64,000 bases of DNA from Paludibacter sp. (GCA_037142715.1 JBAXAD010000003.1:738-64737), one strand, 5' to 3'; shown: positions 1-64,000, numbered from the stretch's first letter. A program made the numbers and translations. The notes: generated by a model from the sequence alone, not told the origin.

Positions 1-1
1 G

Positions 2-697
2 CTGCCGATTAGTATTGAATCGAAAAAAATGTATGTCCAATTGTCTGTTTTAGAAAATGATAGCATCCACAAAAATGTAAAAATGCTAATTGATACTGGT
101 GCAGAGCTGAATGCTTGGTTTCAAACATTTACTGCCAATGCCATTCATTTGCCACAAAAAAATGTTGAAGGTAGAATAGGGCAGGGGCTCAACGGAGAAG
201 TTAAAGGGAAATTTGCTCGAATTCCACAGATTTGTTTTGGTGAATTCTGTTTAAGTAATACGATTGTTGCTTTCCCAGATTCGGCTGATATTGCCGAAAT
301 AGTAATCAGCACAAAAAGAGATGGAACAATTGGTAGTGAGCTTCTTAGTAGATTTAACAGCTATTTCGATTATAAGAATAAGCTGTTTTATTTTAAACCC
401 AATGCTTCCTTTAAAAATCCATTTACTTACAATATTGCAGGTATTGAAATAGAACAAATTATACCTTTTATTCCCCAAACGGAAGTATTGAATGTGTGGA
501 AAAATTCCCCGGCTGAAAAAGCGGGTGTACAAATAGGCGACCAAATCATGGAGTTGAATGGTAACAGAACATTTCAGATGCAAATGGGTGAAATAAAAAA
601 TTATTTTGAAAAGCCGTCCAAGCATCCTTTAAGCATTACCTTAATGCGTGGTGGTAAAGAAATAAGGTTGAAAATAGATATGAATAGTAAATTATAA
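2..697 (+). CDS. Retropepsin-like aspartyl protease with C-terminal PDZ domain (5'-truncated by window edge)
   Basis: Frame is open from base 2 to TAA at 695-697. LIDTGA aspartyl-protease motif, DGTIGSELL motif, and PDZ-like C-terminus (SPAEKAGVQIGDQIMELNG). Confidence 0.75.
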   Translation: MPISIESKKMYVQLSVLENDSIHKNVKMLIDTGAELNAWFQTFTANAIHLPQKNVEGRIGQGLNGEVKGKFARIPQICFGEFCLSNTIVAFPDSADIAEIVISTKRDGTIGSELLSRFNSYFDYKNKLFYFKPNASFKNPFTYNIAGIEIEQIIPFIPQTEVLNVWKNSPAEKAGVQIGDQIMELNGNRTFQMQMGEIKNYFEKPSKHPLSITLMRGGKEIRLKIDMNSKL

Positions 698-848
698 TAG
701 GCAGATTCGTATTTTTTTAAAAAACTTGAATTTGAAGGATTAAAAGTTATTTTTCCAACCATAATGACTTTTTCCACTTGAAATAATCTTAAATGTGTAA
801 GTATTTTTCAAACAATCACTTATTTTGCAAAGAAAAAGTTATCAACAG

Positions 849-879
849 TTTGCAGTCTCAAAAAAAACATCTATTTTTG
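849..879 (+). promoter_or_regulatory. Bacteroidota sigma-A promoter for rpmH
   Basis: TTTG (849-852), 19-nt spacer, TATTTTTG (872-879): matches the TTTG-N19-21-TAnnTTTG consensus about 50 nt upstream of rpmH. Confidence 0.7.
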
Positions 880-928
880 CAGTCCAAAACCCCGAATTGT
901 AAAAATAACAACATAAACACATAAAGCA

Positions 929-1087
929 ATGAAAAGGACGTTCCAACCTTCAGTAAGAAAAAGAAAAAACAAACACGGTTTCCGTGAAAGAATGGCAACA
1001 GCAAACGGACGCAGAGTATTAGCAAGCCGTCGTGCCAAAGGCAGAGCAAAACTTACCGTTGCTGACGAACCTCGTCACAAAATCTAA
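929..1087 (+). CDS. rpmH: 50S ribosomal protein L34 (52 aa, below ORF-track cutoff)
   Basis: Manual translation: [52 protein letters not shown]. Confidence 0.98.
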
Positions 1088-1111
1088 GCATTCTGTAAAA
1101 ACAGTATAAAG

Positions 1112-1146
1112 AAAGTAAAGACTTCAGGTAAGTTTTTACTTTTTTT
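1112..1146 (+). terminator. Intrinsic terminator after rpmH
   Basis: AAAGTAAAGACTT/AAGTTTTTACTTT stem (one G-U pair) followed by a T run. Confidence 0.6.
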
Positions 1147-1274
1147 GTTTTTAACCCCTTTGATAGCAATAAATTGATTATTTTTGGCATCTGTATTATT
1201 AGAGTCCGCAAAGTGTAAGATTGCCTATATATCAACAACTTGCAACTCGCAAATCTTTACTTGGAAGTAAACTT

Positions 1275-2108
1275 ATGGATATTAAGAGATTTTGGAAGGA
1301 GACTTTCGCTGGTTTTGTACTGAAAAATGTGTTGATTGCCATCACTATTATTGTGGCTTTAACTTGGATAGCATTAATTTGTATGGATTTTTATACACAT
1401 CATGGTGATTATCAAGTAGTACCCGATTTGCGCGGCGCTTATGTGGAAGAAGCAGTGCAGATTTTAACCAAGCAAGGATTATATGTAAAAGTAATCGATT
1501 CGGTATATGTGCGCAATAAAAAATTGGGTACTATTATCGACCAAATTCCTGCCCCAAATTCCAATGTGAAAAATAACCGTCCCATTTATTTAATTATTAA
1601 TTCTAAACAAGTGCGACAAGTAAGTTTGCCCGATGTGAGTGATGTGTCTTATCGTCAGGCCGATGCAATGCTTCAATCCATTGGTTTGGTGATAGCTAGC
1701 GTAGAATATGCACCTTCTGATTTCAAAGATTTGGTAATGGAGGTAAAATACAAAGGCAGAAGTATTCTTGCTGGCACTCGTATTCCCGAAGGCAGTTCGG
1801 TAGTTTTGGTGGTTGGTAATGGTTTAGGTGCTGCAGCATCCGTTGTTCCAGCTTTAAAAGGACTTGGAATGGAAGCTGCCACTGCCGAAATACTATCAGC
1901 ACAATTAGTTGTTGGCGCGGTTCAGTATGATACTCCACCTTCGGGCGACGAAAAAGATTATGTCATTTATCGCCAACGTCCTGCTGCAGGAACTTCACTT
2001 TCTGCTGGCACCGCCATAGAGATTTTCCTTTCCAAAGATAAATCGCGTGTAAATGAGGTATTTGAAGAAGATACCAAACCTGCAGAAAAAGAAGAAGTCT
2101 TTTTCTAG
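1275..2108 (+). CDS. PASTA domain-containing membrane protein
   Basis: N-terminal TM helix and three PASTA-like repeats (VPDLRG, LPDVSD, VPALKG). ATG at 1275 preferred to the track start at 1221. Typical Bacteroidota rpmH-PASTA-rluD-ddl context. Confidence 0.88.
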   Translation: MDIKRFWKETFAGFVLKNVLIAITIIVALTWIALICMDFYTHHGDYQVVPDLRGAYVEEAVQILTKQGLYVKVIDSVYVRNKKLGTIIDQIPAPNSNVKNNRPIYLIINSKQVRQVSLPDVSDVSYRQADAMLQSIGLVIASVEYAPSDFKDLVMEVKYKGRSILAGTRIPEGSSVVLVVGNGLGAAASVVPALKGLGMEAATAEILSAQLVVGAVQYDTPPSGDEKDYVIYRQRPAAGTSLSAGTAIEIFLSKDKSRVNEVFEEDTKPAEKEEVFF

Positions 2109-2146
2109 GATTCAAATTGTTCATTATTAATTTTTAATTATCAAAA

Positions 2147-3220
2147 GTGGCAGACGATTTTTTGAACGAATCAGCTTTGGATGAAATAGATGAATTGAGT
2201 GAAGTAGGAGAGGAGCAAGAGCTTTTTGAGCATTTTCGATTTGTAGTGGACAAAGGTCAAGCTTCCAACCGAATAGATAAGTATCTGGTAAACTGCATGT
2301 CCAACACGTCGCGCAACCGTATTCAGGATGCTGCTACTGCTGGAAATATTTTAGTGAACGGCAAATCCGTAAAATCCAATTACAAAACCAAAGCACTCGA
2401 TATTATTAGCATTGTGATGGCTTATCCACCTTCGCAATTTGAAATTATTCCGCAGGATATTCCCATCAATATTGTGTATGAAGATGACGACATTTTGCTT
2501 GTCAATAAGCAACCGAACTTGGTGGTACATCCTGGATTTGGCAATTTCGACGGTACACTTCTCAACGCCATTGCTTATCACCTCAAGGACACTCCAGGTT
2601 TTGATGCCAACGATTCGCGAATAGGTTTGGTGCATCGCATCGACAAGGACACTTCGGGTTTATTGCTAATTGCCAAAACCGAAATGGCAAAAACAAATCT
2701 AGGTAAGCAATTTTTTGATAAAACCACGCAACGACGCTATCAAGCGTTGGTTTGGGGCAATGTAAAAGAAGACGAAGGTACTATTATTGGTGCTTTGGCG
2801 CGAGATTCGCGGGATAGAATGCAGTTTACAGTTTTCCCCGAAGGTGAAAATCCAGCAGCCAAGCATGCCGTTACACATTACAAAGTGTTGGAGCGATTGG
2901 GTTATGTCACTTTGGTGGAATGTCGTCTTGAAACTGGCCGTACGCACCAAATCCGTGTACACATGAAGCACATTGGGCATACCATTTTCAACGATGAACG
3001 GTATGGTGGTCATGATATTTTGAAAGGAACTACTGCTGCCAAATACAAACAATTCGTGAAAAATTGCTTCGAAATCTGTCCACGACAAGCACTGCATGCC
3101 AAAACACTAGGCTTTGTACATCCACGCACTGGTGAATTTATGCATTTCGAAAGTGAATTGTTAGACGATATGCAAGGTTTGATTGAGAAATGGAGAGCAT
3201 ATAAGCAAACGATGGAATAA
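2147..3220 (+). CDS. rluD: RluA/RluD family 23S rRNA pseudouridine synthase
   Basis: S4-like domain, NKQPNLVVHP, catalytic HRIDKDTSG and GRTHQIRVH motifs. Confidence 0.93.
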   Translation: MADDFLNESALDEIDELSEVGEEQELFEHFRFVVDKGQASNRIDKYLVNCMSNTSRNRIQDAATAGNILVNGKSVKSNYKTKALDIISIVMAYPPSQFEIIPQDIPINIVYEDDDILLVNKQPNLVVHPGFGNFDGTLLNAIAYHLKDTPGFDANDSRIGLVHRIDKDTSGLLLIAKTEMAKTNLGKQFFDKTTQRRYQALVWGNVKEDEGTIIGALARDSRDRMQFTVFPEGENPAAKHAVTHYKVLERLGYVTLVECRLETGRTHQIRVHMKHIGHTIFNDERYGGHDILKGTTAAKYKQFVKNCFEICPRQALHAKTLGFVHPRTGEFMHFESELLDDMQGLIEKWRAYKQTME

Positions 3221-3221
3221 G

Positions 3222-3390
3222 AACCCCTAACAAACCCGAAAGGGGAATGAGGCAAGTTCTTTCGACCTGAATTTTATAAATTCAAAATGTAACAAATAAA
3301 TCAATACTAACTTCAGTTCCACTTTAAGGATTTGGGGTTGTATTTAAATAAATCATTACTAATTTTATTCCCCTTCAGGGGCTAGGGGTC
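3222..3390. repeat. MITE-like palindromic intergenic element, family C, copy 1 (plus extra right arm)
   Basis: AACCCC...GGGGTT ends. Internal AGGCAAGTTCTTTCGACCTGA and ATCAATACTAACTTCAGTTCC are shared with copies at 13379, 45287 and 47895. Confidence 0.65.
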
Positions 3391-3400
3391 ATCTTTATTT

Positions 3401-4378
3401 ATGAAAAAAAACATAGCCATTGTAGCCGGCGGCGATTCGTCGGAAGTAGTTGTTTCGCTCAAAAGTGCAGCGGGATTGTATTCTTTTATGGACAAAGAGC
3501 GTTATAATTTGTTCATTGTTACCATTGTAGGTCAAACCTGGCAAGTGGAATGGTCGGATACAGAGAAAATTGCCATTGATAAAAACGATTTCAGTTTTAC
3601 TCGAAACGGTGAAAAAACCAACTTCGATTTTGCTTATATTACCATTCACGGTACGCCTGGCGAAAATGGTATTTTACAAGGATATTTTGAGTTGATTGGA
3701 TTGCCATATTCTTGTTGTGGTGTGTTGGCAGCTGCAATTACTTTCAATAAATTTACTTGTAATCAATACCTTAAAGGATTCGGCGTAAAAGTATCAGAAT
3801 CGCTCGTTTTACGTTCGGGACAATCAGTTACCAACGAAGAGGTGGCTCAGAAAATAGGATTCCCATGCTTCGTAAAGCCCAACGTAGGCGGCAGTAGTTT
3901 TGGCGTGACCAAAGTGAAAAGCTTAGAACAGGTTCAACCTGCTATTGCACACGCATTTGCCGAAGGTAGTGAAGTAATGATTGAGGCTTTTTTGGCAGGA
4001 ACGGAAATTACCTGTGGCGTATATAAAACCAAACAAAAATCGCAAGTTTTGCCAGTAACTGAAGTGGTGAGCGAAAACGAATTTTTTGATTTTGATGCCA
4101 AGTACAAAGGTCAAGTTCAGGAAATTACGCCGGCTCGCATCAGTGATTCATTGACAGAACGGGTTCAGAAACTCACTTCTGCCATTTACGATATTTTGGG
4201 TTGCAAAGGCATTGTGCGCATCGATTACATTATTTCAGAGGGTGAAGTAATCAACCTTTTGGAAGTAAATACTACACCAGGCATGACTGCCACCAGCTTT
4301 ATTCCACAACAAATAGCTGCTGCTAGGTTAAATATTAAGGACGTGATGACAGAGATTATTGAAAATGAATTAAATTGA
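3401..4378 (+). CDS. ddl: D-alanine--D-alanine ligase
   Basis: GGDSSE, IHGTPGENG, FVKPNVGGSSFG and LEVNTTPG ATP-grasp motifs. Confidence 0.96.
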   Translation: MKKNIAIVAGGDSSEVVVSLKSAAGLYSFMDKERYNLFIVTIVGQTWQVEWSDTEKIAIDKNDFSFTRNGEKTNFDFAYITIHGTPGENGILQGYFELIGLPYSCCGVLAAAITFNKFTCNQYLKGFGVKVSESLVLRSGQSVTNEEVAQKIGFPCFVKPNVGGSSFGVTKVKSLEQVQPAIAHAFAEGSEVMIEAFLAGTEITCGVYKTKQKSQVLPVTEVVSENEFFDFDAKYKGQVQEITPARISDSLTERVQKLTSAIYDILGCKGIVRIDYIISEGEVINLLEVNTTPGMTATSFIPQQIAAARLNIKDVMTEIIENELN

Positions 4379-4400
4379 TTAATTTCAATCCTACAATTTT

Positions 4401-5378
4401 ATGAAAACTTTCAAAGAAATATCTCAAATAATTACAACCGAACTCGAACAAATCAATTGGAACAAGGAACCTCGTGGATTGTACGAACCCATTGGTTATG
4501 TGCTTAGTATGGGTGGTAAGCGCATTCGCCCGGTTCTGACTTTGATGGCTTGTAATTTGTTTTCGGACGATGTGCAGCCAGCCGTTAATTCTGCTTTGGG
4601 ATTGGAAATTTTCCACAATTTTACTTTGCTGCACGACGATATTATGGACAAAGCCGATGTTCGCCGTGGTCAACCTACTGTTCATAAAAAGTGGGATGAT
4701 AACACTGCCATACTTTCTGGAGATGTGATGCAAATATCGGCATATCAATTTATGACGCAAACACCTGTTAATCAATTAAAGCGGTCATTGGATTTGTTTT
4801 CTCAAACAGCTGCCGAAATTTGCGAAGGCCAGCAATATGATGTTGAATTTGAGTATCGCGATAGAGTTGAGGCCGATGAGTATTTGGAGATGATTCGCTT
4901 GAAAACTGCTGTTTTGCTTGGTGCTTCGCTACAAATTGGAGCATGGATAGGTGGGGCAGGAGAGGAGGATGCACAATTGCTTTACGATTTTGGAATAAAT
5001 ATCGGTTTGGCCTTTCAATTGAAAGACGATTTGCTAGATGTGTATGGTGATGAAGCTACTTTTGGGAAGAAAATTGGAGGCGATATACTTTGTAACAAGA
5101 AAACCTACATGTTGATTCACGCTTTGGAAAGAGCAGATGGAAAAGCGGCTGAAGAACTGCATGATTGGTTGGAAGTTTCTGACGCAAAACAATCAGATAA
5201 AAAAATTCTTGCAGTTACATCACTTTACAATAAATTAGGTGTGAAACAAATTTGCGAAGACAAGATGCAGTTTTTTTATTCAAAGGCAGTCGCAAATTTG
5301 GAAAATGTGTCTGTTTTGGAAAATAAAAAGCAAGAATTGAGAAATATAGCTGATAAATTGATGTTTAGGAACGATTAA
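4401..5378 (+). CDS. Polyprenyl diphosphate synthase (FPP/GGPP synthase family)
   Basis: GGKRIRP motif, two aspartate-rich motifs (HDDIMD, KDDLLD) and KT motif. Confidence 0.93.
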   Translation: MKTFKEISQIITTELEQINWNKEPRGLYEPIGYVLSMGGKRIRPVLTLMACNLFSDDVQPAVNSALGLEIFHNFTLLHDDIMDKADVRRGQPTVHKKWDDNTAILSGDVMQISAYQFMTQTPVNQLKRSLDLFSQTAAEICEGQQYDVEFEYRDRVEADEYLEMIRLKTAVLLGASLQIGAWIGGAGEEDAQLLYDFGINIGLAFQLKDDLLDVYGDEATFGKKIGGDILCNKKTYMLIHALERADGKAAEELHDWLEVSDAKQSDKKILAVTSLYNKLGVKQICEDKMQFFYSKAVANLENVSVLENKKQELRNIADKLMFRND

Positions 5379-5383
5379 TTATT

Positions 5384-5391
5384 TATCTTTG
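5384..5391 (+). promoter_or_regulatory. Sigma-A -7 element upstream of hypothetical gene
   Basis: TATCTTTG located 39 nt before the ATG at 5430. Confidence 0.45.
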
Positions 5392-5429
5392 TGGGCATAA
5401 ATCAATTTCAAATTACTAATTGACTTGCC

Positions 5430-6146
5430 ATGCCCTACCGAAGACTACCCAATACTGATCAAGCGCGTTTGCGTGCATTACGTACTGCTATTCAGCAATT
5501 TGACAAACAAGAATTTGGAAATCTGGTTATTTCTTATAAAACCATTTTAGATGCCAAAACCTATCTCAACGTGTTTGAGAAACAATTAAATCAATACCAA
5601 ATTACTTTAGATAGTCAAGTGTCTGCTAATAAGAAGTATCAGCAAATAGTACATAATGCCCGTTTATACATTTCTCATTTCATTCAGGTGTTAAATCTTT
5701 CGGTTATACGGGGCGATATAAAAAAAGACCACAAACTTTTTTATCATTTAGATCCTAACCTACATACAGTTCCCGATTTAAGTACTGAGGCTTCATTAAT
5801 TCAATGGGGAAAAAGTATAATTGAAGGCGAAAATGAGAGAATTAGGAATGGAGGATTACCGATCTACAATCCCGCAATTGCCAAAGTACAGGTTCATTAT
5901 GAGGTATTTAAAGAATACAAATCCACTCAAAAAATTTACCAAAACACTACCAATCGTAATTGGGAAGACTTGGTAAGTTTGCGTGAAAAAGGGGATGTCA
6001 TTATTCTGAATATTTGGAATCAAGTAGAGGCGAAATTTAGATCTGAACCACCCTATATTCGCATGATAAAATGCCAAACTTTTGGTTTGGTTTATTATTA
6101 CCGAAAGGGCGAGCCTGAGTTGGTGAAGGATGATGTAGTAGTTTAG
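5430..6146 (+). CDS. Conserved Bacteroidota hypothetical protein
   Basis: 238-aa ORF with a helical, protein-like sequence. The MPYRRLPNTD N-terminus is recognised as typical of a Bacteroidota family; no functional motif identified. Confidence 0.75.
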   Translation: MPYRRLPNTDQARLRALRTAIQQFDKQEFGNLVISYKTILDAKTYLNVFEKQLNQYQITLDSQVSANKKYQQIVHNARLYISHFIQVLNLSVIRGDIKKDHKLFYHLDPNLHTVPDLSTEASLIQWGKSIIEGENERIRNGGLPIYNPAIAKVQVHYEVFKEYKSTQKIYQNTTNRNWEDLVSLREKGDVIILNIWNQVEAKFRSEPPYIRMIKCQTFGLVYYYRKGEPELVKDDVVV

Positions 6147-6165
6147 TTTTGCTCAGAGCTAAACC

Positions 6166-6765
6166 TTATTCAATGGTTCTCAATGGCGTAAAAATTTTAT
6201 CTAGCGACACATCATTCTCATCGTACGGAATTGATTTGAGTAGTTGAAAGTCGAAACCAATGCCCCATTTCGGAGCTTTGGATTGATTAAAATACCTGTC
6301 ATAGAAACCTTTACCACGCCCTAGTCTGTTCTTTTTCAAGTCGAATGCTACTCCAGGTACCAATATCAAATCAGTATCACCGCAATAACTTTCTTCAGAA
6401 TATGGTTCCCAAATGCCCTTATATCCTTTTCTCATTTTTTCGATGGATGTAAACTTCTTAATCTCCATTTTCTCACCTATTACAATTGGCAGTAAAATGC
6501 ATTTTTTGTCTTTCCACTCGGAAATAAATTCTTGCGTTGGCAGTTCATCACTTGAAGACCAATAGATTAATATAGATTTTGCAGCAATAAATTCTGATGT
6601 TCCTGCTATTTTTTCAAAAACTACAACGGCATCTTTTTGTTTTTGGTCATCGCTGATTCTATTTTTTAATTCCTTTATTTGTCCCCGAATTCTATTTTTC
6701 TCAATAGAAATTTTTTCTGTCTTCCCTCCGAAAATTCCATTTATTATTTTTTTTAATTTGCTCAT
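6166..6765 (-). CDS. ygfA: 5-formyltetrahydrofolate cyclo-ligase
   Basis: LILVPGVAFDLKKNRLGRGKGFYDRY signature. Confidence 0.93.
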   Translation of the reverse strand: MSKLKKIINGIFGGKTEKISIEKNRIRGQIKELKNRISDDQKQKDAVVVFEKIAGTSEFIAAKSILIYWSSSDELPTQEFISEWKDKKCILLPIVIGEKMEIKKFTSIEKMRKGYKGIWEPYSEESYCGDTDLILVPGVAFDLKKNRLGRGKGFYDRYFNQSKAPKWGIGFDFQLLKSIPYDENDVSLDKIFTPLRTIE

Positions 6766-6886
6766 ATTGAGTTATTTATAAAATTCCAAAAAATACTTCT
6801 TATTGTTGTAAAACTACAGAATTATTTCCAAATCCACAACTGACGATGTTAATCTTTCGCCAAATGAAACTTTTTTCAATAAAAGC

Positions 6887-6917
6887 TTGTTAAATCACAT
6901 TAGTTTTATTAATTTTG
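6887..6917 (+). promoter_or_regulatory. Sigma-A promoter for the 6988/7854 pair
   Basis: TTG (6887-6889), 20-nt spacer, TAATTTTG (6910-6917). Confidence 0.55.
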
Positions 6918-6987
6918 ACAAAATAAAATCATTCTATATTTTACGTTTCATTTTTCTGATTATTTTATCTAAATCATGCTTTAATAT

Positions 6988-7806
6988 ATGAAGAAATTAT
7001 TTACTTTGTTGATAATTGTTACTTCCTTTCAGGTTATTAGCTCACAAATCTCAAATATAGTTCCCACTTCCACCTCCATTGCTCAAACTTCTGTGGCAGA
7101 TAGTCACAGTTGGACAGCCTTTTCAAATCCGGCCATGTTGGGTTATATTCAAAATGCCGAATTTGGTTTGCAATACGAGAATCGATATTTGATTTCGGAA
7201 CTTTCTACCAAGAGTGTGCAAGTGAGTTTGCCCTCAAATTTGGTGAATACCGGTCTTTCCTTCTCGCACTTTGGCTATTCGCTTTATCATGAAATGATGT
7301 TTGGTGTAGGTTTTGCCCGAAATTTTTCGGAAAAATTCGCTATGGGCGTGCAGTTTAATTATTATACAGCTTATTTTTCTGCCTCCAATTCTTATCGTGG
7401 CGCACTATTTCCACAGGTTGGTCTGTCCGTTAAATTATCTCCAAATTTTAGCTTGGGGTTCAATGCCTTCAATCCTTTTCAAACAAATATTCAAACAGAT
7501 TTTACTATTAAACGACTTCCATCTGTTTTTAGTTTGGGATCAGAGTTTTATTTTTCCCCAGAGTTTGCTTGGCGTACGCAAATTGACAAAGAAGTAAGCA
7601 GTAACTATCGATTTGCCACTGGATTTGAGTACCTTATGTTACAAAATTTTACAGTCAAACTTGGGGCTTACCAAACCGATTATTTGGTGCCTTGCCTTGG
7701 TTTTAGATTTAATGCCGGCTCATTTCTGTTTGATCTCAACTGCGAATTACATCCATTGCTTGGCTTAAACAGCATGGCAGCAGTTAAATATCGCTTTAAA
7801 CACTAA
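6988..7806 (+). CDS. Predicted outer-membrane beta-barrel protein (PorV/FadL-like)
   Basis: Signal peptide, AFSNPAMLG motif typical of the start of FadL/PorV-like barrels, and alternating amphipathic strands. Confidence 0.6.
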   Translation: MKKLFTLLIIVTSFQVISSQISNIVPTSTSIAQTSVADSHSWTAFSNPAMLGYIQNAEFGLQYENRYLISELSTKSVQVSLPSNLVNTGLSFSHFGYSLYHEMMFGVGFARNFSEKFAMGVQFNYYTAYFSASNSYRGALFPQVGLSVKLSPNFSLGFNAFNPFQTNIQTDFTIKRLPSVFSLGSEFYFSPEFAWRTQIDKEVSSNYRFATGFEYLMLQNFTVKLGAYQTDYLVPCLGFRFNAGSFLFDLNCELHPLLGLNSMAAVKYRFKH

Positions 7807-7853
7807 TTTCATTTTTAGCCTATAATTTCATTAATTATTTAATTTACAACAAT

Positions 7854-9920
7854 ATGCGATTTTTCACTTGTTTGTTATGGTTTCTGGTTTTGTTTCCTTG
7901 TTTTGCAAGGGCACAGGATGCTGTTACTACCACCGAGCAGTTTATCGCCGATGTTTTTGAACAATATACTGCTGAAAGTGAGGTTGAAATAGATTACGAC
8001 ACGTTTTTTGAAGAGTTAATGTTTTGCGCACAAAATCCAATAAATTTGAACCATACTAATCGAGAAGAACTACAGCGATTACTATTTTTGTCGGACATTC
8101 AAATTGAGAACATACAGGCTCACATTTATAAATTTGGTAAGTTGCAAACTCTCTTTGAGCTGCAACTGATTGACGGTCTGGACATGACGGATATTCGACG
8201 TATGTTACCATTTGTTGTAGTGGGTGAATCTGATGATACTTACAAGAAAATATATTGGCATGATTTATTGAAGTATGGAAAAAATGAATTGTTCTTACGA
8301 TTGGATAAAGGTGTGGAAACCAAAGAAGGCTATCAGTTTCTGCCAGAGGAAGATGTGAATGCCGCTGCAACCAATTCCAATAATTATTTGGGCAATGCGC
8401 TTTACCATTCCATGAAATATCGTTTTCATTTCAAAGACAGAATACTTGCTGGTATCACTGCCGAAAAAGATGCTGGCGAACAGTTTTTGGGGAAGAAAAA
8501 TGTTGGTTATGATTATTATTCTGCCTACGCTCAATTGAATAATATTGGAAAAATTAAAACCTTGGTCGTGGGTGATTTTCGTGCCAATTTTGGACAAGGA
8601 TTGGTGTTGCGGCCAGAATTTGGTATGGGCAAATCGTCCTATGTGCTCAATGTTTCGCCACGCAATTCGGGATTAAAGAAATATGGTTCCACCGATGAGA
8701 ATAATTTTTTCAGAGGTGCAGGTGCCACGGTTCGACTTGGAAAGTTTGATGTTACTGCCTTCTATTCCAATAAGATGATAGACGGCGACACGGTGAATGG
8801 CACATTTTCCAGCATTTACACAACGGGTTTGCATCGCACTGAGTCTGAATTGAGTAAAAAGCATACCATCAATCAGCAAGTGATGGGTGGAAATGCCACG
8901 CTGACCAATTCCACTTATCAAATTGGGTTTACTGCTGTTCATACCATCTTGGATAATAAGCTGATACCTGATAAATCGGTGTATAATTATTTCTACTTTT
9001 CGGGCAGTCAGCAAACCACAGCCGGTTTCAACTATCGCCTTCGTTGGCAAAAAATCAATTTCTTTGGCGAAACGGCAATGACTGATAATGGTGCAATGGC
9101 AACTCTCAATGGTTTTACTTTCAGCCCATTATCGCAGGTTAGTTTGGTGGCGTTGCACCGTTATTATTCTCCAGAATTTGATACATTTTACGCCACGGCT
9201 TTTTCCGAGACTTTACGTATCAACAATGAAAGTGGTTTCTATCTCGGAGCTGAAATTCGTCCCTACAAGAAATGGAAAATAGCCACCTACATTGACAGTT
9301 ATCGTTTTCCGTGGCCTAAGTATGGCATTGATGCACCGTCTATTGGCAGTGATTATTTGCTACAGGTTGATTATGCAGCACAGCGAAGAATTAGCATGTT
9401 TTGGCGGTTGAAATATGAGGAAAAAAAATCCAATCTTACCCAAACTGATGCTGTTATGCCATTGGTTGTTCCCATTCAAAAAGCTTCATTGCGCTATAAT
9501 CTAGCTTATTCTTTCGGGAGTTTTAGTTTCAAGAATGTGCTTGAGGGCAATTTAGCACGACAGGCAAATTTCAATTGGACTTATGGCATAATAGCTTCGC
9601 AGGATGTAAGTTATGCGTTTTCGAATATTCCATTGAAAGTAGATGTTCGGTTTCAATTTTTTGATGCCGTAAATTACGAAAATCGCCTTTATTCTTACGA
9701 AAAGGATGTGCTTTATGCATTCTCCATTCCAATGTATTTTGGTTTGGGAAGTCGGTATTATTTGAATATGGAGTTTGATTTGAACAGCCGACTTTCGTTG
9801 TGGTTCAAAATTGCACAAACCGTTTATGCCGATGAGCGTGAATCATTGAGCAGCGGCAATGAAACCATTCCGGGGAATCGGAAAACAGATATGCGGTTGA
9901 TGATTAAGTGGGATTTTTGA
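7854..9920 (+). CDS. ComEA-like helix-hairpin-helix domain protein with large C-terminal beta-barrel
   Basis: Signal peptide, INLNHTNREELQRL...LFELQLIDGL HhH-type region, beta-rich remainder ending in aromatic ...IKWDF. Confidence 0.72.
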   Translation: MRFFTCLLWFLVLFPCFARAQDAVTTTEQFIADVFEQYTAESEVEIDYDTFFEELMFCAQNPINLNHTNREELQRLLFLSDIQIENIQAHIYKFGKLQTLFELQLIDGLDMTDIRRMLPFVVVGESDDTYKKIYWHDLLKYGKNELFLRLDKGVETKEGYQFLPEEDVNAAATNSNNYLGNALYHSMKYRFHFKDRILAGITAEKDAGEQFLGKKNVGYDYYSAYAQLNNIGKIKTLVVGDFRANFGQGLVLRPEFGMGKSSYVLNVSPRNSGLKKYGSTDENNFFRGAGATVRLGKFDVTAFYSNKMIDGDTVNGTFSSIYTTGLHRTESELSKKHTINQQVMGGNATLTNSTYQIGFTAVHTILDNKLIPDKSVYNYFYFSGSQQTTAGFNYRLRWQKINFFGETAMTDNGAMATLNGFTFSPLSQVSLVALHRYYSPEFDTFYATAFSETLRINNESGFYLGAEIRPYKKWKIATYIDSYRFPWPKYGIDAPSIGSDYLLQVDYAAQRRISMFWRLKYEEKKSNLTQTDAVMPLVVPIQKASLRYNLAYSFGSFSFKNVLEGNLARQANFNWTYGIIASQDVSYAFSNIPLKVDVRFQFFDAVNYENRLYSYEKDVLYAFSIPMYFGLGSRYYLNMEFDLNSRLSLWFKIAQTVYADERESLSSGNETIPGNRKTDMRLMIKWDF

Positions 9921-9922
9921 GT

Positions 9923-9959
9923 TTTTTCCCCTAAAGTTTTTCCCCTAAAGTTTTTCCCC
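9923..9959. repeat. 14-bp tandem repeat (about 2.6 copies) overlapping the upp stop codon
   Basis: TTTTTCCCCTAAAG at 9923-9936 and 9937-9950, with a partial copy at 9951-9959. Confidence 0.85.
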
Positions 9960-10598
9960 AAACGCCAAATCCCCAGCGTCGCCAAGTCCAGGAATGATGT
10001 ACGAATGCTCGTTTAATTCTGGGTCTATTGCTGCTGCCCAAACCGTTGTAGTTGCTTCAGGAAAGTGTGCTGCCACATAATCGATAGCTACCTGACTGGC
10101 AATAACCGTTGCTATATGAATCTGTTTTGGTTTACCCTTTGTTAGTAAAGCTCCATACGCCAATTCCATTGAACTTCCTGTTGCCAGCATAGGGTCGGTA
10201 ATAATCAGCGTTTTACCATCTATATTCGGCGAGGCAATGTATTCAATAAAAATGTCAAATTTCAATGCATCTTTGTATTTACGGTAAGCAGAAACAAAAG
10301 CATTTTCAGCGGTGTCAAAGTAATTGAGAAATCCTGTATGAAATGGCAAACCAGCCCGTAATATCGTAGAAATCACGATGTTTTCATCTATTTCTTCAAT
10401 TTTTGCAATGCCCAATGGAGTTTGAATATCCTCTAGTTTGTATTGCATGGTTTTACTAATCTCGTAGGCCATTATTTCACCAATACGCTCCATATTTCTA
10501 CGAAAACGCATCGAATCTTTTTGAATTTCTACTGAGCGGATTTCTTTAATATAATGTTTCAGAACGGAATTATTGTCCGATAAATTAATGATTTTCAT
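9945..10598 (-). CDS. upp: Uracil phosphoribosyltransferase
   Basis: ILRAG, PRPP-binding ITDPMLATGSS and C-terminal YIIPGLGDAGD motifs. Confidence 0.96.
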   Translation of the reverse strand: MKIINLSDNNSVLKHYIKEIRSVEIQKDSMRFRRNMERIGEIMAYEISKTMQYKLEDIQTPLGIAKIEEIDENIVISTILRAGLPFHTGFLNYFDTAENAFVSAYRKYKDALKFDIFIEYIASPNIDGKTLIITDPMLATGSSMELAYGALLTKGKPKQIHIATVIASQVAIDYVAAHFPEATTTVWAAAIDPELNEHSYIIPGLGDAGDLAFGEKL

Positions 10599-10619
10599 AT
10601 AGTTGTAATTTCTAAATTT

Positions 10620-12278
10620 TCAATTATTATTATCTCTTTCGCGAATTTCGGCTCTGCGAATTTTACCGCTGATAGTTTTGGGCAATTCGTCCACAAATTG
10701 AATAATTCGTGGGTATTTATAAGGTGCTGTAACTGTTTTCACATGGTCTTGAATCTCTTTTATCAACAGTTCACCTGCTTTTTCTTTGTATTCATTGGCC
10801 AAAATAATAGTGGCTTTCACTATTTGTCCACGGATTTCGTCGGGTATGCCAGTTATAGCACATTCCACCACTGCAGGATGCGTCATTAACGCACTTTCCA
10901 CTTCAAAAGGACCAATTCGATAGCCTGAACTCTTAATCACATCGTCTGTACGACCTACAAACCAGTAATATCCATCTTCATCACGCCACGCCACATCGCC
11001 TGTGTAATACACATTGTCATGCCACGCCTCATTGGTGAGGCTTTCATTGCGGTAGTAGCCCTTAAAAAGGCCTACAGGATAGTGTTTGTCGGTACGAATA
11101 ACAATCTGTCCCTGTTCACCCACTTCGGCAGAACGACCTTCGGGCGTTAGTAAATCCATATCGTAATGAGGATTTACTAATCCCATCGAACCTGGCTTTG
11201 GCTCTGCCCATGGCGAAGTGAAAAGCGTAAGTGTTGTTTCGCTTTGTCCGTATCCTTCGCGAAGTTTAATGCCGGTAAGTTTGAGAAACTGCTCATAAAC
11301 GGCAGGATTGAGTGCTTCCCCAGCTATTGTGCAATATTCCAATGATGACAAATCATATCTCGATATATCCTCACGAATCAAAAAACGGAAAATTGTAGGC
11401 GGTGCACAAAGAGAGGTAATTTTATATTTTTCAATCATGGCAAGCATGTCTAATGACGAAAATTTCTCATGGTCGTACACAAATACGCAGGCACCAACTA
11501 TCCATTGTCCATAAAGTTTTCCCCAAACGGCCTTCAACCAACCCGTGTCAGCTATTGTTAGATGCAAACTATCTTCATGCAGATTGTGCCAAAATTTAGC
11601 TGTAACAATGTGAGCCAATGGATAAATGCAATCCAACATTACCATTTTTGGATTTCCGGTTGTGCCCGAAGTGAAACTTATTATAAGCGGGTCGGCATTA
11701 TTAGTAACTTTTTCAATGGGAGAAAAAGGTGCGGCGTTTTCAATTCCTTCGTGAAAATCATGCCAACCTTCCGGAACTATTTTTCCAACGGAAATCAGCA
11801 TTTCAACGCTTGGTGACTCAGGCATGGAATCGTTGATGTGGTTGATAATACTTTCTTCACCAACAGCTATAATTGCTTTAATATCAGCGGCATTATTGCG
11901 ATAAACCAAGTCTTTTTTTGTCAGTAAATGGGTGGCGGGAATGATGACAGCACCAATTTTATGCAATGCAATAATAGTGAACCAAAATTCATAACGACGT
12001 TTGAGAATGGCCATTACGATGTCTCCTTTTTTTATTCCCAGGCTTTGAAAATAGGATGCTGTTTGGTCGGAATATTGCTTCATTTCGGCAAAAGTAAATG
12101 TGCGACTTTCACCCAAGTCGTTTGTCCATAGCAAAGCCCTTTTGTTGGGTGCCTTTGCTGCCCATTGGTCAACAATATCGTAGCCAAAATTAAAATTGTC
12201 GGGAACTATAAGCTTGTAATTTGCCTTGAAATCTTCAAAGTTGCTAAATTCTGTTTGTTCTAGGTATTTATCGAGCAT
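10620..12278 (-). CDS. AMP-binding acyl-CoA synthetase (acetate/short-chain acyl-CoA ligase)
   Basis: FTSGTTGNPK, EGYGQSET, YYTGD, GRTDDVIKSSGYRIGPFEVE and PKTISGKIRR adenylation motifs. Confidence 0.92.
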   Translation of the reverse strand: MLDKYLEQTEFSNFEDFKANYKLIVPDNFNFGYDIVDQWAAKAPNKRALLWTNDLGESRTFTFAEMKQYSDQTASYFQSLGIKKGDIVMAILKRRYEFWFTIIALHKIGAVIIPATHLLTKKDLVYRNNAADIKAIIAVGEESIINHINDSMPESPSVEMLISVGKIVPEGWHDFHEGIENAAPFSPIEKVTNNADPLIISFTSGTTGNPKMVMLDCIYPLAHIVTAKFWHNLHEDSLHLTIADTGWLKAVWGKLYGQWIVGACVFVYDHEKFSSLDMLAMIEKYKITSLCAPPTIFRFLIREDISRYDLSSLEYCTIAGEALNPAVYEQFLKLTGIKLREGYGQSETTLTLFTSPWAEPKPGSMGLVNPHYDMDLLTPEGRSAEVGEQGQIVIRTDKHYPVGLFKGYYRNESLTNEAWHDNVYYTGDVAWRDEDGYYWFVGRTDDVIKSSGYRIGPFEVESALMTHPAVVECAITGIPDEIRGQIVKATIILANEYKEKAGELLIKEIQDHVKTVTAPYKYPRIIQFVDELPKTISGKIRRAEIRERDNNN

Positions 12279-12446
12279 TGGTAATCGTTTATTTAGGAAA
12301 GAAATTATATGTGAATCAAATGGTTACATATAATTAAAACGTTTTCTAATAGTTTATTGAGGATTTTGTTTAGCAATTATAAATTCTAGATAGCTTGTTT
12401 GGTAATAGTTTGTGGCACTTGTCTTCAAAATACCGATAGGTATTTT

Positions 12447-12521
12447 CTATGTGTTCTTTAAAGTAAACACGTAGTGTTTTATTCTATGTGTTCCAATGTG
12501 TTAGCTATATGAGACTATGTG
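12447..12521. repeat. CTATGTG short repeat/hairpin cluster (family E)
   Basis: CTATGTGTT...AACACGTAG hairpin at 12447-12474, then CTATGTG-like units at 12484, 12494, 12505 and 12515. Confidence 0.6.
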
Positions 12522-12559
12522 TCTAATTTCTTATGCATTGTGTTTTTTCTAAGAAATAA

Positions 12560-13360
12560 CTATTTGATATGCGATGCTTTTAATCCTTTAATCACTGCAT
12601 TAGAGAATCCGTTGGCTTCCATTTCGTTCAATCCTTTTATGGTTATTCCGCCAGGCGTTGTTACCTTGTCAATTTCCACTTCTGGATGTGAATTGTTGGC
12701 TTCCAATAAATCAATGGCGCCTCGCAAAGTTTGAATCACCACTTCCTTGGCCACATTTGGATAAATTCCCATTTCCACGCCACCTTCCATGGCAGCTCTT
12801 ATGTATCGAAAAGCATAAGCAATTCCGCATGAAGAAAGCGACATAAAGGCATTCAATTGTGCTTCGGGAACAAGAAAAGTTTTACCTAGTTCACCAAAAA
12901 TCGCCATAATCAGTTCTTCTTGTTCCTTATTTGCACGAAAAGAAGAAATTGTAGAAACACTTTGCAAAACGTCGATAGCAGTGTTTGGAATAACCCGAAA
13001 GAAGGTTGCTTCTGTATCAAAAAGACCAGCTAATTGCTCGAAATTGACTCCAGCGGCAATGGATACAATGATTTGTTTCTTGAAATCAAACTTGTTTTCA
13101 ATTTCTTCAGCCACCACTTCTACCAACCAAGGTTTCACGGCCAGAATGATTATATCGGCATCTTTGATAATATCGCGGTTGGAAGTACTCACCGTTATTT
13201 CAGTCGCAAAAGCGGTTATTGCATCCAAGTTGGCTTGTGACACATCGCTTACCCGTATATTTTTCGATTGAATCAGCTTGCCTTTCGATAAACCACGTGC
13301 AATGGCTCCACCCATATTTCCTGCACCAATAATGGCAATTTGCAAATTTGTTGTTTCCAT
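12560..13360 (-). CDS. proC: Pyrroline-5-carboxylate reductase
   Basis: IGAGNMG Rossmann motif, LAVKP, SIAAGV and VTTPGGITIKGL motifs. Confidence 0.95.
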   Translation of the reverse strand: METTNLQIAIIGAGNMGGAIARGLSKGKLIQSKNIRVSDVSQANLDAITAFATEITVSTSNRDIIKDADIIILAVKPWLVEVVAEEIENKFDFKKQIIVSIAAGVNFEQLAGLFDTEATFFRVIPNTAIDVLQSVSTISSFRANKEQEELIMAIFGELGKTFLVPEAQLNAFMSLSSCGIAYAFRYIRAAMEGGVEMGIYPNVAKEVVIQTLRGAIDLLEANNSHPEVEIDKVTTPGGITIKGLNEMEANGFSNAVIKGLKASHIK

Positions 13361-13378
13361 AATGCTATGTTTTATATG

Positions 13379-13580
13379 AACCCCTAGTACGTCAGCTGAC
13401 GGAGAAGTAAGTAAGTTTTATTTTTGTAAAATTAATCTAAAGTTTTGTATGACAATATATTTAGAATGTAATCCTGATAGCTTTTCGATTGGTTTTAAAT
13501 AGTCCCAATTTAAATTATAAAAGTGAATTTAAAATTAAATCAATACTAACTTCAAACTCCCCTTTAGGGGTTGGGGGTCA
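13379..13580. repeat. MITE-like palindromic element, family C, copy 2
   Basis: Left arm AACCCCTAGTACGTCAGCTGACGGAGAA; right arm ATCAATACTAACTTCAAACTCCCCTTTAGGGGTTGGGGGTC. Confidence 0.6.
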
Positions 13581-13582
13581 TT

Positions 13583-14611
13583 TTAATTTTCCAAAGAATT
13601 CCAGCCTTGTGCCCTTAGTTCTATTTCTTCGCCTTCGCGCCCCACCAATTGCAGACCGTGCGCCGATTTGGTAATATGACCTACCACCGCAATGCCTTCC
13701 ATGGTTATTATTTTGTCATAATCTTCGAGCGAAGCCGTGAAAAGCAATTCGTAATCCTCACCACCATTCAGAGCAGCCGTCACAATGTTCATATTCAACT
13801 CTTCGGCCATTACAACCGCTTGATAATGAATAGGAATTTTATCTTCAAAAACCCGACAACCCACATTGCTTTGCGAACAAATATGCATCAATTCTGATGA
13901 TAATCCGTCCGAAATATCCATCATGGATGTTGGTAAAATGCCTTTTTCGCGAAGTGATTTTATAATATCCTGACGCGCTTCTGGTTTCAATTGACGTTGT
14001 AAGATGTAATCTTTTTCCTCAAAATCGGGCTGAACTTCTTCATTGCCTGCAAAAACCATTTTTTCGCGTTCCAACAACTGAAGACCCATGTATGCCGAGC
14101 CCAAATCGCCCGTTACGCAAATCAAATCATTTTCCTTGGCACCGTTTCTGTACACAATTTTATCTGCTTCCGCTTCGCCAATGCAAGTAATGCTAATGGC
14201 CAAACCAGTAAGCGAGGCCGATGTGTCGCCACCCACCAAATCAACGCCATATTTTTTGCATGCCAATGAAATGCCTGCATAAAACTGGTCCAAATCTTCC
14301 ACCGAAAAACGCTTAGAAACGCCAATAGAAACAGTAATTTGTTTCGGGTCGCCGTTCATGGCATAAATGTCCGAGAAGTTCACCACGGCAGCTTTATAAC
14401 CCAAATGCATGAGCGGCACATACACCAAATCAAAGTGGATACCTTCCAGCAATAAGTCGGTGGTAACCAGCACTTTTTTGTTTTCGTAACTCAGCACTGC
14501 TGCATCATCTCCAATGCCCAAAAGGGTTGACGGGTTTTCGTTCTTAAATTTTTCGGTCAAGTGTTTAATTAAACCAAATTCGCCGTAAGTTGATATTTCT
14601 GTTCGTTGCAT
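13583..14611 (-). CDS. thiL: Thiamine-monophosphate kinase
   Basis: GEFGLI, GIGDDAAV, NFSDIYAM, GGDT, DISDGL and GGEDYELLFT motifs. Confidence 0.96.
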   Translation of the reverse strand: MQRTEISTYGEFGLIKHLTEKFKNENPSTLLGIGDDAAVLSYENKKVLVTTDLLLEGIHFDLVYVPLMHLGYKAAVVNFSDIYAMNGDPKQITVSIGVSKRFSVEDLDQFYAGISLACKKYGVDLVGGDTSASLTGLAISITCIGEAEADKIVYRNGAKENDLICVTGDLGSAYMGLQLLEREKMVFAGNEEVQPDFEEKDYILQRQLKPEARQDIIKSLREKGILPTSMMDISDGLSSELMHICSQSNVGCRVFEDKIPIHYQAVVMAEELNMNIVTAALNGGEDYELLFTASLEDYDKIITMEGIAVVGHITKSAHGLQLVGREGEEIELRAQGWNSLEN

Positions 14612-14622
14612 TCTTTTTGTTT

Positions 14623-14745
14623 AAAGTCTAAAGTCAAAGGTCTAAAGTCAAAGGTCTATTCCTTTAACAAAACTATATTTGTTGATGTCCAATGTCATTA
14701 GACCTTTGTCCTTTGTCCTTCGACTTAAGACCTCAGACCTTTGAC
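14623..14745. repeat. Inverted pair of heptamer tandem-repeat blocks (family D)
   Basis: AAAGTCT-AAAGTCA-AAGGTCT-AAAGTCA-AAGGTCT (14623-14657) facing AGACCTT-TGTCCTT-TGTCCTT-CGACTTA-AGACCTC-AGACCTT (14700-14741). Confidence 0.75.
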
Positions 14746-14757
14746 ATTCGACCGATT

Positions 14758-15201
14758 TTATATTTTATCCACTCTTCTTTGGTGTCTTCCACCTTCAAAA
14801 TCTGTCACAAAAAATGTATCAACAATATCCAAAGCTTCAGATTCAGTAACAAATCGAGCAGGTAATGAAAGAACATTTGCATCGTTGTGTTGGCGTGATA
14901 AAGCAGCAATTTCTGGGTTCCAGCAAAGCGCAGCACGAATGCCCAAGTGTTTGTTTAGCACCATACTAATGCCATTTCCGGTTCCACAGATTGAAATTCC
15001 GTAATCGAACTCGCCCTTTTTGATTGCCGACGCCATTGGATGTGCGTAATCTGGATAATCAGAACTTTCTGTTGAATAAGCGCCAAAATCTTTAATTTCT
15101 TCAGCTCCTTTGCCTTCAAGGTATTCAATAATTTGGTTTTTTAAGTCGTAGCCTGCATGGTCGTTGCAAATTGCAATGCGAAGATGTTTTAGATGATTCA
15201 T
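14758..15201 (-). CDS. rpiB: Ribose-5-phosphate isomerase B
   Basis: DHAG, DYPD, CGTGNG, RQHNDANVL and FEGGRHQRRV motifs. Confidence 0.96.
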   Translation of the reverse strand: MNHLKHLRIAICNDHAGYDLKNQIIEYLEGKGAEEIKDFGAYSTESSDYPDYAHPMASAIKKGEFDYGISICGTGNGISMVLNKHLGIRAALCWNPEIAALSRQHNDANVLSLPARFVTESEALDIVDTFFVTDFEGGRHQRRVDKI

Positions 15202-15227
15202 GGTATATTGCTGTTTTTAAAGTTTCA

Positions 15228-15235
15228 CAAAAGTA
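15228..15235 (-). promoter_or_regulatory. Sigma-A -7 element for rpiB
   Basis: TACTTTTG on the minus strand, 27 nt upstream of the ATG. Confidence 0.5.
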
Positions 15236-15366
15236 AATAATTAATTTCAACTATCGATGAATTTCAAGCTTTTCAACATTTTTGAAATGGGTTAATTGTA
15301 TTTGAAATTTCTTTTTAAGTGAAATTTAGTTGAGGGTATTTTGATTTGTTGATACAGTTGTTGATG

Positions 15367-16347
15367 TTAATTACTTTTATTAATCAGATTTACAACCACT
15401 TTCACTATCATGTTCATGTTTTTTTCTTCGGTGCGGCTTTCGGCAATCATAAGCGTAAGTGCCACCAGCGTGTTGTTTTCAATTAATTTTGTTCCATTTT
15501 CACGGTAAAGAATGTTGTTTTTATCCAGAAACCACAAAAGCAAAAAGGCTGCAATTCGTTTATTACCATCGCTAAATGAGTGATTTTTAGTTACTAAATA
15601 AAGCAACATGGCTCCTTTTTCTTCAATACTCGGATAAAGCTCCTCGCCATCAAAGGTTTGATAAATAGTATTTATAGAACTATCAAACGATTCATCTTTT
15701 TCGTTGCCAAACAAACCACCACTTCCAAACTTATCTTTCAGCAAAGTGATAACAGTCATGGCTTCGTCATAAGTTGCTCTAAATTTGGTTGTTTCACTTG
15801 TGTTCCCAACTTCAAGTTGTTGATAGTCATATCTATCAAGTATATCTAAACCATATGTATAATCGGTAATTACTCGCAACAAACCGGAAGTTTCATCTGC
15901 CGACAATTCATGATTCTGAATAACATTGGATAGCAATTTTATGGTTTTCTTTAAATCTTCCAATTGTTCCAACTTTACTTTTTGGTTTATAGCATAACCC
16001 TTTACAAGATAGTCTTTTAATATACTATTTGCCCAGATGCGGAATTGAGTTCCACGGATAGATTTTACGCGGTAGCCTACTGAAATGATGACATCTAGAT
16101 TATAATATTTTGTTTTATATGTTTTTCCATCTAAAGCAGCTGTCAAGTATTCCTTGACAGCTGAATCTTGTCCTAATTCCCCTTCTTTGAAAATATTGTT
16201 TATGTGTAAGCTTACATTTTGTTTAGATGAATCAAATAGCTCTGCCATTTGTGCCTGTGTCAACCAAACTGTGTCTTCTTCCAATCGAACATCCAATGCT
16301 GTACCGCCGTCAGGTGTGCTGTAAATGATAATTTCTCCTTTGTTCAT
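15367..16347 (-). CDS. RhuM-like N-terminal domain fused to Fic/Doc domain
   Basis: VWLTQAQMAELF...YNLDVIISVGYRVKS (RhuM-like) plus Doc-type motif HSFSDGNKRIA. Confidence 0.85.
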   Translation of the reverse strand: MNKGEIIIYSTPDGGTALDVRLEEDTVWLTQAQMAELFDSSKQNVSLHINNIFKEGELGQDSAVKEYLTAALDGKTYKTKYYNLDVIISVGYRVKSIRGTQFRIWANSILKDYLVKGYAINQKVKLEQLEDLKKTIKLLSNVIQNHELSADETSGLLRVITDYTYGLDILDRYDYQQLEVGNTSETTKFRATYDEAMTVITLLKDKFGSGGLFGNEKDESFDSSINTIYQTFDGEELYPSIEEKGAMLLYLVTKNHSFSDGNKRIAAFLLLWFLDKNNILYRENGTKLIENNTLVALTLMIAESRTEEKNMNMIVKVVVNLINKSN

Positions 16348-16363
16348 GGTCGGATTTTTTTTC

Positions 16364-18469
16364 TTATTTCTTCTTCCAAACGCTCACTTCAGTCAAATGT
16401 TTTTCCGAAATTCTTGACGATTTACGAAGTGTCAATACCAAATCAAAAGGTTTATTTTCCAATGTAAAATACTTATCCAGAATAGTTTGTATTCCTTCGA
16501 ATGAAGTCAACGGCTCACCATCTTGTTTGAAACCACCTGGCCAATGTGCTCGTTTTGTTTCGTTGCCGTCCCAATTATAAGTGGAGGTGATAATTAAAAT
16601 ACCATTTTCATTCAAGCGGTCTTGAATGTTTTTCAAAAACAGTATTGGGCAAATCAATTCTTCCAATAAATTGGGCACAATAATCAAGTCGTAACCGGTG
16701 TAAATAGGTTTCAGGTTATTGGCGTCGGCTTGCATAAAAAGAATATTGTCCTTACCGCTTTCAAGACTCATTTCCGACAAAACCACGTCTCGATAAAAAA
16801 CCAATTCGCCTTCATCTTTTACAATATAGCGAATAAAACCTTTTTCCTGCAACTGAATGGGCATGCGAATAAAACGTGTCGACAAATCGAGCGCCGTCAC
16901 TTTTTCGAAATGTTGCGCAAGTTCAAAGGCGAGTCGTCCTGTTTCTGCATTCAAATCCAGTACGCTGATATTCTTATTATTACCAACACTTTCAATGGCT
17001 ATTTTGGCCAATTGTTTGGAGAAATTTTCTGTATCAGTAAATGCATCACCCCAGTTTGTTTCGCACGAATTTGCTACTTCCCGATCTGTTTCATATTCAT
17101 CGTTGTGTAAAATTAGCGGCATTTCCGATTCCACCATTCTGAATCCAGCATGTTGGTAGAAATGTCTACGGAATGCATAGCGTGCATGACTAGCAGCTTC
17201 ATTTCCAGTGGAAATCCACGAACCTCCTTTGATTATATTGTGTTTTCCGTCAAAAGTTGGTGCAGTAAAATCGTCGTAAAGTGGATGCACTTTGAAGCCA
17301 GGATAGCCGGTAATTGGCGTTTCGGTCCATTGCCAAACGTTGCCTACCACATCGTAAAAATCACCTACTGGGAACGAATCAACTGGGCAAGGTGAAGTAA
17401 AATGCTCCAAATTAATGTTTCCCGGCGCAGTTTCCCATTCTAGAACGTCCGTTACTTTTACGTGCTCTGATAGTCGTTTCCATTCAGCTTCTGTTGGCAG
17501 GCGCAATGTTTTGCCAGTTTGCTTACTTTTCCAGTTGCAAAAGGCTTTTGCTTCCAAATAATTCACTTCTGCAGGCCAGTTCCAGGGCATTTCTATTTCC
17601 TCTGCCACCAAACGTAGGCGATATTTTCTGTTTTTTATTTGCCAAAATAACGGCATTTCGGCTTGTTTAAATGTCTTCCAATTCCAGCCTTCTTCTGTCC
17701 AAAATTCTTGTGCGTGATAGCCACCAACTTCAACGAATTCTAGAAATTCTCCGTTGGAAATAAGGTATTTTGACGTTTTGAAATTTGAAACCTTTTCCGT
17801 GTATTTTCCATATTCATTGTCCCATCCATAAAGCGGATGTTCGAAAGATTTTCCCAAATGCATTTCAGCGCCTGGAACTGGCAATAATTCATTTTTAGGA
17901 GCTGCTCCATTTTCAGTACAGATTTCTCCAAATTTTCCTGCAACCACTTCGTCCAAAGGTAATTGGCGAATAAGAACCGATGAAGTTTCAAGATGAATGC
18001 GTTCATGTTCAATACCCATCATGATAATCCATAGTGGGTCATTCCACGTAATGGGAAGGTTTAATGTGGCATTTTCAATCACCTCCAAAATCACTTTTTT
18101 GGCTTTATTTCTGTAATCACGAACGGCATCAACACTTGGCCAATTGTAATGTTTTTCGTTCAAATCATCCCAGCTCATTTCGTCTACGCCAATAGCAAAA
18201 ATGGACTCAAATTCGGGATTTATTCGTTCCTCCAGCATTTTTGCCAGAAACAATTTATTGATAAAAAACACTGCTGTATGTCCAAAATAGAAAAGCAGCA
18301 CATGGCGCAATGGGTCGCCACGATGGTAGAATACCTCATCGGATTTTAGCTGGGTGTACAGCTTTTCGTCCACTGCCCATGTTTTCTCAAAATAGTTGAT
18401 AATTTCCCGACGTTTATCTTCGGGTTTTCCATTCCGCAAATCAATTGTTTTGGTCAATAAATCTTGCAT
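16364..18469 (-). CDS. ovoA: 5-histidylcysteine sulfoxide synthase with C-terminal methyltransferase-like domain
   Basis: DinB_2-like N-terminus with HERIHLE (Hx3HxE iron-binding; 17987-18007), FGE-sulfatase-like domain with HPLYDDF and FYQHAGFR, then a Rossmann methyltransferase-like C-terminus. Confidence 0.9.
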   Translation of the reverse strand: MQDLLTKTIDLRNGKPEDKRREIINYFEKTWAVDEKLYTQLKSDEVFYHRGDPLRHVLLFYFGHTAVFFINKLFLAKMLEERINPEFESIFAIGVDEMSWDDLNEKHYNWPSVDAVRDYRNKAKKVILEVIENATLNLPITWNDPLWIIMMGIEHERIHLETSSVLIRQLPLDEVVAGKFGEICTENGAAPKNELLPVPGAEMHLGKSFEHPLYGWDNEYGKYTEKVSNFKTSKYLISNGEFLEFVEVGGYHAQEFWTEEGWNWKTFKQAEMPLFWQIKNRKYRLRLVAEEIEMPWNWPAEVNYLEAKAFCNWKSKQTGKTLRLPTEAEWKRLSEHVKVTDVLEWETAPGNINLEHFTSPCPVDSFPVGDFYDVVGNVWQWTETPITGYPGFKVHPLYDDFTAPTFDGKHNIIKGGSWISTGNEAASHARYAFRRHFYQHAGFRMVESEMPLILHNDEYETDREVANSCETNWGDAFTDTENFSKQLAKIAIESVGNNKNISVLDLNAETGRLAFELAQHFEKVTALDLSTRFIRMPIQLQEKGFIRYIVKDEGELVFYRDVVLSEMSLESGKDNILFMQADANNLKPIYTGYDLIIVPNLLEELICPILFLKNIQDRLNENGILIITSTYNWDGNETKRAHWPGGFKQDGEPLTSFEGIQTILDKYFTLENKPFDLVLTLRKSSRISEKHLTEVSVWKKK

Positions 18470-18472
18470 ATT

Positions 18473-19000
18473 CTAAACTAGTTTTTTGTGTAAATATATT
18501 TTTTTCATTACGAAAGTTCCGTTCCCGTCCGCTTTCGTCTTTGTTTGTTCAATATTGGCAATTTGCTCAAAACCAACCTTTTGATATAATGAAATGGCTC
18601 CCACGTTTTCATCCCAAACCCGAATAAAAGCATCTGTGAAAATCGATTTATCAACTGTTTGGAAAAATTCATTCAATAATTTTGTCCCAATTCCCATACC
18701 ACGTGCTGATTCTGTCACCATCATTTCTGCCACGTATACGCATTTATCAAGCGGAAAGTTTTTGTAAATCTCAGGTGGAACGGCCTTGTCAAGTTTTAAT
18801 GGACAGCACAAAATTGCACCCATTACCTGCAAATTCTCAACCGCAAGTAACGCATATCCTTCCGTCAGAATTTCATCAATATATTGATTTAACACTACTG
18901 TATCAATGTATTGTTTTGACAAACCAGTTGAGAAAGCTTCAATGTATAACGCAATTAAGTCTTTACGCTGTTTGGAATTGTTGATTTTGACAATTTGCAT
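18473..19000 (-). CDS. GNAT family N-acetyltransferase, translationally coupled to ovoA
   Basis: Acetyl-CoA motif ARGMGIGTKLL and N..AISLYQKVGF. Stop codon lies 3 nt before the ovoA ATG. Confidence 0.88.
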   Translation of the reverse strand: MQIVKINNSKQRKDLIALYIEAFSTGLSKQYIDTVVLNQYIDEILTEGYALLAVENLQVMGAILCCPLKLDKAVPPEIYKNFPLDKCVYVAEMMVTESARGMGIGTKLLNEFFQTVDKSIFTDAFIRVWDENVGAISLYQKVGFEQIANIEQTKTKADGNGTFVMKKIYLHKKLV

Positions 19001-19034
19001 GCAAACAATTTTCTTTTTGATATTGACGTGACTG

Positions 19035-19042
19035 CAAAATTA
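19035..19042 (-). promoter_or_regulatory. Sigma-A -7 element for GNAT-ovoA operon
   Basis: TAATTTTG(C) on the minus strand, 35 nt upstream of the GNAT ATG. Confidence 0.55.
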
Positions 19043-19077
19043 GACAATTCACGCTTATGATTAGCTATTTCCAACGA

Positions 19078-19119
19078 ATAAAATCAAAACACCCATACAT
19101 TGATATAAATGCATGGGTG
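19078..19119 (-). terminator. Intrinsic terminator after DUF2271 genes
   Basis: CACCCATGCATT/AATGTATGGGTG stem followed by TTTTGATTTT on the minus strand. Confidence 0.6.
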
Positions 19120-19166
19120 AGAGTAAGATATTAGACTTTTTTATTGACAGTATAACATTTTTTCAA

Positions 19167-20285
19167 TTAATTAGGTGTCCATTTTAATGAAATGTTCGAA
19201 AAACTTGAAACATTTGCAGGGGCTTGGGTTTGTGCTACAGCTCCTTTTGTAAAATTGAAGTAAGAAAAATTTCCTGTACCATTTCTATCTGTTAATTCCA
19301 TGCAGATTCGGTATGTTCCATCCTCTACTATTGCCCCACTCACATTTGTACCATTCCAAGAACATGTGCGCGTAGCATAAATCGATTGTGTAGCACCTGT
19401 TGTAGCATTGGTTGTGTTTCCGGTTGAATTATAAATCCAGTAGGTCAAATCTGCTTTTCGTGCAGCAGCGAATACAAGCAATGATTTGACAAATACTCCC
19501 GAATTATTTTCTATCCAAAAAGCTAGTACATGGTTGGGTGCATAATTTCCTCCAGCAGTGCTAGTTGCTGTACTTATTGTAAAAGTACCTGCTGTTTTAG
19601 GCGGAACTGCAGTAGTTGTCATCGTAATTTCATTGCCATAAGTTGTTCCAATCAAATTTGTGGCATAAGCCCTTAAATAATAAGTGGTTGTGGCCGTAAG
19701 TCCGGTAACGCTACTGATATAAGTTCCAATTGTTGTTCCTTCAGAAGTTTTGCTATTGGTAATGGTTGGATTTGTTGTAGTACTCCAGCAAACTCCTTTT
19801 GCAGTTAATGTTGAACCTCCATCACTTGTTATATTTCCGCCAGATGTTGCGGTGGTTGCAGCAATATTAGTTGTTGCAGAAGTTGTCAAAACCGGAGCAG
19901 TAGCCTGCAAAGTGGTAAATGTAAACTCCTCACCATAGGAAGTTCCTTCGCTGTTTGTTGCATAAGCACGTACATGATAAGTTGTGCTTGCCTTTAATCC
20001 GGTTAACGAACTTGTAAATATTCCCGAGCCTGATGAATTTGATGTTTTAGAATTGTTAATTGTAGGATTGGCGGCTGTATTCCAGCAAACGCCACGTTCT
20101 GTTATACTTGCACCACCGTCTGAACTTATGTTTCCACCCGAAGTTGCAGTTCCTGAAGCTATTTCAGTAACAGCAGTAGTGGTTAACACAGGAGCTAGTT
20201 TTGTACTTGTGCATGCTGCAAAAACTAAAACAGCAATTACGAATGATACGGTTTTTAGAATTGAAAATCTACTGTTTTTTTTCAT
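19167..20285 (-). CDS. Lipoprotein with two fibronectin-III-like repeats and a C-terminal DUF2271-like domain
   Basis: Lipobox VFAAC, two ~95-aa repeats (APVLTT...YxxRAYATN..GT.YG), then PNHVLAFWIENNSGVFVKSL...WNGT...DGTY. Confidence 0.72.
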   Translation of the reverse strand: MKKNSRFSILKTVSFVIAVLVFAACTSTKLAPVLTTTAVTEIASGTATSGGNISSDGGASITERGVCWNTAANPTINNSKTSNSSGSGIFTSSLTGLKASTTYHVRAYATNSEGTSYGEEFTFTTLQATAPVLTTSATTNIAATTATSGGNITSDGGSTLTAKGVCWSTTTNPTITNSKTSEGTTIGTYISSVTGLTATTTYYLRAYATNLIGTTYGNEITMTTTAVPPKTAGTFTISTATSTAGGNYAPNHVLAFWIENNSGVFVKSLLVFAAARKADLTYWIYNSTGNTTNATTGATQSIYATRTCSWNGTNVSGAIVEDGTYRICMELTDRNGTGNFSYFNFTKGAVAQTQAPANVSSFSNISLKWTPN

Positions 20286-20374
20286 ACTGTTTATTTGTTT
20301 TGTGATTGATTGAAGAATAAAAAACTAGTAAATCTATTTCATCAACTCAGGTTTTAATAACGTGTTTAATAATT

Positions 20375-20917
20375 CTATAATGGCATCCAATTGGAAGTGA
20401 TATTCGTGAAATTAGCTCCATTTGCTGGTGTAATGGTTTGATTAGCTGTACCTTTCACAAAAGTGAACGAGGTGTTTGGGCCAGCTCCCGAATTTTCTGT
20501 CATTTCCATCCAAACTTTGTAGGTACCGTCAGCCACTACTTTTTTATTGATATCGGTTCCATTCCAAGTTGCATAAATGGTGCCATGACCATCGCGGGTA
20601 GCTCCTGTAATGGCGTCTGTTTTATTGGAACTAGAAACCGATCTCCATTTGATCAAATCGCTAACTCGCACAGCAGCTTTTACATAAAGCGTTTTTACAA
20701 ACTTATCTGAATTGTCAGTCACCCAGATGGCTACAACATTTTTTGGAGCATATTGACCACCAGACGAGCTAGTTGTGGCAGAAATCAGAAGGCCTGATGT
20801 AACAGTCGGTACTGCATCTGATGAAGTAACTGCGGCAGTTGTACAACCAAAACCGACAAATGATATTATAGCTAGTAGCAATGAAAAACCAATTAAATTC
20901 TTTCTTTTTTGACTCAT
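20375..20917 (-). CDS. DUF2271-like lipoprotein
   Basis: Lipobox GFGC, then PKNVVAIWVTDNSDKFVKTL...DAITGAT...WNGTD...DGTYKVWME. Paralogous to the C-terminus of the downstream gene. Confidence 0.75.
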   Translation of the reverse strand: MSQKRKNLIGFSLLLAIISFVGFGCTTAAVTSSDAVPTVTSGLLISATTSSSGGQYAPKNVVAIWVTDNSDKFVKTLYVKAAVRVSDLIKWRSVSSSNKTDAITGATRDGHGTIYATWNGTDINKKVVADGTYKVWMEMTENSGAGPNTSFTFVKGTANQTITPANGANFTNITSNWMPL

Positions 20918-21011
20918 ATTTTTTTGTGTTGATTATAAATATGAAAACTAAACGATAAGGAATTTGAAAAGTTGTTTAACTCAGGTGTCTAAAATGTTGA
21001 TTTAACTAAGT

Positions 21012-22160
21012 TTATTGTCTAATGGTTACAAATAAAAGTTTCCTTAACGGCGTCCAGGTTTTAATATATTTCTTCACAAATTCGTCTTCGTTTTCAAGCT
21101 TTGACTTTAAATTTTCAATAGCGGTTTTCATTTCTTTCATCGAATTATTCATTTCTGAATTATTGGAATAAATTCCTTTTAAGATATTTTCGGCCGATTC
21201 CATATTCTGTCGGGATGTTGCCAGCATCGCTGTAATTTTTTCATCCTTCAAGCTCATATTTTCAAATTGTTTGTTTTTTGAAAGAATATAAAAGTTGAAA
21301 TCCGCCACGCTTTTATTGAATAAATCTTGTGAATTCTGCATCATTACAACCAATTTATTGTATTTAAAATTCTCAATACTCTTTTGATTATAAGTAAATT
21401 GAGCTTCAATCAACGGATTTGTTATCCCACAATGAAAGATGCGACGATTCTCCCGAACCATTTTATCCAATGGATTTAATTTTTCAAGAAGAGCGATTGA
21501 GTCATTGAAATTAAAGTTTGATGCCATTTGCAATTTCGAGAAATCACTTTTCTCAAAATCTGAATTCGAGATGGGATTGTTGAAAAACTGCCAAATTGGG
21601 TCGAAAGGAATGTGCGTTTTGATAAATACTGCCGGTTTTATCATAAAGAATTCATCTCTAAATGAATGCACATATTTTCCAGCATCAAGATATCCGGCAG
21701 CCCAAGTTATGTCAATACAGTAAAACTGCTTATCGATTTTCACGGCATTCCAAGCGTGACTAATATTTGCCATTTTTCCATCCTGTTTTGTATAACCATT
21801 AATTACATACGATTGAACACCAACGGATTGACAGCATGAGTGAAACAATTGGGCATAATTGGCACAAACTCCTTTTCGGTTTTTCAAAACATCATCCACC
21901 AGTTCTTGCGAATTAAAATAAGTGGAATTTGAATTCAGCTTAGCCAAATCGTATTTGATATTATGGGCAATCCAAATATAAATGGCTCGTGCTTTTTCGG
22001 TGGGCGAAGTGATGTTTTGAGTCAGATATTTTGCAATTTCTTCTGCGGTTTTTAGGTTACTGGGAACGGTTTTGGATTGGTTGTCAATTTTGCTGAAATC
22101 TTTACCGTAAATTATACTGATATTGAGAAGTATAAGTGAAATAAGAATGAATTTTTTCAT
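21012..22160 (-). CDS. Secreted transglutaminase-like (papain-fold) protein
   Basis: Signal peptide and Cys-His-Asp triad motifs GVCANYA, HAWNAV, IDITW. Confidence 0.82.
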   Translation of the reverse strand: MKKFILISLILLNISIIYGKDFSKIDNQSKTVPSNLKTAEEIAKYLTQNITSPTEKARAIYIWIAHNIKYDLAKLNSNSTYFNSQELVDDVLKNRKGVCANYAQLFHSCCQSVGVQSYVINGYTKQDGKMANISHAWNAVKIDKQFYCIDITWAAGYLDAGKYVHSFRDEFFMIKPAVFIKTHIPFDPIWQFFNNPISNSDFEKSDFSKLQMASNFNFNDSIALLEKLNPLDKMVRENRRIFHCGITNPLIEAQFTYNQKSIENFKYNKLVVMMQNSQDLFNKSVADFNFYILSKNKQFENMSLKDEKITAMLATSRQNMESAENILKGIYSNNSEMNNSMKEMKTAIENLKSKLENEDEFVKKYIKTWTPLRKLLFVTIRQ

Positions 22161-22275
22161 TGCAAAGTTGGTTTTACTTTATTATAAATCATATAACGGC
22201 AAAAGTAGAAAAAAAGCGCATTTGATTCTAATTATTAGAATCAAATACGCTTAAATAATGGTTCAATTTATAGTT

Positions 22276-23383
22276 TTAATCAGGAAATTCCATCAAATAC
22301 GCTTTGATAAAAGCATCGATATCGCCATCCATAACTGCCTGAACATTTGAAGTTTGGTAGTTGGTTCGGTGGTCTTTCACGCGGCGGTCGTCAAACACGT
22401 AACTACGAATTTGCGAACCCCATTCAATTTTCTTCTTGCCAGCTTCCACCTTTGCAGATGCAACGCGCCGTTTGGCAAGTTCCATGTCGTAAAGCATTGA
22501 TTTCAAGAGTCGCATCGCATTGTCTTTGTTGCCAAACTGCGAGCGGCTTTCGGTATTTTCAATCGCTATTTCCTTCATTTCGCCTGTTTCCTCGTCGCGG
22601 TATTTGTAATGCACCCGCACACCGGTTTCCACCTTGTTCACATTCTGTCCACCTGCACCCGACGAGCGGAAAGTGTCCCAGGTAATATCGGCCGGATTGA
22701 TGTTGATTTCAATGGTGTCATCCACCAATGGCACCACATAAACAGAAGTAAATGAGGTCATACGCTTGCCTTGTGCGTTAAACGGAGAAACCCGCACCAA
22801 ACGATGCACACCGTTTTCGCTCTTGAGGTAACCATAGGCCATTTCGCCTTCAATTTGCATGGTAACTGATTTGATACCAGCTTCTTCACCTTCCTGAATG
22901 TTGGTAATTTCGCACTTGTAGCCTTGTCGTTCGCACCAACGTTGGTACATTCTGAACAGCATCTGCGCCCAATCTTGCGCTTCGGTACCACCGGCACCGC
23001 CCACAATTTTAATAACCGCCCCCAACTTGTCCTCTTCGTGCGAAAGCATGTTCTTCATTTCCAGCGTTTCCACCAATTCCATGGCCAGTCGGTAAGCTTC
23101 GTCCACTTCCTCTTCGGTCATGGCTTCCTCGCGGTAAAAATCGTAAGTCAGTTGGAGTTCATCAACGGCAGTTTTCACTTCATTGTATCCAATCACCCAG
23201 TTTTTCAGTTCTCTCACTTTACGCATTTGGATTTCAGCCGCTTTTGCATCGTCCCAAAAACCAGGCACTTGCGTGCGTAACTCTTCTTCTTCTATCTGTA
23301 TAAGCTTCGTGTCCACGTCAAAGGTACCTCCTCAGTGCATCCTCGCGCTCCAACACATTTTTCAGTTGGTCTATCGTTATCAT
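22276..23383 (-). CDS. prfB: Peptide chain release factor 2, with programmed +1 frameshift
   Basis: ORF1 is MITIDQLKNVLEREDALRRYL then TGA (ATG at 23383). The +1 frame continues DVDTKLIQ... with the SPF and GGQ motifs. Confidence 0.96.
23317..23332 (-). other. prfB frameshift signal: internal SD AGGAGG, TAC, slippery CTT TGA C
   Basis: Minus strand reads AGG AGG TAC CTT TGA C. Confidence 0.95.
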
Positions 23384-23390
23384 TTTTTGT

Positions 23391-23425
23391 TGTCTAATGT
23401 CTAAAGTCAAAGGACCAAAGACTTT
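23391..23425. repeat. Heptamer tandem block (family D)
   Basis: TGTCTAA-TGTCTAA-AGTCAAA-GGACCAA-AGACTTT between the prfB start and the rhuM stop. Confidence 0.65.
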
Positions 23426-23447
23426 GGTTTAATTCTATTGTTTGTAA

Positions 23448-24464
23448 TTATTTTATTTTCAGACTTTTAATATCTTCTTCAATTTCTTTTAAGCTTAGCT
23501 CTCTTTCAATTTCTTGTTGTACAACTTTGTATTTTTGAAATTCATCATTCGATTTTTCCAAGGCTTTATCGTGGCTTATTTTTCCGGCATGGTCTAGTAA
23601 TTCTCTTCCGTTCAATTGAAGAATTGCATCCAACCTTTGCACCCAATCCGCCATGTACATCGGTGTTTGCTGCTGTGCCATTGTCTCGGCAAAAGCCAAA
23701 TACTGTTCTACCAATAAACCGAGCAACTTAATTTCATCTTCTTTTAGATAGTTTTTAGCAATGCTGATATCTGCTTTCTTTACTGACAATGAGCTTTTTT
23801 TGTCATAGGATTGCATTCCCATTAATGGCAGCGAGGCATCTACTCTTCGATAAACCAATTCGGCAGCAGTTTGTTTACTTATTGCCCATAACAGTTTGTT
23901 TTGTATTACTTTGAAGAATCCAATCGTCCTTTCATCTTTTGCATCATAATCAATGCTAGTTGTATAAATATCTTTAATTTTTTGGTAGAAAAACCGCTCC
24001 GAAATTCTAATTTCACGAATGCGCTCTTGCAATTCGATAAAATAATTCATCGAATTGCCCGATTTAAAACGGTCGTCGTTCAACGTAAAGCCTTTGATAA
24101 TGTATTCTTTAAGCCTTTGCGTAGCCCAAATACGAAATTTTGTGCCTTGCTGTGATTTAACACGATAACCTACCGATATAATTACATCGAGATTGTAAGC
24201 ATTTACTTCGATTTCTTGTGTCTTACCTGCTATAGCACCGTGTTGAGTGGTTGTTCGGAATTTCCGAACAACCACTTTTTCCTCAAGTTCTCCTTCTTCA
24301 AACACATTTTTAATGTGTTCACTAACAGTTGCTTTCGATTTCTGAAATAATTCACAGAGTTGACTTTGACTCAGCCAAACGCTTTCTTCTTCGAGTTTAA
24401 CATCAATTTTAATGCTACCTTCGGGGTTTTGATAAATGAGAATTTCGGAATTTGGTTCGGTCAT
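23448..24464 (-). CDS. rhuM: Virulence RhuM family protein
   Basis: VWLSQSQLCELF, YNLDVIISVGYRVKS, ERIREIRISERFFYQKIKDIY and QNKLLWA motifs. Confidence 0.88.
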   Translation of the reverse strand: MTEPNSEILIYQNPEGSIKIDVKLEEESVWLSQSQLCELFQKSKATVSEHIKNVFEEGELEEKVVVRKFRTTTQHGAIAGKTQEIEVNAYNLDVIISVGYRVKSQQGTKFRIWATQRLKEYIIKGFTLNDDRFKSGNSMNYFIELQERIREIRISERFFYQKIKDIYTTSIDYDAKDERTIGFFKVIQNKLLWAISKQTAAELVYRRVDASLPLMGMQSYDKKSSLSVKKADISIAKNYLKEDEIKLLGLLVEQYLAFAETMAQQQTPMYMADWVQRLDAILQLNGRELLDHAGKISHDKALEKSNDEFQKYKVVQQEIERELSLKEIEEDIKSLKIK

Positions 24465-24510
24465 AAAGGACTTTAATTTTATATTGTCAGGTTGTGTTTA
24501 TATCATCAAT

Positions 24511-24540
24511 GCGTCAAACCGCAAAAAATCGGTTGGACGC
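24511..24540. repeat. Isolated REP-A hairpin copy
   Basis: GCGTCAAACCGCAAAAAATCGGTTGGACGC, nearly identical to the hairpins flanking the RAYT gene 6 kb away. Confidence 0.85.
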
Positions 24541-24550
24541 TTGGGGTTCG

Positions 24551-25156
24551 CTAAAAAAAGATGCAAGGCAGAAATATCGCAAAAAAGCCAACCAAAAAAC
24601 CTGCAAAAACCTGACCTGGGGTGTGTGCTCTAAGTCCAATGCGTGATATGGCTACCAATGCAGAGATAGTGATAATTAACACCAAAAACCACAATGGATT
24701 AATGGCTACGCGATAGCAAACACCAAAAATGGCACCGGTTAAGCCTCCAATTCCAGCCAAGTGAGCACTAATTTTCCATTTTAGGTTGATTAATATAATG
24801 ATAAAAATGGATACTGCAGAACCAATGCCCATGCTGACAATAAACATCGGAAATTGCATGGTGCGCCACAAAAATAGCGACCAGAAGAAATACGCCATAA
24901 ACGAAAAAAGATACGGCATGGTGCGCTCCTCACGTCTGGAAATAAATAAATCGTGTAGCTCACCTCGGCGCAACATTAGCAAAATTGGAACTGCAGGAAG
25001 CAAAGCCGTGAACAAGAAGGTTCCACCAATAGCAATCCAACGCCAATAGCTTGGAAGTGAAGAAAATACATCCATGTTCATCAACAACAACATACCAAAA
25101 GTTGGCATCAAAAGTGGCTGAAAAACCAGGGAAATTATTTTATAAAATGTTCTCAT
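24551..25156 (-). CDS. Conserved multi-pass membrane protein (PAP2-like C-terminus) downstream of rpoN
   Basis: About six hydrophobic segments with WKISAH and SRIGLRAHT motifs. Usual Bacteroidota neighbour of rpoN. Confidence 0.75.
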   Translation of the reverse strand: MRTFYKIISLVFQPLLMPTFGMLLLMNMDVFSSLPSYWRWIAIGGTFLFTALLPAVPILLMLRRGELHDLFISRREERTMPYLFSFMAYFFWSLFLWRTMQFPMFIVSMGIGSAVSIFIIILINLKWKISAHLAGIGGLTGAIFGVCYRVAINPLWFLVLIITISALVAISRIGLRAHTPGQVFAGFLVGFFAIFLPCIFF

Positions 25157-25167
25157 GTTTTTTTTTA

Positions 25168-25282
25168 TGTCTAAGGTCTAAAGTCAAAGGTCAAAGGTCT
25201 CCAGACTCCAGTCTACGGTCTCCAGACTTATACTATTGTTAACTAATAACCGCTCACTGTTGACTGCTAACTGTCAACTGAA
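25168..25282. repeat. Heptamer tandem blocks (family D plus a second ACTG-type heptamer)
   Basis: TGTCTAA-GGTCTAA-AGTCAAA-GGTCAAA-GGTCTCC-AGACTCC-AGTCTAC-GGTCTCC-AGACTTA (25168-25230) and CACTGTT-GACTGCT-AACTGTC-AACTGAA (25255-25282). Confidence 0.72.
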
Positions 25283-26734
25283 TTAAACTTCTCTCCGCAT
25301 TCTAGCCACCGGAATACTTAATTGTTCACGGTATTTCGCTATGGTTCTTCTGGCAATAATGTAACCTTTGGTTTTGAGTACAAGCACTAATGCTTCGTCG
25401 GTAATTGGTTTCTGTTTGTCCTCATTATTTATGCATTCGGTTAGGATTTGCTTAATTTCTCGAGTCGAAACTTCTTCGCCAGAGTCGTTGGTCATCGATT
25501 CTGAGAAGAAATATTTTACAGGAAAAATGCCAAATTCAGTTTGTATATATTTGCTGTTGCTCACTCTAGAAATGGTAGAAATATCATAGCCGGTTATGTC
25601 GGCTATATCCTTCAATATCATAGGTTTCAAGTAAGTATCATCGCCTTCGATAAAAAATGCTTTCTGAAAATTCACGATGCACATCATGGTGGTGAGCAAA
25701 GTGTTTTGTCGCTGTTTGATGGCATCAATAAACCAGCGTGCCGAATCAATTTTTTGTTTCACAAACATTACCGCGTCTTTCATTTCGCGACTCTGATTTT
25801 GCTTGTTCCCAGCAAAATCCTGAAACATTTCGTTGTAGGTGGTATTCACCCGCAATTCAGGTATATTGCTGTTATTGAGGTGTACAGTAAGGTGATTCTC
25901 ATCGTTTTCCAAAATAAAATCGGGCACAATGGTGGACATTGATTTCTCCAAAATATTGCCACCCCACGCATTTCCTGGTTTAGGATTGAGACGAATAATT
26001 TCAGTCAACACTTTTTTTAGCATTTCATCATCCATATCCAAACTAAGCTTGATTTTGTCGTAGTGCTTTTTGGAAAAATCATCAAAGTATTCGTTTATCA
26101 ATCGTCTAGCCAATAAAACAGAAGGTGTTGGATCTCTGCGTTCAAGCTGCAGTTTTAGCGATTCTTGCAGATTGCATGCACCCACTCCGGCTGGATCCAA
26201 TTGCTGCACCAAATTGATAATGCGCATCATTTCCGCATCGGTGGTTTGCACACCTGCCTGAAAAACGATGTCGTCCACCATGGCTTCTGGCATCCGTCTG
26301 AGATAACCTTCGTCATCTATATTCCCAATCACATATTCAGTCAGTAGTCGTTCTTTTTCAGTTAGTTGCAACAGACCAATCTGGTCAATTAAGTATTCGT
26401 GAAAGGTCATTCCTACCGAAAAAGGAATGTCTTCATGTTTATCGTCTTTTGAAGTATTATTGGCTTTCAGCTTGTAATCTGGGATGTCGTCGTCGGCCAT
26501 ATATTCGTCAAAATCTACATCGTCGTTGTTGCCGCCATCATCCAAACTAAATTCATCTTCGTCGTCATTTTCTTTGTCAGCATCTGCGCCCTCCTCCAGT
26601 GCTGGGTTTTCTTCCAATTCTTGCCGGATGCGCTCCTCTAGCTCCAAAGTAGGTACTTCGAGCATTTTAATGACCTGAATTTGAGCAGGCGACAGTTTCT
26701 GTTGTAACTTTTGTTGTAATTGTTGCTTTAACAT
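25283..26734 (-). CDS. rpoN: RNA polymerase sigma-54 factor
   Basis: Gln/Leu-rich region I, PMILKDIAD...STISRVSNSKY and RpoN box ARRTIAKYRE. Confidence 0.97.
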   Translation of the reverse strand: MLKQQLQQKLQQKLSPAQIQVIKMLEVPTLELEERIRQELEENPALEEGADADKENDDEDEFSLDDGGNNDDVDFDEYMADDDIPDYKLKANNTSKDDKHEDIPFSVGMTFHEYLIDQIGLLQLTEKERLLTEYVIGNIDDEGYLRRMPEAMVDDIVFQAGVQTTDAEMMRIINLVQQLDPAGVGACNLQESLKLQLERRDPTPSVLLARRLINEYFDDFSKKHYDKIKLSLDMDDEMLKKVLTEIIRLNPKPGNAWGGNILEKSMSTIVPDFILENDENHLTVHLNNSNIPELRVNTTYNEMFQDFAGNKQNQSREMKDAVMFVKQKIDSARWFIDAIKQRQNTLLTTMMCIVNFQKAFFIEGDDTYLKPMILKDIADITGYDISTISRVSNSKYIQTEFGIFPVKYFFSESMTNDSGEEVSTREIKQILTECINNEDKQKPITDEALVLVLKTKGYIIARRTIAKYREQLSIPVARMRREV

Positions 26735-26782
26735 AAACAGGTTTGGCGCAATGAATCAGCGTTTACTTCATTCAAATGACCA

Positions 26783-26790
26783 CAAAGATA
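26783..26790 (-). promoter_or_regulatory. Sigma-A -7 element for rpoN
   Basis: TATCTTTG on the minus strand, 49 nt upstream of the ATG. Confidence 0.55.
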
Positions 26791-27476
26791 ATGTAATTTT
26801 TGAAAATAAGACCTAGAATGATTTTTGTTGAAATTATATATGGGAAGTTCAAAAATATAATATATAGCAACATTTAATCGAAATACTGTAACATTATGCC
26901 AGCAATGTAAGTAGTAATAATTCTAGCAGAGCATGTAAATTATTTTATTTGTTTCAAACAAATTACTACTTAAAAAATGGGGTTATATTCATAATTTAAT
27001 TCTAAAATGCTCATTTTATTATATTGAAAATCAATATATTAAGTGCTTCAATATTTTTTTTATGTTGTTTTTATTGGCGAACAAAAATTATTTCGTATTT
27101 TAGCATCTTGTATTGTAAGTTATAGTGATTTAATTTAGGTTTTTTCGCTTCAAAAAGGTCTAGAATTAAATGAAATTTGTAGTCTATAACTGACATCATC
27201 TCCTTGCTGTAAAATGCTTTTTCATAGAACGAAAATTTCTTGTAAAATAAACACTTTAGAGCCTGCATAGTATTTATTTTTGTGCTAAGTAAAGCCATAA
27301 ATTCTTGCGATATGGCTTGTCTGATTTTTGGTTTTCTTTGAATCAATAAATATGAATTTTATATATTTCAATCAGATTGTTAGCTAATTTTGAAATTGTA
27401 GCTCAGAAGTAAAAAACACCTTTGCCTGTCAAACAGTTGATTTTCCAAGACTAAATGTTATTCTTAAAAAAAACAT

Positions 27477-30146
27477 ATGAAAAACAAGATTTTACCCTCC
27501 CAATTACCCGAAAAACAAAATGATGAATCTCAAACGCCTGTAATAGAAAATGACATTTTACCACCAAAATCCGAAGTGAAAATATCAAAGAACCTTGTGC
27601 CTGATTTTCTGATTGTGGCAATTGGTGCATCGGCTGGCGGATTGGAAGCATTGGAATCTTTTTTCGAAAATATGCCTCTCAACAATAACATGGCATTCGT
27701 TGTGATTCAGCATCTTGACCCTACCCACAATGGTATTATGCCCGAACTGATGCAACGGTTTACGGCCATGAAGGTTATGCAAGCTACCGATCAACTCAAA
27801 GTGAAACCGAACTGCGTTTATATAATTCCACCCAACAAAAGTATGTCGATTCTGAAAGATACTTTGTATCTTTTTGAGCCTATTGAAACACGTGGACTGC
27901 GCCTTCCAATTGATTATTTTTTCCGTTCGTTGGCACAAGACAGGCTGGATAAGAGTGTTGGCATTATTCTTTCGGGTATGGGCTCCGATGGTACCCTTGG
28001 CATTAAAGCCATAAAAGAAAAAAATGGTGTGGTTCTGGTTCAGGATCCAAGTACGGCAAAATTTGACAGTATGCCACGTTCGGCCATCGAATCGGTTATA
28101 GTGGACATAGTAGCTCCAGCCAATCAGCTGCCATTAAAGTTGATAGAATTTATGAAGTTTATTCCAACAATCAATTTAGATGCAGAAGTGGAGGTGAAAA
28201 ATAAAAGTAATATCGATAAAATTATAATTCTGCTGCGTGAACAGTCGGGACATGATTTTTCGATGTATAAAAAAAACACCCTGTTTCGTCGCATCGAGAG
28301 GCGCAAAGGAGTTCATCAAATTGACCGACTTGAAAATTATGTCCGCTTTTTGCAAGAAAATCCCAAGGAGGTAGAAATTCTTTTCAAAGAACTGCTGATA
28401 GGCGTTACAAGTTTTTTTAGGGACACTGCCGTGTGGGAAAAATTAGAAGCAACCATCTTTCCTGATTTATTGAACGAAATGCCTGATGGTGCTGTGATGC
28501 GTGCTTGGGTGGCTGGTTGTTCTACCGGCGAAGAGGCATATTCACTAGCAATTTTATTCAAAGAATCGGTGGAAAAGCTTAAAAACCGCAGGAATATATC
28601 ATTACAGATTTTTGCTTCCGATTTGGACAGCGATGCCATTGAAATAGCCAGAAAAGGCATTTTCACTAAAAATATAGTTTCCGATGTTTCGCCCGAACGT
28701 CTTAATCGTTTTTTTATTGAAGAAGCTGGCTGCTTCAGGGTTACGAATGCCATACGTGAAATGGTGGTTTTTGCCCCACAAAATGTGATTAAAGATCCGC
28801 CATTTACAAAACTCGACATTTTGACTTGTCGCAATATGTTGATTTACATTGAACCAGAATTACAGAAGAAAATTATTACTTTATTTCATTACAGCCTCAA
28901 TCCAGGTGGAATAATGGTGCTTGGCACTGCCGAAACGCTTGGAAATATGAACATTGGATTTGAGGAAATTGATGGAAGATTGAAATTATTTAAACGAAGC
29001 GTAAATTCAATTTCTCCGGAACTGATTGATTTTCCAAGCTCTTTTCATAGACCAAAAATGGTTTCAAAAGAAAATAATAATACTTCAAAATCCATTGATA
29101 ATATTCAATCCATTGCCGATCAGATACTTCTTCAGAGGTTTACTCCTTCCAGTGTTTTGGTAAATTCCAAAGGCGACATTTTATACATTACTGGTCGCAC
29201 GGGAAATTATTTGGAATTGGTGGCTGGCAAAGCCAACTGGAATATTCACGTTATGGCCAGGGAAGGACTGCGACAGGAACTTCCGGTTGCGTTCCGCAAG
29301 GCCATGCAAAATTATGATCAAGTATTATTGTCAAATCTGAAAATTGGAATTAATGGTGGCAGTGTGTTAGTTAATGTGACAATTCAACGCATTGAAACTC
29401 CAGATTCTATAAAAGGCATGATTATGTTGGTGTTTAATGAAATTCCTTTTGTGCCCGAAATAGTGGATGCTGCAAAAAAACTGAGTAAACACAATTCTAG
29501 TAGGAATAAGGAACTTGAAATTGAACTTCAGCGAAGTTATGAGGATTTGCAAAGTACACGCGAGGAAATGCAAACATCGCAAGAAGAGTTAAAATCTACC
29601 AATGAAGAATTGCAATCTACCAATGAAGAATTGCAATCGACCAACGAAGAGCTGACCACTTCCAAAGAAGAAATGCAGAGCTTGAATGAAGAATTACAAA
29701 CGGTAAATTCAGAACTGCAAACCCGTGTTACCGATTTTATGCAGGCAAGTAACGACATGAAAAACTTGCTCAACAGTACTGAAATTGCCACTTTATTTTT
29801 GGATAAGGACTTAAATATAAGGCGTTTTACCGATTCGGCTACCACCATTTTTAAATTGAGAAATGCCGATGTGGGACGACCATATACCGACCTTGTTTCC
29901 GATTTGCAATACCCCGAAATGGATAAACACGCCCGTCAGGTAATAAGAACATTAACTACTATTGAAACGCCAATAAAAACCAATGATGGGAGATGGTACA
30001 ATGTTCGCATAATGCCATATCGTACACTGGATGACCGCATTGACGGGCTTATAATTACTTTTATGGATATTACATTTGCCAAAAAAATGGAAAATGAATT
30101 GAAGGAAGCCAAAGAGGAACTTTTGAAAAACGACAAAAAGATTTAA
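27477..30146 (+). CDS. CheB methylesterase-CheR methyltransferase-PAS-coiled-coil-PAS fusion
   Basis: CheB triad motifs GASAGG, IQHL, SGMGSDG; CheR motifs GVTSFFRD, WVAGCSTGEEAYSLA, FASDLD, CRNMLIY; (STNEELQ)n heptads; PAS_10-like C-terminus; no kinase domain. Confidence 0.95.
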   Translation: MKNKILPSQLPEKQNDESQTPVIENDILPPKSEVKISKNLVPDFLIVAIGASAGGLEALESFFENMPLNNNMAFVVIQHLDPTHNGIMPELMQRFTAMKVMQATDQLKVKPNCVYIIPPNKSMSILKDTLYLFEPIETRGLRLPIDYFFRSLAQDRLDKSVGIILSGMGSDGTLGIKAIKEKNGVVLVQDPSTAKFDSMPRSAIESVIVDIVAPANQLPLKLIEFMKFIPTINLDAEVEVKNKSNIDKIIILLREQSGHDFSMYKKNTLFRRIERRKGVHQIDRLENYVRFLQENPKEVEILFKELLIGVTSFFRDTAVWEKLEATIFPDLLNEMPDGAVMRAWVAGCSTGEEAYSLAILFKESVEKLKNRRNISLQIFASDLDSDAIEIARKGIFTKNIVSDVSPERLNRFFIEEAGCFRVTNAIREMVVFAPQNVIKDPPFTKLDILTCRNMLIYIEPELQKKIITLFHYSLNPGGIMVLGTAETLGNMNIGFEEIDGRLKLFKRSVNSISPELIDFPSSFHRPKMVSKENNNTSKSIDNIQSIADQILLQRFTPSSVLVNSKGDILYITGRTGNYLELVAGKANWNIHVMAREGLRQELPVAFRKAMQNYDQVLLSNLKIGINGGSVLVNVTIQRIETPDSIKGMIMLVFNEIPFVPEIVDAAKKLSKHNSSRNKELEIELQRSYEDLQSTREEMQTSQEELKSTNEELQSTNEELQSTNEELTTSKEEMQSLNEELQTVNSELQTRVTDFMQASNDMKNLLNSTEIATLFLDKDLNIRRFTDSATTIFKLRNADVGRPYTDLVSDLQYPEMDKHARQVIRTLTTIETPIKTNDGRWYNVRIMPYRTLDDRIDGLIITFMDITFAKKMENELKEAKEELLKNDKKI

Positions 30147-30151
30147 CATAT

Positions 30152-30422
30152 CCGCTTATCCGCTTTTTTGCGGTTTGTTGGATGATTGGAAGATAAGAGG
30201 AAAACCAAGAGTGCGTTAAAGACAACCTAACGCGTCCAACCGAAAAAAAATCGGTTGGACGCTACTAAACCGCTCAACCGCTTTCTCAGCGGTTTGTCGG
30301 ATGAATGGAAGATAAGGTAGAACCCGAAAGCATTAAAGACAACCTAACGCGTCAAACCGAAAAAAATCGGTTGGACGCTACTGAAACCTAACACTTCCAA
30401 CCGAAAAAAATCGGTTGGTAGC
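30152..30422. repeat. Left REP/BIME-like array: B-A-B-A-A hairpins
   Basis: REP-B at 30152 and 30270; REP-A (GCGTC(C/A)AACCG-A7/8-TCGGTTGGACGC) at 30232, 30349 and degenerate at 30393. A ~118-bp unit is duplicated. Confidence 0.92.
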
Positions 30423-30440
30423 TATAAAAAATAAGATATT

Positions 30441-31025
30441 ATGTATTTTACAAAAGACTGTACATACCATGTTTACAACCGGAGTAATGGACTTTTATTT
30501 CATAATAGGGAGAATTACATTTTCTTTCTGAAAAAGATTAGAATTCATATTCTACCTTTTGCGGATATTTTGTCTTATTGTTTAATGCCCAATCATTTTC
30601 ATTTAATACTGACTGCAAAAGCAGAAGGTGTTGTTTTTTTAGAAAATGAAAGATTGAAAGATTTACAACAATTATCACGGGGAATAGGAACGGTTTTGAG
30701 TTCATATACTCAAGCTGTAAACAAGCAGCAAGGCAATAAAGGATGTCTTTTTGCACACAAAACAAAAGCAAAGATTCTGAATGATGCAAAAGATGATTAT
30801 GCGTTAAATTGTTATATGTATGTACATCAAAATCCTTATCTAGCAAAATTGGTTGATAAAATTGAGGACTGGGAATTTTCCTCTTTCCTAGATTATATTG
30901 GGAGAAGAAACGGAACTTTAGTTAATAAACAAATGGGGATTGATATTTTTCAAGTACCCAAAAATCAGGTTTATGAACTTACCTATATAATGATGCAGGA
31001 CAAGTTCGATGAAGATTTTAATTGA
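30441..31025 (+). CDS. REP-associated tyrosine transposase (RAYT, HUH/Y1 family)
   Basis: YHVYNR, YCLMPNHFHLIL (HUH), YVHQNP (candidate catalytic Tyr) and WEFSSF motifs. Confidence 0.9.
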   Translation: MYFTKDCTYHVYNRSNGLLFHNRENYIFFLKKIRIHILPFADILSYCLMPNHFHLILTAKAEGVVFLENERLKDLQQLSRGIGTVLSSYTQAVNKQQGNKGCLFAHKTKAKILNDAKDDYALNCYMYVHQNPYLAKLVDKIEDWEFSSFLDYIGRRNGTLVNKQMGIDIFQVPKNQVYELTYIMMQDKFDEDFN

Positions 31026-31033
31026 TGCTGGAA

Positions 31034-31190
31034 ATCCGCATAACCGCTTTTTTTTGCGGTTTGTCGGATGAATTGTTAGAAGGATGCTGGAGGCTACTGA
31101 AACCTAACGCGTCAAACCGAAAAAAATCGGTTGGACGCTACTGAAACTAACGCGTCAAACCGAAAAAATCGGTTGTACGCTACTGAAAAC
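31034..31190. repeat. Right REP array: B-A-A hairpins
   Basis: ATCCGCATAACCGC-T-run-GCGGTTTGTCGGAT at 31034, then REP-A at 31109 and 31152, each followed by TACTGAAA. Confidence 0.92.
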
Positions 31191-31213
31191 AAAATTACTT
31201 ATTCACTAAATTT

Positions 31214-34200
31214 ATGGAAACTAATAACATCAAAATTCTGGCTATCGATGATAATCTTGAAAATTTAATGATTATTAAATCATTGATTTTAAAGGAATTT
31301 CCAAAGGCATTGTTTTTAACTGCTCCTAATGGAAAAAAAGGATTGGAAATAGCTACAGCTCAATACCCTGATGTTATTTTGATGGACATTCTTATGCCCG
31401 ATATGGACGGTTTTGAAGTGTGTGAGTTTCTTAATGCAGACCCTATACTAGTTGATATTCCGGTGGCAATTGTTACAAATGTAAAAGGGACTAACGAAAT
31501 ACGGATACGTGCCATGGAAGTGGGAGCTACAGCTTATTTGGAGAAACCTGTTGACATGAAGGAGCTTGCGATGCAGATACGTGCCATGTTGAAAATTAAA
31601 ATTGCAAATGTTGCTAGACGTACTGAAAATGAGCGACTTGAAGTTTTGGTGGAAGAACGAACCCGCGAATTACTGGAAACCCACAAAGCAACGCTACATT
31701 TATTGGAAGAGTTGAAAAACGAGAATGAAGCTCGCCGAAATAGCGAAGAAGCATTGCGGTTAAATGAGGAGAAGTATCGATTCATGACCGAAAATTCCAG
31801 CGATGTCATCTGGCATTTAGACAGCAATTATTGTTGTGATTATATCAGTCCAGCCGATGAGCGAATGCGTGGTTTTAGTAAAGAAGAAATGTTAGGCAAA
31901 TCGATATTGTCGATACTTAAACCAGAAGGTTATGAACAGGTTAAGCAAGTAACTGCACAGCGGTTGAAAGACGAAAAAAACGGGATTTTTAGCAATACCT
32001 ATCAATATGAATTTGAACAAATCTGCAAAGATGGTAGTTGGATCTGGATTGAAACAAATTCTACAGCTCACTTCAATGAAGCTGGAGAACATGTTGGATT
32101 TCATGGAGTTACGCGTAATATTTCTGAGAGAAAAGCAGCGCAGGCGGCTATACGTGAAAGCGAGGAGAAATACCGAATTATAACCGAACAATCGCCCATT
32201 GCCATTGAGTTGTATAATTCAGATGGCAAACTTGCAAATGCAAACAAAGCGTGCTTGGAGTTGTTTGGAATAATTAACCCTGAAAATATTAAAGGATTTT
32301 CATTGTTTGATGATCCAAATATTTCTGAGTTTCACAAAAATGAATTGAAGCAAGGTAGATCAATTAACTATCAAGATGAATTCGATTTTGATAAAGTAAA
32401 AGAATTGAACCTTTATAAAACAAGCAAATCAGGAAAAATTTACCTCGACACAATTATTACCCCAATAACAAAAGAAGGAAAAAATGAAACTGAATACTTA
32501 GTTCAAATACAAGACATTACAGAAAGAATACAAGTTGAATCTCAACTAAAAAAATTAAGTAATCACTATCAGAAAATTATTGAAAATGCACCCGACGGAA
32601 TTGTGTTAATTAATACCAACGGTGAATTCAAATACATTAGCACATCGGCCAAGCGAATGTTAGGGTATGATATTACGGAAGAAATTAACTCAACTCCCTA
32701 TGACTTAACACACCCTGACGATTTACCAAACGTGCTATTTACAATTGATAAACTATTACATGACTTCACTTTATGTCCGTTATTGCAATATCGTTTTTTG
32801 AATAAAGTGGGTGTTTGGATCTGGATTGAAAGTAAATTCACTGTTCAAATTGATGATTCAAATGAGGTTTTTATAATAATTAATTTTCGAGATATAACCG
32901 AACAAAGAAAAGCCGATGAGGAGCTTTCTCAAACCCGACTAAATTACGAAACATTTTTCAATACGATTGATGATTTTCTATTTGTACTTGATGTGCAGGG
33001 AAATATAATTCACACCAATAATACGGTAAATAACAGGTTATTGTATTCGAAAGAAGAGCTTTTAGGAAAATCGGTATTGGAAGTTAATCCCGCAGACCGA
33101 CGCGAAGAAGCTGGCAAAATAGTAGGTGAAATGCTCAGTGGACTTGCCGAAACTTGCCCTGTGCCAATTGTCACAAAATCGGGAGTACAAATACCCGTAG
33201 AAACTAGGGTTACGCATGGATTTTGGAACGGAGAGCCAGTGATTTTTGGCGTTACCAAAGATGTTTCGAAAGTGAAATTGTCCGAAGAAAAATTCTCCAA
33301 AGTGTTTCATGTCAATCCTTCGGCATGTACATTATCCGAAATGGATAATTATAAATATGTAGAAGTAAATGAGGCATTTTACAAGCTGTTTGGTTTTGAT
33401 AAGGACGAAGTTATTGGAAAATCGGCTATAGAGTTGGGAATTATTAGTCCTGAATCTTATCATAAAAATATAAACTCAGGAGATGCATTTGGTAATGTAT
33501 ATAATATAGAAAGCATTGGGAAAACTAAAACCGGAGATGAAAAACAGGTTTTAATTTCTTCCGAAAACATAAATGTACAAGATAAAAGCTACCGTTTCAC
33601 TTTAATTCAGGACATTACCGATCGGAAATTAGCAGAAGAATCACTCAGGGAAAGGGAAGGGAAATATCGGTTTATGTTTGCAAATAATCCACAACCGATG
33701 TTTATTTATGATTTGGAAACTCTCGCATTTTTGGAAGTAAACCAATCAGCCATAAACCATTATGGATATTCGAGAGAGGAATTTCTTGCCATGTCAATAA
33801 AAGACATTCGCCCAGAAGAAGATTTACCCGCATTTTTGGAAGACGTTGAAAAAGCAAAGCTAACCTTCATAAGTACTTCCAATGATTGGAAACACATAAA
33901 GAAAAACGGAGAGTTGATTTACGTACAAGTTACTGCACTTTCAATTATCTCGAATGGTAGAAATGCGCGTCACATAATGGTGAATGACATTACCGACCGC
34001 AAAAATGCCGAAAAAGAGTTGCGCGAAAGTGAGTCTAAATACTTCAACCTATATTCACTTATTCGATCAATGAGCGATACCATGCCCGACATGCTATGGG
34101 CCAAGGATTTGAATAATAACTATATATTTACAAACAAGGCATTTAGCAAAATAATACTTAATGCTACTGATACTTCTGAAGCAATTGGTAAAAACGATAT

Positions 34201-37200
34201 TTTCTTTGCCTTGCGAGAACGTGAAACCCACATTGAAAATCCTGAATGGCATACTTTTGGCGATATTTGCGCCAATACAGATGTCCTTACATTGCAAGAA
34301 ATGAAACCCATGCGGTTTGATGAATATGGAAATGTAAAAGGCAAATTTATATATTTGGATGTTGATAAAGCGCCATTGTATAATAGCAATAACGAACTAA
34401 TTGGAGTTGTGGGTTCTGGACGTGATGTAACACAAAAGAAGGAAGTAGAAAAAAATCTCAGGCATCTAGCACGCCTTTATGCATTGCTAAGTGAAATAAA
34501 TAGAGCCATTGTTAAGCATAAAAATCAGGACGAACTTTTTGATACTATATGTAAAGTAGCCATAGAATTCGGTCAATTTCGGATGGCATGGTTTGGCAAA
34601 TACGATGAAGATATATGTAAGATTATTCCCATAATATCAGCAGGTTACAGCGATGGTTATTTGGATTTACTACGTCTTGACCCCAACTCCAAAACCAATG
34701 GGAAAGGACCTACCGGCAGGGCATTTCATGAAGGGGAAATTGTATTTTGTAACGATATTGCCAATGACCCAATGATGCAACCATGGAAAGATCAGGCACT
34801 TAAACGTGGTTATCAATCATCGTTTGCAGCACCTATTTTGCGAGGCGGAAAACCTTACGGAACTTTTACGCTTTATGCCTCTGAAGTGGGGTTCTTTAAT
34901 AATGATGAACAAAAACTGTTGGCAGAAATTGGACAAAACATTTCTTATGCCATCGATGCCATCGATTCTGAATTGGAGCGCATACAAATTCAGCAAGATT
35001 TGGAAATTAGTGAGCTAAAATACAGAGAGTTGATGGAAAACTCGCCCGAAGGAATCACTATATATGTTGACGGAAAAGTGGCATACATCAACAAGGAAGC
35101 CATGCGATTGATGAGGGCAAAAGATAAGAACAACTTATTGGGCAAAACAATTGTAGATTTTATTCATCCCGACAATCAAGCCTTGGTATTGGAGCGCATG
35201 CAATATGTGGCAATGGCACCTTTGTATGCCATTTTGCCATCGGTGGAAGAAAAATATATCAGACTTGATGGTACAGAAGTGTATGTGGAAATTAAAGTGA
35301 TGCCCATTCTTTATGATGGAAAACCAGCCATACAATTGTCAGGTCATGACATTTCGGATCGGAAAAATGCTGAAATGGCCCTTGCAGATACCATGACGGA
35401 ATTAAAAACCATATACGATAACTCGCCTGTAATGATGTGCGTGGTGGACGAAAAGGCTGACATACAATTTGCTAATCAGGCTTTTGCCCATTTATCTGAA
35501 ACTATTAAGAGCGAATTGAAGGGCGAACAAGTGGGCGATGTGATGGGATGTGTTCAGGCTTTAGAGAACAATGCTGGATGTGGTTTTGGAAAACTATGTG
35601 GCAATTGTGGATTAAGAGGCGCTATGTTGAATACACTTAAAACTGGCAAAGGACATAACAATATTGAGCATAAATCTACTTTGGTGCGCGATGGAATACA
35701 TGTAGATGTTTTCCTTCTAGCTTCTACTGCGTTAATACTTACAGGTAAAACCAAGCGTCTTCTTTTGTGTTTGGTAGACATAACAAATCGTAAACAAGCC
35801 GAAGAAGCCCTTCAAAAAAGTGAAGAGAAGTACCGATTGCTTGCAGAAAATATGCATGATGGAATTTTATCATTTGGGGCTGATAACAAAATTAATTATG
35901 TGTCAGCATCTTATATTAAACAACTTGGTTATTCAGAGAAGACGCAGCTTGATAAGGGCGTAACTGATATATTTTCAATCATTCATCCTGAAGATCGTGA
36001 TGAAGTGTTTGCAAATATATTTGATGCGATAGAAAAAAAGAAACCTCAATTGGTTTATTCTTATAGAGTTAAACATTTTTTAGGACATTATATTTGGCGT
36101 GAAGATAGTACAAAATTCAATTACGATGACGATGGAAATTATGCTGGCGCTTATTTAGTCTGTCGTGATATTACTATTCGAAAACAAACACAAGAAGCAT
36201 TACAACTAAGTGAAATTCATTTGAATAACTTGTTTGAGTTTTCGCCAATTTCTATTTGGGAAGAAGATTTTTCTGAGATTAAAAATTATTTTGACGAATT
36301 GAAAGGTCAAGGAATAGCTGATTTTAGAGAGTTTTTGACTAGTAATCCCCACGAGGTAGAAAAGCTAGCAATGCTTATAAAAGTTGCGAAAGTGAATGAA
36401 ACGAGCGTTAAAATTTTTGGTGCTGATACCAAAGAAGAGCTAATTTCTAGCTTGCCCTTTGCCTTTAGCCACATCAATGTGCCTGTGTTTCTGGAAGAGT
36501 TTGTAGCATTGGCCGAAGGAAAAATCCATTTTGAGGGCGAAACGCAAATTGATACTTTGAAGGGAGAAAAGAGGAACTTTTGGTTGAACCTCACCGTGAT
36601 GCCCGACTATGAAGACACGTTGTCTAAAGTGCTGGTTACGTTTATTGACATTACTGAGCGGAAGCAGGCGGAAGATGCACTTCAGAAAAGTGAAATGTTT
36701 TTAAGGACATTTATCGACAATACTCCTTTTGAAATTTGGGCCAGAGATGTCAATAATATTGGAATACTGGAAAACAAAAAAGTGGTGGACCATTATGGAT
36801 CTATATTAGGCAAACAGCCGAATGAACTTTCAATACAAGATAGGAAACTGGGGAAAACTTGGGAAAGTCAAAACGTTCGGGTTTTTAAAGGTGAAATGAT
36901 AGATGAAGTTGTTGAGTTTAAGGAAAACAAAGAATTGTTATTCTATCAAAAAATCAGTTTTCCTATTATCAACAAGTCAGAAATCATAGGTATTGCGGGC
37001 TTTAATATTGACATCACCGAACGGAAGCGTGCCGATGAAGCATTAAGAATATCGCAAGTTCAATTGAAGCAATTTGCAGCTCATCTTCAGGATGTGCGTG
37101 AAGAAGAAAAGAAAATACTGGCCCGTGAAATTCACGATGAATTAGGTCAAATTCTGGTAGCTCTTAAAATTGATTTAGGATTATTGAAACAAAAAGTAGT

Positions 37201-37726
37201 AAGAAAATTTGAGGATACAGATCCAGGTGATTTAATTACAAAATTTGACCACCTGTATGTTTTAGTGGACGATACCATTAAAACTACCCGGAAAATAATG
37301 ACCAACTTGCGGCCGGAAGTGCTTGATCTGCTCGGATTTATGGATGCCGTGAAATTATACAGCCGTGACTTTAAGGAAAGACATCGGATGGAATGTAATT
37401 TTACTTGCAACATTACGAAACTTGAAATTCAACCTCAGCACTCTATGGCATTGTTCAGAATTGTGCAGGAGTCGCTCACCAACGTAGCAAAACATGCCAA
37501 AGCAAGTACGGTGAGTATCACTTTGGAATTTCTGAATGATAAACTCGTCTTGAAAATAATAGACAACGGTGTGGGCTTTGATGAAAATCACAAAGGACGA
37601 TCCGATTCGTATGGAATGATTGGTATGAAGGAGCGCGTTTTTCTGTTGGATGGCGAATTGAGTATTGTAGGAAAACTGGGAATTGGCACCACTGTAAAGG
37701 TTTCGATGCCTTATAAAGAAGCGTGA
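31214..37726 (+). CDS. HK1: REC-(about 12 PAS)-GAF-HisKA_3-HATPase cytoplasmic histidine kinase, 2170 aa
   Basis: REC (IDDN, MDILMPDMDG, EKP), repeated PAS/PAC units ending DIT.RK, a GAF segment, H-box AREIHDELGQ, and DNGVGF/GMIGMKER. Confidence 0.93.
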   Translation: METNNIKILAIDDNLENLMIIKSLILKEFPKALFLTAPNGKKGLEIATAQYPDVILMDILMPDMDGFEVCEFLNADPILVDIPVAIVTNVKGTNEIRIRAMEVGATAYLEKPVDMKELAMQIRAMLKIKIANVARRTENERLEVLVEERTRELLETHKATLHLLEELKNENEARRNSEEALRLNEEKYRFMTENSSDVIWHLDSNYCCDYISPADERMRGFSKEEMLGKSILSILKPEGYEQVKQVTAQRLKDEKNGIFSNTYQYEFEQICKDGSWIWIETNSTAHFNEAGEHVGFHGVTRNISERKAAQAAIRESEEKYRIITEQSPIAIELYNSDGKLANANKACLELFGIINPENIKGFSLFDDPNISEFHKNELKQGRSINYQDEFDFDKVKELNLYKTSKSGKIYLDTIITPITKEGKNETEYLVQIQDITERIQVESQLKKLSNHYQKIIENAPDGIVLINTNGEFKYISTSAKRMLGYDITEEINSTPYDLTHPDDLPNVLFTIDKLLHDFTLCPLLQYRFLNKVGVWIWIESKFTVQIDDSNEVFIIINFRDITEQRKADEELSQTRLNYETFFNTIDDFLFVLDVQGNIIHTNNTVNNRLLYSKEELLGKSVLEVNPADRREEAGKIVGEMLSGLAETCPVPIVTKSGVQIPVETRVTHGFWNGEPVIFGVTKDVSKVKLSEEKFSKVFHVNPSACTLSEMDNYKYVEVNEAFYKLFGFDKDEVIGKSAIELGIISPESYHKNINSGDAFGNVYNIESIGKTKTGDEKQVLISSENINVQDKSYRFTLIQDITDRKLAEESLREREGKYRFMFANNPQPMFIYDLETLAFLEVNQSAINHYGYSREEFLAMSIKDIRPEEDLPAFLEDVEKAKLTFISTSNDWKHIKKNGELIYVQVTALSIISNGRNARHIMVNDITDRKNAEKELRESESKYFNLYSLIRSMSDTMPDMLWAKDLNNNYIFTNKAFSKIILNATDTSEAIGKNDIFFALRERETHIENPEWHTFGDICANTDVLTLQEMKPMRFDEYGNVKGKFIYLDVDKAPLYNSNNELIGVVGSGRDVTQKKEVEKNLRHLARLYALLSEINRAIVKHKNQDELFDTICKVAIEFGQFRMAWFGKYDEDICKIIPIISAGYSDGYLDLLRLDPNSKTNGKGPTGRAFHEGEIVFCNDIANDPMMQPWKDQALKRGYQSSFAAPILRGGKPYGTFTLYASEVGFFNNDEQKLLAEIGQNISYAIDAIDSELERIQIQQDLEISELKYRELMENSPEGITIYVDGKVAYINKEAMRLMRAKDKNNLLGKTIVDFIHPDNQALVLERMQYVAMAPLYAILPSVEEKYIRLDGTEVYVEIKVMPILYDGKPAIQLSGHDISDRKNAEMALADTMTELKTIYDNSPVMMCVVDEKADIQFANQAFAHLSETIKSELKGEQVGDVMGCVQALENNAGCGFGKLCGNCGLRGAMLNTLKTGKGHNNIEHKSTLVRDGIHVDVFLLASTALILTGKTKRLLLCLVDITNRKQAEEALQKSEEKYRLLAENMHDGILSFGADNKINYVSASYIKQLGYSEKTQLDKGVTDIFSIIHPEDRDEVFANIFDAIEKKKPQLVYSYRVKHFLGHYIWREDSTKFNYDDDGNYAGAYLVCRDITIRKQTQEALQLSEIHLNNLFEFSPISIWEEDFSEIKNYFDELKGQGIADFREFLTSNPHEVEKLAMLIKVAKVNETSVKIFGADTKEELISSLPFAFSHINVPVFLEEFVALAEGKIHFEGETQIDTLKGEKRNFWLNLTVMPDYEDTLSKVLVTFIDITERKQAEDALQKSEMFLRTFIDNTPFEIWARDVNNIGILENKKVVDHYGSILGKQPNELSIQDRKLGKTWESQNVRVFKGEMIDEVVEFKENKELLFYQKISFPIINKSEIIGIAGFNIDITERKRADEALRISQVQLKQFAAHLQDVREEEKKILAREIHDELGQILVALKIDLGLLKQKVVRKFEDTDPGDLITKFDHLYVLVDDTIKTTRKIMTNLRPEVLDLLGFMDAVKLYSRDFKERHRMECNFTCNITKLEIQPQHSMALFRIVQESLTNVAKHAKASTVSITLEFLNDKLVLKIIDNGVGFDENHKGRSDSYGMIGMKERVFLLDGELSIVGKLGIGTTVKVSMPYKEA

Positions 37727-37816
37727 ATTGTGATTGGAAATAGGATTTTGTAGAATACAAGATTCCAAAAACCCTTTACAATTTAACATTAAAAATTTCA
37801 ATTTCCAGAATTCATT

Positions 37817-40366
37817 ATGAAATCATCATTTAAAATTTCAAACATTCTGATTGGACTTTTCTTTCTGATAAGTTCCTCATCAGCAGTAGGTAAACCCACA
37901 AACGTAACTTTGCAACTGAAATGGAAACATCAATTTCAGTTTGCGGGATATTATGCGGCCATCGCCAAAGGATTTTACCAAGAAAAAGGAATTACAGTCA
38001 ATTTGCAAGAAGCAATGGAAGGTGTGGATCCCAATGATGCTGTAGTGAACGGAAAGGCCGATTTTGGTGTGTGTACAACAGATATTCTTTTGCTGCGGTC
38101 GCAGAATAAGAAAGTAGTGGTATTATCTACCATTTTTCAACATTCGCCACAGATATTAGTAGCATCCAAAAAATCTGGTATTGAGCATGTTCACAATCTG
38201 ATTGGTAAAAGAATTGCCATGGAACATAATGCTGTCGACATCATTGCATTTATGAAGGAAGAGGGAATTGCTTTGGATAAATGTGTGCTTCATGCTTATT
38301 CCTTCAACCCCAATAATCTAATTGAGGGAAAAATAGATGCTGCCACTGCCTATTTAACAGATGAGCCTTTTGAATTAAATCAAGCTCATTTCGATTATAA
38401 CATTATTTCTCCTTCAATGGGAGGTATAGATTTTTATGGCGATTTGCTATATACCACCGAAGGATTGATAAAATCGAATCCTGAATTAGTAGAAAATTTC
38501 AGAAAGGCCTCTCTTAAAGGATGGAAATATGCCATGGAACATCCTGAAGAAATCATCAATTTTATTTACAATAATTATGGCAAAAGGCATAGTTTAGAGC
38601 ATCTTAGGTTTGAAGCCGAAAAGATGAAAAATCTCATTCTCCCCGATGTTGTAGAAATTGGATATTCAAATCCAGGACGATGGGAAAGCATATTGGATGC
38701 CTATAAAAAATTGGACATGATTGATGCCTCGTTCAAAATTGATGGCATGATGTATTCCGATTATGTTGAACCTAAAGTGGTGATTCCTTGGGCATTGATT
38801 GGTGTCATATTTATTGTTTTTCTCGTTATTGTAATTATTGCTTTGGTGTTTTATCGTTCAGCAAGAAATCTTAAAAAGGAAATAAATAATCGACACGCTA
38901 TAGAAAAAGATTTATTGGAAAGCAATGAATTATTTCATTCAATAATAAAGGCCTCACCCGAAGATATTACCATTACAGATCTAGAAGGGATAATTATAAT
39001 GAGCTCACCAGCAGCATTATCCTTGTTTGGCTACAAAAATAAAAATGATTTTGAAGGTCATTTAATTTCTGAATTTATTGTTCCCGAAGATCGCCAACGT
39101 GCCATGGAAAATGTGGTGCTAATGTTTCAGGGAATTATGACTGGCGTGGGCGAATATCGTGGTTTGAGAGCCGATGGGACCTGTTTTGACTTGGAGGTAA
39201 ACGCCGAATTTATTAGAGACCCCGAGGGAAAACCTATAAAAATGATTTATATTACCCGCGATATTTCCGACCGTAAATTGGTGGAAGAGCGGTTGAAACA
39301 AAGTGAGCAAAATTACAGAATGTTAATAGAGACTGCAAATGAAGGCATTGCGGTTTCTTACGATATGTATTTTAAATATGTAAATCCCAGAATGCTGGAT
39401 TTAACAGGACGCACGCAAGAAGAGTTAATGTCAATCCCTTATGAGGAGTTTATTCATCCAGACGATAGAGAATTTGTGATGAGCAATAAGGCAAAGCGCA
39501 TGGCTGGTAATGTTATTGTGTCGCGTTATCAATTTCGGTTTGTTCACAAAGACGGTTCTATTAGGTGGATGGAAATGAGTGGTGCAAAAATAGAATGGGA
39601 AAACAAGCCCGCCATTATAAACTTTATAACAGACATTACCGAGCGGAAAGAGGCTGAGCAGCAATTAAGTAACTCGCAGGAGCAATTGAAAAATTTTGCA
39701 GCGCATCTTCAAAATGTTCGCGAAGAAGAAAGAGCACTTTTAGCACGCGAAATACATGATGAACTGGGTCAGATTCTAGTGGCGGTTAAAATTGATATGG
39801 GAATGCTGCGGCAAAAGGTTATAAAATGCAATACAGATAATGAAAACAATGATGTTTTAGAAAAACTCAATCAGCTGTATATTTTGGTTGACAATACCAT
39901 CAAAACCACCAGAAGAATAATGACAGGACTCAGACCAGAAGTGCTTGAATTGCTGGGATTTGTTGAAACAACAAAAATTCATCTGACTGAATTTCAAAAT
40001 AGATATTCTATTAATACTGAATTTCATTGCAATGTAATGGCATTGAAAATCACTGACCAGCAGTCGGTTGCATTGTTCCGTATTTTGCAAGAATCACTTT
40101 TGAATGTGTCTCGTCATGCAGAAGCATCCCTTGTGAAAGTAGAAATAAAAGTAGAACACGAAAAACTGATAATGAAAATTGTGGACAACGGAAAAGGTTT
40201 TGATGAAAATAACAAAGGTCGATCCGATTCTTATGGAATGATAGGTATGAAGGAAAGGGTATTTCTGCTGGATGAACAAATGACAATATCAGGAAAAATA
40301 GGCAAAGGAACAACCGTGAGGGTAGAAATACCCTACAAAGAACCCATTGTAGGTACTGAAGAGTAG
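37817..40366 (+). CDS. HK2: NMT1/THI5-like periplasmic binding domain-TM-2 PAS-HisKA_3-HATPase
   Basis: Signal peptide, LQLKWKHQFQFAGYYAA solute-binding-protein signature, one TM helix, two PAS units and AREIHDELGQ. Confidence 0.92.
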   Translation: MKSSFKISNILIGLFFLISSSSAVGKPTNVTLQLKWKHQFQFAGYYAAIAKGFYQEKGITVNLQEAMEGVDPNDAVVNGKADFGVCTTDILLLRSQNKKVVVLSTIFQHSPQILVASKKSGIEHVHNLIGKRIAMEHNAVDIIAFMKEEGIALDKCVLHAYSFNPNNLIEGKIDAATAYLTDEPFELNQAHFDYNIISPSMGGIDFYGDLLYTTEGLIKSNPELVENFRKASLKGWKYAMEHPEEIINFIYNNYGKRHSLEHLRFEAEKMKNLILPDVVEIGYSNPGRWESILDAYKKLDMIDASFKIDGMMYSDYVEPKVVIPWALIGVIFIVFLVIVIIALVFYRSARNLKKEINNRHAIEKDLLESNELFHSIIKASPEDITITDLEGIIIMSSPAALSLFGYKNKNDFEGHLISEFIVPEDRQRAMENVVLMFQGIMTGVGEYRGLRADGTCFDLEVNAEFIRDPEGKPIKMIYITRDISDRKLVEERLKQSEQNYRMLIETANEGIAVSYDMYFKYVNPRMLDLTGRTQEELMSIPYEEFIHPDDREFVMSNKAKRMAGNVIVSRYQFRFVHKDGSIRWMEMSGAKIEWENKPAIINFITDITERKEAEQQLSNSQEQLKNFAAHLQNVREEERALLAREIHDELGQILVAVKIDMGMLRQKVIKCNTDNENNDVLEKLNQLYILVDNTIKTTRRIMTGLRPEVLELLGFVETTKIHLTEFQNRYSINTEFHCNVMALKITDQQSVALFRILQESLLNVSRHAEASLVKVEIKVEHEKLIMKIVDNGKGFDENNKGRSDSYGMIGMKERVFLLDEQMTISGKIGKGTTVRVEIPYKEPIVGTEE

Positions 40367-40440
40367 AATTTTTATCAATTTAAATATAGTAAATCATATA
40401 AATTAACACAGAACGCCACTGGCATATATCGAAATTTAAT

Positions 40441-43400
40441 ATGGACATTCAATTTAACGACATCTTTATTCTTGAAGAAATTCAACAATTGCAGGATATG
40501 TTTTCAGATGCTACGGGAGTGGCTTCTATTATCACACAGCCTGACGGTACATTAATTACCAAACCTAGTAATTTTACCCGTTTGTGTAATGATATTATTC
40601 GCAATACCCCAAAAGGTTGTGCCAATTGTATCAAATCCGATGCAACAATTGGCGGGTTAAATTCCTGTCAAGTTGTTGTAAAACATTGTTTAAGTGCTGG
40701 GCTTTGGGATGCTGGCGTTCCCATTACCGTAGGTGGAAATCATATAGCCAATTGGCTGATTGGGCAGGTGCAGGCTGAAGATGTAGACTTGGAAAAAATG
40801 AAAGCTTATGCCGATGAAATTGGTGTTGATAGAAATGAATTTTTATCCGCTTTGGAAGAGGTGCCTAAAATGACTGAAAACAGGTTCAAAAAAGTGGCCG
40901 AAATGCTTCATGTTTTTGTCATTGATTTGTCAGAAAAAGCATACAACAATTTGCAATTGAAAAATGAAATTGCAAAACGTGAAGAAGCAAATTTGAAATT
41001 GCAAAAAAGTCAGGAATCACTTTATATCACCCTTCATTCTATTGGTGACGGTGTAATTTCTACCGACAGAAATGGGTTGATAAACGAAATGAATCCTGTG
41101 GCAGAGCAGCTTTGTGGATGGAAATTGAAGGATGCAAAAGGAAAACCGTTGACTCAGGTTTTTGAAATAGTGAATGCTCAAACCAGATTGCCAGTTGAAA
41201 ACCCTGTGGATAAAGTACTGGAAAATGGCCAAATTGTGGGGCTTGCCAATCATACAGTGCTCATTTCCAAAGATAAAACAGAATATCAAATTGCCGATAG
41301 TGCCGCGCCCATCAAAAATTGTGAAGGTGAAATTACAGGCATTGTGTTGGTGTTTTCGGATGTGACTGAAAAATATGAATCGGAAGAATCACAAAAGATA
41401 TCGGATAAAAGATACAGCGACTTGCTAAACCATCTGGAAGCTGGAGTGGTGGTTCATGGCCCCGATACAGCCATCTTTTCAAGCAATCCAAGAGCATCGG
41501 AATTGTTGGGATTGACTGAAATGCAAATGTTCGGGAAAATGGCAATGCATCCCGATTGGAAGTTTCTTGCTCCAAACAGTAGCCATTTAGCACTAGAAGA
41601 TTATCCGGTAAATTTGATTGCACGCACTAAAAAACCGATTATTGATTATGTGATTGGGATTAACCGTCCAGTGACCAATGACCTTGTATGGGTAATGGTG
41701 AATGGCTTTCCCATGTTAAACCCGACGGGGGAAATTTCTGAAATTATAATAAGTTTTATCGACATTACCCAGCGTACAATAACAGATGAAGCATTGATTA
41801 AAAGTCGTGAAGATTTTAAGGAACTATATGATAATGCGCCAATTGGGTACCATGAACTTGACAATGAGGGCAGAATAATTCGGATAAATCAGACTGAATT
41901 AAAAATGTTGGGATATACTGAAAATGAAGTATTGGGACAGTATGGTTGGGAATTTCTTGAAGATAAAGAATTGTCGCAAAATAGAATCCAAGGAAAATTG
42001 GACGGAACCATTAACCATGGCGATAGTGTTGAACGCCAGTTTCTACGAAAAGATGGAACTAAGCTAATTTTCCTTAGCAATGATAAAATACTGAAGGATC
42101 AAAATGACATAATAATAGGTATACGCACTACGGTACAGGACATTACCAAAAGAAAATATGCTGAAGAAGCTTTAGAAAATGAAAAGCATTTGTTAAGAAC
42201 TCTGATTGATAATATGCCAGATGCCATTTACACCAAAGATTTGGAAAGCCGCAAAACCCTTGCAAATAAGGCTGATGTGAAAAACTTGGGTGCAAATTTG
42301 GAACTAGAAGTATTGGGGAAAACCGATTTTGATATTTTTCCAAAAAAAATGGCTGAAGGTTTTTTTGATGATGATCAAAGTGTGTTGAAAAAAGGTGAAC
42401 CAATACTCAATAGAGAAGAGTATTTAATGGATGATAATGGTGAAAAACGTTGGTTACTAACTTCAAAGCTTCCACTTTTTAATAATAATCACCAGGTTAT
42501 TGGTTTGGTTGGTATTGGTCGTGACATTACCATCAGACGCAAAGCAGAACTTGCTTTGCGCAAAAGCGAAAGTTTTCTCAAAGAAACACAAATGATTGCC
42601 AAAGTGGGTAGCTATTCATTAGACGTTAAATCAGGAATTTGGGTAAGCTCAGAGGTGTTGGACAAAGTATTTGGTATTGAGGCCAATTATGAAAAAACCT
42701 TGGAAAGCTGGAAGCGTATTATACATCCCGAATGGCAGGAAGTAATGATTGATTACTTTATAAATGAAGTAATTGGCAAGAAAACCCAGTTTAATAAAGA
42801 ATATAAAATTATCAGTATTAATGATGGTGTAGAAAAATGGGTGCATGGAATTGGTAGGTTAATTTTTGGTGATAACAACGAAATCATATCCATGATTGGT
42901 TCCATTCAGGATATTACCGAACTTAAACAGACAGCATTGGCATTGGAAGATCAACTGAGAATGCAACAAGTATTGATGAATATATCATCAGAATATATCA
43001 ATTTGCCCATCAATAAAATTGAAGCTGCCATTCATGTTTCTTTACGCAATTTGGCTGAATATGTGGAAGCAGATAGGGCGTATGTGTTTGATTATAACCT
43101 AGATAGTCAAAATTCAAACAATACTTATGAGTGGTGTGCCGAAGGAATTAATGCTCAAATTGCTTCAATGAAAGCTATTCCTTTAAATGAAATGTTGGGG
43201 TTTGAAGCTCATCAAAAAGGAGAATTAGTGGTCATTCCTAATGTTTCTGACTTGCATGATGGTAAATTAAAGCAATGGTTGCATAATAGAAATTTGAAAA
43301 GTTTTATTACTATACCAATGATGCTCAATGGTATAACCATTGGATTTGTAGGATTCGATTCTTTTAAAAAGCAACATTCTTATACCGAACACGAAAAATA

Positions 43401-45270
43401 TTTATTCAGGGCATTTGCCCAAATGCTGGTAAATATCCAATTGCGTAAGGAGGTTGACGAGACGCTCCAAAATGAGCGACTCTTGCTCCGAACCGTTATC
43501 GACAATATCCCAGATACCATTTATGCCAAGGATCTGAATTATAAGAAAACACTTGCCAACAAAGCCGAAGTGAAAATACTTGGGGCAAAATCCGAAGCCG
43601 ATGTTGTTGGGAAAACTGATTCAGAATTTTATGATGAAGAATATGCAAGACGTTTTAAGGCGAGTGATCAGATAGTAATTGAATCCGGAATCCCTGATTT
43701 TAACAGAGAAGGCTTAATTGTTGACGGATATGGAAACAATCGCTGGATGTTATCTTCTAAGCTTCCATTGCGCAACAAAGACAACCAAATTGTTGGACTA
43801 GTGGGTATTGGTCACGACATTTCCAATAGAATACTAGCCGAAGAAACACTGCGAAAGAGTGAAGAAAAATACCGCAACATTTTTGAAAACGTACAAGATG
43901 TCTATTTTCAAATGAACTTGTTAGGCGAAATATTTGAAATAAGTCCCTCTATAGAAAAGCTTTATGGATACAAACGCGAGGAAATTATTGGTAAATCTAT
44001 TTACGATTTCTATTATCAAAATGATGATTCGATAAACTTATCCCTTTTGACAGAAAAAAGGACAATAAAAGATCTTGAATTTATAATTAAAAATAAAAAA
44101 GGCGAAACAAAATCAATTCTGTTAAATGCGCAGTTGATTTTCGATGCAGAAGGTCATCCAAACCATATTGATGGTACCATTAGGGACATTAGCAAGCGGA
44201 AGAATGCCGAAGATGCTTTGAAAGAAAGTGAGCGTAAATTCAGAAACATCCTCGAAAATTCGCCATTTCATATATGGGCTTTCGATGGTGAAGTGTACAA
44301 CTATGTAAATAAAGCGTATTTTGATTTTACGGGAATTGAAAAGAAAGATATCATGACCATAGAAATGTGGACTTTGTGCCTTCACCCTGATGATTTGGAA
44401 TCAGCTGGCAAGGTGTGGAATGATGCTTGGGAAAGAAAAGCTGAACATGATAACTATTTCAGACTATTGAGCAAGGATGGGATTTATCGTGATTTTTGGT
44501 GTCATGTTGTGCCTATATATGATGAATTTCAACAGTTTAAGCATTTTCAAGGATTTAATTTCGACATTACCGAGCGGAAGCAGGCAGATGAAGCTTTGAA
44601 TAAATCGCAAGACGAACTCCAAAAATTTGCATCGCATCTCCAAAATGTTCGCGAAGAAGAAAGAATTATGCTGGCAAGAGAAATTCACGACGAACTGGGT
44701 CAAATACTTATAGCAATAAAAATAGACACAGGCCTTCTTAAACAAAAAGTGTTAAAGGTTGTCGACTCTATTAATTATTCGGAAATATTGACTAAATTTG
44801 AAAATCTTTTCGGGCTGGTTGACAACACAATAAATACCGCTCGTAAAATCATGACCGACTTACGTCCCGAGGTACTTTATTTGCTGGGATTTGAGGAAGC
44901 TGTAAAATTACATATCTCAAAATTTCAAGTACGACATAATATTGATTGTCAGTTTTATACTGAAGATACGAAACTTGAACTGACAGAACAGCAATCAGTT
45001 GCTTTATATCGTATTGTTCAGGAAGCATTGACCAATATTGTAAAACATGCAAAAGCAACAAAAGTAGATATTCATATTAGTTTAGTTGACAATGTTTTAA
45101 CCTTGGAAATAAACGATAATGGCGTTGGCTTTGACCAAAATTTCAAAATCAAATCCGATTCTTATGGTTTGATTGGCATGAAAGAGAGGGTTTATTTGCT
45201 GGCCGGAGAACTTAGCATCATTGGTAATGCTGGTAAAGGTACATCGTTGAGAGTGGTTATGCCGTATTAA
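40441..45270 (+). CDS. HK3: PocR-(8 PAS)-GAF-HisKA_3-HATPase histidine kinase
   Basis: PocR-like N-terminus (LQDMFSDATGVASII...CIKSD...CLSAGLWDAGVPI...WLIGQV), PAS units, GAF and AREIHDELGQ. Confidence 0.92.
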   Translation: MDIQFNDIFILEEIQQLQDMFSDATGVASIITQPDGTLITKPSNFTRLCNDIIRNTPKGCANCIKSDATIGGLNSCQVVVKHCLSAGLWDAGVPITVGGNHIANWLIGQVQAEDVDLEKMKAYADEIGVDRNEFLSALEEVPKMTENRFKKVAEMLHVFVIDLSEKAYNNLQLKNEIAKREEANLKLQKSQESLYITLHSIGDGVISTDRNGLINEMNPVAEQLCGWKLKDAKGKPLTQVFEIVNAQTRLPVENPVDKVLENGQIVGLANHTVLISKDKTEYQIADSAAPIKNCEGEITGIVLVFSDVTEKYESEESQKISDKRYSDLLNHLEAGVVVHGPDTAIFSSNPRASELLGLTEMQMFGKMAMHPDWKFLAPNSSHLALEDYPVNLIARTKKPIIDYVIGINRPVTNDLVWVMVNGFPMLNPTGEISEIIISFIDITQRTITDEALIKSREDFKELYDNAPIGYHELDNEGRIIRINQTELKMLGYTENEVLGQYGWEFLEDKELSQNRIQGKLDGTINHGDSVERQFLRKDGTKLIFLSNDKILKDQNDIIIGIRTTVQDITKRKYAEEALENEKHLLRTLIDNMPDAIYTKDLESRKTLANKADVKNLGANLELEVLGKTDFDIFPKKMAEGFFDDDQSVLKKGEPILNREEYLMDDNGEKRWLLTSKLPLFNNNHQVIGLVGIGRDITIRRKAELALRKSESFLKETQMIAKVGSYSLDVKSGIWVSSEVLDKVFGIEANYEKTLESWKRIIHPEWQEVMIDYFINEVIGKKTQFNKEYKIISINDGVEKWVHGIGRLIFGDNNEIISMIGSIQDITELKQTALALEDQLRMQQVLMNISSEYINLPINKIEAAIHVSLRNLAEYVEADRAYVFDYNLDSQNSNNTYEWCAEGINAQIASMKAIPLNEMLGFEAHQKGELVVIPNVSDLHDGKLKQWLHNRNLKSFITIPMMLNGITIGFVGFDSFKKQHSYTEHEKYLFRAFAQMLVNIQLRKEVDETLQNERLLLRTVIDNIPDTIYAKDLNYKKTLANKAEVKILGAKSEADVVGKTDSEFYDEEYARRFKASDQIVIESGIPDFNREGLIVDGYGNNRWMLSSKLPLRNKDNQIVGLVGIGHDISNRILAEETLRKSEEKYRNIFENVQDVYFQMNLLGEIFEISPSIEKLYGYKREEIIGKSIYDFYYQNDDSINLSLLTEKRTIKDLEFIIKNKKGETKSILLNAQLIFDAEGHPNHIDGTIRDISKRKNAEDALKESERKFRNILENSPFHIWAFDGEVYNYVNKAYFDFTGIEKKDIMTIEMWTLCLHPDDLESAGKVWNDAWERKAEHDNYFRLLSKDGIYRDFWCHVVPIYDEFQQFKHFQGFNFDITERKQADEALNKSQDELQKFASHLQNVREEERIMLAREIHDELGQILIAIKIDTGLLKQKVLKVVDSINYSEILTKFENLFGLVDNTINTARKIMTDLRPEVLYLLGFEEAVKLHISKFQVRHNIDCQFYTEDTKLELTEQQSVALYRIVQEALTNIVKHAKATKVDIHISLVDNVLTLEINDNGVGFDQNFKIKSDSYGLIGMKERVYLLAGELSIIGNAGKGTSLRVVMPY

Positions 45271-45286
45271 GTAGAAGAAAGTAGAG

Positions 45287-45405
45287 CTCCTTGTCCGCCA
45301 GCTGGCGGAGAATTAGGCAAGTTCATTCGACCTGATTTTTTAGATATAAAGATATAAGTATATCAATACTATCCTAGTTCTCCGCTAGCTGGCGGACTAG
45401 GGGTT
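45287..45405. repeat. MITE-like element, family C, copy 3 (best preserved, ~30-bp terminal inverted repeats)
   Basis: TGTCCGCCAGCTGGCGGAGAATTAGG ... CCTAGTTCTCCGCTAGCTGGCGGACTAGGGGTT. Confidence 0.8.
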
Positions 45406-45444
45406 ATTTCTTAGTTTCCTAAATTTCCCGTAGAAACTACCTTA

Positions 45445-47874
45445 ATGAAAAACGAAATTACCGATGTTGATACTACTCTTCGCCAAAAGGCAGAAAAGTT
45501 ATTAAAAAAGAAAGCTACAAAAAAAGTAGAAACGCAACTCTCAGAAGCCGATTCGTTAAAATTAATCCACGAATTGGATGTGTATCAAATAGAGCTTGAT
45601 ATGCAAACCGATGAGTTTCAGCAATCGAAATTGTATGATGCAGAAAGGTTAGCACTCATACACCAATTGGAAGCTCACCATGTAGAGCTTGAGATGCAAA
45701 ACCATGAACTCAGCTTGGCTCGTGTAAAGGCTGAAAAAATTGCAAAAAATTATTCTACTTTATATGATTTTGCGCCAACTGGTTATTTTACACTTTCCGT
45801 TGATGGTGAGATACTTGAACTCAATCTTTGTGGAGCGCAAATGCTTGGTAAAGAGCGAAGTAATTTATTGAATAGCAGATTTGCATTTTTTGTTTCCAAC
45901 AACACCAAACCATTTTTTCAACTTTTTCTGGATAAAGTATTTATTACCAATAAAACTGAAACCTGCGAAATTACAATCAAAACCGATGGCAATCCCTCTA
46001 TATATGCACATGTAACTGGATTGATTTCTGAAAATAAAGACCAATGCCTTCTTACTGTTGTTGATATTACCAAAAGGAAAAAAGCTGAAGAAGAACTGTT
46101 ACTTAAGAATGTCATTTTTGATTCATCCATTGCTGCTAATAGTATAGCCGATATTGATGGTATAATTATAGAAGTAAACAATTCTTTTTACCTCGGTTGG
46201 GGTTATAAAAGTAAGTATGAAGTTATTGGAAAGTCTATAGCTAGTTTTTTTGCTTATAGCTCTGAAGCCGAGCAGATTATGAATTCCTTGAATGAAACCG
46301 GACAATGGGAAGGCGAATTTATTGCCAAGCGGGTTGACAATTCACACTTCTTTGCTTATGCTACTGCTACAGTTGTTAGAGATAAGTATGATAAAATAAT
46401 TGGTTATCAATCATCTGTTATAGATAATACGAATCAAAAAATTGCTGAGGAAGCTTTAAAAGTGAGCGAAGAAAAATTCCGTGGCATTTTTGAAAACACC
46501 AAGGATATTTTCTTTCAAATTAGTTTAGACGGAAAAATCATAGATATTAGCCCATCGGTAAAGTCATTAACAAATATCTCTAGAGAGGAATTTATTGGTA
46601 AGTCTTTCATAGATTCACATAATAATCCTCTGAAAACAAAATTGCTTTTCGATTCCGTTATTAACAATGTGGATTTAACAGACTTTGAAATTGAAGTTAA
46701 ATCCAAAAATGGTCATTCAAAGTTTTTATCCATAAATGCCATATTAATTGTTGACCAATTAGGAAACAAAAAACATATTGATGGATCAATAAGAGATGTC
46801 ACTGAACGAAAACTGGCCGAGGATGCATTGACAGAAAGTGAGGAGAATTATCGGTTCATGTTTGCAAATAATCCGCAACCGATGTGGATTTATGATTTGG
46901 AAACCCTTGTGATATTGGAGGTTAACCAATCAGCAATTTGCCATTATGGTTATTCAAGAGAAGAATTTCTGTCAATGACATTAAAAGATTTACGACCAAA
47001 AGAGGATTTTCCAGCACTTATGAGGGATTTGGAATTGGCCAAAGCCGACAATAACACGGTTACCCAATGGCGGCACATTAAGAAAAATAAAGAGTCAATA
47101 TTTGTAGAAGTCATTGCTCATTCGGTCAAATATAACGGAAGAAATGCACGTCATGTTTTGATAAACGACATTACCGAGCGCAAGCAAGTGGAGTTCAAAT
47201 TGGTAAATACGCAGGAAGAGCTGAAGAAATTTGCAGCGCATCTTCAAAATATCCGCGAGGAAGAAAGAATAATGTTGGCTCGCGATATTCATGACGAATT
47301 GGCTCAAATTCTTATTGCCATAAAAATGGATATGGGTTTAATAAAACAAAAATTATCAAGAGGACTAAATAGTATTTGTAATGAGGAACTTATGGAGAAT
47401 TTTAACCATGTATTTGGTCTTGTCGACAACACAATTCATACCTCAAGAAAAATAATGTCAGGACTAAGGTCAGAAATGCTTGAATTGCTTGGATTGATTG
47501 AAACCATTAAAATATATACCAAAGAGTATGAAGGCAGGCATTATATAAAATGCAATATGATGATTGAAAGCAATGAAGTAGAATTTGATCCACATAAATC
47601 TGTCACTTTATTAAGGATATATCAGGAAATATTAACAAATGTAGTTAAGCATGCAGAGGCTACTGAGTTAAATATTTATCTGACAGTTAAATCAAAAATA
47701 CTTATCATGGAAGTAAAAGACAATGGTAGGGGTTTTGATAAAACCACGGAAAACAAACCCAATACTTATGGGATAATTGGAATGAAAGAAAGGACTTTTT
47801 TGTTGGATGGAAAATTAAGTATTGAAACTGAACCAGGAAAAGGAACTACCGTAAAAGTGGAAATTCCATATTAG
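45445..47874 (+). CDS. HK4: N-terminal ELEMQ coiled coil-4 PAS-HisKA_3-HATPase
   Basis: LRQKAEKLL...LIHELDVYQIELDMQ...ELEMQNHEL, PAS units, ARDIHDELAQ and DNGRGF. Confidence 0.92.
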   Translation: MKNEITDVDTTLRQKAEKLLKKKATKKVETQLSEADSLKLIHELDVYQIELDMQTDEFQQSKLYDAERLALIHQLEAHHVELEMQNHELSLARVKAEKIAKNYSTLYDFAPTGYFTLSVDGEILELNLCGAQMLGKERSNLLNSRFAFFVSNNTKPFFQLFLDKVFITNKTETCEITIKTDGNPSIYAHVTGLISENKDQCLLTVVDITKRKKAEEELLLKNVIFDSSIAANSIADIDGIIIEVNNSFYLGWGYKSKYEVIGKSIASFFAYSSEAEQIMNSLNETGQWEGEFIAKRVDNSHFFAYATATVVRDKYDKIIGYQSSVIDNTNQKIAEEALKVSEEKFRGIFENTKDIFFQISLDGKIIDISPSVKSLTNISREEFIGKSFIDSHNNPLKTKLLFDSVINNVDLTDFEIEVKSKNGHSKFLSINAILIVDQLGNKKHIDGSIRDVTERKLAEDALTESEENYRFMFANNPQPMWIYDLETLVILEVNQSAICHYGYSREEFLSMTLKDLRPKEDFPALMRDLELAKADNNTVTQWRHIKKNKESIFVEVIAHSVKYNGRNARHVLINDITERKQVEFKLVNTQEELKKFAAHLQNIREEERIMLARDIHDELAQILIAIKMDMGLIKQKLSRGLNSICNEELMENFNHVFGLVDNTIHTSRKIMSGLRSEMLELLGLIETIKIYTKEYEGRHYIKCNMMIESNEVEFDPHKSVTLLRIYQEILTNVVKHAEATELNIYLTVKSKILIMEVKDNGRGFDKTTENKPNTYGIIGMKERTFLLDGKLSIETEPGKGTTVKVEIPY

Positions 47875-47894
47875 AAGAACAGCTAGCCCTCCAA

Positions 47895-47912
47895 CGGGAA
47901 TTAGGCAAGTTC
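47895..47912. repeat. Partial family C element
   Basis: GGGAATTAGGCAAGTTCA matches the inner left arm of the copies at 3243 and 45308. Confidence 0.5.
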
Positions 47913-48003
47913 ACTTTACAAGTTTCGCGTCCAATCGTTTTTTTTTACGGTTTGAAGCATAAGTAAGCAGAAATAAAAGCGGTTTGACACAATAAAACGA
48001 ATT

Positions 48004-50481
48004 ATGAATAAAGAATTTAAAAAAATGTTTCCAATTCTGCGACAAAAAGCAGAAGAGTTGTTAAAGGCTGCTCCGGCTAAAAACACCGTTGCCCAGCTTT
48101 CTGAAGCCGAAGCTTTGAAACTTTTGCACGAATTGGAAGTATATGAAATTGAACTGGAAATGCAAACCAATGAGTTTGCAATTGCAAATGAGCTGTATTC
48201 CAATAACTTGAAATTGATGCAAGAACAGGCGATAAAAAATATTGAGTTGGAGATGCAGAAGGAAGCACTTGTGGAAGCAAAGTTGGAATTGTCGGAAACA
48301 GCAAAGCAATATGCTGAATTTTTTGACAATGCTGACACAGGTTTTTTTACACTAAGCCACGAAGGAGATATTTTGGAGTTAAATCTATACGGCGCACAGT
48401 TAATTGGAAAACCAAAAAACCATTTAATAAATGCACGTTTCGGCTTTTTTGTGTCTGAGTCTACAAAGTAGATTTTCAATAAGTTTATAGAGCAAATTTT
48501 TCAAAATTCCGAAAAGAAAACTTGCGAAGTTGAACTGATTACACCAGAAGGGATTTTAAGTATTTGTCAATTGATAGGCATTGCTTCAGAAAACTCAGTT
48601 AAATGTTTGTTGACAGTAAAAGATATTTCGCAACAGAAAAAATTTGAAGCAGCTTTTATTGCGGATAATTCTCGACTGGAATTGGCTATGGAGGCTGGAA
48701 AAATTGCATGGTGGGAAATGGAAACTCCTACTGGAAATATTACTTGCGACAACAGAAAAACAGCAATGCTTGGTTTTTCACCCGAAAATTTCACCCATTA
48801 TACCCATTATACAGCTTTGGTGCATCCCGAAGATGTGGAAAGAACAATGGAGGCAATGCGTCAACATATTTATGGAACCGCCAAAAAATATGAAGCTGAA
48901 TATAGAATTCGCACAGCTTCAGGTACTTATATTTGGACTTTGGATATGGGTTCAATTACTAAAAGAGACGAACAGGGTAAACCGTTGGTGGTTGCAGGAC
49001 TGGTAATAGATATAACCGAAAGAAAATTACAAGAAGCCATTAAAGGAGATGCGCTTCATCGCCTCCAAAAAATTGCGAGCTGTGTGCCAGGTGTAGTTTA
49101 TCAGTATAAATTACGACCAGACGGAACTTCATGTTTTCCATTTTCTAGTGAAGCATTGGCAAGCATTTATCGTGTTAATCCAAAAGATGTAATCGAAGAT
49201 GCATCCTCAGTTTTTAAAAATATTCACCCTGATGATCTTGAAGAAGTTACCGATACCATTCAGTATTCGGCAAAAAATTTAACCCAATGGCAACATGAAT
49301 ATCGGGTGAAATTTGATGATGGAACCGTTCGTCATCTTTTTGGAGATTCCATACCTCAACTTGAAGAAGATGGATCTGTGCTTTGGCATGGATATATTTC
49401 GGATATAACTGAAAGAAAGTTATTTGAACAGAAGCAAAGAGAATCAGACCAGCAATTTCGCGATATGTTTGAAAAAAATACAGCGGTAAAGTTAGTTGTA
49501 GATCCTGAAAGTGGCTCGATAATTAATGCAAATCTAGCTGCCGGAAAATTCTACGGCTATTCAATAAAACAGCTTGAAAACATGAATATTGATGAGATAA
49601 ATATACTCGATTTTACTCAAATTAGAAACAAAATGAGTATTGCCATCGATGGGAATTCTACTTGTTTTTATTTTCAACATCGATTGGCGTCTGGCGAAGT
49701 TCGTGATGTGGAAGTTTATTCTGGTCCTATTCAACTTGGCGGGAGAACAGTTCTTAATTCGATTGTACATGACATTACTGTACGGAAAAGAGCTGAAGAG
49801 GCTTTGAGATTGTCGCAAGAAGAACTGAAAAGGTTTGCCTCTCATTTACAACACATTCACGAGGAGGAAAGAGTATTGTTGGCACGCGAAATCCATGATG
49901 AACTTGCCCAGACTTTGATTGCTTTGAAAATTGACATGGGAATGTTGAAATCAAAAGTATTAAAAGATGCTGAAAATGTAGATGCAAACGATATATTGAT
50001 TAAATTTGACCAGCTTTTCGGATTGGTGAACAATACCATTAAAACCGCAGGCAGTATTATGACTGGCCTGAGACCGGAAGCTTTATATTTACTTGGGTTA
50101 GTAGAGGCTATATCGTTGTATGTCAATAAATTCAAATCCAAATACCAAATTGATTGTCAGTTTGAAAACTCAGTTTTTGAGCATGATATTAATCCACAGC
50201 AATCAATAGCGTTATTTCGGATTCTGCAAGAAGCACTCGAGAATGTGGCTCAACATGCAAAAGCTTCAAAGGTAGTTATCTATTTAAGTTTAGATAAGAA
50301 CAATTTAGTGATGGTAATTAATGATAATGGAATAGGTTTCAATAAATGTATGCATTTAAAATCAGAGACTTATGGAATTATTGGGATGAAAGAAAGAGCC
50401 CTATTTGTGAATGGGATTTTTTCTATTACAGCTATTTTGGGTCAAGGTACAACCATTAAAGTGGAAATACCACAACTATAA
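48004..50481 (+). pseudogene. HK5: ELEMQ coiled coil-4 PAS-HisKA_3-HATPase, interrupted by one in-frame TAG at 48469-48471
   Basis: Track ORFs 48004-48471 and 48571-50481 are in the same frame. Readthrough gives ...FVSESTK*IFNKFIEQIF...CLLTVKDI, colinear with HK4 ...FVSNNTKPFFQLFLDKVF...CLLTVVDI. H-box AREIHDELAQ. Confidence 0.85.
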
Positions 50482-50547
50482 AATTCACCCAGCTGTGTCT
50501 GAAATGGGATTATGGTAAATTAATAATTTAACTTCAAAAAAAATAAA

Positions 50548-51174
50548 ATGATTAAAATATTTCTTGTAGATGATCATGAAATCATGCGGAAATCATTAAA
50601 CTTGATTTTAAAAGACGAATCAGATATGATTATTGTTGGTGAAGCTTCCAATGGTTCCGAATTACTCGAAAAAATCAAAGAGATTCAATGTGATGTTTTA
50701 TTGTTAGATTTGAATATGCCCGGAATCGATGGAATTGAGCTAATTTCTGAGCTAATAAAACTTAAGCCAAAGCTTAAAATACTTGTCCTTAGCATACAAC
50801 CGGAAAAAAAATACGCACTTAAAGCCTTGAATGCAGGCGCATCTGGCTATATAAGTAAAGATACCGCACTGAATGAATTAGTGTATGCTTTAAGAAAAAT
50901 GGTAGCCAATGGAAGATATCTTAGTGCTAATTTTACTGAGCTTTTGGCATTTGGAGATATTAAATCTAATGTATTTGTCCCAAAACAACTTACTGATATT
51001 GAAACCAAAATAATGATTTCACTGGCTTCTGGAAAAAACGTTAGTGATATTGCTGAAAATATGTCTCTCAAAATCAGTTCAATATTATCACACAGACTTC
51101 GAATTTTCAAGAATCTTAATGTCAAAAACAATACCGAGTTAGCTCATTACGCTTTTGAAAATAAGCTTATGTAG
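50548..51174 (+). CDS. NarL/FixJ family response regulator 1 (REC + LuxR HTH)
   Basis: VDDHEI, LLDLNMPG, GASGYISKD and C-terminal LuxR-type HTH. Confidence 0.93.
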   Translation: MIKIFLVDDHEIMRKSLNLILKDESDMIIVGEASNGSELLEKIKEIQCDVLLLDLNMPGIDGIELISELIKLKPKLKILVLSIQPEKKYALKALNAGASGYISKDTALNELVYALRKMVANGRYLSANFTELLAFGDIKSNVFVPKQLTDIETKIMISLASGKNVSDIAENMSLKISSILSHRLRIFKNLNVKNNTELAHYAFENKLM

Positions 51175-51362
51175 CAAATTAGTAATTTTTTGTCAGATTT
51201 TTTTTGAAGTTCAGCACACAGATTATTCTGGACGAATTTGTTAACTGAAAGGTTTTTTTCTATATACTATTAAATCAGTACTTTGAAAAAAGCTTGATGC
51301 TATAAATTTAGTCAGCATTCCATTTTTTAAAATCTTTATTTTTTTGTAGCAATATATCTACA

Positions 51363-51370
51363 TATCTTTG
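51363..51370 (+). promoter_or_regulatory. Candidate sigma-A -7 element for response regulator 2
   Basis: TATCTTTG, immediately preceded by the inverted repeat TGTAG-N8-CTACA (51345-51362). Confidence 0.4.
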
Positions 51371-51591
51371 ATTAGCTAATGATTATATGAAAATTATTAC
51401 TACTTTTACATATTGTTTTTTTTATAGCAATTTTGGAATTTAAAAGATTAATCATTTTCATCTGATAAGTGTATTTTGCTTTTCGGGATTATTTTCAAAA
51501 AAGTATAAAAAAGGCTGATTTATAGCAGATTAACAATAAAATAAAAACATATTTTTCTCTGGAATTCCCGAGTATATTTAAAATAAGACTT

Positions 51592-52230
51592 ATGATAAAA
51601 GTATTCATTGTAGACGATCATGAAATCATTCGTGAAGGATTAAAGAAAATTCTAAAAGAAGAATCAGATTTAATAGTAGTAGGTGAAGCCCAAAATGGAG
51701 CTGATGTACTTGAGAAAATGCAAGCACTTGATTTTGAGTGTGATGTGATGGTACTTGATATGAATATGCCAGGAAAAAGTGGCATTGAACTTCTCACCGA
51801 CCTCAAAAACATGAAACCACAGCTTCACATTTTGGTGTTAAGCATACATCCCGAAGACAAGTTTGCTTTGCGCACTCTAAAGGCAGGTGCTTCTGGTTAT
51901 CTATGCAAAGATACCGCTCTGGAAGAGCTGGTGGTTGCCATTCGGAAAATCTATTCCAAAGGCAGGTATTTAAGCACCACTTTAGCCGAACAATTGGCAT
52001 TTGATATTATGCCTGTAACCAATTCATTACCACACGAACAACTTTCAAATCGCGAATTGGAAATTATGTTTATGCTTGTTTCGGGCAAAAAGGTAAAAGA
52101 CATTGCAGCCGATTTGGGTTTAAGTATAAGTACCATATTTACTTATCGTGTAAGGATTTTTGAGAAGTTGAAAATCAAAAATAATGTTGAATTGACACAT
52201 TATGCTATGATCAATAAACTGATTGAGTAG
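51592..52230 (+). CDS. NarL/FixJ family response regulator 2 (REC + LuxR HTH)
   Basis: VDDHEIIREG, LDMNMPG, GASGYLCKD and LSNRELEI...LSISTIFTYRVRIFEKL. Confidence 0.95.
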   Translation: MIKVFIVDDHEIIREGLKKILKEESDLIVVGEAQNGADVLEKMQALDFECDVMVLDMNMPGKSGIELLTDLKNMKPQLHILVLSIHPEDKFALRTLKAGASGYLCKDTALEELVVAIRKIYSKGRYLSTTLAEQLAFDIMPVTNSLPHEQLSNRELEIMFMLVSGKKVKDIAADLGLSISTIFTYRVRIFEKLKIKNNVELTHYAMINKLIE

Positions 52231-52252
52231 TATCTGAAATAATATATTCTAC

Positions 52253-52287
52253 AAAAAGATGATGGGTTTTTCCTATCATCTTTTTTT
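52253..52287 (+). terminator. Intrinsic terminator ending the signalling island
   Basis: AAAAAGATGATGGG/CCTATCATCTTTTT stem with T tail. Confidence 0.7.
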
Positions 52288-52301
52288 GTCTGCGCTCCGC
52301 T

Positions 52302-52333
52302 CCGCTCAACCGCTTTAAGCGGTTTGTCGGATA
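52302..52333. repeat. Isolated REP-B hairpin copy
   Basis: CCGCTCAACCGCTTTAAGCGGTTTGTCGGATA, nearly identical to the REP-B at 30270. Confidence 0.85.
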
Positions 52334-52402
52334 ATGTAAACATGCATTTTAAATCTCATAGTATTGATACAGAGCTGATAATTTCACTTCAATTATTTTT
52401 TG

Positions 52403-52410
52403 TACCTTTG
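52403..52410 (+). promoter_or_regulatory. Sigma-A -7 element for ychF
   Basis: TACCTTTG(C) about 120 nt upstream of the ATG. Confidence 0.55.
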
Positions 52411-52529
52411 CACTTCAAAAAATTTTAAACCGATTTTGTAAATCAAAATTTTACAAGTTTGTTTGATATGAAATGTTCAAACTTTTCAATCCCGAAAGCT
52501 ATCGGGACAAACTCTTCAAATAAAAATAT

Positions 52530-53630
52530 ATGGCTCTTCAATGTGGTATCGTTGGTTTACCCAATGTAGGTAAATCTACGCTATTCAACTGTTTATCAAA
52601 TGCTAAAGCTCAAGCAGCTAATTTTCCATTCTGTACAATAGAACCCAACGTGGGCGTAATTACGGTTCCCGATGAGCGATTGAATAAATTGGCCGAATTG
52701 GTACATCCCAATCGTATTGTGCCTACCACTGTTGAAATTGTTGATATTGCAGGATTGGTAAAAGGAGCCAGCAAAGGCGAGGGATTGGGTAATAAATTCC
52801 TTGCCAACATACGCGAAACTGATGCCATTTTGCACGTATTGCGTTGTTTCGACGATGAAAATATCACCCACGTGGATGGCAGTATAAATCCGGTGCGCGA
52901 CAAAGAAATTATAGATACCGAGTTGCAGCTCAAAGACTTGGAGACTGTAGAAAGCCGCATGGTGAAAACCCAAAAACAAGCCAAAACTGGTGGTGATAAA
53001 CAAGCGCAGGCGGCTTATGACATTATGGTTCAATACCGCGACGCATTGCTGCAAGGAAAATCGGCCAGAACTGTAGTGCTTGACAAAGAGCAAAAGAAAC
53101 TGGTCAGTGATTTATATCTACTTACGGATAAACCAGTTATGTATGTTTGCAATGTTGACGAAGCTTCGGCCGTAAATGGAAATGCGTATGTGGATGCGCT
53201 ACGAGCTTCTGTAAAAGAAGAAAATGCTGAAATCTTGGTCGTTGCGGCCGCTACCGAAGCAGATATTGCGGAATTGGAAACTTACGAAGAACGCCAAATG
53301 TTTCTGGAAGAAGCTGGATTGACCGAATCGGGTGTATCGCGCTTGATACGAGCTGCTTATCACTTGCTCGACTTACAAACTTATTTTACATGCGGTGTGC
53401 AGGAAGTACGTGCCTGGACATTTGGTAGAGGCTGGAAAGCGCCTCAAACTGCGGCAGTTATTCATACGGATTTCGAAAAAGGATTTATCCGCGCCGAAGT
53501 AATTAAGTACCTTGACTTTATAACTTTAGGTTCTGAAGCTGCTTGTAAAGAAGCCGGAAAAATGAACGTGGAAGGAAAAGAATATGTGGTACAAGATGGT
53601 GATATAATGCATTTTAGATTTAATGTTTAG
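52530..53630 (+). CDS. ychF: Redox-regulated ATPase YchF
   Basis: GIVGLPNVGKST, NFPFCTIEPN, DIAGLVKGASKGEGLGNKFL and HTDFEKGFIRAE motifs. Confidence 0.98.
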   Translation: MALQCGIVGLPNVGKSTLFNCLSNAKAQAANFPFCTIEPNVGVITVPDERLNKLAELVHPNRIVPTTVEIVDIAGLVKGASKGEGLGNKFLANIRETDAILHVLRCFDDENITHVDGSINPVRDKEIIDTELQLKDLETVESRMVKTQKQAKTGGDKQAQAAYDIMVQYRDALLQGKSARTVVLDKEQKKLVSDLYLLTDKPVMYVCNVDEASAVNGNAYVDALRASVKEENAEILVVAAATEADIAELETYEERQMFLEEAGLTESGVSRLIRAAYHLLDLQTYFTCGVQEVRAWTFGRGWKAPQTAAVIHTDFEKGFIRAEVIKYLDFITLGSEAACKEAGKMNVEGKEYVVQDGDIMHFRFNV

Positions 53631-53662
53631 AAAATAATTTATTCAAAAATAGATGAATATTC

Positions 53663-53704
53663 AAAAAAAAAGGTCTGTCGTTTATATCGACAGACCTTTT
53701 TTTT
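53663..53704. terminator. Bidirectional intrinsic terminator
   Basis: A9-GGTCTGTCG-loop-CGACAGACC-T8 between convergent genes. Confidence 0.85.
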
Positions 53705-53725
53705 AAAATCAAAATCATTTTCAAT

Positions 53726-54592
53726 TTATTTTTTCAAAGTAATCTCTTTGGTTACGCCATTGATGGTAACCGTGGCTATTGCATCTTTGGTTCCATTGCC
53801 ATAATCGAGCAAAGCGGTTCTCTTTTCGGTAGTAATAACCACTGCACCGCTAACAAAATATTTCCAACCTCCAATGATTGTGAGTGGTTTAGCAGCATCA
53901 ATTTCCATGGTATAAGCTACACCTTTAGCATTTACACCATTGGAATTGCCAGAAATTGCATAAGTATCATCCCAATAAATTAGTGGAGTGCTGTTGTTGC
54001 TAATGCGGGTGCGAGTGCGACTAGAGTTCCAAGTTACTATAGTGCCATCTGTACGTGTGATGGTATCTTTTGCAACTATGCTCCAATTAGGATTTCCAGC
54101 CGTTTCGCCATTAAATGTTACAACTTTAAAACCTTTTACTGAGTTGTCATTTACGAAGAAATTTGAAAATTGAAATGTGCGGGTTGATCCTGCAATTATC
54201 ATGCGATTGCTAACCGTAATATATAGTTTTCCTTTCAGTACATTTCCACGTTTATCAGTGAAACCTGTTGTTCCAAAATCAATAGTGATTTTTTTAGGAA
54301 AAACCGTTAATCCGGTTTTGTCGATAGTTACAATTACGGAGTCGGCAGCAGTAACGCCACTTACTCTTTGGGAGGCACTTACTTGTTGATAGCCACTTAG
54401 TTCGGACGCATTTACATAGTCGTCAACAGTGCTAATAACTTGGTCATTTACAGTTGAAGCTTGGGCTTCGTCCGATGCTGTTTCGGCGATTGAAGCATCC
54501 GTTCCGGTAAATTCATCTGAACTTTTGCAAGATACAAAGGAAACAAGGCTGAATGAAATGGCGAAAATGGCCAATAAATTTACTTTTTTCAT
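53726..54592 (-). CDS. Lipoprotein of unknown function
   Basis: Lipobox FVSC followed by KSSDE; beta-rich body (ITIDFG..G...G..LKG). Confidence 0.78.
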   Translation of the reverse strand: MKKVNLLAIFAISFSLVSFVSCKSSDEFTGTDASIAETASDEAQASTVNDQVISTVDDYVNASELSGYQQVSASQRVSGVTAADSVIVTIDKTGLTVFPKKITIDFGTTGFTDKRGNVLKGKLYITVSNRMIIAGSTRTFQFSNFFVNDNSVKGFKVVTFNGETAGNPNWSIVAKDTITRTDGTIVTWNSSRTRTRISNNSTPLIYWDDTYAISGNSNGVNAKGVAYTMEIDAAKPLTIIGGWKYFVSGAVVITTEKRTALLDYGNGTKDAIATVTINGVTKEITLKK

Positions 54593-54706
54593 GATGATTA
54601 ATTTTTAATGTTATTTTTTAGAATGAGTTATTTATTTCATATATTATTAAGACAAACAACAAGAAAGATACCACTACTCGTATTTGATTTTTCTTTGAAA
54701 AAAACC

Positions 54707-55834
54707 TTAACTCTTTGGAAATAAGAGGTTTTTCAAATCAACTTTTATTCCTACAGATACTCCAACTGCAACCAGCATTCCTAGGTCGGTAGTGGAATCA
54801 GAACTTATATAGCTCGATTTTATCAAATGTAAAATTGGACCACCCGAGATTTTGAAACTTTTTCCAATTCGATAATTCAAAATGGGGGAGAATTGAGTAT
54901 TTGATGCTCGTACATCTAATAAATAGGTTTTTCCGGCATAAAGTGAATTTCTCAACAGGTCAAAATCAATACTAAAATGATTGTTCAACTTTACGTTCAC
55001 ACCAGCGCCAATGCCTAATAAATACGATTTGTTATAATCTGATGCTATTGAAAGTATTGAATATGCATTATAAAGTCCAGTACGAATTGAAATTGCCCCC
55101 AATTTCTTATTAAACGACATTCCAACTTCCCAAAATCCATTCTTTTTTAGGAATTCACCAAAATTTTTTTTAACCCCCAGCGTGTCAATTACATTCTTTA
55201 AACCCGACTGGGAATTAGTAATTAGTATTTCATTCGTTTTTTTCGGATTTATATTTTCTTGATTTTGAGTGACTTGTTTCGTTTCAGCTGTATCTTTCGA
55301 CTCTAATTTGATTAAACTTGTATTTTCAGAAATTAAATTTGGCACTGCATCTTCCTCTTTCTGTTTAATGTCAACTAAATCCGAATTATCAGCTATTGGT
55401 GGTAATACGAGGCGTTCCTTTGTGGGGCTATTATCAATTTTACCTGCCATTTTTTGATTCAGATTGAATAATTTTGCTGATTTCTCTAAGCTTTTTTCAA
55501 TTTTTATATCACTTTTATCAGCAAACCTTTTCAAAACAATATATTTTCCATTTGTTTTAATATGAATGCCTTTGGGTAAAATCTTTATTAATGCTGATTG
55601 AAGACTGAGTTTTGTATTGGATGAAAAATTGATGATCTGTTTTTCCCCAATTAGTGTTGCCTCGTAAGAAAAAATGCAGCCTGTTTGGTTGCTTAATAGG
55701 TTAAGTGCCTCTTTGATTGTTCTTTGTCCTGATTGCAGGTTTACTTCTTTGTCCAAATACGAGTTTTCAGCTTTCAGATGAAATGTGGACATCAGAAAAA
55801 ATAAAACAACATAACTCATTGTCAATCTATTCAT
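54707..55834 (-). CDS. STN-domain protein with charged linker and small C-terminal beta-barrel-like domain
   Basis: Signal peptide; STN-like LDKEVNL...TIKEALNLLSNQTGCIFSY...LQSALIKIL; about 140-aa amphipathic beta C-terminus. Start overlaps the fecR stop. Confidence 0.65.
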   Translation of the reverse strand: MNRLTMSYVVLFFLMSTFHLKAENSYLDKEVNLQSGQRTIKEALNLLSNQTGCIFSYEATLIGEKQIINFSSNTKLSLQSALIKILPKGIHIKTNGKYIVLKRFADKSDIKIEKSLEKSAKLFNLNQKMAGKIDNSPTKERLVLPPIADNSDLVDIKQKEEDAVPNLISENTSLIKLESKDTAETKQVTQNQENINPKKTNEILITNSQSGLKNVIDTLGVKKNFGEFLKKNGFWEVGMSFNKKLGAISIRTGLYNAYSILSIASDYNKSYLLGIGAGVNVKLNNHFSIDFDLLRNSLYAGKTYLLDVRASNTQFSPILNYRIGKSFKISGGPILHLIKSSYISSDSTTDLGMLVAVGVSVGIKVDLKNLLFPKS

Positions 55835-56844
55835 TTATCAGTTCTAATAATTTGATTACTCAACTCAAAATTATTCGCCTCTTTTTTGAGTTTTAAATTC
55901 AAGGTTTCCGCTATTATTTGCAGCACGACATTCACATCTTCGCCATCGAAATTCACCGTAATTTTTCTTTGACCAATGGAAGCATCTTCAAGCTTAATTT
56001 TCACATTATAAGCATTACAAATAACTGCTATGGCATCTTTGAGCATCATTCCCTGAAATTCAATGTGCATTGATCCAACTTCAGCTTTTTTATCCAATTT
56101 TTGAGCTAGAACCTGAAAAGTCTTGCTCTGTTTGTTGTAAGTTCCTGTTTCATTTGAATTTAGCGTTATTCCATTGTCGTTTTTTGTGTAAAACCGAACA
56201 GAGCCTTTGCTCACTTTTACACTGATAAAGTTGCTGTCGGGGTAGGCAGTCACCGCAAATACAGTTCCAATGTCCTCAATAAATGTTTCGTTGGCCTGAA
56301 TCTGCAAAGTTCCTTTGCCCGTGTGACCAACCGTGAAGTTCGCTTCGCCCTCCAATCGGATCACTTTATTCTTTTTTCCAAAGTTTGAACTGTAAGTGAT
56401 TTTGCTGTTTTTCGATAATTTTACTTGTGTTTTATCGGGCAAAATGCTTTCCTTTAAGGCCATTTGTGTGGCCAGAACCATTTCGTGTTCTGACAAAAAG
56501 ACTTTCCAACCGCCATAAGACAATATCATAAATATAGCGATGCTTGCAGCTTGATACATCCACTTTTTATAGAATGGTTTGTGTTTAATCTCAAATTTTG
56601 GCAATTCTTGAATGTCATTGTGCATAGACATGTATGCCAGAAATTTTGACTTTGCAGCCTGGGTGTTTGGTTTTGGTGTGTTGCGTTGATTGGTGGTCAG
56701 TTTTTCATACAAATCTGTAGTTTGATCAAAAACTTGTTGGTTTTCTGGCGATTCGGAAATCCAATTCTCCAATGCCTTCATGTCATCCTCAGAGGCATTT
56801 CCACCAAAATATCGTGCCAATATATTATCTATTTCTATTTTCAT
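55831..56844 (-). CDS. FecR-family anti-sigma factor
   Basis: N-terminal W-containing helix bundle, one TM helix, LPDKTQVKLSKNSKI, LEGEANF, IGTVFAV and DUF4974-like C-terminus. Confidence 0.9.
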   Translation of the reverse strand: MKIEIDNILARYFGGNASEDDMKALENWISESPENQQVFDQTTDLYEKLTTNQRNTPKPNTQAAKSKFLAYMSMHNDIQELPKFEIKHKPFYKKWMYQAASIAIFMILSYGGWKVFLSEHEMVLATQMALKESILPDKTQVKLSKNSKITYSSNFGKKNKVIRLEGEANFTVGHTGKGTLQIQANETFIEDIGTVFAVTAYPDSNFISVKVSKGSVRFYTKNDNGITLNSNETGTYNKQSKTFQVLAQKLDKKAEVGSMHIEFQGMMLKDAIAVICNAYNVKIKLEDASIGQRKITVNFDGEDVNVVLQIIAETLNLKLKKEANNFELSNQIIRTDK

Positions 56845-56850
56845 GGCTTA

Positions 56851-57411
56851 CTATTTTAGCAATTGGAGGATTAAACACAATAATAAAAATTCTTTTAACT
56901 CTACACGAAGGATTTTGAGCGCCTTGGAAACGTGATTTTCTACCGTATTGGTTGAAATATTTAATTCCTTTGCTATCTCCGAATAGGACAATTGATCCAT
57001 TCTGCTCATTTCGAAAACACGCCGGCATTGCAGCGGCAAAGCTGTAAGTGCCTTGTCAATAGCTAGTTGTAAATCATTGGCTGTAATTTGTTCTGCTACA
57101 GAATTGTCAGCTTCGTTCATCGTTGAAATATAATTCAAATTATGTTCCTGATGACTTGTTTTTTGATGAACTGTGTTCAAACTTTCGTTGTGAACAATCC
57201 GATACAAATATGAATTGATGGAACTTTTAATATTCAAGTTCTCGCGTTGATCCCATAATTTGCAGAACGTTTTTTGAACCACATCTTCTGCATCGTCCAT
57301 ATCCCTTAAAATAGAAAATGCATATCTACAAAGCGGCTCGTACCAACTATCAAATAGTTGTTCATATGCCAAATGATTTCCCTCATTTAATGCCTTTATC
57401 GTGTCTATCAT
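56851..57411 (-). CDS. ECF sigma-70 factor (Bacteroidetes expansion family)
   Basis: AEDVVQKTFCKLW, SYLYRIVHN, CRRVFEMSR and LSYSEIAKELNISTNTVENHVSKAL. ATG at 57411 preferred to the track start at 57444. Confidence 0.93.
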   Translation of the reverse strand: MIDTIKALNEGNHLAYEQLFDSWYEPLCRYAFSILRDMDDAEDVVQKTFCKLWDQRENLNIKSSINSYLYRIVHNESLNTVHQKTSHQEHNLNYISTMNEADNSVAEQITANDLQLAIDKALTALPLQCRRVFEMSRMDQLSYSEIAKELNISTNTVENHVSKALKILRVELKEFLLLCLILQLLK

Positions 57412-57441
57412 ATTTTTATTATAACCAATAAAACAGAACGA

Positions 57442-57449
57442 CAAAGATA
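57442..57449 (-). promoter_or_regulatory. Sigma-A -7 element for ECF sigma operon
   Basis: TATCTTTG on the minus strand, 31 nt upstream of the ATG at 57411. Confidence 0.55.
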
Positions 57450-57566
57450 TAAATTAAGTTGTAATATTTTCTTCGATTTATTGCTTCTAATTATAGGACA
57501 AATAAATTGATTCAAACCACTATTAAAAGAATAAATAAGCATTAGATTTAACTATCGCAAACCAAT

Positions 57567-57600
57567 AAAAAAAGGGGGAAACAAGTGAATTGTTTCCCCC
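57567..57600 (-). terminator. Intrinsic terminator after hsp20
   Basis: GGGGGAAACAA/TTGTTTCCCCC stem with T7 tail on the minus strand. Confidence 0.8.
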
Positions 57601-57626
57601 TGAACTACTGTCCCTTTATTGAAGGT

Positions 57627-58064
57627 TTACTTGATCTCAATCATTCGCGCAGGTCTTGGCCTTGCTTCTTCCTTTTTGGGGATGGCTACATGCAAAATTC
57701 CATTGTCGTAAGTTGCCGTAATGTTTTCATTATCAGCAAAATCAGGCATCGTAAACGAACGAGTGAATGATTGATAACTAAATTCATGTTTGGTAAACTG
57801 TTCACCTTCCTTAGTTTCGTTTTCAACTTTTCTTTCTGATGAAATGGTCAATAGGTTATTGTTTAACTCCAACTTAAAATCATTCTTGCTTAAGCCAGGT
57901 GCAGCCACATCTACTTCAAATGCATCTTGGTTTTCTTTAATATTTACAGATGGCAAAGTAGTATTGGTCAAAGAATAATTGCGGTTAGACCAATCAAACA
58001 AATCATTTTCAAAAAATCGGTCGAAAAACGTAGGTAGTGGATTTGAAAATTTCATGAGTGACAT
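57627..58064 (-). CDS. Hsp20/alpha-crystallin small heat-shock protein
   Basis: PSVNIKEN, AAPGL, SFTRSF and A.Y.NGIL.V.IPK motifs. Confidence 0.95.
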   Translation of the reverse strand: MSLMKFSNPLPTFFDRFFENDLFDWSNRNYSLTNTTLPSVNIKENQDAFEVDVAAPGLSKNDFKLELNNNLLTISSERKVENETKEGEQFTKHEFSYQSFTRSFTMPDFADNENITATYDNGILHVAIPKKEEARPRPARMIEIK

Positions 58065-58391
58065 AGTAGGTTCCTCCTATTTTAAAATTAAACATTTAGC
58101 AAATTTGATTCTTCATACAATTATCAAAAAAAATGCCATCAAAAATAATTGTAATATTGTCAGCATTTCAATGACATTTTTTCAATATTATATTTCAGTA
58201 AAAAAGTCAGGTTTTATTGAAACCTATCTTTTTCTATTACTATAACAATTTTGTAACACTTTCTGCTAAAAAAATGTCATATTTATATGTTATATTATTA
58301 CAAATCAACGGTTGAATCTCAAAATGGAGAAGAAATCAAAATTATTTACTATATTTGTCGTCCAAAAAAACAAATAAATATACAAGAATTC

Positions 58392-60665
58392 ATGAATAAA
58401 AAAAATCTCCTCCCAGTACTTTTCGCCTTTTTATGTCAATTGGCATTTGTTCCTGTATTTGCCATCAAGGCATATCCATTTCCAATCACAACCACACAGC
58501 CTGATGGAACCCAGCTCTCTATAAGATTGCACGGTGATGAACATCACCATTACCAAGCCACTGAAGATGGATATGTTTTAAAGGCAAACACCCAAGGTTT
58601 TTTGACTTATGCTACACTAAATACAACTGGCGAATTGATTGAAAGTAATTATATTGCAAAAAATACCAATAAAAGAACTGCCACTGAAGTTCAGTTCTTA
58701 AAAACAATCAACCAAACTGCAATTCAACAAACCTTACAAAGCTCAGCCCAAAAAAGTAAAATGAGGGCCGCCGCTTCCACACAGCCACGAAAAGCTTACC
58801 CGCTCAATGGCTCACCAAAAGCATTGGTAATTTTGGCCAATTTTAAAGACAAAGCTTTTACTGTCAGCACTCCACAATCTTCTTATCAGAACTTAGTAAC
58901 CCAAACGGGATACAGTGCCAATGGTGGAACGGGGTCAGCAAAGGATTATTTTATGGCAAGTACTTATGGTAAGTTTTCTCCCGATTTTGTAGTGGTAGGC
59001 CCTGTCACTTTACCGCAAACCCTTGATTATTATGGAAAAAACGATGCTAGTAAGCAAGATACAAACCCAGCTCAAATGATTGTGGATGCCTGTAATGCTG
59101 CAAATGTTGCTGGATTGGATTTTACCCAATTCGATACTGATGGAGATGGATTTGTTGACAACGTCTTTGTATATTATGCAGGCTATAATGAAGCTGAAGG
59201 TGGAGCTGCCAATACTATTTGGCCTCACCGCTGGAGTATTTCTTCTGCGGGAATCACTACCGGAATTACTTTCGATGGAAAGAAAATTGAAGACTACTCA
59301 TGTACCTCAGAACTTAAAGGCACAAGTGGAACAAATATGTGCGGTATTGGTACTTTCTGCCACGAGTTTGGACATGTTTTGGGTTTACCTGATTATTATG
59401 ATACATCTGGAACACAAAGCAATACATTGAACGAATGGGATATTATGGATTACGGCGCGTACAGTAATAATGGATGTACTCCTCCAACTTATTCTGCTTT
59501 TGACAGATTCTTTTTGGGCTATCTTACACCACAACAACTCAGCTCTGGGTCAGATGTTACTTTACTTCCTCTTTATCAAGGAACTACACAACCAGCAAAT
59601 ACCAATAATCAGGCGTATTTATTCTCGGCCACAACACATAATCTGAATGGAGCAGCACCTAGTCCTGCTGAATTCTTCTTAGTGGAATATAGAAAACAAA
59701 CAGGTTGGGACGCGTATTTACCGGCCGAAGGAATGTGTATATGGCATATTGATTATAATGCTACTAACTGGAATGACAATGACCCGAACAATTATACAGG
59801 AACAACACAAACAAATGCTAGTCACATGCATGTGTACCTGCAACCTTTAAGTGGCCAAACTACAACTCCAGGAACAGCGTTTACTACTGGATCTTTTACT
59901 CCTACTACTTGGAGTGGGACTAATATTAACCGTCCAATTACTTCTATTGTAAAAACTGCCAATAATGTTACTTTCAAATTGATGGGTGGTAATGTAAGTC
60001 CTACAGTATCAGCTACAGGAACATTTGCGGCATTTGCGGCCGAAATTGGAACGCCATCAGCTGTTCAAACCATTACTGTAAATGGTGTGGCATTGACAAA
60101 CAATGTGGTTGTTACGTTGCTTGACAAAACACATTTTGATGTGAAGTTATCTACAGATGCAACATGGGCCAAAACCGTTACTGTAAGCCCTACCTCTGGC
60201 AGCGTGAGCGCAACTGTTCAAGTTCGTTACAATCCCACTTCAATAGGAGCGCACACCGAGCAATTGGGTATAACTAGTGTTGGAGCCACTGCTGTAAACC
60301 TCAGCTTGAGCGGAACGGCAACTGCACCCTACAACCCAACTGCTCCAGCAATAATTGTTGGGAAAATTGACAATATGCTAGTGTTTCCAACAAAAAAATT
60401 GAATTCTACAGTATCAAAAACAGTCAATATAAAGACTACGGATATTGTAAATGATTTGTCGCTCGTAATCTCCGGAGCAAATGCAAGTCAATTCACGGTT
60501 TCAAAAGGTTCGGTAACCAAAGACTTGGTAAATGCCACAGGCGGAATAAATATCGTAGTTACTTATGCTCCAACATCCGTTGGGCAACATACAGCTACAC
60601 TTACTATATCCGGTGGTGGACTTAATCCAGACAAAGTAATTACGCTCAAAGGTGAAGGGCTTTAA
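58392..60665 (+). CDS. M6 family (immune inhibitor A-like) metalloprotease with two C-terminal Ig-like domains
   Basis: Signal peptide from the ATG at 58392, QPDG...LHGDEH propeptide, D.DGDGFVD, IWPHRW and zinc motif HEFGHVLGLPD. Confidence 0.9.
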   Translation: MNKKNLLPVLFAFLCQLAFVPVFAIKAYPFPITTTQPDGTQLSIRLHGDEHHHYQATEDGYVLKANTQGFLTYATLNTTGELIESNYIAKNTNKRTATEVQFLKTINQTAIQQTLQSSAQKSKMRAAASTQPRKAYPLNGSPKALVILANFKDKAFTVSTPQSSYQNLVTQTGYSANGGTGSAKDYFMASTYGKFSPDFVVVGPVTLPQTLDYYGKNDASKQDTNPAQMIVDACNAANVAGLDFTQFDTDGDGFVDNVFVYYAGYNEAEGGAANTIWPHRWSISSAGITTGITFDGKKIEDYSCTSELKGTSGTNMCGIGTFCHEFGHVLGLPDYYDTSGTQSNTLNEWDIMDYGAYSNNGCTPPTYSAFDRFFLGYLTPQQLSSGSDVTLLPLYQGTTQPANTNNQAYLFSATTHNLNGAAPSPAEFFLVEYRKQTGWDAYLPAEGMCIWHIDYNATNWNDNDPNNYTGTTQTNASHMHVYLQPLSGQTTTPGTAFTTGSFTPTTWSGTNINRPITSIVKTANNVTFKLMGGNVSPTVSATGTFAAFAAEIGTPSAVQTITVNGVALTNNVVVTLLDKTHFDVKLSTDATWAKTVTVSPTSGSVSATVQVRYNPTSIGAHTEQLGITSVGATAVNLSLSGTATAPYNPTAPAIIVGKIDNMLVFPTKKLNSTVSKTVNIKTTDIVNDLSLVISGANASQFTVSKGSVTKDLVNATGGINIVVTYAPTSVGQHTATLTISGGGLNPDKVITLKGEGL

Positions 60666-60672
60666 TATGCCC

Positions 60673-60731
60673 TACTACTTCAAACAAAAAAAAGGAACAG
60701 TTACTGTTCCTTTTTTTTGTTTGAAGTAGTA
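60673..60731. terminator. 28-bp perfect inverted repeat containing a bidirectional terminator
   Basis: TACTACTTCAAACAAAAAAAAGGAACAG-TTA-CTGTTCCTTTTTTTTGTTTGAAGTAGTA. Confidence 0.75.
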
Positions 60732-60952
60732 TTTTGAATACTCCATGAAATTACATTTCAAAAAGTATAAGCCAATCATCAATCCTATTAATTCATGTCT
60801 ATTCTAAAGCGAGAGCATAGACATCATACGTTTTTTATTAGCTAGAATATATCCTTTTTGAAAATACCTAGAGATTCTTTGAATGTATTAAAGAATTGCT
60901 CTAAAGGCTCATAGAAATGAGTAAATACCAAGCTTGTATGTGTCTTAAATAC

Positions 60953-61648
60953 TTATAATTTGTATGATACTGTTACAGATAATCCTGCTAAAACATCATT
61001 GCTTTTTGATGTGCCAGATGCAGGTTTAATACCATCAACTAAATCAGAAATAACATATTTCCAACCAATTTCAGCACCTAAAGAAAAATCATCAGTAATC
61101 TTATATTGATATCCAACTCCAAAGGGAATTACAGGTGCTGTATCTTTAGATACAAACTCGGTTCCTGGATAAGTGATTGGTGCATGATTGATACTGCTAT
61201 TTAATACTCCTGCGCCAAGAAAACCATAAATTATATTAGGTTCTGAACTTCTGTAACGTCTGTATCTTCCACCTCCAAATTTTATCATGTATTCTGCAGA
61301 AACAGATGCTTCAATAATCTGAGATTCAAAAGAATATCCTCTAGTTATCATTTTTGAACCAACGTCATCACCCACTTGATTCCCAAAATTAATGCTGGCT
61401 TTGTATCCAAAGTTATTTTTAAATCTCTGACGAAAGCCCAACGAAATATCGTAATTATGAACACTTGAGTAATTTGATGTGTTGAAAATTGAGCCCTGAG
61501 TATCTCCATAAAGGAAACCTGGTCCTGCTGAAAATATAATTGAATAATCGCCTGTACTTCTACGACCAATTAAACCATTTCTACGTTGCGCATTGAGTGA
61601 AGGCAGTACTAGTAAGGAGAGTAAAGAAAATAAGAGAATTTTTTTCAT
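60953..61648 (-). CDS. Small outer-membrane beta-barrel protein (DUF6089/OmpA-like barrel)
   Basis: Signal peptide; alternating strands (G..YGD, IPFGVGYQY, SLGAEIGWKY..SDLVDG); ends VTVSYKL. Confidence 0.72.
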   Translation of the reverse strand: MKKILLFSLLSLLVLPSLNAQRRNGLIGRRSTGDYSIIFSAGPGFLYGDTQGSIFNTSNYSSVHNYDISLGFRQRFKNNFGYKASINFGNQVGDDVGSKMITRGYSFESQIIEASVSAEYMIKFGGGRYRRYRSSEPNIIYGFLGAGVLNSSINHAPITYPGTEFVSKDTAPVIPFGVGYQYKITDDFSLGAEIGWKYVISDLVDGIKPASGTSKSNDVLAGLSVTVSYKL

Positions 61649-61686
61649 TCAAAAGTTGGTTTTTCTGTTTTGACAAAAACGACGCG

Positions 61687-61694
61687 CAAATATA
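61687..61694 (-). promoter_or_regulatory. Sigma-A -7 element for the beta-barrel gene
   Basis: TATATTTG(C) on the minus strand, 39 nt upstream of the ATG. Confidence 0.5.
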
Positions 61695-61848
61695 CTAATT
61701 ATATTTTGAAATATCTAATAACTAATATCATAACTTTAGCTCCCATATCTCTAGAATTACTATTAATATACCCTTTTATGAGTTTAAATTGGAACTTTTT
61801 AAGTGATAATCGCGTAATAAGATAAATATCAAACAATCATTAATTAAC

Positions 61849-61887
61849 GAAAAAGACCCAGCAATTATTTTATTGTTGGGTCTTTTC
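61849..61887. terminator. Intrinsic terminator downstream of the nucleoside kinase gene
   Basis: AAAAGACCCAGCAAT/ATTGTTGGGTCTTTT stem. Confidence 0.6.
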
Positions 61888-62078
61888 AAGTATTTGATAT
61901 ATATGTATTTGCCTGCTTTTATATTTTTCGACTATATAAAATGGAAGTATATTGAATTTTATCTTTTAGTGCTAATTTAATCCAATACACTGTCCTATGT
62001 CGGTTGAAAATTACATAATATTGATTGTTGAGAATTAATAGCAAAAAAGAATGTTCAGCATGAATTATTTATTACATT

Positions 62079-63749
62079 TTAATATCTAAAACTGCTACCT
62101 CCCACAAATTCGCGTAGCAAAGAAGTTGGTGGAATTTCACGATCATGGATGGGAACAAAGTAATTTAAGAATTTTATCAGTCTATGCGTTTCGGTATATT
62201 CATCGCAAAACTTAGGTACTTCTGCCAATATTGGCTCTGCATGTTTTTTCAGTACCGCCAGTTCAAACAATAAGGCAGAATTGAACATCACATCTGCATT
62301 TTCTTGATACGGAAAAATCCATTTCTCTTCGCCACGACGTACGCTTGGCCAGCGAGCAATGGTTTGCCGAGCGCTGTAGTTTCTAAAACGGTAATCACGT
62401 ATAATTCTGCGTAACAGGCGGGTATCAGCTGTTGGAATCCAGTTGTGGTTATCGATGGAAATGGTGGTGAGTGCCGAAACGTAAATCTTGAAAGTCGTTT
62501 CGAGCGGAATGTCCTTTATTAAGTCTGGGTTTAGTGCGTGAATTCCTTCCATAATAAATACACTGTCTTCCTTTAATTGCAGTTTCTCGCCCTTCAAATA
62601 ACGTTTTCCGTCCTCAAAATTGAAGGATGGTATTTCTATTTCTTCACCATTGAGCAACTGTTTGAGATGCTGATTGAAAAGTGGTAAATCCAAGGCATTG
62701 ATGTGCTCAAAATCCCATTCGCCATTTTCGTCCAATGGTGTTTCTTCGCGGCTTACAAAATAATTGTCGAGCGACAACACCACTGGTTTCAAGCCATTTA
62801 CATTCAATTGTATGGAAAGTCGTTTGCTGAAAGTGGTCTTGCCCGACGATGATGGCCCTGAAACCAATACAAAACGTACCTTCTGGGTTCGTTGTGAAAT
62901 CATGTCTGCAATTTTGGCCACTTTCTTTTCGTGCAGAGCTTCCGATATCTTTATCAGATTGAATGATTGATTGTTTCGGCAAGCCACATTAAATTCGCCT
63001 ACACTGTTCATATTCATGATTTTGCTCCAGCCCACAAACTCTTTGAATATGTCGAACATCTTGGGTAACAAAACGATTTTCTCAAGTTCAAAAGGATTTT
63101 CGCGGTTGGGAACGCCAAGCAACAGTCCGTCATAATACATTTGCAAATCGTACAAATCCAGGTAGTTGGTTGATGGCAGAAGTACGCCATTGTAATAATC
63201 GATATAATCGTCGATGCGGAAAAAACGGCAATATGGATTGCCCAGTGTTTCGAAAAGTGCTATTTGGTCTTCGTCATTGGCTTGATTTGAAAACAATTCT
63301 ATCACCTCTCTTGTCTGTTTTTCTTCGCTAATAATTTGTTTTCCCTCAGAAATTATCAAATTGACACGTTCTTTGATTTCTGAGATAATTTCGGGTGTCA
63401 AAGATTGTCCCAGATTTTCTAGTTTGCAATAATAGCCTTTCGAAATGGGGTGTTCTATGCAAAGTGTGGCGGCAGGAAAAAGCTCCGAAATGGCTTTTGA
63501 AAGCACCATACACAGTGTTCTGACATAAACGCGCATTCCCGAAGGGGTGCTCGAATCAATAAACTCTATGTCTTTGGGTTTGTATATTAAGAAATTCAAA
63601 TCTTCCACTTTGTAGTTCACGCGTGCAGCCACCACTTGGTACTTTAATTCAATTTGCAAATCATCAAATACTTCTATTAGCGAAGTGCCCAAGGGGTAAT
63701 TGTGATAAGTCTTTGTGTTTTTGCAAAAAATAGTTACTTGTTTCTCCAT
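62079..63749 (-). CDS. Nucleoside (uridine) kinase with N-terminal ThrRS/TGS-like domain
   Basis: P-loop SGPSSSGKTT, LSLDNYF, MEGIHALN and RLLRRIIRD motifs. ATG at 63749 preferred to the track start at 63935. Confidence 0.9.
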   Translation of the reverse strand: MEKQVTIFCKNTKTYHNYPLGTSLIEVFDDLQIELKYQVVAARVNYKVEDLNFLIYKPKDIEFIDSSTPSGMRVYVRTLCMVLSKAISELFPAATLCIEHPISKGYYCKLENLGQSLTPEIISEIKERVNLIISEGKQIISEEKQTREVIELFSNQANDEDQIALFETLGNPYCRFFRIDDYIDYYNGVLLPSTNYLDLYDLQMYYDGLLLGVPNRENPFELEKIVLLPKMFDIFKEFVGWSKIMNMNSVGEFNVACRNNQSFNLIKISEALHEKKVAKIADMISQRTQKVRFVLVSGPSSSGKTTFSKRLSIQLNVNGLKPVVLSLDNYFVSREETPLDENGEWDFEHINALDLPLFNQHLKQLLNGEEIEIPSFNFEDGKRYLKGEKLQLKEDSVFIMEGIHALNPDLIKDIPLETTFKIYVSALTTISIDNHNWIPTADTRLLRRIIRDYRFRNYSARQTIARWPSVRRGEEKWIFPYQENADVMFNSALLFELAVLKKHAEPILAEVPKFCDEYTETHRLIKFLNYFVPIHDREIPPTSLLREFVGGSSFRY

Positions 63750-64000
63750 GATGACTGATTGGTAATTGGTTAACTTCCAATTGTTTTTTTGATTGGTTAT
63801 TGAAAAATAGGGCTTATTGTCTGACGTTTTACTAGCTTTTAGAAACTTGAGAAATAATCCGCGTAAAATTACATCATTTTTTTTAATTGTAATTATTTGA
63901 GGGTCTCTTAATTTTGAATTACTTTTGTAACCCACAAAATTGAAGGATGAAATAAAAATTTCCTATTTTTCAATAGTTCGTTATAAAAAAAGATTTTTTG

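Follow-up and report, generated by a model that had tools for sequence, protein, structure and literature searches.

A CheB/CheR fusion protein and a helix-PAS module of histidine kinases: likely functional partners in a candidate split MAC1-type signalling system

Introduction

The locus under study, a stretch of 64,000 nucleotides from Paludibacter sp. (GCA_037142715.1 JBAXAD010000003.1:738-64737; hereafter the window), raises the question of which proteins are served by a CheB/CheR fusion enzyme, CheBR, and whether two histidine kinases encoded farther along, HK4 and HK5, are among them. The original prediction was that CheBR methylates its own glutamate-rich heptads, the N-terminal helices of these kinases, or both, possibly through a hetero-coiled-coil. 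Proteins with built-in CheB and CheR have been described as the MAC1 class of 'methyl-accepting coiled coil' proteins (Wuichet and Zhulin 2010, as cited in 10.1101/2022.05.07.491037 and PMC6943060); according to the accessible text of these two sources, MAC proteins are uncharacterised experimentally and contain a predicted methyl-accepting coil, and they have been described as holding both receptor and kinase functions (10.1101/2022.05.07.491037). Since CheBR is a kinase-less form of this published class, self-methylation of its heptads was already an existing prediction. Positions are those of the window and all features given with coordinates lie on the + strand.

Results

The CheB/CheR fusion protein

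The cheBR gene (27477-30146) is an 889-aa ORF coding for a kinase-less MAC1-type protein with the order CheB-CheR-coiled coil-PAS_10, in which Pfam places CheB_methylest at aa 47-220, CheR_N at 246-296, CheR at 310-500 and PAS_10 at 761-866. The CheB methylesterase/deamidase domain (27615-28136; PF01339, E = 5e-55) retains an intact Ser-His-Asp triad, as judged from an alignment in which Ser164, His190 and Asp286 of PDB 1a2o fall on S, H and D within the motifs IGASAGG, IQHL and GMGSDG of the query. The SAM-dependent methyltransferase domain, composed of CheR_N and CheR (28212-28976; PF03705 match and PF01739 with E = 1e-50), keeps the FFRD, WxAGCSTGEEAYS and CRNxLIY motifs when aligned to 5xly and 1af7. 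Given this conservation of catalytic triad and SAM-binding motifs, both enzymes look active. Farther on, a single helix of 94 residues (aa 674-767; 29496-29777; AlphaFold2) carries seven EE(L/M) heptads of the form x-(S/T)-N-E-E-(L/M)-(Q/K/T) and is presumed to be a methyl-accepting coiled coil; in the AlphaFold2 model of segment 640-889 it occupies residues 35-128, with a pLDDT of about 95. These heptads hardly change among 120 close homologues or from phylum to phylum, and Tandem Repeats Finder confirmed that the STNEELQ units lie on a 21-bp tandem repeat within the ORF, where it codes for about three of them (29593-29650; 2.8 copies, 94% matches, score 102). The protein ends with the PAS_10 domain (29757-30074; PF13596, E = 2e-31, with the fold present in the AlphaFold2 model) and a conserved C-terminal helix (...AKKxExELKxAxEEL), a tail common to the kinase-less CheBR homologues.

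A Pfam search of the 889 residues returned neither HisKA nor HATPase_c. The homologues of CheBR amount to more than 8000 clusters, many of them named 'CheB/CheR fusion protein' by the source databases, and close homologues in JGI records bear the exact name of KEGG K13924 (cheBR), 'Two-component system, chemotaxis family, CheB/CheR fusion protein'. This label covers the same order of CheB_methylest, CheR_N, CheR and PAS_10, but is an annotation without mechanism, silent on the coil and on partner proteins. MAC1 proteins and CheBR are alike in that CheB and CheR are fused to a long Glu-Glu heptad coil that is a predicted methyl acceptor, and both are cytoplasmic, independent of CheA/CheW and often found in genomes that have other Che systems or none. 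The difference is that CheBR stops after PAS_10, the kinase being provided by separate genes. Indeed, in genomes with CheBR but lacking the N-terminal module described below, the CheB-CheR-coil-PAS_10 unit was fused to PAS/GAF-HisKA-HATPase in 7 of the 7 proteins scanned, and for this reason CheBR is filed here as a kinase-less variant and not as a typical MAC1 member.

The kinases HK4 and HK5

HK4 (45445-47874) is a multi-PAS kinase of 809 aa and HK5 (48004-50481) is its paralogue. By their Pfam domains, HisKA_3 (PF07730, aa 607-676 in HK4) and HATPase_c (PF02518, aa 719-808), a pair which recurs in the C-terminal part of HK5, both are NarL-type (HisKA_3) PAS sensor histidine kinases. That each begins with two (I/V)EL(E/D)MQ units, which HK1-3 lack, was borne out by a profile search of the window: HK4 and HK5 were the only matches, in two stretches each (E = 1e-32 and E = 1.5e-23, respectively), and HK1-3 gave none. 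At such full-sequence E-values (1e-32 and about 1e-23) the motif is not due to chance. The match begins at aa 12-19 in the two kinases and is followed by a PAS domain, as inferred from the AlphaFold2 model and from alignments. In HK4, a short N-terminal helix forming the first part of the module (LRQKAEKLLKKK, 45463-45516; AlphaFold2 helix aa 7-24) precedes an unbroken helix of 75 residues (aa 34-108, 45544-45768; AlphaFold2, overall pLDDT 93) that holds both units, HELDVYQIELDMQTDEF (aa 42-58, nt 45568-45618) and HQLEAHHVELEMQNHEL (aa 73-89, nt 45661-45711), spaced by 31 residues. The first PAS domain comes next, as it invariably does after the module (45781-46065; AlphaFold2 strands and helices at aa 113-207), with the YDFAPxGYF... 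signature and two near-invariant Cys, and according to Foldseek resembles PAS structures such as 3bwl. The corresponding units of HK5 are HELEVYEIELEMQTNEF (nt 48127-48177) and KNIELEMQKEAL (nt 48235-48270).

One correction to the original prediction is that the reading frame of HK5 is broken by an in-frame TAG (48469-48471) in its first PAS domain, at the position where HK4 and the intact 960-aa protein P0135 have the conserved Pro of TKP(I/F)F. The gene is split into two ORFs in one frame, 48004-48471 and 48571-50481, and its read-through is 58% identical to P0135.

A conserved N-terminal module

The helices of HK4 and HK5 form part of an N-terminal module that hardly varies, LRQKAE...HELEVHQIELE[M/L]QNEEL followed by a PAS domain (YDFAPxGYF). 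It was found in 2,398 representative clusters (50% identity, E <= 1e-3), almost without exception at aa 30-80. Across 243 unique sequences of the module, the L, R, A and E of the short helix are conserved at 94-99%, and along the long helix conservation reaches 96% for E34, 99% for E41, 95% for E43, 98% for Q45, 97% for N46 and 97% for E48. Position 36 is the single one at which E (71%) and Q (21%) are exchanged. Four more module proteins, mostly of an ELELQ variant, are encoded in the same genome outside the window (contigs C6, C9, C37 and C15). Having the ELEMQ helix in duplicate is a minor trait of the lineage and does not define the system; the STNEELQ heptads and the ELEMQ helix are both family signatures rather than local oddities.

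Co-occurrence across genomes

Among 401 genomes of the window's own phylum, both the module and CheBR are present in 66, the module only in 2, CheBR only in 51 and neither in 282; the respective figures for 251 genomes of the phylum of Desulfobacter vibrioformis are 31, 7, 9 and 204. The link proposed between the cheBR fusion and the kinases with ELEMQ helices survives this comparison, as the fusion is present in 66 of 68 and in 31 of 38 module-bearing genomes, samples which are phylogenetically clumped (51 of the 68 come from one family), and the module usually lies directly downstream. In the window's phylum, all 15 genera with the module fall among the 48 with CheBR. Two genomes, G174 and G413, have the module and yielded no CheR of any sort. 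A single genome may contain as many as 16 matches to the module together with one or two CheBR genes, so that CheBR would serve many module proteins much as CheR serves many chemoreceptors. The chemoreceptor domain MCPsignal went undetected in 55 of the 68 module genomes, and therefore CheBR cannot serve chemoreceptors there.

Gene order and the cis and trans arrangements

Operonic adjacency is frequent: of 55 module loci for which 3 kb or more of preceding sequence was available, 36 have a complete cheBR immediately upstream in the same orientation. They are drawn from Bacteroidota, Leptospirales, Myxococcota, Nitrospinales, Anaerolineales, Clostridia, Lentisphaeria, Planctomycetes, Desulfobacter and other groups, the adjacency spanning more than 10 phyla, and the median distance from the cheBR stop to the module start is 8 nt, several pairs overlapping by 4 or 8 nt. 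Viewed from the enzyme, at least 45 of the 76 strongest CheBR matches in the genome sample (E of about 1e-60 or better) have a module match 61-1400 nt downstream. In around one third of the pairs the downstream gene codes for a stand-alone protein of about 183 aa, consisting solely of the module and a single PAS, and about one third of the module genes do not adjoin cheBR. The window itself is atypical, as HK4 starts 15.3 kb past the cheBR stop on the same strand and contig, and the two are separated by a RAYT/REP element and the module-less kinases HK1-3, which makes co-transcription doubtful. A literature search retrieved no paper on the cheBR-module gene pair, and the accessible text of the literature on MAC proteins holds no mention of the module.

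The module was absent from 8 of 8 kinase-fused proteins examined in module-less genomes, and its profile matched none of 128 CheBR-family proteins. The distribution is complementary: the kinase is either fused in cis or provided in trans together with the module. Co-occurrence, gene order, this cis/trans pattern and the lack of chemoreceptors strongly support a functional link between CheBR and the module proteins, and we consider it highly probable that they are functional partners.

Discussion

We propose that the window encodes a MAC1-type methylation signalling system in 'split' form. The cheBR product, which lacks an output domain, would bring together methylesterase/deamidase and methyltransferase, an N-E-E-L helix and a PAS_10 sensor, and HK4, HK5 and the four genomic relatives would supply the output in trans. 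The module, comprising the short helix, the HELEVHQIELE(M/L)QNEEL helix and a dedicated PAS, would be the interface to CheBR, the physical contact being probably established through helix-helix and PAS-PAS interactions. Indeed, the AlphaFold2 models of the CheBR segment and of HK4 share a topology of long helix, PAS and helix, with which the proposed hetero-coiled-coil is compatible, and the module helix and the CheBR coil have no detectable homology. The input received by PAS_10 would set the methylation state of CheBR and in this way tune the activity of the bound kinases, and methylation or deamidation of conserved Glu/Gln residues in the module may add a second layer. For this mechanism as a whole, in which the module couples kinases to a self-methylating CheBR, we see the arguments as evenly balanced.

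The classical chemoreceptor methylation site is Glu-Glu-X-X-Ala-Ser/Thr. The heptads of CheBR fit this consensus as originally predicted, although as a sequence match only, with E-E-L-Q-S-T having Ser in place of Ala (EE-x-x-S-T versus EE-x-x-A-S/T), and the EE pairs of CheBR itself are most likely the main methyl-accepting sites. Comparison with the adaptation of E. coli Tar/Tsr by CheR/CheB reveals the same enzyme folds, with catalytic residues conserved in CheBR, Glu-Glu pairs that sit ahead of small residues within a heptad helix, and one enzyme for several receptor-like proteins. The systems differ in that the one under study has no MCPsignal, hairpin four-helix bundle, CheA or CheW, that the enzymes and their presumed substrate are in one polypeptide, that the CheB of CheBR has no receiver domain, and that the output is a classical HisKA or HisKA_3 kinase in place of CheA. 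In agreement, Pfam detected no MCPsignal (PF00015) in CheBR, HK4 or HK5, and the only match in the genome is on contig C4.

A different possibility is that the ELEMQ helices of the module family are themselves methyl-accepting and deamidation substrates of CheBR, forming a non-chemoreceptor class. The genomic linkage is equally expected in this case, and the extreme conservation of exposed polar residues of the helix (95-99%), the chemoreceptor-like exchange of E and Q at position 36, the N-E-E-L heptad identical to the CheBR heptad core and the many module proteins per enzyme would all be accounted for. However, an EE-x-x-(A/S)(S/T) site is missing from the helix, in which x-x-A comes after N-E-E-L and the register is off by one residue, and the E/Q exchange is confined to that one position. 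Moreover, kinase-fused MAC1 proteins keep enzymes and heptads without the module, and so the enzymes must have a module-free substrate. We thus regard this alternative as rather unlikely, and hold with the same reserve its broader form, in which the module-bearing PAS proteins would be widespread unrecognised methyl-accepting transducers, CheBR docking on their N-terminal helix and modifying its Glu/Gln residues instead of or besides its own coil. If true, cytoplasmic two-component kinases in more than 10 phyla would gain a chemotaxis-style adaptation memory.

Helices N-terminal to PAS domains often pair into homodimeric coiled coils, and the module could be a mere dimerisation helix of one PAS subfamily, with the operon reflecting co-regulation or a common signal and CheBR acting without contact, on itself or on a third protein. 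The Foldseek matches, which are generic PAS dimers, would agree with this, as would the module genes away from cheBR, the two genomes with the module and no CheR, and the 15.3 kb separating the genes in the window. Plain dimerisation, however, would not require polar residues to be so nearly invariant in more than 10 phyla, the cis/trans complementarity and gaps of 8 nt or less point to stoichiometric partners, and proteins of about 183 aa made of module and PAS make little sense without a binding partner, all of which renders this scenario improbable. It is very improbable indeed that CheBR serves as an additional adaptation enzyme of the one conventional chemoreceptor in this genome (549 aa, with CheW and CheA) and the kinase helices are unrelated, since that chemoreceptor belongs to a canonical CheR/CheW/MCP/CheA/CheB cluster on contig C4 that is separate from cheBR and has its own CheR and CheB, and 55 of the 68 module genomes lack chemoreceptor domains altogether.

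As part of the proposed split MAC1-type system, the module gives this enzyme family a testable partner. A related arrangement is that of operons in which unfused cheR and cheB genes stand between hybrid histidine kinases; here too, methylation enzymes of the chemotaxis type are linked to kinases other than CheA in the absence of a chemoreceptor, but the NEEL coil and PAS_10 are missing and the kinases differ in sensor architecture. In one genome (G474) a stand-alone CheR lies directly upstream of a module gene, an arrangement that hints at an intermediate form.

CheBR and the N-terminal helices of HK4 and HK5

The cheBR gene (27477-30146, + strand) encodes a kinase-less CheB-CheR fusion of 889 aa, in which Pfam recognises the domains CheB_methylest (aa 47-220), CheR_N, CheR (aa 310-500) and PAS_10 (aa 761-866). 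Both enzyme halves appear intact at the level of key residues, as the CheB triad Ser164/His190/Asp286 is kept (alignment to 1a2o) and so are the SAM-binding motifs of the CheR half (alignment to 5xly and 1af7). The STNEELQ heptads of its coiled coil had been attributed to a 21-bp tandem repeat, and this is borne out by Tandem Repeats Finder, which places the repeat at 29593-29650 (+ strand; 2.8 copies, 94% matches). When residues 640-889 are used as query, at least 8000 clusters are retrieved, many of them named 'CheB/CheR fusion protein' in the source databases; seven or eight near-identical EE(L/M) heptads are present in 119 of the best 120 homologues, and the heptads are invariant also in CheBR genes of other phyla. 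A few homologues (P0030, L013, L041) have a number of NEEL heptads that is off by exactly one unit, as is consistent with slippage at the 21-bp DNA repeat.

In the histidine kinase HK4 (45445-47874, + strand, 809 aa), Pfam finds four PAS domains followed by HisKA_3 and HATPase_c. Its N-terminus contains HELDVYQIELDMQTDEF and, 31 residues on, HQLEAHHVELEMQNHEL, and HK5 (48004 onward) carries HELEVYEIELEMQTNEF and KNIELEMQKEAL. The original prediction held that HK4 and HK5 each start with two such helix units and that HK1-3 lack them; the motif profile matches HK4 twice, HK5 twice and no other protein in the window, so that the claim about HK1-3 is correct as well. HK5 is broken by an in-frame TAG (48469-48471, + strand) within the first PAS domain, at a codon that aligns with a conserved Pro of HK4 and of an intact 960-aa homologue (58% identical), and it could be a pseudogene, the product of a sequencing error, or a gene divided into a module fragment of 155 aa and a kinase body. 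Over the whole genome, a strict regex (E[LM][EDQ]MQ) suggested a motif unique to HK4 and HK5, which is misleading because the profile search added four proteins with ELELQ-type variants: the genome encodes six module proteins, namely HK4, HK5 and one each on contigs C6, C9, C37 and C15.

The module as a protein family

The helix units are part of a module made up of an N-terminal helix family and a dedicated PAS domain. With HK4 residues 1-112 as query, a full HMMER scan over 1.84 billion representative proteins (E <= 1e-3) yielded 2,398 clusters with the module, whose shared layout consists of LRQKAEELLKKK, ~12 variable residues and then LSEADxLKLIHELEVHQIELE(M/L)QNEELxxAKxxAE...KYxELYDFAPSGYFTLS. 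This near-invariant stretch lies at residues 10-110 in almost all family proteins, and kinases make up 55 of the 69 longer representatives. Most module proteins have a single helix unit, the duplicated form being a minority found in HK4, HK5, the C6 protein of the same genome and, for example, P0121-P0127, P0135 and P0184. The CheBR heptads and the kinase N-terminus are both family signatures.

Co-occurrence of the module and CheBR

A 60-position module profile (A1) and the CheBR coil plus PAS_10 segment were both searched against one set of 401 genomes from the window's phylum: both are present in 66 genomes, the module only in 2, CheBR only in 51 and neither in 282. The corresponding numbers for 251 genomes of the phylum of Desulfobacter vibrioformis are 31, 7, 9 and 204. 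An equal frequency of ELEMQ-type helices without cheBR, which the original prediction had named as speaking against it, is thus not what is seen, since module-only genomes are few in both phyla; the module mostly occurs together with CheBR (66/68 and 31/38 genomes), although these counts overstate independence because the samples are phylogenetically clumped, 51 of the 68 module genomes coming from one family. The genus-level and cross-phylum results are independent of this dominant family: among the 180 genera of the 401-genome sample, the module is found in 15 and the CheBR segment in 48, which include all 15 module genera.

Exceptions with a module and no cheBR exist and are few. Five of the module-only genomes were checked; three have a stand-alone CheR, and no CheR of any kind was found in G174 and G413. 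At G474:C5:24423-25874, in the second-phylum sample, a stand-alone 275-aa CheR, not a fusion, lies directly upstream (724 nt) of a module gene, an arrangement that may be MAC2-like or intermediate.

Gene order

In the genome sample, at least 45 of the 76 strongest CheBR matches have a same-strand module match 61-1400 nt downstream among the module matches listed, which is a lower bound, 95 more module matches existing besides these. An independent scan, with one genome per species, gave 80 module loci with organism names, 55 of which have 3 kb or more of DNA upstream. A complete same-strand cheB-cheR-coil-PAS_10 gene immediately precedes the module gene in 36 of the 55; cheBR is 2.7 or 6 kb away in two, and was not found in the upstream DNA (at least 3 kb) of the other 17. 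The 36 adjacent loci come from Bacteroidales, Flavobacterium, Leptospirales, Myxococcota, Nitrospinales, Anaerolineales, Clostridia (Tindallia, Syntrophomonadaceae), Lentisphaeria, Planctomycetaceae, Chloroflexi, Desulfobacter and Delongbacteria. The gap between the cheBR stop and the module-gene start has a median of 8 nt and is usually within 100 nt, and in several pairs the two genes share 4 or 8 nt, a pattern typical of co-translated partners. Co-occurrence and gene order strongly support, on the grounds of comparative genomics, the proposed functional link between CheBR and the ELEMQ-helix kinases.

Among 35 module proteins downstream of cheBR, 17 are kinases; receiver domains occur in twelve and GerE in two. 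In about a third of cases the gene directly after cheBR codes for no more than a stand-alone module with one PAS domain, of ~183 aa (L033, L046, L047, L048, L055, L060, L066, L080, L086) or ~228 aa (L045, L057, L062, L085), and these proteins are handy minimal partners for experiments.

The window itself is an exception to the usual adjacency, as cheBR and HK4 are 15.3 kb apart, with a RAYT/REP element and HK1-3 between them. Together with the 117-bp and 42-bp tandem repeats that flank it (30152-30388 and 31088-31188), a 194-aa ORF (30441-31025) between cheBR and HK1 occupies the exact place that the module gene has in other genomes. Upstream of cheBR, the metagenome contigs L095/L096, whose CheBR C-terminus is 81% identical, have rpoN, a 201-aa ORF and secDF in the same order as the window. 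The gene that follows cheBR on these contigs is an unrelated one, so that the region downstream of cheBR is variable in the lineage. In the closest relative HK4 was not found beside cheBR, the downstream gene being unrelated, and the comparison carries no information on the order of events. The duplicated units, the cheBR-HK4 separation and the HK5 stop codon are local peculiarities and secondary.

Cis-fused and trans-encoded kinases

In module-less genomes the weaker CheBR matches are fusion proteins of 1192-1489 aa, and in all seven scanned a kinase is fused in cis, the CheB-CheR-coil-PAS_10 part leading into PAS/GAF, HisKA or HisKA_3, HATPase_c and sometimes a receiver. The module was found in none of 128 CheBR-family proteins (cis-kinase fusions and 120 kinase-less homologues): a Rosetta-stone fusion of CheBR to the module is not among them, the only fusions seen being those to a kinase. 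The kinase thus comes in one of two forms, cis-fused and lacking the module or trans-encoded and carrying it, and this complementarity is the strongest argument for the module as a putative device that couples CheBR to its output.

Structure models and comparison of the helices

AlphaFold2 models were built with alignments taken from the fetched loci. In that of HK4 1-235 (pLDDT 93) a short helix (aa 7-24) and a loop precede a continuous 75-residue helix (aa 34-108) containing both ELEMQ units, followed by a PAS fold (aa 113-207) and a further helix (aa 209-234); that of CheBR 640-889 (pLDDT 89) has a single helix of 94 residues followed by PAS_10 and a C-terminal helix. The two models therefore have a common topology, [long helix]-[PAS]-[helix]. 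In a profile-profile comparison of module plus PAS with CheBR coil plus PAS_10, the PAS parts alone align (81% probability); the two helices are therefore not detectably homologous, and a common ancestry of module helix and CheBR coil was rejected. Foldseek with the HK4 N-terminal model gave generic PAS matches only.

Both helices have Leu at each seventh residue and Asn or Gln three residues ahead (N-E-E-L in CheBR; I-H-E-L, Q-I-E-L and N-E-E-L in the module). At 31 residues, the distance between the duplicated units corresponds to four heptads plus three residues and would keep Leu in a core position. A second conserved hydrophobic stripe on the opposite face of the module (V37, I40, M/L44; profile numbering) may serve as a surface for another helix.

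In the PAS domain after the module, two cysteines are nearly invariant (KExCEV and CLxTxxDIT; alignments A3/A5). In HK4 they lie within aa 171-200 (window about 45955-46044), on separate β-strands of the AlphaFold2 model, E172-178 and E200-207; they might be a redox-sensitive pair or cofactor ligands.

Candidate methylation sites

The classical chemoreceptor methylation site is Glu-Glu-X-X-Ala-Ser/Thr. The CheBR heptads (E-E-L-Q-S-T) fit this pattern with Ser replacing Ala, and the more economical reading would be that the CheBR coil is the primary methyl acceptor and the module a docking surface. The original prediction also had CheBR methylate the module helix itself, e.g. HELEVHQIELEMQNEEL, which agrees with the exchange of E (71%) and Q (21%) at profile position 36. 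We consider this less likely: no site of the classical type is found in the module helix, the exchange is limited to that one position, the other conserved acidic and amide residues being nearly fixed, and the CheBR heptads are present with or without a module. The original interpretation is thus partly supported, comparative genomics arguing for the functional link and the methylation chemistry standing as a prediction.

Relation to known systems

According to the statements on proteins of the MAC (methyl-accepting coiled-coil) type in PMC6943060, these were defined by Wuichet and Zhulin in 2010, MAC1 incorporates CheB and CheR domains, and profiles for MAC proteins were built in MiST 3.0. 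As of 2022, MAC-type CheB/CheR fusions were not experimentally characterised in any respect (10.1101/2022.05.07.491037). The MAC1 concept being already published, the self-methylation half of the idea is an existing prediction. Within the MAC1 kind, the system here is a split, kinase-less version with a dedicated partner module, new as a variant. Literature mentions of a CheB-CheR fusion or CheBR were at annotation level only, and no paper on either the sequence of the module or its pairing with cheBR was found in a search that had subscription journals mostly outside its range.

MAC-type fusions are abundant (at least 8000 clusters) and were catalogued in 2010. In many phyla a dedicated, near-invariant partner is encoded directly downstream of a kinase-less cheBR, and in many genomes with the pair a chemoreceptor domain is not detectable; the question of substrate and output is therefore reduced to binding and methylation of small soluble fragments. 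Should ordinary histidine kinases prove to be tuned by methylation, covalent adaptation would reach past chemotaxis into mainstream two-component signalling.

Relation to chemotaxis

In 55 of the 68 genomes with the module no MCPsignal domain was detected, and in the family to which most of the 68 belong it is present in one of 87 genomes. In one family with genomes of 2-3 Mb (phylum sample, families f24 and f7), CheBR and module are found in ~58% of species, a single genome having as many as 16 module matches, and this family runs the CheBR-module system without any chemotaxis machinery. The single chemoreceptor of the present genome is an unlikely CheBR substrate, as it sits on contig C4 in a complete cluster with its own CheR and CheB and most module genomes have no detected chemoreceptor domain. 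This conventional cluster (~18.3-28.2 kb; L001, L003, L004), separate from the CheBR system, comprises CheR in a 503-aa frame, CheW, CheA, CheB in a 359-aa open frame and the one transmembrane chemoreceptor of 549 aa.
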